64,000 nt of DNA. Source: Octopus vulgaris (lineage: Eukaryota). Under the pieces are notes generated by a model. It had not been told where the DNA came from. It searched no databases and worked only from the letters and a program-made list of their open reading frames with translations. The first letter of the stretch is position 1. Each line of letters opens with the position of its first letter. The translations under genes were made by a program, and so were the position numbers. The stretch spans positions 55,242,001 to 55,306,000 of the forward strand of contig OX597831.1 of NCBI GenBank assembly GCA_951406725.2, written 5' to 3'. Positions 1 to 64,000 of this stretch are shown here, piece after piece.

Positions 1-2530
1 GTTGTATATAAATGTGTGTGTGTTCTGTAGCCCTTCCACCACTTCTCAACTAGTGTGAGTTTGTTTACATCCTCATAAAATAAACAATTTGGCATAAGAG
101 CCTGAGAGAATAAGCATCACAAAAAAAAATAAGTACTGGGGTCAGTTTGTTCAACTAAATCCTTCAAGTGATGCCCCAGCATGGTCACAGTCCAATGACT
201 GAAACAAGTAAAAGACAAGTATTAGAAAATTTTTCACATTTTCACATTAAATGGCTCCTTAACAAATTTTACTGTGATGTGAGCATCAAGTCAGGTCACT
301 GGTTTTGAGGATATCTTCCACCCTTTCTAGCACCAGTCTTCAAGGCACTTTCTTTATCTCCTGACTAAAAGATTAAGATTAAAAGAATAAATAAATCTCT
401 TATCTTTTACTAGTTTCAGACATTGGACTGTGGCCTTGCTGGAGCACAACTTTGAAGGGTTTTTAGTGAAACAGAGTGACCCCAGTATTTATGTCATTTT
501 TAAGTCCAGTACTGTAGAAACACTGCCAGATCAGACTGGGCCTGGTGCAGCCTTCTGGCTTCCCAGACCCCCAGGTGAACCGTCCAACCCATGCTAGCAT
601 GGAAAGCGGACGTTAAACGATGATGATGATGATACTTATTTTTATCAGTCTATTTTACTGAACTGCTAAGTTACAAGGAATTACACAAACACTGTTGTCA
701 AGCTGTGGGTGATAAAGACCAACACAGAAACCCCCCATACACACACACACACATTTTAGAGGTGTACTTGCTGGGCAAGTAACTTGATCTGAGACTGTTC
801 AAACTAAACCAACTACAATGTGGAGAACATATTAGTGATTCAAAAATACTGAAAAAATATTAAATTTGCTTAAACATTTATTACTTAATGTCAAAATTTT
901 CATCATGACCTGGTCACTGACATAATTCCAACTAAAACATTGTTGTATCCCTGGACAAAATATATAATACTGCTAATTTCCACCAAACAGTGACTGCTTT
1001 TATTCCACAACTATGTACTTAGACATAGTAAAGGAATCCAGTTATAAAAGTGTTTTTCTCAAAGAATATGGCAAATTTGAAAAACAGCATCTTATGTTAG
1101 CATAGGAAAATAGAGGTTTAAAAAAAACAAGGGAACAACAATCTGGGTTAATTTTTTACATATGTACGTAACTATGAGATAAAAAATACATTATGTATAC
1201 ACGGTGGTTGATGAAGCTGTAAATTATATAGCCACAGACAGAGAAAGAAAGTAAAAGAAGAAATATATAATGTATATATAAGTAAAAAACTACTAGTGAG
1301 ATCACCTACTGACTTTGGAAGACATTTGAATAAACTGGAAATACTGTTGATAGTACAAGTAACCTTGAGATTTTTGCAAAAACTACTCCATATCAATTAC
1401 ATTTTGTTCCATTAAAAATTTGTGTATATACACACACACACACACACACACAGATTGCCATATAAACACATTAAATAATTTAAGTTAGAAATGTTGCTGG
1501 AGTTTTATGTTTCACAGTATGGTGTCTTACTGGGAAAAAAAGACAAGAAACTCCAGTTATTTAATGAAGTGAATAATAAATACATAGTAGCGAAATTATT
1601 ACACACTTGATGCTAAATGTCAAGAAATGTCAAAAGTAATTCAAAATCTCCAAACTTAATTTTGACCAATAATGTACACTCTGATAGACTGACCAGTTCA
1701 TTACAATATTGACTCTGTTCCCATAAGACTTGAGAATCTCACATTAACACAGACTCCATCTATTCAAATACCTACTGATGAAATCACAACAGATTTCAAG
1801 AATATATGCTTCAAGAAGTTCACTTATTGTTCTCTATAAGTAGTACAAAGCTGGTACATGTTATTGAGTTGCTCTTTTACTAAATAGCTTGTCAGCTTCA
1901 CCTGACATTTTAAAACAGGTACATTCATCACTTCCACATAGCATCATACTGTAACCTATCATTTCTCTCTCTTTTGAATAGCTTTTGAATACCATAATAA
2001 CTGTTAGTATCAAATTGCTTTCATAGCTCACTTCAATTAATTCTAACCTTCAAATTCACGTGATATGCCATCAAACCTTATTCTTAGCATTACTTTCTAG
2101 TTTTTTCAGAAATATTTCAGTGTTGATCTTAAAAGCTGATGGTTTATATAGCTGGATGCACTTCCTAACCCTTCCATTGGAAAGTGAAATTGCTGTCTAT
2201 TTTTTAGCAAGTAGACACAACACAAAACCATTTTCTATGAGATTGCACATAATATCTTTCAACAGTGCTTTCTCTAAAAATATGAACAGAAGCACTAACT
2301 TTTTAACTATCAATCAATTTATCTCTCTTTCTGTCTATTTAACTATCTATCTACCTCCCTTTTACTAAATTCTTAATCAAATTTAGTAACTCCATCTAGA
2401 TTTATATATTTAGAATAGAGAAATTTTACTGTAGACAAAATATTTGTGGACAACATGTTGGAGTTTGTTTTAGTGAATGACTTTGTACCAATCAGTTAGG
2501 TGTCCTTTCTTTCTTTGGATGAGGTCTATA

Positions 2531-2554
2531 GTGTGTGTGTGTGTGTGTGTGTGT

Positions 2555-2601
<47 letters not shown>

Positions 2602-2648
2602 TGAGCATGTGTCTGAGCGTGTGTATGTGGAGAGAGAGAGAGAGAGAA
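2531..2648. repeat. (GT)n/(GA)n compound microsatellite
   Basis: Directly visible. Confidence 0.95.
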
Positions 2649-3241
2649 GCAAGACAGTCTTAGATAAAGAAGTAGCTGTTCTACAGTGGGTTTCACTTGA
2701 GCATTACACAAACTTTAGAGCTGTTGGAGAGTAAAGCATTTTCTGATGCAGTAGTTTGTATGTTGAGGATGTGTACCCAGTAATGATGAAGCAAGCATTT
2801 ATAAAGACTAGTTCCACCTAGTTCATGTTTAGCAAAGAAGGGGTATGATATTGATTGTTTGAAATGAGTAGTGATTGTGTCTTTGTATTTTGGAAAAAGA
2901 CAAGATAAGATGACTTCTCTGTTGAAAATAGTAATCCACTCACAAGACTTTGGATAGCCTAGGGTTATATTAGAAGACACTTGCCCATGGTGCCACACAA
3001 TGGGAATACATACACACACACACACACACACATCAAATGAACTATATTTAACCAAACATTCTGACAAAAAAAAGAAAATAAAGTGAACACTTGGAATAAT
3101 TAAGTAGATTTAAATATCACATATAAACAAGCCGTTCAATGTTCTGAAAGTAGAGTGAAATGGGTACAGACATTAGTTCAAGTCCTTTAACTAACAGCAT
3201 TTTATATGTTTCTACAATATCTCTATATAATAACTAGAATG

Positions 3242-3383
3242 TATAAAGAGCTCGGGGCTGGAGACTATTATAGCAGTCATTTCTTTTTCTTCTCCCTCAA
3301 TAAAAGAGTAAAGCTAATGAAATCAAACAACCAGTGCCTATAATCTAATTTCTATGCTAGCTACATATATATTCAAGGTAAGC
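3242..3383 (+). promoter_or_regulatory. Candidate TATA promoter, short non-coding first exon and splice donor
   Basis: TATAAAG at 3242, Inr-like GCAGTC/TCATTT at 3273-3282, donor AAG|GTAAGC at 3377/3378. Motif spacing only, in AT-rich DNA. Confidence 0.25.
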
Positions 3384-5902
3384 GATGTGTAATTAATGAA
3401 GTAATCTCAAAGCAGTGGCCAGAATGAAAAGCGTAGGCTATTTGAATAAGATAATCCAGTGAATAGAGTCAGGGATTAATTCTACAAGTTGACACCTCGA
3501 CATAATTGGTTCTCTTTCACTTTCACTCTTTCTTACAGTTGCAACTATCTCCCTATATACATATGATAGACTCCCCTGTCGAAGACAATGTATGAGTGTT
3601 CAGTGAGAAGACAAAGAAAAAAATATATACTATTTGCATATAGTCATAAGCTGGCAATTTGATTCGTCCCCGGTTCTATGTGATGTTGATAAATCACAAA
3701 ATTGGTGAAATATCAGTATCCATCACTCCTGAATTCAATCAAAGATGAGCTGTCTCACCTGTCTATGACATTCAGCTATTTTAACGTCTAGCATTATGAG
3801 GGAGTCATTCTGCACTATAACGCAGCAAACCAGCGAACAAACAAAACACATACATTGAGTATGTGCGGTTGATAATGTTTACAACACTAGTGCTGCTTTT
3901 AATTCATTATTGAATACACCCCCCACACCACACACACACATGCATACACACACATGTATAAGCATACATACGTTTATCTCTACCTTTATTTTTCACAAAC
4001 AAATATAGGCTTTGCATAAGAGCATGCATCCATACATATGTACACACACACACGTGTACAAATACACAAAGCAATTTTACTCTGTATATCAAACTGTTGC
4101 CAAGTTTCATTAGCTTCTGTTTATTTTTCAAGAAAAGTTTTAAATGTTCCAATAAGTTATGCCATTAACAGAGGAAATAAACATATCAAATAACCTCCAA
4201 AAAGCAGCTGATAGAAAATTAAAACAGCAAAAGCAATTTTCACTTTACACGTTCTCAAATATATCAAGTAGATCAGTTCTGTTTGCTTGCTTACAAACTT
4301 TAGTCATGTAGATATCTTTGTGAAAAGGTTTATTTTCAAGAGTGTTTATCACAATGGTTTCTTCTTAGATATCTTGCATGATACTTCAGATTTACACAAT
4401 AGTGAGTGTTGGAGCAGGGGATAGATTGTTCTGGTTTCCCCACATGCTTCTAGTGATGTAAAGTAAACAAAAGAGTTCTGACTGAGAATCAAAAATGCAG
4501 TTGCACACTTGATTGTCTAAGAACAGATTGATGCCAAAACAGCACCTGCTATGTATTCCTGCAGCAATAATAATTTCATATTTTGGTACAAGGCCAGCAA
4601 TTTCAGGGGAAATGGTAGTGCTCAACTGGTACTTATTTTATTGATCCCAAAAAAGGATGAAAGGCAAACTCAACCACAGTAGAATTTGAACTCAGAATAT
4701 GAAGTCAGACGAAATACCACTAAGCATTTTGCGTGGTGTGCTAACAATTCTGCCAGCTTGCTGCCTTTGTAGAAAAGTAATAATGCAACAATAACATCAA
4801 CAAAGATCAGTTAGAAGTAATCTATATGTGGCTCAAATTATTAGGAGGTAATACTGAAATATAGTAATCTACACTCTACAAAAGAAGGCACAGTTATTGT
4901 CATGTATGTGGATATGAGAATCCTGCAGTTTCATACACATACACACTCAAGTACACCCATGACCAATTTGTGTTATATATGGAATGCATGAATTACAGAT
5001 TGAAGATATTTACAATAGAAACAAATCAAACAAGACATGCTGAGATCAGAAAGAACACTGGTCGTTGTGCACTAGGATAATACAGAATCAAGATGTATTC
5101 TTTTATATTTTTATGGGTTCAGTCATTTACTGAGGCACTTCTTTCAAGGGATTTCAGCGAATGTCATCAAAACCAATATTTATTTCATTCTGGTATATAT
5201 TTTTACCAATATCTAATGTTACACTGATAGGTTTTGATTTTTGACACAACACCAGTTTTTACACAAACTATGGATAAATATGGACATAAACACACCCACA
5301 GAGATATATATACATACATGTGTGTGTGTGTGTGTGCATATGTGCTTGTGTGCATGTGAAAATAATAAACAGAAAATGTACAATTCCCTTTATATTTCAG
5401 TTAATTAATTGCAAAGTTCATTACTACAAACAAATAATTTTGAAATACAAAAATATGTATTTAATAACAGATTATTATAATCAAATTGTTTTGAAAACAC
5501 ATTATTACATTTGATATGTTATTAAATATGATACAATATCTGGGAACATGTAATAATGTATCTTAAAATAATCTGCTTGTGCTAATCTGTTTTTGAAATG
5601 ATTTAATTGCAATAATGTACTTGGAATTAATTAATTGCAGTATAAAAGTAGTAGAACATTTTCTTCTGTTAATTATTATTTTTTCCCTACCTCCCAACTT
5701 GAAAGGGATAATTTTAATATTTTATATGTATATATCATCATCATCATAATGTCTGATTTTCTATGCTTGCATGGGTCAAACAGAGTTTAATTCGATTTTT
5801 TACAGTTGAGTGCCCATACTGTCACCAACCCTCACCTGTTTCCAAGCAAGGTAATATTTCAAAATGGCCAGACATCTTCCGATGGAAATAAACAACACTG
5901 CT

Positions 5903-6035
<133 letters not shown>

Positions 6036-6124
6036 TGATATAAATCTACGTGTATGTGTATATTCATAATCATATATGTCTGCAAATATGTGTGTGTGTG
6101 TGCAAAGATATAAATCTATATGTA

Positions 6125-6260
6125 CATGGTCTGATCAATAAGTATCCGGACTGTTGCTGTAGTAACGAAGCTAAAGCACACAGAGTGAAACCACTTTATG
6201 CAACTTTGCTTAGGCCTCTGAGCAGGTATCACCAAGCTTTTGGCAAAATTTGATGTGGTG
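6125..6260. mobile_element. Mariner-like terminal fragment
   Basis: TA+CATGGTCTGATCAATAAGTATCCGGAC resembles mariner TIRs; no partner end found. Confidence 0.4.
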
Positions 6261-6769
6261 AAGATTCCTCATACTGAATTGATGGCAGTGAACTTACCTG
6301 TAATTGGCTACAACTGTAGGAGAGAGAGGAGAGAGTAAAAGAGGGAGAGGAGAGAGTAAGGAAAGAGAGAGGGAGGAGAGAGAGAGGAAGAAGAGAGAAG
6401 AGAGAGAAGAGAGAGAGAAGATGGTGAATTTATTATAGGGGGTACACTCAGGTTACAGGGAGATGTACATAAGTGGGGCTATGGATTGGATAGGGTGAAT
6501 GGTAAGTTCACAAGATTGCAAAAGGAGAGTGGGAGTTGTAGAGAAGAGAATGTCAGTAGTGGACAGAAACAGAGGGAGGGATTGTTAGGAAGATATGTCA
6601 TGAGGAAGAGATTGGGAGATTGAGAGGAGTACAGTGGATGGTAGGCACAGGTGATGGAGAAGAGAAAGTGTTGGGAAGATGGGAAGTTGGACAAATCCTA
6701 TGTGGAATAGGGGGGAGGGCATGGACATAAAGGACATGCCTTTATGGCCTTAATTTTATTTAGCGGGTT

Positions 6770-7080
6770 GGGTCTCCTCAAGCACAACAAATTGCTGATT
6801 GTCTCTGTTCTTTGTCATCTCATCCGTGAAGCTTAGTTTCATTTGATCATTTTTCATCACTTTATCCAAAGTGTTCCTGGGTCTACCCACTTTCACAGGT
6901 TCTCTCCATAATTAGAGATCAGCCACATCTTTGTGCAGCTGTCTTCATCCATATGCATCACATGACCATACCAGCAGTCTTCTCTTTTACACACTACAGC
7001 TGATGCCTCTTATACCCAATTTTTCTTTTAAATCATTTACACAGTCTTACATGCACACTGGCATTACCCATCCAGAGGAG
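6770..7080 (-). mobile_element. RTE LINE C-terminal fragment
   Basis: Reverse strand encodes WYGHVMHMDEDSC and GRPRNT-like remnants, as in the other RTE copies. Confidence 0.65.
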
Positions 7081-7150
7081 AATAAAAAATGATTATTCCA
7101 TTTCTATAATTGGCCATCACAGCATCCTACATGTTTGAGTAACTATTATA

Positions 7151-7365
7151 AAGGTGGAGAGCTGGCAGAATCGTTAGCACACCAGATAAAATGCTTAGCA
7201 GCATATTGTCAGTCTTTACATTCTGAATTCAAATTCTGCCGAGGTCAACTTTGCTTTTCATCATTTCAGGGTCAATAAATAAGTACTAGCTGAACACTGG
7301 AGGTGATCTAATCGACTTAGCCCCTCTCCTGAAATTGCTGGCCTTGTGCCAAAATTTGAAACCAT
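7151..7365 (+). mobile_element. SINE family B (tRNA-like head, Meta/MESC-like core), representative copy
   Basis: aaggtggagagctggcagaa...ttcaaattctgccgagg...tttcatc...aagtac...aaatttgaaacc. Other copies at 4575-4768 (-), 10262-10457 (-), 36760-36970 (-), 37095-37230 (-), 37900-38105 (+), 38152-38365 (+), 42722-42940 (-) and 49022-49237 (+). Confidence 0.8.
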
Positions 7366-9663
7366 TATAATTACTATAGTTCAGCACAAAATATTCAACC
7401 TAAGACAAATAAATATGAACAAAAATAGCTTGAAAAAAGCAGGAAAAAATTACGTGGAGGTTATGCACTAACTAACATACCTGATCATTCAATAGACAAG
7501 ATCTAATTACTCTACGTTCTCATTGCCTCACTCTCAGGAACTTAGAAATCTACTTGATCTCAACAGCCTGTTTGTAGAATTAGCTGAGGATCTGGGTGGT
7601 ACTGAGAAAGATGTGTAGTGGTGATGGTAATGATGGTGAGAGAGGTGATGGCGGTGGCAGCAACAGCAGTATTTGTTGTTGTTGTTGTTGTTGTTGTAGT
7701 TGCAGCAGTAGTGGTAGCAGCAGCAATAACAGCATCACCCTTCTTCAAATTTAATACCAAAATCAAACCACCCAAATTCTAAAAATACACATCACAAAGA
7801 AATAAAATGAGATTTTTTTTTTTTTTGTAAATTCGATTGAATACTTGCTGAATTGTTTATCTGATTCAGCAATGAGATAAACCTCAGGATGGAGCAATAG
7901 TTTAGCTGAACTTAAAGAACAGTTAGCAGTGTAGGAGATAGCTCCTGAAATACTTCAAAATGGTGTTTTGCAACGCTAAGGATAGATTTGAAATTTGCAT
8001 GTGTTGAAAATTTTCAATAAAGTTTTGACATAAGATTTATAAATCTATTTGTTTTGGTATCATAATTAAGTAATAAACATAAAATTCTGTCAGTTTTTTT
8101 TTTTTTAATTTGCTCAATTTCATTGAAATAGATAATTATCTCTGGGACACTCCATATAGAATAAAACACAAAATGTTATAGTTCTGAGGAAGTGATAAAG
8201 TATCTTAATACTATCTTAATGTACAGGATCTTCCCCACTTCCATCACACCACTCTTTTATTCTTTTACTCTTGTTTCAGTCATTCGACTGCAGCCATGCT
8301 GGAACACCACCTTAAAGGGTTTTTAGTTGACGAAATTGACCCCAGGATTTATTTTTTTAAAGCGTAGTACTTATTTTACTGACCTATTTTGCCAAACTGC
8401 TAGGTTACAGGGACAGAAACACACCAGCATCGGTTGTTAGGTGATGGGTATGGCGGACAAACACACACACACACATGCACATGCACGCACACACACATAC
8501 GATGGGCTACTTTCAGTTTCTGTCTACCAAATCCACTCACAAGGCTTTGGTGGGCCTGAGGCTATTGTAGAGACACTTGCCCAAGGTGTCACACAGCAGG
8601 ACTGAACTCTGAACCATGTGGTTGGGAAGCAAGGTCTGTACCACACAGCTATGCCTGGGCCACTACATAAGAAAAAAGAATAAAGATTTGATTTACAAAT
8701 AAACACAAAGTAAAAATCTGAAGAAAATTTCTTCAGCCTCTGGAAGAATTTGAAACTGTTTTACAAATAGTTCTTAGCCTTGTGCTTAGCTGCTAGGTCA
8801 CTTTACCTCTGGATATTTAAAAACAGACAGAAATTGATTGAAAAGAAATAAAAGCAGCCTCATGAATTTGTGTTTTGGTCATTTGCCAAAACTGACCCAG
8901 CTACTGACCCAGTGTAGACACTAAACTACTTTGTATTTAGTTGAAGTGAACATTAGCAAAATAATTAAGAGTAATGTCAGTATTAGTAACATTGTGTAGG
9001 AATTACAATAAACACAAAATTGCCAATGATATCAGCAACTGAAAAATACAAGGTTGTAGATTTTGGCTTGCATGTAGGAAAAAATAGTTTCTTATGTTTT
9101 TAATATAATTAACTAAAGTGAAAAAATCTCTACCAACAACTCTAATTCTTTTACATCTACCTCTTTGCTTCTATTAATGTGATACATTACATATGTTTGG
9201 AGCAAGCGTTGTTGTTGTTGTTGATGTTTAGCTCTGTGTCAGTTCCAATAAAGAAAACCTAATGATCAAAGCCACAACCATCGTCTTATTTTCAGACAAT
9301 GTATCCAACACTACACCATCCTTTGTGACTTTGTATTTAAAATGGTATGGTGGTGTGAGGGGAATTTGGCTGCTCTTTCTTGTAGGTGGAGCAGCCATGT
9401 AGATGCACCGTCATTGCTTTGAGGCAAAGCACGTTTGGTAAACTAAGATAAAAACTGTAAGATACTGCATAGAAATTACATTCAGCAATGAGATAAACCT
9501 GAAGTTTAACTCTTACAACTACTAAATGTTGCCACAAGGTAATTCACAAACTATCAACAATTTTATGTTACTTAGATTTTTTAAAAATATATATGTGTTG
9601 TATTTAACATAATTACAAATGCCTACACTGTGACACATGTTAAGTAAAAACCACATCTATGTT

Positions 9664-9802
9664 GGTGCAGGAGTGGCTGTGTGGTAGCTTGCTTACCAAC
9701 CACATGGTTCTGGGTTCAGTTCCACTGCATGGCACCTTGGGCCGACCAAAGCCTTGTGAGTGGATTTGGTAGACAGAAACTGAAAGAAGCCCGTCATATA
9801 CA

Positions 9803-9845
<43 letters not shown>

Positions 9846-10070
9846 ATATGTTTGTGTGTCTACGTTTGTCCATCCCACATCATTTGACAACTGATGGTGG
9901 TGTGTTTGTGTCCCCATAACTTAGCGGTTCGGCAAAAGAGGCCGATAGAATAAGCACTAGGCTTACAAAGAATAAGTTCTGGTGTCGATTTGCTCAACTA
10001 AAGGTGGTGCTCCAGCATGGCCGCAGTCAATTGACTGAAACAAGTAAAAGAGTAAAAGAGAGAGTAAAGA
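9664..10070 (+). mobile_element. SINE family A (tRNA head, CORE-like segment, internal microsatellite), near full length
   Basis: A box gtggctgtgtggt, B box ggttcagttcc, tail (agtaaaag)n. Other copies near 1-217, 398-750, 8250-8660, 11240-11561, 23010-23190, 29985-30400, 32055-32885, 45490-46085, 46280-46580, 47560-47733, 49308-52150 (split), 56220-56450, 57780-58430, 59433-59565 and 61228-61625. Confidence 0.85.
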
Positions 10071-11075
10071 GATGGGTGAAATAATTTGTATCTTATTTAA
10101 AGGCAATAATATAATCGGAGATTAAAAATATTAGACATTAAATTGGATTAGAGAATTTATATCACAAACAAACATGAGTTCCAAAGCACCCACACTATTA
10201 GTTGTTTAATATATGTATTCTCTTGCTAATGTAAGATGCACTGGCCTTGATCATACATCCTTTCCAAGGCTCGAAATTTTGGGGGAGCCAGTTGATTAGA
10301 TCGACCCCAGTACACAACTGGTACTTAATTTATTGACCCCGAAAGGATAAAAGGCAAAGTCGATCTCAACAGAATTTGAACTCAGAACATAAAGATAGAC
10401 GAAACACCGCTAAGCATTTTGCCTGGCATGCTAACATTTCTGCCAGTTCGCCACCTTTCTTGATCACATATCAGTCATATTAATGGGGTCAAACCTTCTA
10501 AATTCCAACCTGCCTCCTCCAAAGTTTTCTTTAGACTACTTCTGTCATAAAAACATTCTATTACTCTCTGATAGCACTTTCTCCTCTACTAAACATCCAT
10601 TACTTGTTAACAGTTGTTTCTCTCATGCATTCACTGTTTAGTGCCTTTGATACTTAATTATTTTTCCAAGGACACTTAAAACTATTTCTCTCCCCTGACC
10701 CACTCTCTCAAAGCTCATGTTGCATATTAGGTGGACTATACTGAACTAAATTCCTCCTGATCGCAGAAAATCCTCTATCTTTGCCACTTGTGTTTCTGTG
10801 ATGTTGTTGTCCATCAAAATTATCATGCACTGTATATTCAGACTGGCAACCTCCTCTCAATTGTTATAGTCACAACATTTCAACTGCTGTACCTTCTTCA
10901 GGTGCCTATTGTATTCAGTAACATTACTGAGATAATGGGACATTGAATATAAGCAGTGACTAAGAGCTGTGCATTAAGTGTAGCAGTTTAGTCAGTGAGC
11001 ATGAAGGGTACCTTGGCTAAAGCACTGTGAATATAACAATCAAGATGAGAACAATCAATGTATATAATAATGATG

Positions 11076-11117
<42 letters not shown>

Positions 11118-12604
11118 TATATATGAACAATAATGTCACATCTTAGAAATACAGACAAGGCATCAAAATTCTAACACACGTGTTATATAATTTGATAAAT
11201 GTGGAGAACATCCTTAATTATCAATTTATTGTTGATTTTCTTTTTATCTTTTACCTACTTCAGTCTTTGGATTGCAACCCTATTCTATTGATCACTTTTG
11301 ACAAGCCACCAAGTTATAGGGACATAAACAAACCAACACTGGTTGTCAAGAAATGGTGGTGGTGAGGACAAACACACACACACACACATATGATGGGCTT
11401 CCACATAGTTTCTGTCAACCAGATTCACTAACAAGGCATTGGCCAGACCAGAATTATAGAAGAAACTAAGATACTTGTCCTAGGTACCACACGTTGGGAC
11501 TGAACCTGAAACCATATGGTTACAAAATGAGCATCTTAATCATACAACTATGCCTGCACCTATAAACAAGTTGCTTTTTTTTTGTTTTTTAAATATATTT
11601 TTATCAAAAAAATTTTTTTTTTCTTAGCAGCAAGTTTATTTCTTGCTTCATATTGAGTTAAGTGTTTTGTAAAAAGCAATGAATAGTATCATTTGGCAAA
11701 ACACACACACACACTCTCTCTCTCTCTCTCTCACACACACAACACATGATTTGTTATTTGATTCCTGAGGGCTGACTCCAAATATAGCAAAACTACCATA
11801 CACCAAGTCTTGACCATTACCTACTCCAGTTGACAGCCACCAGTCGATAATGGCAATTTTGTACAAACTTTTGTTATTCATTCAAATAATATATTCTTAG
11901 CAATCCAATCATCTTTCTGCACGAACTGCCTTATGCTGCTGCCAATATCCAATCTCTTCTGCAGCTCACTTTCACTTAGTAGGTTTTTCACATATCACAT
12001 TGCATAATGTAAAATATGGAAGATGACTTTCATAAATGGTTGGAAGATTTAATCAGTAATGAAAACTCCAATACTCCCTAATAAAGACTGATATACTTTT
12101 ACTTGATATTCAGTTGGTAAATATTTAATCAAGATCCACACACATACAAATATTTATTCATGCTTATACAGATTACAAGAACCAGCATAGGCAGATCTCT
12201 CCTAATACAAATTTTATGGGTATTGGATATCATATACCAAAATATGCAAAAGTGTAGCAAATGTTCTACAGATTTTGATGAATATCTTTCCAAATGCTGA
12301 ACACATATATATGTTTATTTGTTTACTTGTTTGTTTTCATGTCTGTTTCCCCCACCCCCAAGCCAGAATGGATTAGGTAAGTATGTTATTGAGGTATTAT
12401 TTTATAATTGGATGCCCTTGCTGATGCTAATGTGTGCCTGTAAGGAATTGCTTATTCCACATGCCTTCAAAGGCATGAAGCCAGCAAACAATTTACTTAG
12501 AGAAGTGCCAACAATAACAGAACTTGAATCCTTTAATTTCTGTATAAGCAGGTGCAGATAGTAACAAACACACTAACATATACACATGGTGCATGCACCT
12601 CCTC

Positions 12605-12641
<37 letters not shown>

Positions 12642-12644
<3 letters not shown>

Positions 12645-12908
12645 AGGCACAATGGCCCAGTTTCGACTCCCAGACCGGGCGTTGTGAGTGCTTATTGAGC
12701 GAAAACACCTAAAGCTCCACAAGGCTCTGGCAGGGGGTGGTGGCGATACCTGCTGTACTCTTTCGCCACAACCTTCTCTCACTCTTTCTTCTGTTGGCCT
12801 GCTCACTTAGCCAGCGGGGTGGCATCATTTGAAGGCTAAAACAATGCGCTTCGCATTCTGACCAGCGATGTGTAGCAACATCTGATAACCTGGTCAGTCA
12901 CGGTGATA
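12642..12908 (+). mobile_element. SINE-like element inserted in (TA)n
   Basis: ggaggcacaatggcccag...ttcgactccc resembles a deleted tRNA head; GC-rich; TA repeats on both sides. Confidence 0.55.
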
Positions 12909-13074
12909 TATATATATATATATTAATATTTCAGTTAGGCATAGTGAGACTAATAACCTGGAGTAGCAGTCAATATACATATAGTCTATAACACATATGT
13001 TATATGAGTATAGAGTGGTAATAGAAACAAAGAGAAGACACCGAAAAAACCAAATGTTATGTAATGAATTTCAT

Positions 13075-13157
13075 TAGCTTACAACTATTTCTGCTATAAG
13101 ATGTGGTGGACTCTTAGTTGAGAACCAGGATAACATTCTATAGCTTCATCAGAACCT
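13075..13157 (-). ncRNA. Degenerate hammerhead ribozyme motif
   Basis: Minus strand: ggttCTGATGAagctatag...ttatagcaGAAAtagttGTAagct; stem II gctata/tatagc. Confidence 0.45.
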
Positions 13158-13287
13158 TGAATATGAGGTACACTTTGTTTGGGGAAGTTACATTTCAGAA
13201 CATATAGGCATTATTAGTGAGAGAGTTTTAAGCTAATGTAATTCTTTACATAATATCTGGTTTTTACAGTGACTTATCATTGTTTCT

Positions 13288-13733
<446 letters not shown>

Positions 13734-13828
13734 AGTGAGAGAGAGAGAGACATATATATATATTTACACAGACAAACAAACACACACTTTGGTTGGCCTA
13801 ATGTTAAAGTAAATGATATTGCCTACGG

Positions 13829-14086
13829 GAGTGGTTCTCCACCATTTTTTGCCTATGAACACCTTTGATTCCTATTTTACTCGAGGGGAACACTCATAGC
13901 TATTCAGTATCTTAAAAACTCCTTTTATATTTCCATGATTAAATATTATTTGGAATTGTATAGAAAATTTTTTTTAAAAGATTTTGTGTATTGAAGAAAT
14001 ATAGCCAGTTTATTGCACCTAAATTTTAACAACAAAATCTTATGTGGACCCCCAAAGGACATATGGACCCCAGTCGAAAACCACTA
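13829..14086. mobile_element. hAT-like MITE remnant
   Basis: Termini agtggttctc...gaaaaccact are inverted; subterminal ggacccc repeats. Confidence 0.45.
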
Positions 14087-14974
14087 AAGCCTTATGATTG
14101 GGAAACAAACTTCTTAACTACTGAGCCATGTCTGCACCTCCTAAACTAGACACGCATGCATACATACATATATAGAGAATACCAATGCTGAACTATTGAG
14201 AAATCTGCAGTAACTCTATCCAGATTACAAGTTCAGGTCTATACCTGTAATTATTGGGGCACTGGGATATGTAACACACTGCTTAAATACCAATCCTGGG
14301 GAATTAGGCTTCACAAAACCAGAAAGGAGAAAGCTGATTTAAAGACTACAAATCCAAGCCAGCAGTGGAACTGTAAAAAAATCTGTAAAACTTTCCAAAA
14401 GTTTATCATTTAAGTATATATAAACATGTCAAGACATACAACTATATGCATGAGAATACAGGCATAAAACAAAACATACAAATCTACATATATACATACA
14501 TATATACAAAAATACCATGCTGATGTTGTTGAAATTCCATTGAAGGAGCCTTGGATCTAGGTTAGAAACGGCTCTTTCTCTATTGGTAAGAAATCTTGAA
14601 ATAAAACTGAATAGTGACTGACAGACAGACAAACAGACATGATGACCACTCTAAAGAATTTGTCAAATATTATCTTCAGACAAAGTCATAACAACTTAAT
14701 TTGGGGAGGGGGTGATTTGTTTGACTTTACTCAAACAAGTCAATTGGAACTTATCAGAGATTATACATGATAAATTCTTGTATAACATAGTAAAGAATTA
14801 AAGTTTAATGCTCTGAAAAAGAAGTCATTCTTGAAGTAATTCCTCTCAAATGATATAGAAATGATTTTTCTACAGTTTTGGTTTATTTTAAAAATAACTA
14901 GCAAAATAATTCCCACCACAGTTTTGAATATTTTTAAGCCACAAATTATTAAATAAACTGAATAAATGATTTAT

Positions 14975-15005
14975 TTCATTTTTCTTGTTTTTTTTTCTTT
15001 TTCAG
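14975..15005 (+). promoter_or_regulatory. Strong 3' splice acceptor, probable start of the exon carrying ORF 16023-16766
   Basis: About 30-nt polypyrimidine tract ending ttttcttt ttcAG|gtc (AG at 15004-15005), at the left edge of the SINE-free block. Confidence 0.55.
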
Positions 15006-16022
15006 GTCATATTTTTAAATTCAGCCCTCAGAAGTTTGTTCGGCAGCTAATAATTCAACAAATATCTTACAATCTGACTTCTATTCACTCACAGATCAAG
15101 CACCAATATTTTTCCTCAATATTTCCTGTGTTTCTCTAGAAAATAATCAACAATTTTTTTTTCCATCATAAAACCATAAAAATGGTTTTCAAAGACCAAA
15201 AACATTATTGTATTTTACATTTACAGACTTGACAAGAAACACAACACATAATTATGAGAATTGTTAGCACAAAAATAGCAGGCAATTAAAAATAAATAGA
15301 TAGAAATAGATTTAGCCTGAAAGCAGCTAACAAGAAAGGGAAATATTATTAAAAAAATAAAAATCAAAGCTAAACAACAATGATTATAAAGAAATTGAAA
15401 AAAACAAAAAGAATTTGTCCTCAAAGGTAACAAAAATATTGAAGTCCACTTAACTCAATATGAAAAAAAATGATAAATTTACAGCTATGAAAAAATATAA
15501 ATCAAGCTTAAATAATAAAATCTAAATAATAAAATCTACAAAATAACAGTTTGCTTGGAGGAAAAAGAAAAAAAATCATTTTCGGATAAGTCAGGGCAGC
15601 TATTGAGATCTTTTAAAAATGAACACATTATATAAAGATCAAAGGCAGAGAAATCAATACAGCTCATAAAAGCTAAATAATATATATTTTATATATAAAT
15701 TTGTGGAATACATTTTGGAATAATCTATATCAAGTAGCAATCATTTTGACAAACAAAAATAAATAATAAAAATAAAAATAATGCTTCTCTTTACATACTC
15801 GGTAAGATTAATTAAAAAACATACGATGAAAGAATGACTAAAGATGCAAAACAATAGAATTGAGTATTCTAATAACACTGAATGTTTCAGGTAAAAGACC
15901 ATGGGTAATTTTGTTTTGTTTCTCACATTGAGAATTTCAACACAAGAATTATAAACAAATGTAAACCACAAATTCTGAAGCATTAAACGAAAAAGGATAA
16001 AGCTCTTGCCAGTAGTATCATT

Positions 16023-16766
16023 ATGATGAATTTGACTAATGCTTCGGCTGTTTCCGAAGCTAATGATTACCAGTCAATTAGGAGTACCATGAACCAACAG
16101 CAGCACCGAACGCAATCTTTTACAGCTGTATTAGTCTTAACAAGCCTTTTCGCTTTATTTACTGTAAGCGTTACAGGGGCGATCATTGTGTTTTGTAAAA
16201 AGAAAAACACAGTGTTTGCCTTGCAGAAATGTGAACAAGATTCAGATATCGACTGTGAATTGGATGATTTCAACACTGAAATAGAAATCAGTGATGACAG
16301 CACAGATGACTATTTGGTTCCAATGTCGAAGCGATCTGCAACTTATCCTAATTTGGAAATTGTTTGCAACAGGAACTACAGACCACATGATAATATTGAA
16401 AGCAACAAACAAAAAGACACAACTAATGTGTCCAAACACATCCCACGGGCACATACATTTTCATTTGAATGCTATGAATACACTCCAATAAAACTTAGTA
16501 CTACAAGCAAAGACAACAAAAAGAAAGAAGGTGAAAAGCAAGTGATAAAAGTACAGAAAAATCAAAAGTCCAAAACAGTTTATCACCAACTGAAAACTTC
16601 AAGTAAAGAGTGTTTGTCGCCAGAAAATCCAGGAGATGAAAATGACAGCAAATGTTTAGGTTATTCTGTGAATAAGGACAACTGGAAAAGTTCACCAGAA
16701 AATGATGCAGGCATGGCAGACCCTTTTATAGTTGATAAAGCTATGTTATTACAACAAAGTCAATAA
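16023..16766 (+). CDS. Uncharacterised 247-aa single-pass membrane protein, nested antisense in a CEP78 intron
   Basis: Only long non-repetitive, non-TE ORF. In-frame TAA upstream at 15984-15986. N-glycosylation sequons NLT/NAS at the N-terminus, hydrophobic aa 33-57 followed by CKKK, acidic patch, several YxxPhi motifs. Lies in a SINE-free block. Confidence 0.75.
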   Translation: MMNLTNASAVSEANDYQSIRSTMNQQQHRTQSFTAVLVLTSLFALFTVSVTGAIIVFCKKKNTVFALQKCEQDSDIDCELDDFNTEIEISDDSTDDYLVPMSKRSATYPNLEIVCNRNYRPHDNIESNKQKDTTNVSKHIPRAHTFSFECYEYTPIKLSTTSKDNKKKEGEKQVIKVQKNQKSKTVYHQLKTSSKECLSPENPGDENDSKCLGYSVNKDNWKSSPENDAGMADPFIVDKAMLLQQSQ

Positions 16767-19700
16767 AATCTTGCAAACAATTGTTCTCAGACACACACAC
16801 ACATACTTCAGTGTGTGTGTGTGTGTGCACATGTGTATACAGTTCTACTGTTCCTCATAGCCATGCCATCTTTCACGTTGAGAAGAGATCTCTGGAGGTT
16901 AAGTCTGAACTCTTACTCTCAGGAACAGCCAATAAATGATGCATATGATGTAAAATGATGCCAAAATGTGCCAGTGGATTTCTTCATCAATATCATTTTA
17001 AAACAATAAACTCATAGAATACAAAAAGTCAATACAAAATTAAGGTAGTTAAAATTCTACTTAAATACAAATTATTTAGAACATTTTATTTTATTTTTAA
17101 TTAACAAAATGTTCAAGGAAGAGAGACAAGACACAGAGATGAGTGAACAAACATAAAAATTAGAGAAAATTGGATGCAGTCAATAGCCATTACAAGTACA
17201 AAATGATATAAAAAAAAAAGACCAAAAACAAAACACAGAAACACTAATCATGAAAAGTGAAGCAATTCAAAATAAAGAATAATCAATAATGGAGAAATTT
17301 TTCCTAGAGAAAATGAAATACTAAAAAAAAAAAAGAAAAGAAAAAAAAAAAAAAAAGAAACAGTTAATTAAGAATTTCATTATGAATTTGCTATTAAAAT
17401 TTGCAACAGTGTGAAACAATGATCCATTTGATGCTCTGATGAGATATTTTGATGTGAGATTTCATTAAAACCAACAAGGCAGATGGGAACATATTTAAAG
17501 ATAGATTAATAAAATAGTATGCAGGTTAACTAATATAGTGAGAAATTTAGAGTTAAGAGCCTGATTTAACAAGAGTTCTATTCATGTTCATGATTATTTT
17601 ATTTTATTTTATTTATTTATTTACTTTTTATTTGCTAAATTGTCTCGATTCAATTTAGTTGTGAGCAACAGTAAATGATAGACGACAAATAGCAGTGTGA
17701 TTAAAGTACACATGGAAGAAGCAAAAAAAAAAAAAAAATTTTCAAACAAAACAAAGCCTTAAAACTGAAGAAGTTGAACAATGTGTGTCTTAAATGCAAA
17801 GACATTTCAGACAAAACTATTTCAGGAAATGAACCATGTATGAAGTCAGAAGGTTTTGTTAATTATGTCTACAAGAATAATAGGAAAGGTCAACACAATT
17901 GCTATAAACATGGAAGATATAAATGAAAAAAATAAAATGTAGAATGGTTAATACTCATTGAACTAAATTGATTTTAACGCTTACAACTGAATAACTTTTC
18001 CCATAAAACTATATGCTGTTTTTACAACAATGTCTACAATACTGTAGTAGTGATAAACAAAGGAAAACAAGCCAGATTTGAAGTTGATCAAAGAAATGGT
18101 CAACTGAGCATGAAGTGAGAACTGAAAAGCTTGAAAGAATTGTGTCAAAAACACAAGACTATTAAATGAAATGAGGTGTGAGTTTGGGTCAAGAAATAAA
18201 AGTTAAAACTGAAGACATGATACTCTAAAAAAAACAACTAATATTAAAGTATATTAAAGAAAAACTGAAGATGTTATATTGCTTTTTTCAATGGAATATC
18301 AGTCTACAATCAAATACCCAACTGAGTTCTTTAAAGAATTGCAAAAACAAAAATGGAAATTTCAACCTCTCAATCTATCCATATAAATTATGAATATTTT
18401 TGCCTCCAAACAATTTGTTTCGCATTACTTGTACAAATCCAAGAAAGTTCACCATCACTCAAAAAATTTTAATAACCAATGTTTTGTAGTGAAGAAATTT
18501 ACCTTCCGTCTTACTAATTATGAAAGAAAATATTTCAAGTAATTATATTTTGGGATTTTTTACTTTCTTTTGAAGCTGCTGTTTCCATTTAAAAAAAAAA
18601 CAAAAAAACATAAACATCTGGTATTAAAGTGTTTTCATAATAGAAACAAAAGATCTGGTGACTGACAGAGCTATTTCCCTCGTCAAAGGAAAAAATATTG
18701 AGAAATTGCATTCTCCAATATGAAAACATATTTCAAAACATTATAATTATTAATGATTTAATATCATTAAATTATTAATATCAAATTATTACTATTATTT
18801 AATTATAATAATAGTTTAATTAAAGAATTTAGAAGAAAGACATAGCAAGAAATCATAATAAAATGTGTCAATTAAATCAGTCTTAAGTCAATCCTAGACA
18901 ACAGAAAGATTTGACTGTTAACACTTTGTTAGCTGATCATGAAAGATAATGTGCTTAATTCAATAATACAGAAAGGTTTCAAGACAACGGAAATAACTGG
19001 TTGTTATATAAACGAAGGGTAATAATATTTTCTTAAGAAATAGGATATTTTCTAATTACTTTTAACAATTAGCTCTGATGGACAGATATAAAATGTTTCA
19101 ATTGAGAATGTGCATAAGACTTTTTATTTCTTTAACTATGTTTTAACATTGTGGAGTTGCAGCTTGTTGAATCAAACAGGATATCAAGCTGCTGGTCAAA
19201 GTGACTATGGTTCATGCCCCATCAATGACTACTGTACTGTGCCCATATGAAAGGAACTCTTAACCTGACTGTAATTAGGTAACTTGGGCAATTAACTAAC
19301 TGCTCTAAGCAGCAAGGGCTCTGGCATCATTGCCAAGTACTTTGTTAGCTTGCAGTGCTGAATTCAAACTTTCTCATGAATGTTTCTTGGAGAGGGATGT
19401 GCAATTATACCAGGTTAGCTTGCCATAAATACACAACATGAATACAAATGCTTCAAGCAGTGCCTCTTTAACCCAACAACTCATGGGATTCAACATATAA
19501 TTTACAAATTCTCTATTTATTAATCAATAACATTTCTTTTCTTTACAAATATACTAATATATTTTGGCTCTCATTGGAATCATCAGTAACAACAGCATTT
19601 TATGTCTGCTTTTCCATGCTGGCATGGATTGGATGGATTTTTCTGAAGAAGTGCTTCACAACCAGACACCCTTCCTGCTATTAATCCTTTTAGTCACTGC

Positions 19701-19779
19701 TAATGACAGCAGTAATGCAGTGTACCTATTGTAAAACTAGGATGTACATGGTAAAGTTTGTATAGAAAATATTAATATT

Positions 19780-19825
<46 letters not shown>

Positions 19826-19986
19826 ACTTGCCTAAGATATTCAACATGAAGATAAATGCTTCAAGTCCCAACAGCATATAGCACTATGTTATTGTACAAT
19901 TATCATTTCTTTATTGCCAGTCATAAGGACAACATTTATCACAAATACACTAATATATTTTAGCTCTCATAGGAAATATTTAAAGA

Positions 19987-20024
<38 letters not shown>

Positions 20025-21930
20025 ACATTTGCACAACTTTGTTCAGTCCAATTCTTATATTACAAACGTTTAGCAAATAGGGTTTTCAATTCATTTTATT
20101 TATATTTTTAGAAATTAAAAATAATAAAATGATTTTAATATAGGGCAAGTTAAAGAAAAAAAGTTGATATAAACTGACTAAATACCTCACAATAAATATA
20201 TAGGTTCTTCCCTTTACATTCTTTAAGTTAAAATCTCATGAGGGTTGAAATTAGACTTTCATTCTATCAGAATTAACACAATAAGTGCTCATCATGAATT
20301 AAGGATCATCAATTTAATTATCCAAACCCTTCTCCATCTTTTTGTCTTTGTACTAATGTAAAAAAAAAACCCTTTGAGTTATCTAAAAGAAGTTGACAGA
20401 AATGGTAAATCAGTAAAACTTAGTATTTCATTTTGTCTTTATACATCTTGAAATCAAATTCTAGCAAAAAATGATATTGCCTTTCATCTCTCCAAGATTA
20501 ATAAGTACCGATAATAGCAACATATTTGATCTCAAAAAAAAGAAAAAGGAGAAAACCAAACTGGCCTTGAGTCTAGTCAAAAGAAATCAATATTGAGCTG
20601 ACTAACATTGCCTACTTATTAAACCTGGCAAGTGATGAGTAGAGAGTATAAAATTATTCCATTCATATTCTCACAAGATTTTTCTGAACTATTTACTTCA
20701 TTGAAACTGTGATCTGAAAATTATGATTTTTGCCTGTTCAACAGATTGCTGATGAAAATATTTAATTATCTTTGACAATTGCAGTGGTGACACGTTACCA
20801 AAAAAATAAAAAAGAAAGAAAAAAATCAAATTTAAAATTTAATGATGGCATTTGGATGGCAACATTTTTTCCCATGAAAATTTCATCAAAAATTTTAAAG
20901 AAATTAAATTTCCTTTACTTTTCTATAATGGAAGTATCTGTTATTTATTCTGATTTTCATGTTTTCCATTATATGATATTTTTCTTTTTCATCCGAGGTT
21001 TATCAATATTCACATAACAAAACAAGAATCACAATATTTAAATACCAGATCAACCTAGATTGAGCAGATCTGTGATCAAAGGCATTCTAGCCATGACTGC
21101 TCTGTCATTTTAGGAGTATCTAATGTATCCTTTCCCTTTTAAGATTGTAAGGTGTGGAACAAGAGAGATTTGGTTGTTGCTTTAGTATGTTTAGCGTATC
21201 TATGAAGCTTTATATGTTTTTAATTCTGTTTAATAATAGAAAATCTCCATAAACTATTTATATTAGCCCATAGCACTTAGTGACCTGGATAAACTCAAAA
21301 GCATAAAGTAGCAGATAACCTAAACCAACTGTGATTTTCACTTACTATAAGGATTTTGGTAAGACATACAAAGAATCTTAGAGATCTTCTCAGAGATAAA
21401 ACCAACTCAAATGATAAATAAAAACAATATATTTTTGCTTACATAATTTCTCATGGGTGCTTATGGGAAGAACTACAAGGATAAAGTAGGATTACTTCTG
21501 GGTGCGGGCATAAAAAGGTAGTGCAAAGATCTAATCAATCTATCAGTGGAGAATTAAAGGTGTCAAGATTGATAGAAATTCTATGAAGCAAAAATTTAAA
21601 TCATACGTCATAATTACATGACATTTCCATTACAGACAAACAAAGAATAATCAAAGATAAAAGTTAAGCATAGCTAAGTGAGAATTTGATTAATCTAGCC
21701 AAATATGGCTGCCTGTACTAGAATAAGTTTAAATATCATTAAAAACTAAACTATCAAACATAACATAAGGAAGGAAGGAAATATTATTTGCTCAGGAAAA
21801 GGGGATGTTATTTACAGCAGGTCATTTCCAAAGGCATTAACAATGTAAGTGAAGTTTGAAAAACCAAATTTAGCACTTCAGTTTAGTACCAATGAGAACC
21901 TACTGCTACAACACCTACTGGAAAAAGAGA

Positions 21931-22048
21931 AATGATGATGATGATGATGATTACAATGATGATGAAGATTACAATGATGATGAAGATTACAATGATGATG
22001 AAGATGATGATGATGAAGATAATGATGATGATGCTGATGATGATGATG
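21931..22048. repeat. (GAT)n with an 18-bp higher-order unit gattacaatgatgatgaa x3
   Basis: Directly visible. Confidence 0.9.
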
Positions 22049-22469
22049 AAAAATACTCTAGTCTGGAACTAAACCAATTATTTGTCTTTAACAGAACTAG
22101 AATAAGTGCTCTACACTGACTTGTAACCAATCTTAATATTTAAGAGCTATTTAGTCTCATTATGGTATCATAACAATATATTTTCTCCAAAACACATCTT
22201 CTTATGAATGTAATCAGTTACTTAAAGTATCAAGAAAACTATAGATGCAACAGTATAAGGAGAGATCAAGAGAAAATAGTTACAGTTCTGCAGTAGTTTT
22301 TTTTAAATTTATTTCATAATACTATTCTTCAAGTTTAATGGGGTTTTTTTTAAGTATGATTTTTTTTTTTTTTTTCAGTCAGATAAACTAGTCACTTAAT
22401 CATGATGTAAGATGAGATGATTGAGTCAAGCAGAATAAATTACCTTTTGTTTAATTCACTCCTCAGAGC

Positions 22470-22760
22470 TATATTAGAATGCTGCTCACAAAAATAGGAC
22501 AGTCGGGCTACCACACATGCCGATTCCAGGTTGCATAAAAGACCTTCCAGATGATTGGCAAAAACACGTTCATTAACACATTACAACCACCAGCTCATAG
22601 GTGTTATTTCCTCTCTCTACTACAATGGCCTCTGTTCCACTGAGCTAGCTATACTCTATCCTCATAGAAACACACAACATAACTCTCTTCCTCTCACCAC
22701 CCCTACTTTACCTCGCTCCTCCCTAGAATACTCTAAAAACAACCCCCTCTGTTTTCAGTG
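22470..22760 (+). mobile_element. Old CR1/Jockey-group LINE 3' remnant
   Basis: SLYYNGLCSTELA resembles the C-terminal motif of these LINEs. Confidence 0.4.
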
Positions 22761-24479
22761 AGCCCCGCCACTCTTCATCATCTTTATGATGAAACTTATA
22801 GAGAACTATCCATGTACATTGGGTCTATTTCTAGTACCACAAACACTGGGCTATCACATGAATACATATAGAATGAACCCCAATGATGGCCAGTCAGATA
22901 TAGCAAGTTATTGATATGAATCTGAGACTTTCTTTCAGTTTCACATGATGCCAATGAAGGGGACAGTAATACTCACTCTCCCTCTCTCTCACTGTCTGTC
23001 TGTCTCTCTCTCTCACACACACACACACAATGACCTTCTTTTAGTCTCCATCTATGAAATCCACCCACAAGGATTTGGTCGGCCTGGGACTGGAGTAGAA
23101 GATACTTGCTCAAAATACCATGCATTGAGATTGACCCTGCAACCATGCAGTTGGAAAGCAAACTTCTAACCACACAGCCATGCTTGCACCTAATTATATG
23201 AAACATAAATGCAAAACATTAAAGATATTTCTATACTGGTGCATAAAAATTTTTCCAGACTCCATGTTCTTTATCTTGCTCGTCTACCTATCCAGTTCAT
23301 ATCACAAAAAGGATTCTATAAATTCACGCATCACAACAACAACTAAAATAAACTTTTTGAAATAGTTATTTCTCTCTCTCCTTCAATCATGTAAAAATAT
23401 TCACATGCTGCAGCAAAAGATTATTCAACTTATTGAAGAAATATCGATATTTATTTTTTCTCTCTTGACAAACAGATATGGCTGACTATAAAAATAAACA
23501 GTACATTCATGAATAACTCCAGTTTTATCAGAAAATATAAATTAGTAGATTATTATTGATGAATTGAAAATATTTTTCAAAAAAGAAAACCTCCACAAAA
23601 TAAAAAAGAACCAACTTTTTTATGCAGAACAGCTTGCATTTTTTTTTGTTCTTTTTAGATATGTATGTGTTCAGAGGGAAATACTTCTGTTTCTTTTTTT
23701 TTCTTTTTTTTTTCAACTGTTTCTTCCAGCAGTCTTGTTGAACAGAAACTTCCATTGTTCTGGTAGTGTGGAAGAAATATCGATTTATTAGGCCATTGAG
23801 AAGTAGGTTACACTATTGGCTCCTATTTACATATAGATATTACTGTTTTTGATGTGTTTTAAACATATAGGTCTAGAAATATTGCAGATCAAAATGGATA
23901 AGAGGTAAAACAAAAGCAAATATAACAAGTAATAGATACTAAGTCTTCCTGTCTAAAGAAAAATAATATCCAATCTGGTAGGCACATGAATGACTATGTT
24001 TTGCTGAGGACTAATAAGACTGAAACATGTCTAGAGTTGTCACCAGGTATCCCACAGATCAAATTATTCTTCTCCTCTAACTGCCTATTTGTAATAGTAA
24101 TTCATTGAAACTTCAATGTACCCTATCAAAAGGGAGATCCTCTTCCACTAGCTTAACATTCATAAAATTAGTGAAGTATCAGTCCTATAGATTTTTGTGT
24201 TAGGGAGGTATTAGCAATGAAACCAGGACCAATGACCAGGCCATCCTTTTTACAGGACACAGTACAAAGATTTAGCACTAAAAATACATGGCTCCTATTT
24301 TAACAATAAAGTGTTTGTTGCAGAGGAAAATTTAAATGACAGCTGGGACCCATGTTGAAAGACTATATCACTATTACCTTACTTGGTAGGTCATGTATGT
24401 ATCAATTTTTCTTCTCAGTGAAAAGAAGTGACAGGTGATCAAGATGTAGAAAATAAAACATTATGCTAAAATAATGAAC

Positions 24480-26000
24480 AGTCTTTGATCATGATCCCTG
24501 ACGGAAAGAATCTTAGAAACCCTGACATAATTTCAAAATCACAAGAAACAGAGCAAGAAAAAAATTAAAATTGACAGGAAGAATAAAAATTCCAACTTGA
24601 ACTAATTTCTTTTAATGTGAATGTGATATTTTTGTCAATGCACAATTTTCTAGTTTATTCCTCTACTTAGACAGACATAAGAAAATTTTAAGTAGTACTA
24701 CCACATCAAAAGTTTGACCAGTGAAGTTGCTGGCCAACAATCTAGCTACTAATAAACCCATTTAGTTCAACTTAGCCTAAGCTGCAAACTTATAAATTTC
24801 CTAAACGAAAGTTGTCCTCCACAATGCAACTGCCCAAAATGATCAGTTTATTTCATCCTATACATGCCTAAGTATTGTGAAATGGCAGTAAACTCACTTT
24901 AGGTAGAGTCTGTGATCCAATTTTAATACCTGCTTGAAGCTTATTCCTATGAGTGTCTTTAGTTAATAAAGGCATGATGATTAAATCATTGCATCCTTAC
25001 TATGAAGCTGCTGTTCTCTTGTGCAATACACTGCACAAAATTGAATTTCATTAAGCTTTATCTATGACATGTTTAATATAGGTAAAAGTATTCAGAATGA
25101 TCTGATGTCACAGTGGGTTACATTCATGGGGAATATTAGGATATTTCTTACAGATGGTGACTGGATGCAAGAATAGTAGTGAGATGAAAAAAAGAAAGAT
25201 GTTTAGAACTAGAGACAAGTTGTACTTGTATGAACCATAGAAATAGCTGTGCTTTAAAGAAATAAATTTTACCTATGCCAAAGAGATAACCATGTTAGAA
25301 GAGACATATTACTAATGGATAATTGATGCTGTAAATTAAGTAAATGCAATCAAAGAAAGATTTGGCTTAAAGTACTGATTGGAGTCATTAAAGTTTATCG
25401 CACCAAATGAGATGATGCAGAATCAAAATGCTTTGGGGAAAGTGTTTTTCAACCCCAAAACCAAATGTTACATCAGTGGTGATGACGGCGGCGGAGATAG
25501 AGGGGGAAAAGCAAAAGGAATTGAAAAGTAACATAAGCAGAATTCATCTCTCCAGCAGTAATGTTCAACAGTAACATCCATATAATTAACATAATAATGT
25601 ACTAGTTTGTTAAAATGATATCCACAACAATACAAACATATGATGCAAGTAAGTAAACAGTTTCATGAATTGTGCCACCAAGGTTCTCCGAAAATATTGT
25701 TGCTAATGATGGCATTATTTTGAAATTCAGAGACAGCTCAAAATTTTACTTGATAATGTAAAATTATTTGCTAGAAATATGCTCAGAAAATCAACATATT
25801 GGTTACACTTCATTTACTTTGGAAATTGCTATATAGACTATGATGAACATTATAACAAAGCAAATGAATAAATCATCTGAAATAACTGATCGTACAAAAG
25901 CTGAACAAGATTATTAGTCAATATCTAATCAAAATCATTAATTTAAGTGTCCCATGAAGAGAATTAAACTAATATTTATAGTAATGCCTTCAAACACAAC
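24480..26000 (+). mobile_element. Possible very old Gypsy pol remnant
   Basis: Faint integrase-like traces (ggttctccgaaaatattgttgctaatgatggc, roughly G.P..IV.DNG); no continuous frame. Confidence 0.25.
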
Positions 26001-26479
26001 TTCAGTTTCCCAATAATGTTTCAACAAAACTATTTTGATATTTTGAACTTATGAACAAAATAAATCATTTCATAACAGAAAACATCAATATTAGATTTTT
26101 CAAAGCAGGGGGGAAAAAATCAGTGATAATTAGAACCATTTTAGAGATGTTGCAGTCAATATTGTAAAATTATGTTGTTGTGTGTACACGCCTCTCAACA
26201 CAATTACTACACATACAGACACACAAACAATCATGCATCTATATATAAAAACTATACAGTCAAAGAGCAATAAAATCAAAATCATCATTCATTGGCTGAC
26301 AGTAATTGATTGATACTGTTCATCCTTCAGAATTATCAAGCAAATTTTATTCCTCATTTCACTAGACATCTGTCATCACGACTTGACTTTTTACAGTGCT
26401 ATGCAGCATCTTTCTACAAATGAACACATCATATCAGCTGACTTTTAGTGTTTAAAATCTGCATGCCTCTATGAAGACA

Positions 26480-26940
26480 CATCATCATTATCATTTAACA
26501 TCCACTTTCCAAGCTGGCATGGCGTAGACAGTTTCACGGGGCCTGGTCAGGCGCCATGTCTGTTTTGACATGGTTTCTACTGCCGGATGCTCTTCCTAAA
26601 GCCAACCACTTTACAGAGTGTACTGTCTGCTTATACACACGGTGTGCATTTACGTAAAACTGGTATGGGTGCTTTTTATGTGGCACCAGCACCCACAAGC
26701 CTGCAAGATTAGGATTCCTCAGCTGAAGAGGGATGCAGGGACATGCCTGTATGCAAGAACAACCAGGATTTTACTTAGCTTGACAGTCTTCTCAAGCACA
26801 GCAAACTGCTAGAAGTTTTGATCCCTCTGTGTCATCTCCTTTGTGAGGCCTAATGTCTTGAGATCCTCTCTCACCACTTTGTCCCACGTCTTCCTGGGTC
26901 TACCTTTTCCACATGTTCCCTCTTCAATTAGAGATTGGCC
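26480..26940 (-). mobile_element. RTE LINE 3' end
   Basis: Similar to 40655-41245 (GRPRKTWD region and tail); flanked by a direct repeat gcctctatgaagacaca (TSD-like). Confidence 0.75.
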
Positions 26941-27975
26941 TCTATGAAGACACATTACTATCAATCAGAATAAAAATGCAAATTATTGATGGAAAACAAC
27001 AATGGAATGGTATGGGGGGAGGGGATATGGATTAAAATTTAGGGATTCTTCTTCACCACTAATACCACTACCACCACCATCATTATCTTTGAGCACTTTG
27101 CATACTCAACTTTGAATGCAGCACCCCACAAACATGTATGCAGTGCACTTCCATATAGTTTCCATGCACCAAATTCAACATACAAGCTTTGTACTATTAT
27201 CGAAAGTAATTCAAATATACACTTCCATAATTTTTTTCTTCACTGTAGTAAATTTTTACCAAAAGATTTGAATTTTTTCCTTACTAAGCTTAGAGTTAGG
27301 AAAATTTGAAGAATTCATTCGTTGTTCCATTTCCCTCCTCAGACATTCTGGGAGCTTCTGATTTTTTCCCAATAGTTAAAGAAATCTTTCAGTTACAACA
27401 TCCATGTGAAGAAAATGCATTAAAAACTATTTTGCTTCAATATATTTTGACTCTTTTCACTCCATATTTTGGAATATTGTTAGAAAGTATTTCAATTCAA
27501 CTGATTTTATTTTTTGTGTTTTTAAATAAGCAGATTTTTGTGTTGAACTATTCTTGCAAGCTGGTTTGAAGAATTTTTTCCTCTTTTTTTTAATTGATAA
27601 AATTAATATGTTATGAGAGAAGAGAATACAGGCATGCTTCAACTTAATGATTCAGTTGGTTCCAAATGCCTAATTGTTAAGTGAGAAGGGCTAATTAAGA
27701 TAGAAATAATGTTATAAGCAGTGATTACATTTTTCCTAATGAGATTTGAGAAATTTCCGAAAGTATTAAATAAGAAGCAATACAACATAAACTTAGGCAC
27801 AGCCAATGATTTGACTGCATAAACCATTTGCAACAATCAAAAATCTCTAGTTTTGTAAACATCACTCAATGTTTCTTTGCTACCGGTTTTGGAGTTATCA
27901 TTCAATTTGGCTTTGCCGCACATATTTCTTTCACTTGAAATAGGAATCACTTTTTTCTTTTTTGCATAAATGTAT

Positions 27976-28990
27976 CAAGATTGCTGAATGTGGAGAATGA
28001 ATGAGAGGAGGAAAGTCTGCCAAAGGTTGACCCAATTGAAGGACCAGCTATCTGAATCGACAGTATCCTGACAGATAAAGCAATTAAGGATATGAAGACA
28101 GAGAAAGCACCTGGCCCATCAGGAATCACCACTGAGATACTTAAAATATCAGGCAGTGTCAGTTATAGTCTAGTCTCCCATATCATAAATCAGGTAGTTC
28201 ATGAAGGAGTCATACCCAATGACTGGTGTGGCAGCACCATAGTTAACTGCTACAAAGGTAAAAGTGATATTTTAGAAAGAAATAACTACAGGGGTATCAA
28301 ATTATTGGATCAGGTGATGAAAGTTACAGAGAGGTTCATAGTCCAACTAATTAGGGAGAGAGTTAGCCGAGATGAGATGCAGTTTGGTTTCGTGCCACTG
28401 ATGCTGTATTGCTAAGGCAACTGCAGGAGAAATACCTAGCCAAAGGTACTTGGCTTTTGTTGACTTTGAGAAAGCCTTTGACAGGGTCCTCTGATCCCTT
28501 ATCTGGTGGTCAATGCAGAAACTAGGGATAGACGAGTGGTTGGTAAGAGCTATACAAGCCCTGTACAGGAATGCTGTCAGAAAGGTGAGGGTTGGCAATG
28601 CGTATAGTGAAGAATTCCAGGGGTTCACCAAGGATCAGTCCTCAGCCCTCTCATATTCATCATAGTCCTCCAGGTAATAACAGGAATTCAAGACAAGCTG
28701 CCCCTGGGAGCTCCTCTATGCTGATGAACTTGCTTTAATAGCTAAGTCACTACCAGAAATAGAGACAAAGTTTAGGGTGTGGAAGCAAGGTCTAGAATCT
28801 AAGGGCCTTAGAGTCAACTTAACAAAAACTAAAGTCCTAGTAAGTAGGAAGGCAGACAAATCACAAACCCCTTCAGGTAAATGGCCTGGCTCAATCTGTA
28901 GAAAAGGCATAGATAGAAACCTCATAAGATGTACGTGGTGTAAGCTACGGAAACATAAGAGCTGCAGCAATATCAAAGGAAGGTTAACCA
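27976..28990 (+). mobile_element. RTE-clade LINE RT fragment (pseudogenised)
   Basis: KAPGPSG, NYRGIKLL, MQFGF, FVDFEKAFDRV, HQGSVLSP, LLYADELAL across frameshifts, then a Cys-rich PHD-like segment. Confidence 0.9.
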
Positions 28991-30184
28991 GACTATGTAG
29001 CAGATCTCCTACCTCATTAAACACCTCGGCTATTAATGTTCAATGTTTTAGATTCATCTGATTCATATTACGTTGGTCAGTTTGTTACTTGATATGAAAG
29101 AAGAGGGCAGAGAGGAGAAGAGAGAAGGGGAGAAGAGCAGGGGAGGAGAGTAAGGGGAGAAAAGCAGGGAAGAAGAAGAAGAAGAAGAAGAAGAAGAGAT
29201 AAAATAACAAGAGAAATGAAGGAAAGGAAAGAAGGAATGAAGGAAAGGAAGAAAAAGGAAGGAAAGAAAGAAAGAAAGAAGGAAAGAAACCAGGGCTGTA
29301 AAAAGCAGAAGTTAATAAATGCTTCAATTAAGTAGCTAGTTTGGTTCATCTGACAAGATGTGTTTGTGTTCACTATTTCACTGCCATTTGTATTACCGTT
29401 GGCCTGTTTCCACACCCATATTTTTCCCATCGCTCTCATCACTCTGCCTTTGACATCATTGAAACATCTGTATTGAGAAAATAAAGTTATGAAGCAGTTC
29501 CTATTGTTCTGCTTTATTACTTTGTCACATGGCCTTGTTTTTATGGAATCGGATTCCCGTTGTTGCATTTCCAGCACTTTCTGTTTGATCTATTCAGTTC
29601 AATCTTTAATGTTTCTATTAATTTCCATTGTCTTCCTGTTTAAACAGCACTTTGAACGTTGCAAGATGCCATTGTGTTCTCATATACCGAGGGAGAGAGA
29701 GAGAGAAAGAGAAAGAGTTGATGATATTCTGTGTCAGTCAATATTTTCAATCTCATTGTTTCTGTGGCAAGTACACTTTAGAGTCAAATTTGTGACCAAT
29801 GTTATTATGATTCTGAATCGTAGCAGTTTTATTACACATGCAGTGTTAATGTCACTGAGAAAAGGTACAAAATACATAAATGAGCATTACAACTCCAATT
29901 TCTCCAGCGTTGAAATTATCAGATTTTGCTACTACCACAACAAGGAAGCGTGTACATGAACATGCAAACTTCTAGAAATAGCGCCTTTTATCTTTTACTT
30001 GTTTCAGCCATTGGACTGCAGCCATGCTGGAGCAGCACCTTGAAGGAGTTTTTTCTAAAGTCAAACAGATCAACCACAGTATATATTCTTTTTGTCTCTT
30101 TTGTTGAACTGCTAAGTTATTGGGATGTAAACAAATCAACACTGGTTGCTAAGTGTTGGGGGAAGGCAGACACATATGTATATG

Positions 30185-30237
<53 letters not shown>

Positions 30238-30833
30238 ACACACAAACATACATATGCAAACACACACACACACACACAATGGGCTTCCATACAGTTTCTG
30301 TCTACCAAATTCACTCACAAAGTATTAGTCGACATAAGGTATTAGCCCAAAATGCTGCACAAAATGAACCTGAAATTACATAGTTGCAAAGTGAGCTTCC
30401 TTCAAACAGAAACCTACCATCTTAAACAAGGAAGGCCATATTGAATGACATAGTAATTCCCTAGTGTTCCTTTCCTGAGACACTGGCATCATAGCAAACT
30501 ACATCCACAAAGTTTGTTTTTTTTTCCATTTTACTACATTACCTGTAATTATAAATTCCAAATGTTAGCATACTTGTGCTATCAATAAGGATATCAAATA
30601 TGTTCATTTTTAAGTAAATGTATTGTAAACAATCATAAAATGTAATTAAAATATATGTGATTTGTTAACACTCTTGAGATTACTTCTCATTCTATGATAC
30701 AAATTTCCTGTTTTGAAGTGATTTAATTAAAACTTATCTAAATTTCATATTAATCCATGCTCCAAATACCAGCTTAAGACGGATAGTTATTTTCCTAACT
30801 TCTTTAATTAAAAAATTTTAATACAAACAGACA

Positions 30834-31493
30834 TTCGTATGGATGAGGATAGCTGTGTGAAGTGTCACACCCTAACAGTGAAGGGAACCTGTGGAAGAGG
30901 TAGATCCAGGATGATACGGGATGAGGTGGTGAAGCACAACCTTCAAACATTGGGCCTCACAGAGGCAATGACAAGTGACCAAGACCTTTGGGGATATGTT
31001 GTGCTTAAGAAGATCCAGCAAGCCAAATGAGACCATATCCATGGCCGATGCCCGTGTCACATAACTGGCCCATTTAAAAGTACCCTTCAGTTGTCGGGCA
31101 ATATGCTGTGCTTGAAAAGACCTTTTGAATTAAGTTAAATTGTAATCGTGGTTGATGCCAGTGCTGCCTTACTAGCACCCGTACAGGTGGCATATAAAAA
31201 GCACCATTCAAGCGTGGTCGATGCCAGTGCCACCTGACTGGCTCCCATGCTTGTGGCACATAAAAAGCACCATTCGAGTGTCATCAATGTCAGTGCTTCC
31301 TGACTGGTCCCCGTGCTGGTGATATATTAAAAAGCACTATACTCTTGGAGTGGTTGGCGTTAGGAATGGCATCCAGCTGTAGAAACCATGCCAGATCAGA
31401 TGGAGCCTGGTGCAGCCACCTGGCTTGCCAGTCCTCAGTCAAACTGTCCAACCCATGCCAGCATGGAAAGCAGACGATGATGATGATGATGAT
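30834..31493 (+). mobile_element. RTE LINE 3' end (C-terminus, 3'UTR with ~65-bp internal repeats, (GAT)n tail)
   Basis: VKGTCGRGRSR...DEVVKHNL...DLW; three TAAAAAGCAC units; tail gatgatgatg. Confidence 0.8.
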
Positions 31494-31744
31494 GAGACAG
31501 TGTATTTCAACAGAAATATGGCAACAAAGGGAACATTGAGCATTGGAATAACAAGAAATTGACATCCGTGTAAAATAAAAGGAAGATTGATATCACTGGA
31601 TTTTAATACACAAATTAATGTTAATATCTAAATAATATCAATTAAATTTTTGTTTAGGATTAATATGCCCTCTAGTATCTAACTATTAATCATTATTTGT
31701 CCATATATAGCCATTAGTATATAGTCCATATATACTAATAGTTA

Positions 31745-31855
31745 GCCCACTAGTAGTACTCTTTCATTGAAAAAAAAGCAAATTATATATGCATAAGATG
31801 GTGTGCCCATGGGCTCTCCGTTCTGGCCTACATTTGCTGCATCTTATATGGCCAA
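31745..31855 (+). mobile_element. Penelope-like RT remnant
   Basis: DGVPMGSPFWPTFAASYMA (31797-31853) resembles the PLE RT motif GxxMGSPLxPxxAxxxM. Confidence 0.65.
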
Positions 31856-34800
31856 AAAAATAAATAAATTAAATTAAAATAAAGAGGTACAAAGATACAC
31901 TATATGTAGAGTATATAAAATTAATCAACTGCATACTAACTCAGAACAGATGAACACATTATCAAAGCACTTTGGGGAACAGAACACAAAATGGATTGGA
32001 CCAAAACATAAATTAATACTAATAACACACTAGAAAAACACTAAAATATATGACAAGCCTCTTTCAATTTCCCTCAATCAAATCCCCTCACAAGGTTTTG
32101 GTCAGCCCAAAGCTATAGTAGAAAATACTTGCCCAAAGCACTGCAGTGGCATTGGACCAGATACCACATGGTTGGTAAGCTAGATTTTTAACCTATCATA
32201 TACATATTTTCTATCATTTACTTGCATCAGTCATTTGACTGCAGCCATGTTGGAGCACAACCTTGAAGGGTTTTAGTTGAACAAATCAACCTCAGGACTT
32301 ATTTTTTAAGCCTAATATTTATTCTATCAGTCTCTTTTGCTGAACTGTTAAGTTATGGTCACATAAACACAGCAACACTAGCTTTCAAGTGGTGGTGGGG
32401 GACAAACACAGACACAAAGACACACACACACAAATAGTTCACAGATGAGATCCAGATATTTCCCATATAAAAGACATTTAGTAATGCTCAAAAGATTCAG
32501 ACTTATACTCTGATGTCTTTACAAGGGATAATTCCACAAGGCAAAGAAAAGCTATAAAAGGGATCAGATTGAGTGGGTATAGAAACAATTATGGGAATAA
32601 ACAAATTAGACACATCAACTATATTAAATATATCAAATACATCAAATACTGTATTTAATATATTTGATGTGTCTCATTTGTTTACTACCATAATTGCTTA
32701 TTCACACACACACACACAAATACGATGGGCTTCTTTCAGTTTCTGTCAACCAAATCCACTCACAAAGCTTTGGTTGGTCTGCGGCTATAGAAGAAGACAC
32801 TTGCCCAAGGTGCTATGCAGTGGGACTTAACTTGGAATCATGTGGTTGGGAAGCAAGCTTCTTACCAAACAGCCATGGATGCACCTATTTATATGCCAAA
32901 CACCTTGAAAGTTTTTATCAAATGCTTCGTAAATCTATCTCCCAACCTGTGTATATGCATGTGTATCTGTATACACACATACACACAGATATGGGAATCT
33001 GTATCGAGCATTCAACCTCTTTAAATCCCATTCAATTATCATAATTTATCCCTAAAGACAGGGTTCCTCTCTTTACTTTCACCTTTAGCTTCTATTAATA
33101 CTTAGAGAAGTTGATATGAATTTCTTTGGGGGCAAAAAAAGCCTAACCTCAGTGCTCATATATTAACACAGTTTTTATCATAATCAAAGAGTAGTCAAAT
33201 AGATTTCTTTGTCAGTAATTTTCTCAACAATTCAGTAATTTGACTCAACAAATACACACATTTTGGGTTATATCCAAAAGAAACCTGACCACCTGAGAAG
33301 CTAACTTTCATTCACTAACACATTTCAATTTGCTTTTCATTTAGCAGTGTCTACCTTCTGAGCTTACTAACACTATAGTGCTTTCACCTAAACTTATTGT
33401 TTTATCAATCATCATTCGTCTTCTTGCTCATTACTGTTGCAGCATCTCACTTTTCTTAATCCTTCATACCTAAAACTTCAAATCTTTACCAGTGTATCTC
33501 TGGCTGTCTTCCATTCAGCCACTGATGTTCAAAGTTCAAATCTAATATCATCCATATTCATATTACCCAACTTAATCTGCTCTTTCCCCCCATCACCCAC
33601 CTTTAGGAACACAAGGAAAAGCTATAATCACAGCTTCTTCTTCTATGACAAAATCATAATATTAAAAAAAAAAAAATCCAATAGAGGATTATTAAAAATA
33701 AATATTTCCTTTTACCTCAACCTATAATATACTGTTATGAAGAGATTTCTTACCTAAACCAATTCCTTACAATTCAGGACAAAAGATAATTTGTGTGTCA
33801 ATGTATAAAATGCACATACATACACATACACTCACACACATACATACTTACATACATACTAATAACTGTTACAGTCTCCTAGATGCAACAGCCATTTAAA
33901 ATACCATAACAGCAGGCCACTTCCTTTATGATTGATCTCTAAAAAAAAAACACTGCATATAAAAAAGATGCTTATAAAAAAATATGCTTATAAAAATGTA
34001 TTAAAAAAAAGCAATAAAATATAATGTTTTGGTACAATTTCATGCAACAGAGCTTTTCAAGTTACTGATATCTAACAGAAATAGGATATAAATCAGAGAA
34101 TGGGGGTGGAGGGAGAGAAGGCAGACAGATAGAAACAGACAAAATAAAACAACATACAAAAGAAAGCTGCTAAGTTGAATGGTCTTTGATGTGATATCTT
34201 CCACCATAAAATATTGGTATTGATTCAATAAGGTTTGTTATTATCTCCTTGGTTATTTCTAAAGTAATTATAGTATCAACCTGCAATCTAATCTTCCTGG
34301 ATATTCATATGAAAAATAATGTACAACAAAAGTATAAATTTTATTGATTTTCCAATGGTTCCTCACAGAACACAGAGAACCCATGATGTGGCTTCTCTAA
34401 AAATCTTACATAAACTCTGGAAGCAGATACTTATTGAGAGGCATAGAATAAGAGCAATTACCTTTTGAATGATAATTTAAAGGCAATTCTCAATATAGGT
34501 GAACACTAACAACATACTTTGTTCTTCATGAAATAGCGGTATGACAATTTTCAAAAAATAGTTTCCTTCTTTTTCTTGTTATATACTCACTTTTTCTCAT
34601 ATAAACTTTGCTGGATAGATCTTCAAATTCAGATATTTTCATATTGATGCACATAGATATTTGACAGTTAAATATAAAATCCATCCAACAACTCTATCAT
34701 GGAGGAAAAGTGGCATCCATTTCCACTTACACTGATATAAGTAGAATAATATATATATTTTCTCTTTCATTTTTTAATAACTCTGAAGACTGAAAACTTT

Positions 34801-36289
34801 GTATTTGCAATGAGTAACTTATTTATTTACATTCTTGGTAATAACATCTGTTATTCTATTAATTTCTTGGATAAAAATATGTTCCTTTCTGTCAGAATAT
34901 GAACAAAACTCATCTTAATTAACCAATATCTTACCTAAGAAAACAAGATTTGATTCAGTATTTTTCTCAAACCTGTGAACAAAGAATACACCCACTTCAA
35001 AACTAAACATACTTATACCAATAAATAAAGTCTATAAACAAGCTTCTTGTTGGGATACAGTTAAACATAGTCATTATTAAACAATGAATTTATGTAACAG
35101 ATTTAACATAATGACTATAAACAGTGCAGTCTCATAGTGATAAGGTACTATAATAAGAAACTAAGTGTTTAATGTTGACATCATACAATAAGAATTTAAG
35201 AGAGCCATGTTGACATCTCATCTGCAAATGTTTACACAGAACATGAGTAAATATTTACTTTGCTTGTCATGAAGAAGAAAGCTGCAACTGAGAAAACTTC
35301 AAACAGAAACAATTAGATTCCAGGATTTAGCTGTGAGATGGACAATTATTTCATTCTCATAAGGTAGAACCTTATAAACAACTCTTGTACAACAACCAAC
35401 ACCTCTCCTTCAAATAATTCCATATGATCTTAAGACAATATCTTGCAACTTTTCCAAGTTAAACTTAACAAATCTCATTTCACTAGAAATTTACTACATA
35501 AATATAATCTATAATTCTAATAGTTTTATGGATGAATGAATGCCTGATATGGTTTGTTATAAATTATTGTAACATCTAGAAAGCAAATGCTTCAGATTTA
35601 AATAAAGCAATGATTAAAACAATAATATTAGCTCAAATAATTATACATAATATGATATGAAAATAATACTCTTGTTTGTAGATTGCAAAATCTTACATTT
35701 AACTACTTATGGTAGCAATAAAACTACAACTAAATAATGAGATTGTTATTATCTTACAGTCTAATGGTGGAAATATCTGTTAATAAACCTTACTTGTTAG
35801 TTTAAAGAATTGAGAACAATATCATTTAGCCATTTTGTTTTGTTTATTTCAAAAGTATTTATGTACAAAATAAAAAAATAAAAAAACATAATTGAATTTG
35901 TTTTTTAAAACTGAAAAATGTGGAAATGAAAAATCCTATTAGCTGATGGCTAATGTGTGGGAGTGGCCACGATATAAATAAAAACAAGTGTAACAAAATA
36001 AGCTGGCAATTATGTGTCCATTGTGGCTACATAATCTATGTAAAAACACAGGAGAGTGGTAAATAACAACTTCAGAGACACAAACAAAATATGAAAGGAG
36101 ATGCAAAAACAAAATGTATTTTTATGTAATGATTTACATTGTTCCTTTTAAAGACCCTTCAAATAAGAGTCCAGATAGAATTTCATCAATATAGATTTTA
36201 ATTGAATCGAAGGTTATGCTTAAATATTAGTAGAAACAAGAGCCCATGAGAAGTAACAAAAGATGGTATGAAAATGTAGCTAGACTGAC

Positions 36290-36393
36290 CTTGATGATTT
36301 TAGCTAAAATATCAGCTCCTTTCCAACTGAGGTTACAGCCAACCAGGTTAATGGCATTTAACGACATGTTGTTTTTTATGGCTCGTCCAATAG
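36290..36393 (-). CDS. CEP78: CEP78 internal coding exon (probably exon 4), 104 nt
   Basis: gttacag|CTATTG...ATCAAG|gtcagt. With the phase-1 join it reads TIGRAIKNNMSLNAINLVGCNLSWKGADILAKIIK, resembling CEP78 [34 protein letters not shown]. Confidence 0.9.
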
Positions 36394-37324
36394 CTGTAAC
36401 ATGGAAAGAAAACAAAACATATCCAACATGAGTAAAGATAATCAAAGCACCATTCAAAATAGAAATAAGTCATACTTTATATCAATATATAAACACTAAC
36501 ATTTCTGTTTGATTTCATTCATAAAGTCCAAAAGCTCATCTTTTTTAACAGTTTGATAAATATTATCTTTATACTCTTCAGTCAAGAAGGAATGGTAGTG
36601 GCCATGAGACTTTTTTTTCTCAGGTTCTCCAAAAATAGTAGTAGGAAGGGAGCAAGTTATCAGCAAACCAGGGACATGGCCTCTATGCTAGCAACAAGGT
36701 GAGCTCTGCTAAAGGTATTCAAAGACCAGGTAGTGTCTGAGTAAACCAGGTAAAATATTGGTTTCAAATTTTGCTATGAGGCCAGCAAGTTTAGGGGTGA
36801 GGGTAAGTCAATTACATCAATGCCATTACACAACTGATACTTACTTTATTGACCCCTAAAGGATGAAAGACAAAGTCAACCTCGGCGGAATTTGAACTCA
36901 AACTGTAAAGACAAATGAAATGCCACTAATCATTTTGTCTGATGTGCTAATGTTTCTGCCAGCTCAATGTCTTAACACCAGGTAAAATATTAAGTCTACC
37001 ATCCAACAGCTCAAAGCATAAAGAGCCAGGACAGATACAACAAGCTAACTAATCCAATCTCCAGCAATTCTGCTAATCCACCACCTTAGCCTGATATCTT
37101 ATTTTATCAATCTTGAAAAGATGAAAGGCAAAGCTGCCCTTGGCAGAATTTCAACTCAGAGCACTGAGAGCCAAAACAAACACTGCAGGGCATTTTGCCG
37201 TACGCTCCAAAGATTCTACCAATTCACCAAGTATATACTTTATATTCAAAGAATATTGGAATGTCATTTGTTTTAACAATGGCACAGATTTATGTGTATA
37301 TATGCGTTAGTATATATAAATGTG

Positions 37325-37620
37325 AAGGCACGTGGCTTAGTGGTTAGGGCATTCGGCTCACAATTGTAAGATCGTGAGTTCAATTCCTGGCGAAGTGTTG
37401 TGTCCTTGAGCAAGACACTTTATTTCACGTTGCTCCAGTCCACTCAGCTGGCAAAAATGAGTTGTACCTGTATTTCAAAGGGCCAGCCTTGTCACACTCT
37501 GTGTCATGCTAAATCTCCCTGAGAACTATGTTAGGGGTGCACATGTCTGTGGATTGCTCAGGCACTTACACGTTAATTTCACAAGCTGGGACCCTTGTCG
37601 TCATAACCGACGCAGTGCTC
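37325..37620 (+). mobile_element. SINE family C (tRNA head, V-domain-like core)
   Basis: gtggcttagtggttag...gagttcaattcc, then gtgtccttgagcaagacactt...ttgctccagtccactcagctg. Related heads at 39700-39985 (-) and 48340-48500 (-). Confidence 0.7.
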
Positions 37621-38117
37621 CTATATATAACTGTTAATGTATGAATATTCATTAATATGATAATGTGTGAGGTAGTCATCAAAATGAACATGTGTAAATC
37701 AGTAACAGATTTTAATGAAATTTTAGTTGCATGCACCAATAAATTTCAGTTGCATCCACAAATGAAAGAAAAAAATTAACATCTTCCACTTCCAATGTCT
37801 TTTTCATACTTTGGTTAAAAAAAAAGGTCTATTGAGAATAGACAGACACTACTATAAGAAATATAACACTAGTGGTTCTAGTGACCTAATCTTTGTACAG
37901 CAGAATCATTAGCATGCCAGGCAAAATTCTTAGTGGCATTTCTTTCAGCTTTACATTCTGAGTTTAAATTCTGCAAAGGCTAACTTTACCTTTCATCCTT
38001 TCAGGATTGATAGAATGAGTACCAGTTGAAGCACAAGGTTTCATGTAATTGACCAGCCCCCTCACCCCATACTTTCAGGCCTTGTCTTTATAGCAGAAAT
38101 AATTATCATTAATCATC

Positions 38118-38151
<34 letters not shown>

Positions 38152-38371
38152 AGACAGAGAATTGGCAGAAATGTTAGCATGCCAGACCATTGCTTAGCAG
38201 CATTTCATTTGTCTTTACATTCTGAGTTCAAATTCTGTCAAGGTTGACTTTGCCTTTCATCCTTTTGGGGTCAATTAATAAATACCAGTCAAATACATGG
38301 TCGATGTAATCATCTAGCCCTTCAGCCAAAATTTCAAGTCCTGTGCCAATAGTAGAAAGGATTATTATCAT

Positions 38372-38412
<41 letters not shown>

Positions 38413-39199
38413 AGGATAATTTTGATATCTAAAATAAAGAAGAGCATTTATTTCTCCCAAGAAATATGACACATTTCAAATTAGTATCGTAACTAGGTTT
38501 CATATCTTCCTGCTAGTGAACTGAACATACAAAAGCAAAGAGTGAGATTAAGAATTTTCAAAATGAAAGTTACTGTTTCCAATGAAACATCTGAGAGTTG
38601 ACACATTTGACTGGTTTCATATACAAAAGCTTTTAATATCAATAATATATATTATTTACCTAATGGCAGCTGTAGAAGATATATTTGTGATGATCAGCCG
38701 AGTGAGAAGTTTCAATTTCAAAACAGTTTTGTGGAGTAGTTATGATAAGTTTTATTCAAACAAATCAAAAGCAATGAAGCAAACATTTGAGAGAAGACCA
38801 CAGAAGACCACATGCTGAATGTAGCCTATCTTTTTTCCCCTTACTAATAATAACTTACTGGAACTTATATTGATAACAGAAGCATCAAGTCAATCTCTGA
38901 AACCATAAGCCATCAAACAACTTGTCAAGAATTCATTGTAGTAATACCCAAAAACTATTCTACCTTTTGATGTCAATTTATCACAATCATATGAAAAAAA
39001 ATTCAGACAGTTTTTCCCATTGATGCAGGAAGATCTTGTCAAAATAAGCTGATGTTACGTTTTTGTTTTTAATTTTCAGAAACATTATTAAAAGAAAATG
39101 TAGAGAATAACAAATGCTTTTGTTAACTTTGTTATGGTTTTAAGTTTACTATAGAAATACAAACTTTTCTAAAACACACTTGAATTTTATTATAAAATA

Positions 39200-39577
39200 C
39201 ATGCACCCCCGCCCCCATCCAATGGACAGTGCTGAGTTGTCAAATATTTAAACCAAATTTTCTCAAAACAACTTGTCCGACCATCCCATAGGCCTCCCAT
39301 TTGAGAAACACTGATTTAAGCTAAATTTGAGACACCAGCAAAAGAAGAAATAAAGATAGACTTTTTTCCATTCCAAGAAAAACAATTTTACAAATGCACG
39401 TTCCAAAAGCTTTATCGATCACATTCTCACCTGGAATCGATTTTAGTAATTCTTTCAAGACTTATACACGCCTTGATATCGTCGGTATCTACATATTAAA
39501 TTTGAGCGCAATCAGATGGAAGATGCCTGAGATCCTAGAAGACACACAGACAGACAGAACAGATTTTATATAATAGA
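39200..39577 (-). mobile_element. Helitron-like non-autonomous element fragment
   Basis: 5' end A|TCTATTATATAAAA with (GTCT)n; internal segments shared with 63560-64000. Confidence 0.6.
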
Positions 39578-40028
39578 TAATTAAATAACAAGAAACTTTG
39601 ATACATTGATACATTTTTTTCCACATTTTATTCAGTTTACTATTTCTGACTAAAAAAGGATAAAGATTCCCTTTGGTCATGATTGACCATGGGATTGCAC
39701 CTAGAAAGTTACCCTCTAAGGCACAAGTCTGGGCAAGGTTGTTTATGGAAGACCAGCATACCAGCCTCCTCTCTCCATGCCATCACTGTTATCCAAGGGA
39801 AAGACAAAGGCTGATACAGCTTCGCACCAGTGATGTCACAGCTCATTTCTCCAGATGAGTGAACTAGAGCAACATGAAATAAAGTGTCTTGCTCAAGAGC
39901 ACAAAATGCAGCCCGGTCCAGGAATCAAACTCACTACCTCATAATTGTGAGCCCAATGCTCTAACCACTGAGCCGTGCACCTTCTGACTATACATATCTA
40001 AAAGTATTCCTTATGTCCTTAACAGTTT

Positions 40029-40250
40029 TAATGTTTAGTACCTAAACCAGCCATGTCAGGCCCAAATATTCTGCCTGTTTAATATTCAAACTGGTGAAAC
40101 CCAGTCTCTCACACCGACTCTACAATGCCACTTTAAACATAAGCAGACATACCATCTAAATCTCAAAGCTACACGGTAATGCATGATTAATTCAAAATTA
40201 TGTGAATAATAAGCATTGCATTTGACAGAAATAATCTGAATAGTAAAGGG
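40029..40250. mobile_element. Second TTAA-type MITE family (related pieces at 41444-41625 and 63495-63555)
   Basis: Ends AAAGGG|TTAA; shares g(g)cccaaata(t/c)tct with the other copies; the 41444 copy starts ttgaCCCTTTAGCATTCA. Confidence 0.55.
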
Positions 40251-40379
40251 TTAACAACAATTACAGCAAAATAATGCTACTTAAAGTTATATATGGCAGT
40301 CAATGTGTAAGAACATTAAATGATACACTATACAGAGAAAATCCTGCAAATTCTGTTGTGAATTATCATTTTCATCTCA

Positions 40380-40650
40380 TCATTTGGTTGAACTTGCTTG
40401 GACATTTTTAACCCACACATGCCTTCCATCTTGGTCCTGCACTAGCAGAGGAAAGTCTTCAGGGTGGCATTCAGTGTCTTTGGTGAGATTACCTACAAAC
40501 ATTGTGTTCAGAAGACCTGCTCTAGTATGGCCATGCTTTGACATCCATAGTAGTAGGTCACTTGCCAGCTCTTGTTTAGCCTGCCAGCAATGTCTCACAA
40601 AGCGCAAGCACCTTTCCCTTCTATTGTGAGGTATATTAATACTGTCGGCG
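40380..40650 (-). mobile_element. Second RTE-like LINE family, C-terminal fragment
   Basis: RRERCLRFVRHCWQAKQELASDLLLWMSKHG resembles the RTE-type C-terminus (RxRFAGHCxR...LLLWxP). Confidence 0.55.
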
Positions 40651-40654
40651 GTGG

Positions 40655-41245
40655 CATCATCATCATCATCATCGTTTAACATCTGTTTTCCATCCTAACA
40701 TGGGTTGGACAGTTCAACCAGGGTCAGGGAAGCCAGGACGCTACACCAGGCTCCAGTCTGATCTGGCAGTGTTTCTACAGCTGGATGCCCTTCCTAACAC
40801 CAACCACTCCATGAGTGTAGCGGGTGCTTTTTACGTGCCACTGGCACAGGGGCCAGAAGAGGCTGCCAACGGCCATGATCGATTGGTGCTTTTTACGTGC
40901 CACCAGCATGGGTATCACAACTACAACTTCCATTTGATTTTTATTTTGATGTTGATGTACTTGACTCAATAGGTCTCCTCAAGCACAGAAGATCGCCCTA
41001 CGATCCAAGGTAAGTACAGCAGGCCATCCTGTGAACCATGAACTCACTTCATTTGTTGGGTCTTCGCAGTCACAGCATATCTCCAGAGGTCTCCGTCTTT
41101 CGTCATTGCCTCTGTGAGGCCCAACATTCGAAAGTCATGCTTGACCACCTCATCCCATGTCTTCCTCGGTCTACCTCTACCCCGGATTCCTTCAACTGTT
41201 TGGGAGTGGCACTGCTTCACACATCTTTCCTCATCCATCTGTAGT
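40655..41245 (-). mobile_element. RTE LINE 3' end
   Basis: VEGIRGRGRPRKTWDEVVKHDF...DLWRYAV and the same 3'UTR/(GAT)n tail as 30834-31493. Confidence 0.85.
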
Positions 41246-41253
41246 ACATGTTA

Positions 41254-41418
41254 TGTTTTGCTGAGTATGATGGAAAGTGTCAGCTGCCAACAGTCTGCAG
41301 ACTAGAATGGCACTTTTTTACTGATCGTGCTTCAAGAACCCTGTGGAGAACTCTTGCAATTCCAAGCAATGATGATTTTTGTAGGTGTTCTCTCTTTACA
41401 TTTGTATCAATGTTTTTG
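41254..41418 (-). mobile_element. R4/Dong-like LINE 3' end, inverted copy of 42526-42690
   Basis: Reverse complement aligns without gaps; about 14 mismatches in 165 nt by hand count. Confidence 0.85.
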
Positions 41419-42087
41419 GAAATGGACTCTCCCAAGACATATTTGACCCTTTAGCATTCAAATTGGTCATATCCAGCCCAAATACTCTACCTTTTTAAAT
41501 TCATACTGACCAAATCTGGTCTCTCGCATCTACCCTTATGCCATTCCTAAAATAAACTAACAAGTCGAAATCTCCAAGTTATGAGATAATGCGAGATTAT
41601 TTCTGAACAATGCAAATAAACAGGTGGGTTAAAACAAAAACATATATATTCCTTTTCTAGTTCCAAAAGTATAATCAACCAACACTTCTTTCCACAGAAA
41701 AAAAGAGAGAGGATATGAAGCAAACTTTGTTACATTTTATTTTATATTTCTACATTTTTTTCATTTTTTTATATTTAAACCCATTGTTAGATTTTTACCA
41801 AAAATGTTAATGACTGAGGGATTTTCTTTCTTTCTTGTCCATATTTTTATATGAAAAATTTTCAACTAGAGAAATGCAAAAGATCTTTATAGAGAAGAAA
41901 ATAGTTGCAACCTGACATATTTTGCAGTCAACAACATTTTAAAGATTGACATTTTAAGCATGCTTCATACTTAACATTTTAAAAGATTTGATTAAAATTC
42001 ATGCACAGGTATTACAATAACATGCACTAAGGGCATTTATTTATAGTGTTTTAATACAAAACATTTGAAAAATAAAATTGTGCTTAC

Positions 42088-42160
42088 TTTGTAAACCATT
42101 ATCTCCAATTTTGCAATGTGCAAGGCAGAAATAACTAAGAGACAAGTTTTTATTTAGTCC
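42088..42160 (-). CDS. CEP78: CEP78 internal coding exon (probably exon 3), 73 nt
   Basis: tttctttcag|GGACTA...TTACAAA|gtaagc. Reads GLNKNLSLSYFCLAHCKIGDNGLQ plus 1 nt, resembling CEP78 [24 protein letters not shown] (LRR). Phase 0 in, phase 1 out. Confidence 0.9.
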
Positions 42161-42174
42161 CTGAAAGAAACATA

Positions 42175-42193
42175 AATAATAATAATAATAATG

Positions 42194-42233
<40 letters not shown>

Positions 42234-42319
42234 TAATAATGATGAAGATGATGATGATGATAATAATGATGATGATAATGATAATAATGATGATGATAAT
42301 AATGATAATAATGATGATG

Positions 42320-42396
<77 letters not shown>

Positions 42397-42425
42397 AATA
42401 ATGATAATAATAATAATAATAATGA
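42175..42425. repeat. (AAT/GAT)n trinucleotide microsatellite
   Basis: Directly visible; abuts the acceptor of the 73-nt CEP78 exon. Confidence 0.97.
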
Positions 42426-42449
42426 AGTAGGAAATATGCAGGTTATGGG

Positions 42450-42723
42450 TAATGAAGAGAGTGGACATGATACCAATAGTAATTGGAGTGCTTGGAAGTA
42501 TCAGCACTCAACTACTAACATGGCTCAAAAAGATTGGTACAAATGTAAAGAGAGAACACCTACAAAAATCACCATTGCTTGGAATTGCAAGAATTCTTTG
42601 CAGGGTTCTTGAAGCATAGTCAGTAAACAAGTGTCACTCTACTCTGCAGACTGTTGGCAGCTGACACTTTCCATCATACTCAGCAAAACAAGCTGAGTAT
42701 TTTCGTCAAATAATAATAATAAT
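42450..42723 (+). mobile_element. R4/Dong-like (RLE) LINE 3' end with (TAA)n tail
   Basis: MIPIVIGVLGSI...EHLQKSPLLGIARILCRVL* is a typical RLE-LINE C-terminus; adjoins an (AAT)n microsatellite. Confidence 0.75.
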
Positions 42724-42954
42724 CCTTTTTGCTAATGGCACAAGGCCTGAAATTTGTGGGGGGGGCTAGTCGATTACATTGACCCCAGTACATAACTGGT
42801 ACTTATTTCATTGACCCCCAAACGGATGAAAGGTAAAGTCAATCTTGGCAGAATTTGAACACAGATCGTAAAGGCAGATGAAATAGAAATAGTGCTAAGC
42901 ATTTTTCCAGGCATGCGAATAATACGGCCAGCTCACCACATTCATAATAATAAT

Positions 42955-43195
42955 AAAATCTTGTAATTGATTGCATGATCTTTGAGAACTGTCATAAATT
43001 GTGCAGAAATCTCAGTTCTACATGGATTACAAGGATGCTTTTGACAGTATACCACATTCATGGATTTTGAAAATGCTGGGCATCTTCAAAATTTCTCCTG
43101 TAATTTCAAAATTCCTGAAGCATAATATATCATTTTGGAATATGAATCTCCAATTATATCACTGTAATGGAGCATTGGCTTCAAACAATATTAAC
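42955..43195 (+). mobile_element. R4/Dong-like RT fragment
   Basis: DYKDAFDSIPHSWILKML is an RT motif of RLE LINEs; follows a (TAA)n run. Confidence 0.7.
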
Positions 43196-46100
43196 TGGGC
43201 AAGGTACAGAGAATTGCTAAATAACACTCTGAAGGGCACTGAATCATTGAAGCCTTATTTCCCAACTGAGAAGAGAATTAAATAAAAAATTTTTAAAAAG
43301 TAATACTCCAAGATGCAAATAGAATTATAAATGGAGAAACTGTACAAACCCCACTACTCCACAAAAAATTTGTGGCCTAGAATCTACTTAAGGAATTTCA
43401 GTAAAATAGAAAAGATTTTAAAATATCCCATAATCACAAACATTTTATGTTTTACTACCTTTGCTTGTCAGCTCTAGAATATAATGTAATGTATATGTAC
43501 TGTATACAGATAATACTCACAAGTTAACAATTACTTGATTTAACATTGAAATCTATTGCAAGATATATGTGTCCATATAAATAACATCTATGACTTAAAT
43601 GTCTTTTAATTGTGCACACACGTATTCAGAGAGAGAATAGGTCTACAAAATGAATAAATAAATAAACACAGAGTCTAAATTAGCTCCGAATATTCAAATG
43701 CTTTCAATAACAAACAATCCAATAATAATCCCAACATATATTGTAAATGCATAAGATGGATGTTATTGATTAAAACTGAATTTCAATGCAGTGTTATCAG
43801 AAAGATCAATAATTCTGCATTCCTTAAATGCAATTAAATTGTTGATATGTTTTAAATTGGCAATAAATGCTTTTAACTAAAACTATTAATAGATAGAGGG
43901 AAACGAGAATATTCTCTTTTATTGCCCTTTTATTCCAGATATGTTGTTTCAGTTTTCCAATGTCTGACATGGGTTAGAATGAAGCTTAAAGTATAGGTAT
44001 TTTATGCTTTTTATTCTTTTAATGCTGTAATCACTAAATATATCAATATTTCCCCAACTTTGCTGTTGTTAGTATTGGTATTGTTGTTATTGTCGATACT
44101 ATTGTTGTTATTACTGTTGTTGTTGTCACCATTGCAGTTGTTGCTATTGTTGTAACTGTTATTACTGCTGTTTTTGTTGTTACTGTTCCAGCAAGCTGAG
44201 ATTTTTGATTCTCATTGAAAGCCATTTGATTCCTTGATGTGACTAAAGGCAATGGTAAAAGAGAAATAATGCTACATCTTCTGATTTTACCCTTTATCCT
44301 GAAAATTACAGGCTTCTTGTTACTTGTTGATCTTTAATGATTAAACTTTGTTTCTCTCATTAATATTGCTTCAAATCAACATAGTTACATGATTAAACCA
44401 GTGCAGACAGCCTAGCAGAAAATCTCACTTCTATCGGCTCATAATGTGCCTGCCAGCCCAATAGAAGGTAAGAATATATCACTCACTTCAATAGATAAAA
44501 AAGGACCTACGTGGTTACTTGGATATGACATACTTGAGACCCTTAATCTTTAATTTATAATTTTATTGAAGAGCCAAAGTGGAACCCTCTATCCAGTCAT
44601 TCAACTTGTTAGAAATGGCAGCTATATCTTCCTTAAATCACACCTTATTGCTTTTTAAAAAATGGAAGGATACACTGGTTAATGTGGCCCTCCATACCCC
44701 AAAAAAGTATGATCATGGCTTGAAAGTTTTTCAACATTGGGCTAAATGACAACAACCTTATAGGATGTTGTTTTATTATCCTTGTCCAAACACTTTTCCC
44801 TTCAGCATGATTGACTTTTAGCTAACTTTGCCTTCAGAATCATTACAGTACTTTAGCCACTGCACAATAATGCAGGGTATGACACAAACTAGCTAGAATA
44901 TTGCACCAGCCAATCATTTTGATCCTAAATGAAGGGATATGGAACAATCTATGAATCTGGTGAGGGATACATCAATTGAATCTCTAATGTAAATTTAGAG
45001 ATGTGAGAGACACCATACAAAATTAATTTACTGTCCACAATTAATTTAACTTAATAGAGAAACATACACAGATTATATTTGAAAAAAAACCCCACTTTTC
45101 TACAATAGTTTAAAATAATTTACAAAATCTGATGACTGCACCATGCTCCAGTATCTGCTTTGGCATGGTTTCTATAGCTGCATGCTATCCCAAATGCCAA
45201 CCACTTTACAGCCTGTATGGAGTACCTTTTTCTGCTACCAACACTAATGAGGCTGCCATGCAGTTTGCAAGACTACAACCCATGAGGAAGCAATTTTATG
45301 CCAGAATATGAAGAGTAAAAGAGGAGTAGAAGTATGAGAGAAGCCAGAGCAGAACAGCTTTCTTGCTGTAAAAAATTTACATGATTATTCATATTTTAGA
45401 AGAGAGTGGGAGGGTGATTGGGTGGATCTGAAAATTGAATAAAAAAACATTTATATCAACATTTATCATCTTTTTTTTTTTTTGACAAGTGCAGGCATGA
45501 CTAAGAAGCTTGCTTCCCAGCTATCTGGTCTTGGATTCAGTCCCACTCGTGATACTTTGAGCAAATGTCTTCCACTACAGCCCTAGGCCAACCAAAACCT
45601 TAAGAGTGGATTTGGTAGACAGAACCTCATCTTATGTACATGCGTGTGTGTGTGTGTGTGTATATATATATATCATCATCATCATCATCATCATCGTTTA
45701 GCGTACGCTTTCCATGCTACCATGGGTTGGATGGTTCAACTGGGGTCTGGGAAGCCAGAAGGCTGCACCAGGCCCAATCTGATCTGGCAATGTTTCTACG
45801 GCTGGATGCCCTTCCTAACGCCAATATATATAAATATATATATATATCTGTGAATGTATGTGTGTGTGTCTTTGTGTCTGTGTTTGTCCCCCACCACTAC
45901 TTGACAACTGGTGTCAGGCGCTGTGTTTATGTCCCTGTAACATAGCAGTTCAGCAAAGAGAGTGATAGAATAAATAACAAGCTTTAAAAAAGAGCAAGTA
46001 CTGAGGTTGATTTCATTTCTATTAAATTCTTAAAGGCAGTGCCCCAGCATGGTCACAGACTAATGACTGACACAAATAAAAGATGCACAGTAATTTCCTT

Positions 46101-47769
46101 TAGTTCGGCTGCACTATCTTACTGCTGCACTATCTTGCTGCTGCACTATCATCAGCAGTTGCACTTTCCCCTGCAACCTTAAGATTATAAATTCCTGATG
46201 TTTCGTTTTACTTCTTTAACCTGTTAAATCATTAAAAAAACGCGTTCTGTTAGTTTTGCCTTTACACAGACACACGAACACTCTTTTACTTGTTTCAGCC
46301 ATTAGACTGTGGCCATGCGGGGGCACCACCTTGAAGAATTTTTTGGTCGAATGAATTTACTTAATGTTTTTTTTCTTTCTTGTTTTGCTAAGCCTGGTAC
46401 TTATTCTATCAGTCTCTTTTGCCAAACCACTAAGTTATGGGGACATATACACACCAACACTGGTTGGCAAGTGGCAGTTGTGGACAAACACAACACAGGC
46501 ACACACACACATACAAATACACGCAAGCACGCATATATACACACACACACATGTATACAATAGGCTTCTTTCAGTTTCCAGGGCCTCTAACCAATTGGGA
46601 AGGACACCACATAAAATGAGAAACCACTTTGAGGTGATCATGGAAATGAAGTTTTGGACATCCATGAGGGCTACTTCCAGTTTTGATAGGTCATAATAAA
46701 TAGTACAATTAAAAACAACAGCAAAGTTACAGGTGGTAACTCAAAATTTTAATAGGTAGGTTAGAGTGCTAAAAAGTGGCATGATGAATAACATTAGCCC
46801 TGTATGTTGTGTGCTTTCAATCAATAGAAGAAATACATGATTAGTTTAATTACAAATAGAGGAGTTGGTGTGAGAGTTAGTGGAAGGTTTTTACATACCA
46901 TGCAGACATACTGATGTGGTTAAGAAGTTTATTTTGCAACCACATGGTTTTGGATTCATTTGCCATGATACTATAAGCAAGTGTCTTCTACTATATCTTT
47001 AAGCTGAGCAATGTCTTGTGAGTGGAATTGATGATATGTTATATTATGTATATATGCGGTCCCTTGTAGGTAGATGATAAGGTTAGACTAGTCATTTCTT
47101 TATTTGTTGTTGTTTAGGATATTTCTTGTTTTCATTTGTAAGGTCAGGGTTATTAGTCAAAGCATGTCATGGTTCTGTTAGTATAGTAAGTGGTTTCTCT
47201 TGTGCTTTGATGTTCATAAAAGTATTTGAGTAAAGTTTGTATGTTTCTATGTTTCTCTCTAGGTGTGCATTGTTCTATGAGTAATTTGATTGGTATATAG
47301 AGATTTTAACCTTCCAGTTGTGTTGGGATAGAGCTTGTTTGGTGTTTGTTTATAAAATTTCTTCAAATTCTATTCTAGATACATGCTAAAGTGAGGTTGA
47401 CATAAGTGTGTACAGATTCATGTATAAAAATGGGAACAAAAATATAATTTAATTAAAGAAAACAACATTAGAGTTTTGTACTTCTTTGAAATTGATAAAT
47501 GTCTCTCCTGAAAGAGTCTCAAAGCTTCTCAAATGCGCACACACGCACAAACACATACACACACACAAACACACACACAATGGGCTTCTTTGCATTTTCA
47601 TCTATCAAATCCACTCACAAAGTTTTGGTTAACTCAGGACCAACACTCACCCAAGGTGCCTTGCAGTAGAACTGAACCTGAAATCAGGTGGTTAGGAAGC
47701 AAACTTCTTAATCACACAGCTATACCTGCACCTATAAAATTTAAAATTGGGTGTAACATGAAAACTTAC

Positions 47770-47939
47770 CTTTGCAATGTAGTTTATACTTGATTCTTTG
47801 AAAGCAATTCCTTGCAACCTAAGGCAAGCTAAAGCTGGAGTAACACTAAGACACTGTTGGAGTGCGTTACATAATTGATCTTTAATTTCTTTGCTTGCAA
47901 TGGCTGGTTTATGTCTTTTGGTGCCAGTTTTATCTTTCT
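47770..47939 (-). CDS. CEP78: CEP78 internal coding exon (probably exon 2), 170 nt
   Basis: Minus strand: ttttttttcag|AG...GCAAAG|gtaagt. Reads KDKTGTKRHKPAIASKEIKDQLCNALQQCLSVTPALACLRLQGIAFKESSINYIAK, resembling human CEP78 as recalled ([34 protein letters not shown]...ILAK). Ends in phase 0, matching the next exon. Confidence 0.88.
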
Positions 47940-49518
47940 CTGAAAAAAAAAATTAATGAAGAATCATTTTTTTTTTTTTTACCTACTGATCACAAATATA
48001 TAATTACTTATTGAAACATTGTTAATATATAAAATTAGAGGTGTGTTGTTGTTATATAGTACTACAGACTTAATATTCAAACTCTGCTAGGGACAAACGA
48101 ATGAGGGAGTTATTATAAAGTCCCTTAAATGATTGGGAATAACAACCAAATCTCTCTTGAATCACACACTTTTTGAAAAGCTTAGCTGTCACTCGTAAGT
48201 ATGAGCTAGTAACTTGTATGATGCTTGTACAGGCTTTCCACCCTTGACCCAATGGAACATTGAGTGTGTGATGAGAGAGAGAGAGAGAGAGAGAGAGAAA
48301 CAGGCAGGTAGACAGACTGACAGAATTGTACTAGCATTAGGCTAGTGCTTATTTACAGCTCAGTAGATAGGAGCAACATAAAATGAAGTGCCTTGCTGAA
48401 TCCCTGCTGAACAACACAATGCACTGCTTAGTTCAGGAATTGAACCCATGACCTTATGATTGTAAGTCAAACTTCCTAACCACTAGGCCAATATGCCTTC
48501 ACATTTTATCATCTTAAAAAGAAAAAAGAGGGCACACTGGATAATATAGCCTAGAGTCCATTATGCCTAAAAGAAAAAGACAATATGATCATAACTTGAG
48601 ACCCGTCTATCCTAGGTCTGCTCAATCATGGCTGACCAGAGATAAACAATGATAAACTCCACAAGAAATACAGAAAAACATATCACTTCACTTATTTCCA
48701 TTCAATTTTAGTTACAGAAAAAGAATTTAGTAAGTACATGCATCTTCATCAATATCTAGCTTCTCCAGGTGAACTCACATTTTAAACTGCTGCCAGCCAC
48801 TATTACCTTTTACAGGCCAGATAAGATATCACTTGGAAGCAATCCATATTAGTGTTATTGGTGGATGCCCAACCATAAAAGATTAAAGCATTGTTCGAAT
48901 ATGAAATTTAAGAGAATGTTGCTTAAAAAATTGCATTAAATGAAATAGAACTTATACTGTAATAGGTTTGAAGAGTTTTGTTCTGGTTCTGTTTCATTGC
49001 TTTTATTATTACCAGTAGACTAAAAGTGGTGAACTGGCAGAATCGTTAGCACACCAGGCAAAATGCTTAGCAGTATTTCATCTGTCTTTACATTCTGACC
49101 TCCAATTCTGCCGAGGTTAACTCTGCCTTTCATCTTTTCAGGGTTGATAAAATAAGAGCCAGTTCTGTACTGGGGTTGATGTAATTGACTTACCCCTTCC
49201 CTGAAATTGCTGGCCTTGTGCCAAAATTTGAAACCATTTCTAATTTGTTAACTAGTCAAGCATTGAATCAGTTAACTAACTGATTGTTTGATTAATCAAC
49301 TAGTATGGGCATGGATGTGTGGTTAAGAAGCTTGCCTTGTAACCACATGGTCATTGGTTCAGTCCCACAGCACAGAACCATGTGCAGCTCTACTGTAACT
49401 CTGAGCTGATCAAAGCATTGTGAGTTAAATTAGTAGAAGGGAAAATGTGTGAAAGCACTTTGTGTGTGTGTGTGTGTGTGTGTTCCCACTACTACCACTG
49501 CTTGGTGACCGTTGTTGA

Positions 49519-51998
49519 TGTTGTGGCGAGAGTCACGACACCTCCTGTAAGAACAGACTAAATAGTAGCGGTCTGAGTCAGAGACAGAAAAAGAAAGTAG
49601 GCATTAATTGCAGGAAGTTGTTTTGGTAGTTTGTCAGAATACCATTTGTTGGCTTGTGTATAATTCATGGAGTGTTTGTTGGATTGTTACATTGTTGTTA
49701 CCCTGCTTCATTATATATTTCATTGTTACTACAGATTATAGTGTAAAAACTTATCATCATAAATAGTGGCGATACTACAATTATTGGTGATGAGTAACTG
49801 CATTACAATAATTGGCAACAAGGATTCAAAGCTGATGCAGGTCAGTTAACAAATTTTTATGATACAAAGTTGTGAATGATGGAAGACCTATTAGCTTCTA
49901 TTATACAGTTGCAAAAACAGCAGCAAGAACAGCAACAGGAGTTGCAGAAACAACTACTTCAGCAACAAGAAAAATAACAACAGTTAATGGAGCTATGTCT
50001 TAAGGAGTTCAGAAACACTATAAGTTCGTTTTTGCCAGACAGCATATAGAGCTCAATAACAGAATTCAGTTATGACCCAGAGGAGGATATAATGTTTGCA
50101 GTGTACTTTAGAAGGTGTGAAGAAATCTTCAGGGAAGATTGCAAGTTGCAGACAGACAACGAAAAAGTACCACTATTATTGAGTAAATTAGCGCTGGCTG
50201 AACATGAAAAATATTGCAATTTCATACTACCTGGAAAACTAGTGAAATTTGTTTCCAGGAAACAGTCAAGCTACTATTAAAAATATTCAGTGATAAGAGT
50301 TCCCTATTTAACACTTGATGGTAATGTAATCTAGTTAAAAAAGAGGATGAAGACTTTGTCACGTATGCCAGGAGCATAAACTAAATGTGCAAAAGGTTTA
50401 AACTGAAGGAACTAACTCTTGATATGTTTAAGTGCCTCATTGCACAAGGGCTTATGGAAAACAAAGATATGTGACAATTTTTCAACTGGTTTGAATGATT
50501 GTCTAAAAATGTGCCACTATTGACTGCCTACACCGAGGGATATGTTTGCAAAATTAAATGGTGGCAAAATATTTTTGAAACTGGATCTGTCTGATGCATA
50601 TCTATAAATTAAAGTAGATGAAGAATGCTCAAAGCTTCTAACAGTAAACATGCACAGAGGACTATACAAATATAATAAATTACCATTTGGTCTGAAGGTT
50701 ACACCTGCAATATTTCAACAGGTTATGGATGTGATGTGGCTGGACTGTTAATTTGAAGTCCCATACCTCGATGATGTATTAATTAAAAGTGGATCTTGTG
50801 ATCAGCATATTGAATATGTAAAGTGTGTTTCTCAAAAAATAAGAGACTATGGTTTCACATTCAGTGAGGAGATATGTGAACTCTTTTTACCTAAAATTAA
50901 ATATTTACGACAAATTACACATAAAAATGGAAGACAACCTGACCTGTCGAGGGCAGACGCAATTAAAAATATGCCTCCCCCAACTAATATAGTGACATTA
51001 GAAGCTTTTCTTGGCCTAGCAAACTATTATCAAAATTACATACCAAACATGTATGAATTGAGAGCTCCACTTAATAATTTGCTAAAGAAAGATGCCAAAT
51101 GGAATTGATCAAATAACTATCAAAAAGCATTTCAAGATATTAAAAAAAAATATTAATTTCGGATTTGGCACTGGCTCATTTTGATACTGCAGTATAGTTT
51201 GTTGTAGCTTCAGAAACTTTTGAATCTGGTGTAGGAACAATTTTTCTATACAAATATAAAGACAGTAATATGAAGGTGGTGGTCCATGCCTCTGACTATA
51301 GCAGAAAAATACTACAGTCAGATAGAGAAAGAAGCTCTAGCGATTATTTTTGCTATGAAGAAATTTCACAGATTTCTCCATGGTAGAAATTTTCAATTTT
51401 CAGATCAAAGAAAGGAATTCCTACCCATACAGCTAACAAATTACAACACTGGGATTCTATATGGTTAAAGTATAACTTTAAGATGGAGTACATTCCTTCT
51501 AAGAAAATTGGCCATGCGGAAAAGGAAATTAAAAATTATGTGTAATGTCATTCAAGAGTTGCCAGTGACTGTACAAGATATAAAAAGTAAATCAGTAAAG
51601 GACAAATACATCATAAAAATGAAGGAAACCTTAAAAAATAAACAAAAGAGAAATGTGAATGCAAACCATTTTTCACTCTGCAACGTTGTATTAATGTATG
51701 CACAAAGAGTGGTAGTACCAACCACACTACAGAAACGGATATTACATGAATTTCTTAGTGGACACCCAGGGATCTCAAGAATGAAAACAGGAAGTCGTAA
51801 GATATCGTTTTGGTAGTTTGTTGGAATATCGATTGTTGGTTTGTGTATAGTTCATGGAGAGTTTGTTGGATTGTTACATTGTTGTTACCCTACTTTATTA
51901 TATATTTTATTGTTACTACACGGTTATAGTGCAAACAAGTATTGTCATAAATAGTGGTGATACTACAATAATTGGCAATGAATAACTATATTACAATA
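49519..51998 (+). mobile_element. Decayed, internally deleted Ty3/Gypsy (Mag/K02A2.6-like) LTR retrotransposon
   Basis: 5' LTR 49519-49810 (TGTTG...CAATA); partial 3' LTR about 51788-51998; TSD GTTGA/GTTGG; PBS-like TGGCAACAAGG at 49813. Contains gag (EFSYDPEED...YCNFILP), RT (LDLSDAY, LPFGL, YLDD), RNase H (YSQIEKEALAIIF) and integrase Zn start (HPGISRMK), with stops and frameshifts. Splits a SINE. Confidence 0.92.
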
Positions 51999-52217
51999 GT
52001 TGGTTTGTTTACATCCCCTTAACTTAGCAGTTTGACAAAAGACACCAAAACAATGACTGCCAAACTTAAAAGTACTAAGGTCAATTTGTTTGACTAAGAC
52101 CCTTAAAAGGGGTGCCCCAGAATGACTTGAAACAACTAAAAGATAAAAGATTCAAAGAGACACACAAACATTTAAGTTTTCAGATTTGTACAACCCATAC
52201 ACACACATACACATATA

Positions 52218-53494
52218 CAGTGTGGGGCAGAAAGTACGGAGATTTCTGAAAAATTCACAAAATCATTAGTTTTAGCTGCAAACAAATTTTATTAACATCA
52301 ATGTGTTCATATTTAATTGGTATCTGTGGTATCTGTTTTCATTGATGCATTTCTGAAATTTCTGAAAGCATTCTTGGAAGTTGGCCTCCACTCTCTCCAG
52401 CATTGCTCTGTCGATTTGGGTATATGAATAGCTTCCTTCAAATCATCCAATGTATGGGGTTTATGCACATACACACGTGCCCTGAGGTTTCCTCACAAGA
52501 AATAATCACACATGGACAAATCAGGGGACTGAGGGGGCCAAGGAATGTCAGCAAACCTGAAAATGAGGTGGTCACTGAAGAGAGGATGAAGAACGTCCAT
52601 TGATGCTCTGGCTGTGTGGTCTGTTGCCCTATCCTGCTGAAACCACGCACATCAAATGGCCATACGTTTTTGTCGTAATTCAGGCACAAAGAAGTTGTTT
52701 ATTATCTTGATGTAATGCTCAGAGTTCCCAGTAACAGCATTTCCATTATTGTCTTCAAAAAAGCAGGGACCAATGATGGCAGCTTTCCTAACAGCACACC
52801 AGACTGTCATTTTTGGGCTGTGCAATGATCTTTCATGCAGTTCTCTTGGATTTTCAAGAGCCCAAAAATGACAGTTCTGTTGATTCACTGTGCCATAGAG
52901 ATGAAAATGAGCTTCGTCACTCATTAACAAAATGAGGTTGTCATTTGCCTCAAAACTTGCTTCCATCTCACAAGCAAAGTTAAGCTGCAGTGCATAGTCC
53001 AATGGTTTCAACTGTTGCCCAATGGAAATGCAGGTCTTCATGCAAAATATGCCTTACCAATTGATTACTGATGCCAAGTTCATTGAATGCCTCCAAGTAG
53101 ACTGATTTGGACTCTGTATCAAAGCTTGTCTGATGCGTTCCACATTTTCCGGGGTCCATACCATTCATGGCATCCCTATTCATTAGTGTACCTCGTGTAC
53201 GAAGTACATTCACCCAATGTAAGATTTTGTTATGGATGAGAACAACCTGATTTTGGTGAATGTTGAAGTGGCACCGAAACTCACGCTGAACTGCTGTGAC
53301 AGACTCTTTATTCTTTACGTAACTGTTGCAGGCAAACACACGATGTTCTATCATCCACAGCACCATGGCTTCACCTGAAAAGAAAGAAATGCTATGACAC
53401 CACTGACCAAATGCTACCTGTCAGACATATGTCCCTTCCCCTGGAGTTGAGTAATAGCCATTTCAGAAACATCCATCCTCTCTGTCCCACCCTA
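52218..53494 (-). mobile_element. Full-length decayed Tc1/mariner-superfamily DD41D (rosa/Visitor-type) transposon
   Basis: About 34-bp imperfect TIRs (CAGtGTGGGGCAGAAAG...TTTCTGAAA) flanked by TA. Transposase pieces SDEAHFHL and WFQQD...SPDLSMCDYFL with 41 residues between the 2nd and 3rd Asp; frameshifts and stops. Confidence 0.9.
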
Positions 53495-53506
53495 TATATA
53501 CACATA

Positions 53507-53713
53507 CTCTTTTACTTGTTTCAGTTATTTGACAGTGGCCATGCTGGGGCACCGCCTTTTAGTTGAGCAAATCAACCCCAGGACTTATTCTTTGGAAGCC
53601 TAGTACTTATTCTTTTGGTCTCTTTTGCCAAACTGCTAAGTTACAGGAATGTAAACACACCACCATCGGTTATCAAGCGATGGTGTGGGGAAAAACACAG
53701 ATACATAAACATA

Positions 53714-53751
<38 letters not shown>

Positions 53752-53925
53752 AATATATATATATATACATATATATGACGGGCTTCTTTCAGTTTCTGTC
53801 TACCAAATCCACTCACAAGGCTTTGGTTGGCCCGAGGATATAGTAGAAGACACTTGCCCAAGGTGCCACGCAGTGGGAATGAACCCAGAACCATGTAGTT
53901 GGTGAGCAAGCTACTTACCACACAA
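53507..53925 (-). mobile_element. SINE family A copy
   Basis: Near full-length reverse-complement match to 9664-10070. Confidence 0.85.
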
Positions 53926-54304
53926 TATACATATATGTGTGTGTGTGTTTGTACATTGAAACAAATATAAAAATATTATCATCTACATCACTGCAAAATA
54001 TTCAAATATGCTTTAACATCACCTATACAAACAGGCAGATTTGGAGGATCAACAAAAGTAATTTTTCATCCAAATCTTTGGCCATTCCTAAAAATACTCT
54101 TGCAATAAAGATTAATAAAACATATATTATCTTCACTAAACCCAATCCAATGACATCAGCTACAAGAGACCATGAGGAGTAACAGCCAACATTTCACTCT
54201 CCATCACCCACTCTTTACATATGAATGAGGTTAGCTGTTTCTTTTTGATAATGTCCAGAAGGCCTGTAGTTAAACATGTGTGTGTGTCTGTGTCGGTGTG
54301 TGTG

Positions 54305-54346
<42 letters not shown>

Positions 54347-54406
54347 CGTGTATATATGCACATGCACACAATTGAAAAGATGTATAGGGTATTTTTCATC
54401 TGTTAA

Positions 54407-54610
54407 CCCTTTTGGTACTGTATTTATTTTGAGATGTTCACTTTAAATATAACAAAGAATTTAGTATAATAACTTAGTTATCATTCAGCTAGTGTTAGGA
54501 ACATAAATTGTGACTAAGATTTGGTGGAAGATTTTAATTCACAACTTATGAAAACAAGACATTTGTACTCAGAGCCAGAGCCAGTTTCAGCCGGGTTGGT
54601 AACGAAAGGG
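54407..54610. mobile_element. piggyBac-type MITE (204 bp)
   Basis: TTAA|CCCTTTTGGTAC...GTAACGAAAGGG|TTAA: TTAA TSDs and ~12-bp imperfect TIRs. Confidence 0.75.
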
Positions 54611-54670
54611 TTAATATCTATTGCAAATATTTTGCCTCTGTTTCCCTGCTTTTATTATTGTTAGTCAACT

Positions 54671-55921
54671 AAAGGCAGCAAGCTGGTAGAATTGTTAGCA
54701 TGCCAAGCAAGATGCTTAGCAGCATTTCATTCAGCTTTACACCCTGAGTTCAAATTCCACTGAGGTTGACTTTGTCTTTCATCCTTTCGGGTTCAATAAA
54801 ATAAGTGCCAGTTCTGCACCGGGGTCGATGCAATAGACTTACCCCCTCCTCAAATTTGTTGGCCTTGTACCAAAATTTGAAACCATTATTATTGGTCAAC
54901 TAAAGGCGGCAAGCTGGCAGAATCATTAGCATGCTGAGCAAAACACTTAGCAGGATTTCATCTAAAGGCGGCGAGCTGGCAGAAACGTTAGCATGCCGGG
55001 CGAAATGCTTAGCAATATTTCATCGGCCGCTACGTTTTGAGTTCAAATTCCACCGAGATCAACTTTGCCTTTCATCCTTTCGGGGTCGATTAAGTAAGTA
55101 CCAGTTACGCACTGGGGTTGATATACGAGGGGCGTTCAATAAGTAATGCCCCTGACCCACTTCCCATAGCAGTAGAGCAACGACACTTGGCCCAGTTATT
55201 AGTCTTTTCCTACATTGGAACTACCCAGAGTTATGCATTTCTCCCATCGTTTGATACAGCTCTGGAGACTGTTTTTGTAGAAGACCCCAGCTTGGTCCTC
55301 CAACCACGACGTGACTTCAGAAATCAAGGCTGCATCATCTGGGAAACGCTTTCCTTTCAAAATCAACTTCATGGCTGGGAAGAGGTGAAAATCAGAGGGT
55401 GCAAGGGGAGGAGTTCATAGCTGCATGCCTGTGCTTCTGATCTGGCGACACGCAAGTTGTGGACCGGAGCGTTGTCCTGCAGGAGGAGGATGCCTTTGCT
55501 GATCTTGCCCCGCCTCTTGATTTTGATAGCTTCTCTTAATTTCCTCAAAAGTGAAGCATAATAGGCTCCTGTAATTGTGGTACCCTTTGCCAGGAAATCT
55601 GTCATCACTACTCTGTCCTGGTCCCACCCCCTCCCTCGAAAATGCTGGCCTTGCACCAAAATTTGAAACCAACATTTGTTGCAAACATTACAAGGGGTAA
55701 GTAGAGGTGGCAAGCAGACAGAATTGTTAGAATGCCAGGCAAAATGCTTAGTAGCATTTCATCCATCTTTACATGTTGAGTTCAAATTTTGCCAAGATAC
55801 ACTTTACCTTACATCCTTTTGGGGGGTCAATAAAGTAAGTACCAGTTGAGCACTAAGGTTGATGTAACTGACTAAACCCCTCCCCCAAAATCGCTGGCCT
55901 TGTGCCAAAATTTGAAACCAA
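54671..55921 (+). mobile_element. Cluster of four same-orientation SINE family B copies, one interrupted by mariner
   Basis: Heads at about 54671, 54902, 54964 and 55703. Confidence 0.8.
55126..55625 (-). mobile_element. Truncated mariner transposon (3' part with one TIR) inserted in a SINE
   Basis: TA+CGAGGGGCGTTCAATAAGT terminus; ORF 55369-55713 includes DFLAKGTTITGAYYASLL...LLLQDNAPVH, typical of the mariner catalytic domain. Confidence 0.88.
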
Positions 55922-56449
55922 TACCTCTTGCAAATACTATACTAGTAAGTGATGAGTACAGATTCCATTTCAATATTTTTCCATTCCTTGTAGCATGGCT
56001 TTCCATCTATATGCAAATAGACAATTCAGGAAAGAAACCAAGAGTCATGTAGACTGAGGAATATTTCCTTTATATCATTTCTCACCAGGATATAACTTTA
56101 CTGAATTGGTGGTATTTTAATCTCTTCTTGGTCATCATCTTCATGTTAACATTTCCTATTTTGTTTCTGTTTTACTTGCTAGACCTGACATTCTGTTATA
56201 TGTTTTATCTTTATATATATTTTTACTTCTGTCATTAGACTGTGGCCATGCTGGAGCACCTCCTTGAAGAATGTCTTTTATTTTAGTTGAATGAATCAAC
56301 CCCAATAATTATTTATTTTTTAGCCTGGTACTTATTCAATTAGTTTGTTTTTTTTGCCAAACTGCTAAGTTACAAGGTCGTAAACACACCAACACTGGTT
56401 GTCAAGCTGTGGTGGGGGACGAACATACACACACAAATATATACACATA

Positions 56450-56756
56450 TCATCACCATCATTTAATGTCCATTGTCCATGCTGGCATGGGTTGGACGGT
56501 TTGACTGGGTTGGCACACTGGAAGGCTGCACTAGACTCCAGTCTCATTTGGCATGGTTTTCTACAGCTGGATGCCCTTTCTAATGCCAACCACTCTGAGA
56601 GTGTAATGGGTGCTTTTACGTTCCACCAGCACAGGTGCCCATTTGTATAACACCGGTATCTGCCATGACAGTGGTTTTGCTCGGCTCGATGGGTCTTCTT
56701 CTCAAGTACAACATAATGCCAAAGGTCTTGGTCATTGCCTCTATGAGGCCTAACAC
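56450..56756 (-). mobile_element. RTE LINE 3'UTR/tail fragment
   Basis: ccatgctggcatgggttggacgg...ctggatgccct shared with other copies (also 513-633 + and 45675-45825 -). Confidence 0.7.
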
Positions 56757-56772
56757 TATATATATATATATA

Positions 56773-57552
56773 CTAGCAGCATAGCCCGGCATTGCTCGGG
56801 TATGTAAGAGCCCCTAGTAGGCAACGACTAATCCCAATCTAGTCCTTTCCCTCTAGGGAACGAAGGCGCATGTGTAGGTTGCAATGTCTTCTCTTCACTC
56901 CCAAATAACTATCAAACAGCTATCGATAATTCAACCCAACCAATTCCTACCAGGAAGAAATTACATTCGAGACTTTACCCCCCAATAGCTGCTGCAGCTG
57001 CAAGTTATTTGAATACTTTTTTTGTTTACACTTTCTTTATAACTACCACCCCAAACGTTTTACCTTAAATTTTTGACGTACCCTAAGGGTCCTCGGACGC
57101 TACTTGCAAACTCTTGGTTTATTATAAACCGCTTTTGTCATGTGCACCAAAAAACCTTTTCCATTCGTTTGTTCAGTTTGGTCACTTTTGACTTTTTCGT
57201 TGTTGTCACTCACATTGCTGCCCGCTTTTTTGCCGTTTTTGTACATTTTTATACATTTTGGGATACTTACCCCACGTGTTCCGAGTTAAAAAGGTCGAGT
57301 TGTGTCCCCTAGACAGTTTGTAGAAAATGTGTTGCATATAAAAAGCTTAGATTCTCGACCCATGTCGAATTTATCGATTTTTTTTCAGAACTGGGGGAAC
57401 TTTTCAAAATTTTCGCTGCGTTAGTTTTGAATTATGACATTGGGCTATGTGTGTGTCAAGTTTCATCAGAATCGGTTGAAAGCCGTGGTCAGGGTGAGGG
57501 TACAACCTGACAGACACACAGACAGACAAACTGCCGTTTATATATAGAGAGA
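56773..57552 (-). mobile_element. Non-autonomous Helitron (780 bp)
   Basis: Minus strand begins A|TCTCTCTATATATAAA with (GTCT)n and ends with hairpin cccgagcaatgccggg, then CTAG|T. No TSD; CpG-rich, so probably young. Confidence 0.8.
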
Positions 57553-57564
57553 TACACATATATA

Positions 57565-57770
57565 TATAGTTACACCAAACATGAACAAAGAGAAAACACA
57601 ACAACACGAGGATGTGGAACAAGTATAGTGTTATTGGACGCTCAGGAAAGGAAAGAAAGAAGGAGGATTTAACGTTTCGAGCAGAGCTCTTTGTCAGAAA
57701 CATAGGAAAAGGAAAGGTCCAAGGAAAGGAAGACGGAGAAAGAAAATCGCCAATGATACACACACAGTCA
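57565..57770 (-). mobile_element. Penelope-like terminal repeat fragment with decayed hammerhead
   Basis: Minus strand CTGACAAAGAGCTCTGCTCGAAACGTTA at about 57670-57697; core G8 is mutated to A. Confidence 0.5.
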
Positions 57771-58464
57771 CGACAGTGTTCTTCCATTTTCCAGCTACAA
57801 AGCTACTCACAGGGCTTTGGTCAGCTCAAGGCGATAGTTGAAGACACTTGCCAATGGTGCCACACAGTGGAACTGAATCCAGAGCCATGTGGATAGGAAG
57901 TTTCTTACCACACAGCCACCACAAGCATATTTTCACTGAGCATACCTTTTATCTTTTATTTGTTTCAATCACTGGACTGTATTCATGCTGGGGCACTGCC
58001 TTGAAGTATTAGACGCTCCCTATACTTATGCTTTTTTTAAAGTTTTCTACTCATTTTATTGGCCTCTTTTGCCAAACTGCTAACTTACGGGACATAAACA
58101 AACCAACACCAGTTGTCAAGTGGTGGAGGAGGGTGACAAACACAGACGCAAAGACACACACAAATATACATACTCGCTCTGTGTGTGTGTGTGATTATGT
58201 GTGTGTGAGTATGTGTGTGTTGTGTTGGTTTGTCCCCCATCACTGCTTGACAACCAGTGTTGGTTTTTTTATGTCTCAGTAACTTAACAGTTTAGCAAAA
58301 GAGGTTGATAAGATAAGTATCAGACTTTAAAAAAATATATATTTAAGTACTGGAATCAATTTGATCGACTAAACCCATCAAGGTGGTGCCCAGCATGGCC
58401 ATAAACCAATGAGTGAAACAAGTAAATGAAAAAATCCCAAACTTTTGTATCTTCATACACTAAT

Positions 58465-59021
58465 TGTTGTGAGGATAATAATAATAATGGTACACACCCT
58501 CCCATGTAATGAGTGGTATGTGCGAGTCACTATAAATAAGGTGATGTTGGTCAGTATGAAGAGAGAGTACGAAGTATACATTCCTAGATAGTCATCGTCT
58601 TTCTTGTCTTACTAACTATACTGCTATACCAGAGTGGGTGCTATAACAATCTGACATTAAGGGTGACAACAGTGACAACAAGGAATTAACCAAACAGAAA
58701 AAGTATTAAATGTGCAACTAAGAAAAAAAACCCTCAAAACTGGGAGGTGGCATGATATAAAAAAAATAAAATGTTTTTTTAAAAAAATGACACTCCGTAA
58801 GAAAAAAAGAAAAACTTAAAAGGAGAGATATTGTGGGGATAATAGTAATAATGGTAAGTCCCTCCCACATTTATAGTCGCTATAAATAAGGTGACATCGA
58901 TCAGTATAAAGAGAGAGTATGAAGTATATGGTCATAGATAGTCATGTTCTTACTTGTCTTACTAACTTATAGTGCTATACCAGAGTGGGCATTAAACAAT
59001 CTGACATTAAGGATTACAACA
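58465..59021 (+). mobile_element. TRIM-like miniature LTR retrotransposon (557 bp)
   Basis: Direct repeats 58465-58671 (TGTTG...CAACA) and 58829-59021 (TATTG...CAACA), 157-bp non-coding interior, PBS-like TGACAACAAGG, PPT AAAAGGAGAGA, TSD CTAAT/CTAAC. Confidence 0.85.
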
Positions 59022-59682
59022 CTAACACACACACACACACACATACACATCATGGGCTTCTGCATAGTTAGCATCTGTAAAATTCCACTCACAAGAAACC
59101 AGTTAACCAAAAGCTTTGGTAGAAGACACTTGCTCTATGTGCCATACCACAAGATTGAGCCCAAACTATGAGGTTGTATAATAAATTTTTGAACCATTTA
59201 ACCACAACAGCTGGATACCTTTTTCTCTTTACTTTTATATTTTATGATATCAGCCAATAATAAAATTGTGTACATGGAGGCCACAAAAACAGACAGTTGG
59301 AGGCAATGACCTATAAACCTAACAAAAACACATTACAATATAAATCTAATGATATGATATCTAAGTGGCTACAGAATGTGGCGTCATCAGGTGAATAAAT
59401 TTATATTTGCTGTCTAAGAGCTTAACACCTTTAGGTGTAGGAGCTGTGTGGTAAGAAGTTTGCTTCCCAACCACATGGTACTGGGTTCGGTCTCATTGTG
59501 TAACACCTTGGGTAAGTGTCTTCTACTATAACCACAGGCCAATCAAAATCTTAAGGGTGGATTTAGTAATTTTTTGAATTTGGCAGCACTAGCACGGAAT
59601 ATGATCTCTCTGGTACCGTTAGGTGAAAAGATATTTTCCAGTGCCTTCAAATTTAATATACAATTATTTATAATTGAGGAAT

Positions 59683-59774
59683 CCCTCGCTGAAGAGACGA
59701 AAATAGTCGGGTAAGGTATAATTATTTATTATTTATGCTTTATACTGACTTAATTCCGAAACGTATGTCCGTGG
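59683..59774 (+). ncRNA. Type I hammerhead ribozyme motif (Penelope-associated type) with long stem II
   Basis: CTGAAGA 59689-59695, GAAAC 59758-59762, GTC 59767-59769; stem I cctcg/cgtgg (one mismatch); stem II agtcgg-taaggtataa pairs with ttatgcttta-ctgact. Confidence 0.65.
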
Positions 59775-59978
59775 TAACCTAATATAGAATGATTTTCGTC
59801 ATTTTTTCCCTTTTGCCTGCGTGGTTTGTTTTCAAGTGCTTTGGTTTTTCTGGGAACTCCCTTTAAAGTAGAAGGAATAGCTAAGATTTTTTGACTGCTA
59901 TTTCTAAACTTCAGTATGTGGTGAAGCAAATCATTGCTGAACCCTAATTATATAGTATATATATATATATATATAATA

Positions 59979-60365
59979 CAATGTCTGTCTGAAAATTAAT
60001 ATGACTGGGTGTGCTGTGTGAGCTATGGGTGAAAGAGGGATGATCAGATTGTGCTATCACCTAACATAGTATCTTGAGAGTATATAAGTGTAATCTTAGC
60101 TTGCTGCACCCATTGCATATTTTTTCCCATGCTTTTTCTTTACACTTCTTTTTCAGGCTGTTCAGCTATGAGCAGTGAGGGACAAATGATGAATACCAAG
60201 CAACAAATAAACCTGAAGTTTTTGGTCCAGTTAGGGGAAAATTCTGTCACAAGCACTTGAAATGCTTCAGCAAGTGTATGGAGATAACATCATGCCACGC
60301 ACACGTTTTTAAGCGGCACAAAAGGTACAAAGAGAGGTGTGAGGAAATGGAAGATGACTCCAACT
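59979..60365 (+). mobile_element. Mariner 5' fragment (TIR and HTH region)
   Basis: TA+CAATGTCTGTCTGAAAATTAAT terminus; frameshifted QQINLKFLVQLG...ALEMLQQVYGDNIM...EEMEDDS, resembling a mariner N-terminal HTH. Confidence 0.7.
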
Positions 60366-60539
60366 ATCAACATATACAATTTATGATACAAGATATTGTC
60401 CTATTCAGCTGACGATTAGATTGTGAGTACGGTGAGTTCATCACCCGCCATATTACCATTTTTTCAGTGATAATAAAGAGCTTGATGTTACCTGGGAATG
60501 TCCAAACATTCAAGATGTGCAATGGGTGGTGTATATGTA

Positions 60540-60930
60540 CATGTAAGGAAGTGAGTGTGTGTATGTGAGAGAGAGAGAGTGTGTGTGTAGGGGTGCGCAT
60601 ATGAGGAAATTTGTATATGTGTGTGTTTGTGTGTGAGTAAGTGAATGTGTGAGGAAGTGTATATGTACATGAGGAAGTGCATGTGTGTTTGCATGTGAAG
60701 AAGTGAGGAAACGTGTGTGAGAGAGTGGAAATGTGTGTGTAAAGTGTGTATATGTGCGTGGGTGGGTGTGAGAGAGAGGGGGGGGGGAAATGTGTGTGTA
60801 AAGTGTGTATGTGTGTTTGTGTGAGGGAGAGAGAGAGTGTGGGCAAGGAAGCATGTGTTAAGAAGTGTGTGTGAGGAATGTGTGCGTGAAGAAGCATATG
60901 TGCACACTTGTGTGTGTGAATGTGTGTGCA
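60540..60930. repeat. Degenerate GT/GA-rich low-complexity tract
   Basis: Directly visible; source of the His/Thr-rich pseudo-ORFs. Confidence 0.85.
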
Positions 60931-62132
60931 TGTATTGCTTTGTCTTGTACAAGATGCAAGAGCACCATCATGATATAGTGTGTCCTGAGCATTTCCAGAC
61001 CTGGTGGAGCTCAGCCCACCAGGTGTAACCACAGCCGATTTCTTCCAGAAGAGGGAAAGTCTGAGAAATGTGAAACCAGTATTTTATTTTATTTGACCCA
61101 AACAAACAGAAGGCAACACTGACCCCAGTGGGATTAGGAGAGATTAAAGGGTCAGAATGATTAATACAAAGCAATCTGTCCGACACTCTAACAATTTTAC
61201 CTATTGACTACAATGTATGTGAGGGGAGGGGTATGGCTGCATGGTTGAGAAATTTATTTCCCTACAGTTTGGTTCTGGATTCGATCCTACAGTGTGACAC
61301 CTTCAACAAATGTTTTCTACTCTAGCCCCTAGCTAGCCAAAGCCTTGTGAATGGATGTGCTGGTGTGTGTGTGAGTTGGTGTCCTCCTTCTCTTGACATC
61401 ACATTTGTTGTAAATGATTGTCACTGTCATACAGGCAATGTCGTTCATTTCCAATAATCCCTAAAAACAAACATACCTGGTCACAGGGAAATATCACCTT
61501 ACTTAAAAACAGGTGAGTTTTGGTGACTGGAATGGCATCAATCCATAGAAAATTTGCCTCAACATAATTCCATCCAACCATGCAAGCATGGAAAAGTGTA
61601 CGTTATGATGATAGTGATGATGATGGAAATACAGCATGTGAATATTCATATTGAGACATAAAGTGTTTATATTACATGGATCTGTTATATGGTGTGTAAC
61701 TGTATAAAGCTGAGGTAGTGAATTCCTCCCATGAGCCTTTCTCTCGTCTACCTCAATAAATCATTTGATCGCAGTTTTATTATTCTTCATTTGAGGTTAG
61801 ATTAACGTTTCAGAGTAATAGCATAGTTGAGATAACTGGTTTAGTTAAAAGATCAATCACCTAGAGACAATTATCACAACCAAGAATAAAAGAGGGTCAT
61901 ATTTGGTAGTAGCAGAAACATGTTTAGAAAGAGTTGAAGGAGGAGAAAAGTGCTGAGAAAAGTAGAAAATGACATGTAGTTTGGTGAGTCAGAAACAATG
62001 ATTGAATTAAATACTGTCACGGAAAAATAAAATTTTATAGACATAATAACAGAACACAACCGCTAATGTTGATTTACAAAGATACACAACTACAACTTTT
62101 TCTATAAAGCTGTAGAAAAAGTGATTCTAAAG

Positions 62133-63274
62133 TGTCAGAGAAACACTCTGGAACTTCTGGAGCTCTCACAGTCTCATCCGACCCTCACAATATGGATTTG
62201 TCCCTAACTCCAGCTGCAGTGACCAGCTTGTCGAGTTCCTTGAGGACATTACTCAGATTACTGACAGTGGCTCATGGGTGGATGTTGTCTACCTTGACTT
62301 TGCTAAGGCTTTCAACTCTGTGCCACACAAAAGGCTTATGGTGAAACTCTCTGCAATGGGTGTGGGGGATGACCTTTTTAACTGGTTGAAATCCTTCATC
62401 CTCAGCCGAAAGGAGGTAGTCACAGTTCTAGGACAGCACTCTACACCATATGAGATGTCATCGGGTGTACCACAGGGATCTGTCCTTGGCCCCCTCTTGT
62501 TTGTGGCATACATTAACGACATAGATGCCAATTTAAAGAATGCCACAGTATTGAAATATGCAGACGACATCAAGCTGTACCTTGAAATCAAGAGGACAGA
62601 TCCTGATGTCTACAACTCTTTCCTGCAATCAGACCTAGACACAATGCAGCAATGGATCACAGACTGGCAACTGAAACTGGCTGTGGACAAGTGTACCACC
62701 ATGCATTTTGGGAGAAAAAACCCTGCGTTCACATACTCCCTCCACAACACTGATATCAAGAAATCCTCTTGCGAGCGTGACCTAGGCATCACTGTCAGCA
62801 GTGATTTGCGTTGGTCAAAGCATATCTCTAAGATTGTCAGGAAGGCCGAGGGTGTCTTGGCATCACTCAGCAGGTCTTTTGTTAGCCGCTCTCCAGCCAT
62901 CTATTTAAAACTGTATACAGCTATGGTACGACCACACTTGGAATTCGCATCATCAGTTTGGAACCCCTATCTTGCACAGAACATTGACCTCCTGGAATCT
63001 GTCCAGAGACGTGCAACCAAACGCATACCCTCCATCAGACACCTACCATATTCTGAGCGCCTTGTTTCCCTGGGCATGGATTCACTGAAGCTCCGGCGTT
63101 TGGCGACGGACTTGGTAAACACCCACAAAGTTATCAACCACCTCACCAACAACAACACTGAACACCTTTTTGATCTCCATGTGTCTAACACACGTGGACA
63201 TGCCTAGAAAAGTCAGAAAACAATACAGCTCCCATGACTTTCGGAAACATTTTTCACGCTCAGAGTGCTGAAGC
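62133..63274 (+). mobile_element. CR1-clade LINE reverse transcriptase fragment
   Basis: Frame open 62134-63207: SQYGF, VYLDFAKAFNSVPH, GVPQGSVLGPLLF, YADD, VRPHLEFASSVWNP, TRGH. Truncated at both ends, no 3' tail. Confidence 0.93.
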
Positions 63275-63559
63275 AATGATTGAATTAAATACTGTCCTGG
63301 AAAAATAAAATTTTGATGACATAACACTGAACATCAAGGCCCCGCTTTCAAATGTTGACTTCACCTGATTAAGATACACACTTTAGATGAGTTTTGCACC
63401 TGAGCACTGTACACAAAAAGTGATTCTAAAGGATCCAGGCACAAACTGAAACAGAACATTTGAATGTAATTTTCAATCCCACTTTGAGAATTTTAAGCTT
63501 TTGCATTTAAACTGACCATATCTGGCCCAAATATTCTGCCTGTTTTAAGTTCATACGAA

Positions 63560-64000
63560 CAAAACGCCCCACCCCCACCCCCACCCCCGTCCAATGAACA
63601 GTGCTGAATCATATCTGCTGAATAAAAAGCAATCAGTGTTTTCTTTTCATTAAAAAAATAATTAAGCATGCCTTTATTTCAATAAAATTTTTGGTTTTGT
63701 TAAATGAAGTTAAGGCAAAACAAAAACTTCTTGAGAAACCAAATAGTCTTTCCTTCCTTCATGCCAAGTTTGAAGAAAATATTTCTTTTGCATCTTACTT
63801 TTTTGGTCTCTTAAATATACTGCATTTTGTGGCATTATTTCAAGCCTGCCGGCTTTTTTTGCGCAAACTGCACGTGCATTTTTCTTGCATACGTGTAGTA
63901 TTGATCGCAACAGCTGATGTACTTGTGCGTACAAATGCACGTTCCCATGGCTTTATCGATCACATTCTCACCTGGAATCGATTTTTGTAATTTTTTTCAA
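63560..64000 (-). mobile_element. Second copy of the 39200-39577 repeat, running off the window
   Basis: acaaatgcacgttcc...ctttatcgatcacattctcacctggaatcgatttt and ccaatg(a/g)acagtgctga are shared by both copies. Confidence 0.6.

Follow-up and report, generated by a model that had tools for sequence, protein, structure and literature searches.

The window that we analysed is a stretch of 64,000 nucleotides of Octopus vulgaris DNA (contig OX597831.1, positions 55,242,001 to 55,306,000). On its plus strand, positions 16023-16766 hold an uninterrupted coding sequence of 247 amino acids, which runs from ATG to TAA behind an in-frame stop 13 codons upstream and belongs to an unnamed family of molluscs, annelids, and flatworms. 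This is the longest nontransposon open reading frame (ORF) of the window, as the longer one at 62131 encodes a reverse transcriptase. Among 60 copies of the window generated with an order-2 Markov model, the longest ATG-initiated ORF reached 185 amino acids (mean, 132), and the other five frames across the ORF contain 10 to 28 stops. The gene is present in a single copy: two genome searches returned one match each, and a search with a hidden Markov model of the core found no paralogue in the window or in the 147 kb of the remaining intron that surrounds the ORF. Its O. bimaculoides counterpart is a 247–amino acid RefSeq model (XP_052830449.1). Among five cephalopod-type sequences, 20 to 22 of the 25 transmembrane (TM) residues and 14 to 15 of the 15 juxtamembrane residues are kept, as compared to 17 to 47 of the last 87. 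This purifying pattern by region, together with the open orthologues and a length exceeding the random control, agrees with the earlier note on this DNA in that the ORF, judged from sequence, is a real protein-coding gene. A plus-strand transcript is predicted, with two AATAAA hexamers (16931 and 17005; 16931-17010, plus strand) as candidate poly(A) signals. Of 24 listed sequencing runs, 20 contain the stretch; RNA runs are not among them, and the result addresses expression in neither direction. The residues that had been singled out (N3, N6, C58, the KKK run, Y97, Y108, T145, Y153, and Y187) were all found at their assigned positions.

The whole coding sequence lies within one intron of CEP78 on the opposite strand, as determined by tblastn and genome search, and minus-strand CEP78 exons flank it on both sides, just as the antisense nesting had been described. 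Using tblastn, we located three of these exons in the window (47770-47939, 42088-42160, and 36290-36393, all minus strand). The 47770-47939 exon matches CEP78-like proteins and retrieved those of Octopus vulgaris (100% identical) and O. bimaculoides as well as an Argonauta protein, while the phase-0 donor of the 36290-36393 exon opens the host intron, 19.5 kb from the end of the ORF. The remaining exons were found in order and on the same strand, the next one starting at G000:C18:55,101,028 and running downward. The host intron measures 177,261 nt (G000:C18:55,101,029-55,278,289), with both donor and acceptor in phase 0, and contains no N; it is about seven times larger than the next largest CEP78 intron, the others spanning about 0.6 to 26 kb. 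As far as uninterrupted frames are concerned, we saw only transposon-type or low-complexity ORFs in this intron apart from the 247–amino acid ORF. In the deposited 238–amino acid CEP78-like model (P0113), the last piece comprises 17 codons at 21667-21717 (minus strand) and has a poor acceptor, and the true downstream exons lie 141 to 191 kb before the window start. The model is likely a shortened annotation caused by the giant intron or, less probably, a short CEP78 isoform.

In Argonauta, the orthologue and CEP78 are each listed with a contig of 20,957,048 nt. Around 37 other family loci, CEP78 was unmatched in 156 kb, with flanks of at most 5 kb. Our literature search retrieved no report of CEP78 with a nested gene. 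Antisense nesting within long introns is common; in Drosophila, nearly 10% of genes are nested, about 71% of them on the opposite strand (available portion of PMC5174743). The arrangement itself is thus ordinary, and the nesting in CEP78 is likely incidental. Elsewhere in the window, 29080-29959 contains two open frames (170 and 160 amino acids) that overlap on opposite strands, with plausible splice signals around 29355-29467 (minus strand), and that could represent another nested exon or a repeat. Transposon relics were also seen, both in the window (62131-63207 and 50752-51108, plus strand; 55369-55758, minus strand) and at L002:7142-9091 (minus strand). They consist of a DDE fragment of the mariner type and of RVT_1 reverse transcriptase frames, one of which has 650 amino acids and matches PHD weakly. 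A further feature of the window is a 66-bp tandem repeat of 2.9 copies with 78% identity at 31147-31337.

The gene had been regarded as an orphan, a view that no longer holds. A word-index search retrieved seven proteins, and a phmmer search of 1.84 billion representatives at the 50%-identity level gave 98 matches at E up to 0.001, of which 97 carry the juxtamembrane core motif. The remaining one (P0096, cadherin-like, E 4e-4) lacks it and was rejected as a chance match. Species names were looked up for 30 of the 98 clusters, and seven were named: O. bimaculoides, Patella, Haliotis, Ylistrum, Biomphalaria, the annelid Paralvinella, and the flatworm Protopolystoma. The word-index search added Argonauta and Acanthosepion. 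The names cover cephalopods, gastropods, one scallop, one annelid, and one flatworm, with none outside Spiralia and most members unnamed; the family is likely restricted to Spiralia. The lineage restriction supposed earlier therefore has to be widened, as the named members span at least Mollusca, Annelida, and Platyhelminthes. A profile search of a 5.8-billion-sequence collection, in which 7985 candidates were scored, returned eight proteins that were all already known and is uninformative for range.

Our alignment comprises 92 of 101 proteins, leaving out the nonmember P0096, P0005 with its divergent C terminus, and seven fragments shorter than 100 amino acids. In the tree, all named molluscs fall into one clade (43 sequences; SH-aLRT, 89.5), and the named annelid and flatworm fall into another; for motif counts, we used working groups of 45 mollusc-clade and 47 annelid-containing-clade sequences. 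Within the latter, P0011, P0016, P0022, P0028, and their relatives carry extra MNLHW (N-terminal) and FLKKSR (before the helix) blocks, and the clade has further RGxYQxMVVTAVLE, PPVINITY..PPxY, and VxFVxLPPK blocks, with no folded domain predicted. Several metagenome assemblies contain two distinct types of the family (for example, L030 with L050, L035 with L051, and L040 with L055; overall, L027-L041 versus L050-L057), suggesting a gene duplication in one host lineage, and the signature asparagine and phenylalanine described below are retained in both.

As the earlier note had stated, the family is not a recognised one. The octopus protein (P0001) and 25 relatives all scored under the Pfam cut-offs, and across the 92 members, none reached a reported curated cut-off or a strong E-value (best E, 0.0002). 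Subthreshold matches were FAM176 in 6 of 92 and GAPT in 2 of 92 sequences. Sequence searches of the PDB gave only the CD28 TM segment (E 0.75 and 2) and a viral polymerase subunit (E 2.6), and Foldseek returned no match for a mostly disordered model, a search that is weak by design. Searches for signature strings, LOC identifiers, and six accessions retrieved no paper, although the family may be listed in supplementary material elsewhere, for example in gene tables from single-cell work. The look-alikes proposed by a language model (Atlas) were the A36 family, LIME1, SCIMP, opalin, stannin, and TMIE, at 0.84 to 0.92 and thus below the reliability marks of the tool; LIME1, the vaccinia A36 family, and SCIMP scored 0.85 to 0.92 with fewer than 170 shared features. 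No Pfam profile match above the curated cut-off was obtained to LIME1, SCIMP, GAPT, FAM176, TMEM154, or TMIE, and the look-alikes reflect the generic stub-helix-tail layout. Apparently, the family has not been described before; it crosses phyla and combines a sharp signature with a generic architecture.

A single pass with a short, glycosylated N-out segment and no signal peptide had been proposed, and this topology found support in sequon asymmetry, charge asymmetry, and a single hydrophobic peak (19-residue Kyte-Doolittle mean of 2.2, starting at amino acids 36 to 40). The predicted lumenal or extracellular segment (amino acids 1 to 32; 16023-16118, plus strand) has no signal peptide and carries sequons at N3 and N6. 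Family-wide, this segment varies in sequence and length, while its sequons are conserved: 79 of the 87 N termini with at least 25 residues have one. We counted 212 sequons before the helix versus 100 ± 8 in shuffled sequences (maximum, 127), while the 289 in the tails did not differ from the shuffled 290 ± 15. Lysines and arginines were unevenly placed, with a mean of 2.9 within the five residues that follow C58 and of 0.5 ahead of the helix, and only a few family N termini contain a hydrophobic leader. With no cleavable signal peptide, sequons before the helix, and positive charge after it, these sequence statistics support a glycosylated N-out/C-in (type III) signal-anchor protein. AlphaFold2 modeled one helix at amino acids 18 to 69, with pLDDT of 87 to 97 for residues 31 to 60 and 55 for 61 to 70, and a disordered tail. 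A hidden folded domain in the tail was considered and dropped, as the model of an annelid-clade member is also without one. Lengths vary widely across the family, from 5 to more than 200 amino acids for the ectodomain and from 35 to 682 for the tail.

The TM helix itself (amino acids 33 to 57; 16119-16193, plus strand) is strongly conserved, with F43 in 96%, T47 in 84% (serine in the rest), T51 in 79%, and F57 in 97% of sequences. The periodicity of conservation peaks at 100 degrees with marginal significance (permutation P = 0.047). Residues F43, T47, F57, C58, and V36 deviate from a common direction by no more than about 55 degrees and T51 by 74, so that F43, T47, T51, and F57 would share roughly one helix face, a marginal assignment. 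Directly after the helix follows the signature C-[RK]-K-[KR]-N-[TS]-V-F-x-L-Q-K-[SC]-E-Q (amino acids 58 to 72; 16194-16238, plus strand), as defined by the alignment. N62 and F65 are invariant in the 92 sequences, and F43, F57, C58, K60, V64, and Q68 are found in 92 to 98%. In the conservation check suggested earlier for the region around C58, residues of the helix and of the 15 positions after it proved near-invariant across three phyla; the juxtamembrane cysteine, found in 95% of the sequences, is predicted to be palmitoylated. In L047-L049, the FCRKR segment directly after the helix is duplicated by a short in-frame insertion. The alignment further revealed an acidic segment (amino acids 73 to 92; 16239-16298, plus strand) with the pattern Φ-E-[LM]-D-D-Φ-N-T-[DE], of which the Φ-E-[LM]-D-D part occurs in 69 of 92 sequences versus 1.0 in shuffled ones. 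The acidic patch noted earlier at residues 71 to 96 is indeed acidic at 13 of 26 positions.

Beyond this segment, conservation becomes lineage specific. Because the shuffled controls ignore shared ancestry, all motif counts refer to sequences and not to independent events. RSATYP (amino acids 104 to 109; 16332-16349, plus strand) is, on the basis of motif conservation, a predicted 14-3-3 mode I phosphosite with T107 as the acceptor. The consensus of this mode is RSx[pS/pT]xP. The [RK]Sx[ST]xP pattern was present at a fixed distance in 39 of 92 tails as compared to 3.4 ± 1.9 in shuffled ones, and the RSxTxP type lies within 75 residues of F65 in 33 of 45 mollusc-clade but only 1 of 47 other-clade sequences. 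The octopus genome has 14-3-3 genes; intron-containing loci were seen on three other contigs, and an intronless 14-3-3 domain (L018, G000:C13:71788484-71789152) is a possible retrocopy. A second basophilic kinase–type site, RAHTF (amino acids 142 to 146, with T145; 16446-16460, plus strand), follows RSATYP at a distance of 38 residues and is found in six of the seven sequences of the cephalopod alignment; 14 of the 45 mollusc-clade sequences combine both types ([RK][AS]x[ST]F for the second). The idea of a basophilic-kinase site, raised earlier for T145, is strengthened by both motifs. The same applies to the suggested sorting signal, as YxxΦ recurs by lineage: YHQL (amino acids 187 to 190; 16581-16592, plus strand), a predicted signal of this type, is kept in five of seven cephalopod-type sequences, and 28 of the 47 annelid-containing-clade sequences have a similar Y[QHR]xΦ motif.

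The tyrosines gave a different picture. The earlier note had proposed a phosphotyrosine scaffold and had named unconserved tyrosines as grounds against it; they are indeed poorly conserved, and the scaffold is not supported as the conserved function. Y97, within DDYLVP, is found in 2 of 92 sequences, both octopod. Y108, assigned to a Grb2-binding YxN motif (YPNL), is found in 24% of the 92, and YxN is not enriched (41 of 92 versus 32.8 ± 4.5 shuffled); YPN reads YPD in four of the seven sequences of the cephalopod alignment, namely the decapod-type orthologues. Y108 is moreover the free position of the RSxTxP site, occupied by Y in 17, C in 6, S in 5, F in 3, D in 1, and M in 1 of 33 sequences, and the 43% conservation of the Y153 column is a mixture of two different motifs. 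Within cephalopod-type sequences, Y108, Y153, and Y187 are retained in five to six of seven; the motifs YEYxP and Y187HQ[LV] are preserved in cephalopods. Tyrosine makes up 3.0% of the tails. Four motifs exceeded all 200 shuffles, namely YxxΦ (77 of 92; maximum, 74), YxxM (23; maximum, 21), [PL]PxY (15; maximum, 12), and YQx[MLI] (24; maximum, 12), mainly owing to the G-x-Y-Q-x-M-V-V block (28 of 47) and the PPxY block of the annelid-containing clade. YxN, YxxP, PxxP, dileucine, ITIM-type, TRAF, and acid-preceded tyrosine motifs were not above shuffles in the 92 sequences, none of which has a juxtamembrane CxxC, and the C termini show no conserved ending of the PDZ type. A single YxxΦ per protein is no less compatible with a sorting signal than with a platform for SH2 domains.

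In this family, the helix face and the next 15 to 30 residues are fixed, while the tyrosines are free to change. This is most simply explained by a constant partner at and just under the membrane. We tentatively favor, at slightly less than even chances, a single-pass accessory subunit that serves another membrane protein, for instance a channel, receptor, or transporter, and whose tail motifs would set surface delivery. Beyond topology, the steps are what we infer. The helix would act as its own insertion signal, and the N terminus would be glycosylated, needing nothing but sequons. The F43/T47/T51/F57 face and the C58-Q72 segment may dock onto the fixed partner or a second copy, with C58 carrying palmitate. 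The disordered tail would hold lineage-specific switches, putatively RSxTxP and RxxTF phosphosites for 14-3-3 in molluscs and, in cephalopods as well as the annelid-containing clade, sorting motifs of the YxxΦ type, which could tune the amount of the complex that arrives at the surface or is retained there. This reading is supported by TM and juxtamembrane residues that are near-invariant across three phyla while ectodomain and tail vary widely in length, and by the threonine pair and phenylalanines about one helix face. The asymmetry of sequons and charge, the one confident helix without a folded tail, and the excess of [RK]Sx[ST]xP also speak for it, and BARP, described below, is a precedent for such an anatomy. 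On the other hand, we found no sequence link to a known accessory subunit (Pfam best, 0.0002; PDB best, E 0.75), the helix-face signal is marginal, some tyrosine motifs exceed shuffles, the 14-3-3–type site occurs in 1 of 47 sequences of the second clade, and the language-model look-alikes are adaptors (LIME1, A36 family, and SCIMP). A more specific version, in which a Spiralia-wide channel or receptor auxiliary family with no vertebrate or insect counterpart binds one conserved partner through the invariant TM face and N-x-V-F, with tail switches that each lineage added for itself (in molluscs, 14-3-3 sites in tandem; in annelids, YxxΦ together with PPxY), is unlikely as a whole.

The invariant basic and hydrophobic segment directly after the membrane would also suit a membrane-to-cortex anchor in the manner of glycophorin C, in which the basic cluster and the N-x-V-F strand bind a FERM-type domain and the glycosylated stub faces outward. 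The anatomy is alike, and the drop of AlphaFold2 confidence to 55 at residues 61 to 70 means that a helix is not required there. However, F65 lies only seven residues from C58, nearer than is known for FERM ligands, the conserved polar TM face is left unexplained, the syndecan/neurexin-type look-alike reaches only 0.86, and a conserved PDZ-type ending is missing. We consider such an anchor rather improbable. Only a small chance is likewise given to a sorting or ubiquitin-ligase adaptor of the Commissureless kind, which would bind a cargo receptor via the TM and juxtamembrane regions and send it to endosomes via PPxY and YxxΦ. The excess of [PL]PxY (15 of 92 versus 5.2 shuffled), the conserved YQxM, and a PPxY located 146 to 182 residues after F65 in nine sequences of the annelid-containing clade speak for it; yet the octopus protein has no PPxY, the looser pattern occurs in only two mollusc-clade sequences, and the docking step overlaps that of an accessory subunit.

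A phosphotyrosine adaptor like LAT, NTAL, PAG, or LIME, whose phosphorylated tail tyrosines recruit SH2 proteins, would account for the single TM, nonenzymatic tail, short ectodomain, and juxtamembrane cysteine, for the cephalopod retention of Y108, Y153, and Y187, for the excess of YxxΦ and YxxM, and for the LIME1, A36, and SCIMP look-alikes and subthreshold GAPT matches. We nevertheless consider it a slim prospect, given the missing CxxC, the scarcity of Y97, and the lack of enrichment of YxN, YxxP, ITIM-type, and acid-preceded tyrosines. Several full-length gastropod-clade members (P0010, P0027, and P0060) have one tail tyrosine, the ectodomains are mostly 30 to 130 residues long and sequon rich, and a mere tether would not need such strong TM conservation. 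Last, it is very improbable that the ORF is merely the terminal exon of a larger receptor gene or a nonexpressed remnant. There is a phase-compatible AG at 16011-16012, but the acceptor is weak (39% pyrimidine), the start sites of eight cephalopod-type proteins lie no more than two residues from this methionine, with N-x-T-N in common, and family members lack signal peptides and ectodomain folds. Furthermore, 37 other loci are open for 33 to 160 codons upstream of the motif, and the purifying pattern by region argues against a remnant. If the protein is an accessory subunit, the preferred reading, it could be a missing factor for expressing some mollusc and annelid channels or receptors in heterologous cells. 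More generally, the conservation across phyla of a 45-residue membrane-proximal signature that no family entry covers is a sign of an ancient and as yet undescribed interaction in animals without model organisms.

Among known systems, transmembrane adaptors (TRAPs; LAT, NTAL, PAG, LIME, and LAX) resemble the octopus protein in having one TM, a short ectodomain, a nonenzymatic disordered tail, and a juxtamembrane cysteine, and the tether type consists of a helix, a lipid anchor, and tyrosines (available portion of PMC3342071). The octopus family shares the single TM and the tail without an enzymatic domain. It differs in its longer, sequon-rich ectodomain, which has 32 residues here and at least 25 in 87 of 92 sequences instead of a few, in its strongly conserved TM and juxtamembrane region, in the single cysteine (95%) in place of the raft-type CxxC, which LAX also lacks, in having YxxΦ by lineage only rather than several conserved SH2-type motifs, and in the absence of a significant Pfam match. 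Glycophorin C and other FERM-binding proteins as well as Commissureless likewise have no signal peptide, a glycosylated stub, and a TM-proximal function; they differ in motif and have no sequence match, and PPxY is found only in part of the second clade. KCNE and TMIE share the N-out single helix, conserved polar TM residues, and a conserved juxtamembrane segment. TMIE is among the weak look-alikes (0.85 to 0.86), while no KCNE/TMIE-type chain was matched in the PDB at E up to 10 or among the 25 Pfam families listed.

BARP has one TM and a glycosylated N-out segment and regulates calcium channels (available portion of PMC4003244), and it is an accessory factor for α6β4 receptors (available portion of PMC11965388). 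Compared by description, with no homology implied, BARP/CBARP shares with the octopus family a single TM, a glycosylated extracellular N terminus, and a long tail without a known domain, while its Cav-β binding domains were not identified in the octopus family. The residue spacing of the BARP helix may resemble that of the octopus family. With respect to range, lophotrochin and trochin (Wu et al. 2020) are spiralian-specific genes with a short conserved motif, found in molluscs, annelids, and flatworms and without family assignment (available portion of PMC7441323). We did not find the octopus family among the 37 spiralian-specific genes reported there, as judged from 34 of 37 rows and from six signature strings compared to four supplements with cells of up to 400 characters (PMC7441323). 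It resembles lophotrochin and trochin in its short, strongly conserved motif, in the same phyla, and in the absence of a family assignment (PMC7441323), and is a further candidate for the short list of spiralian-restricted motifs.
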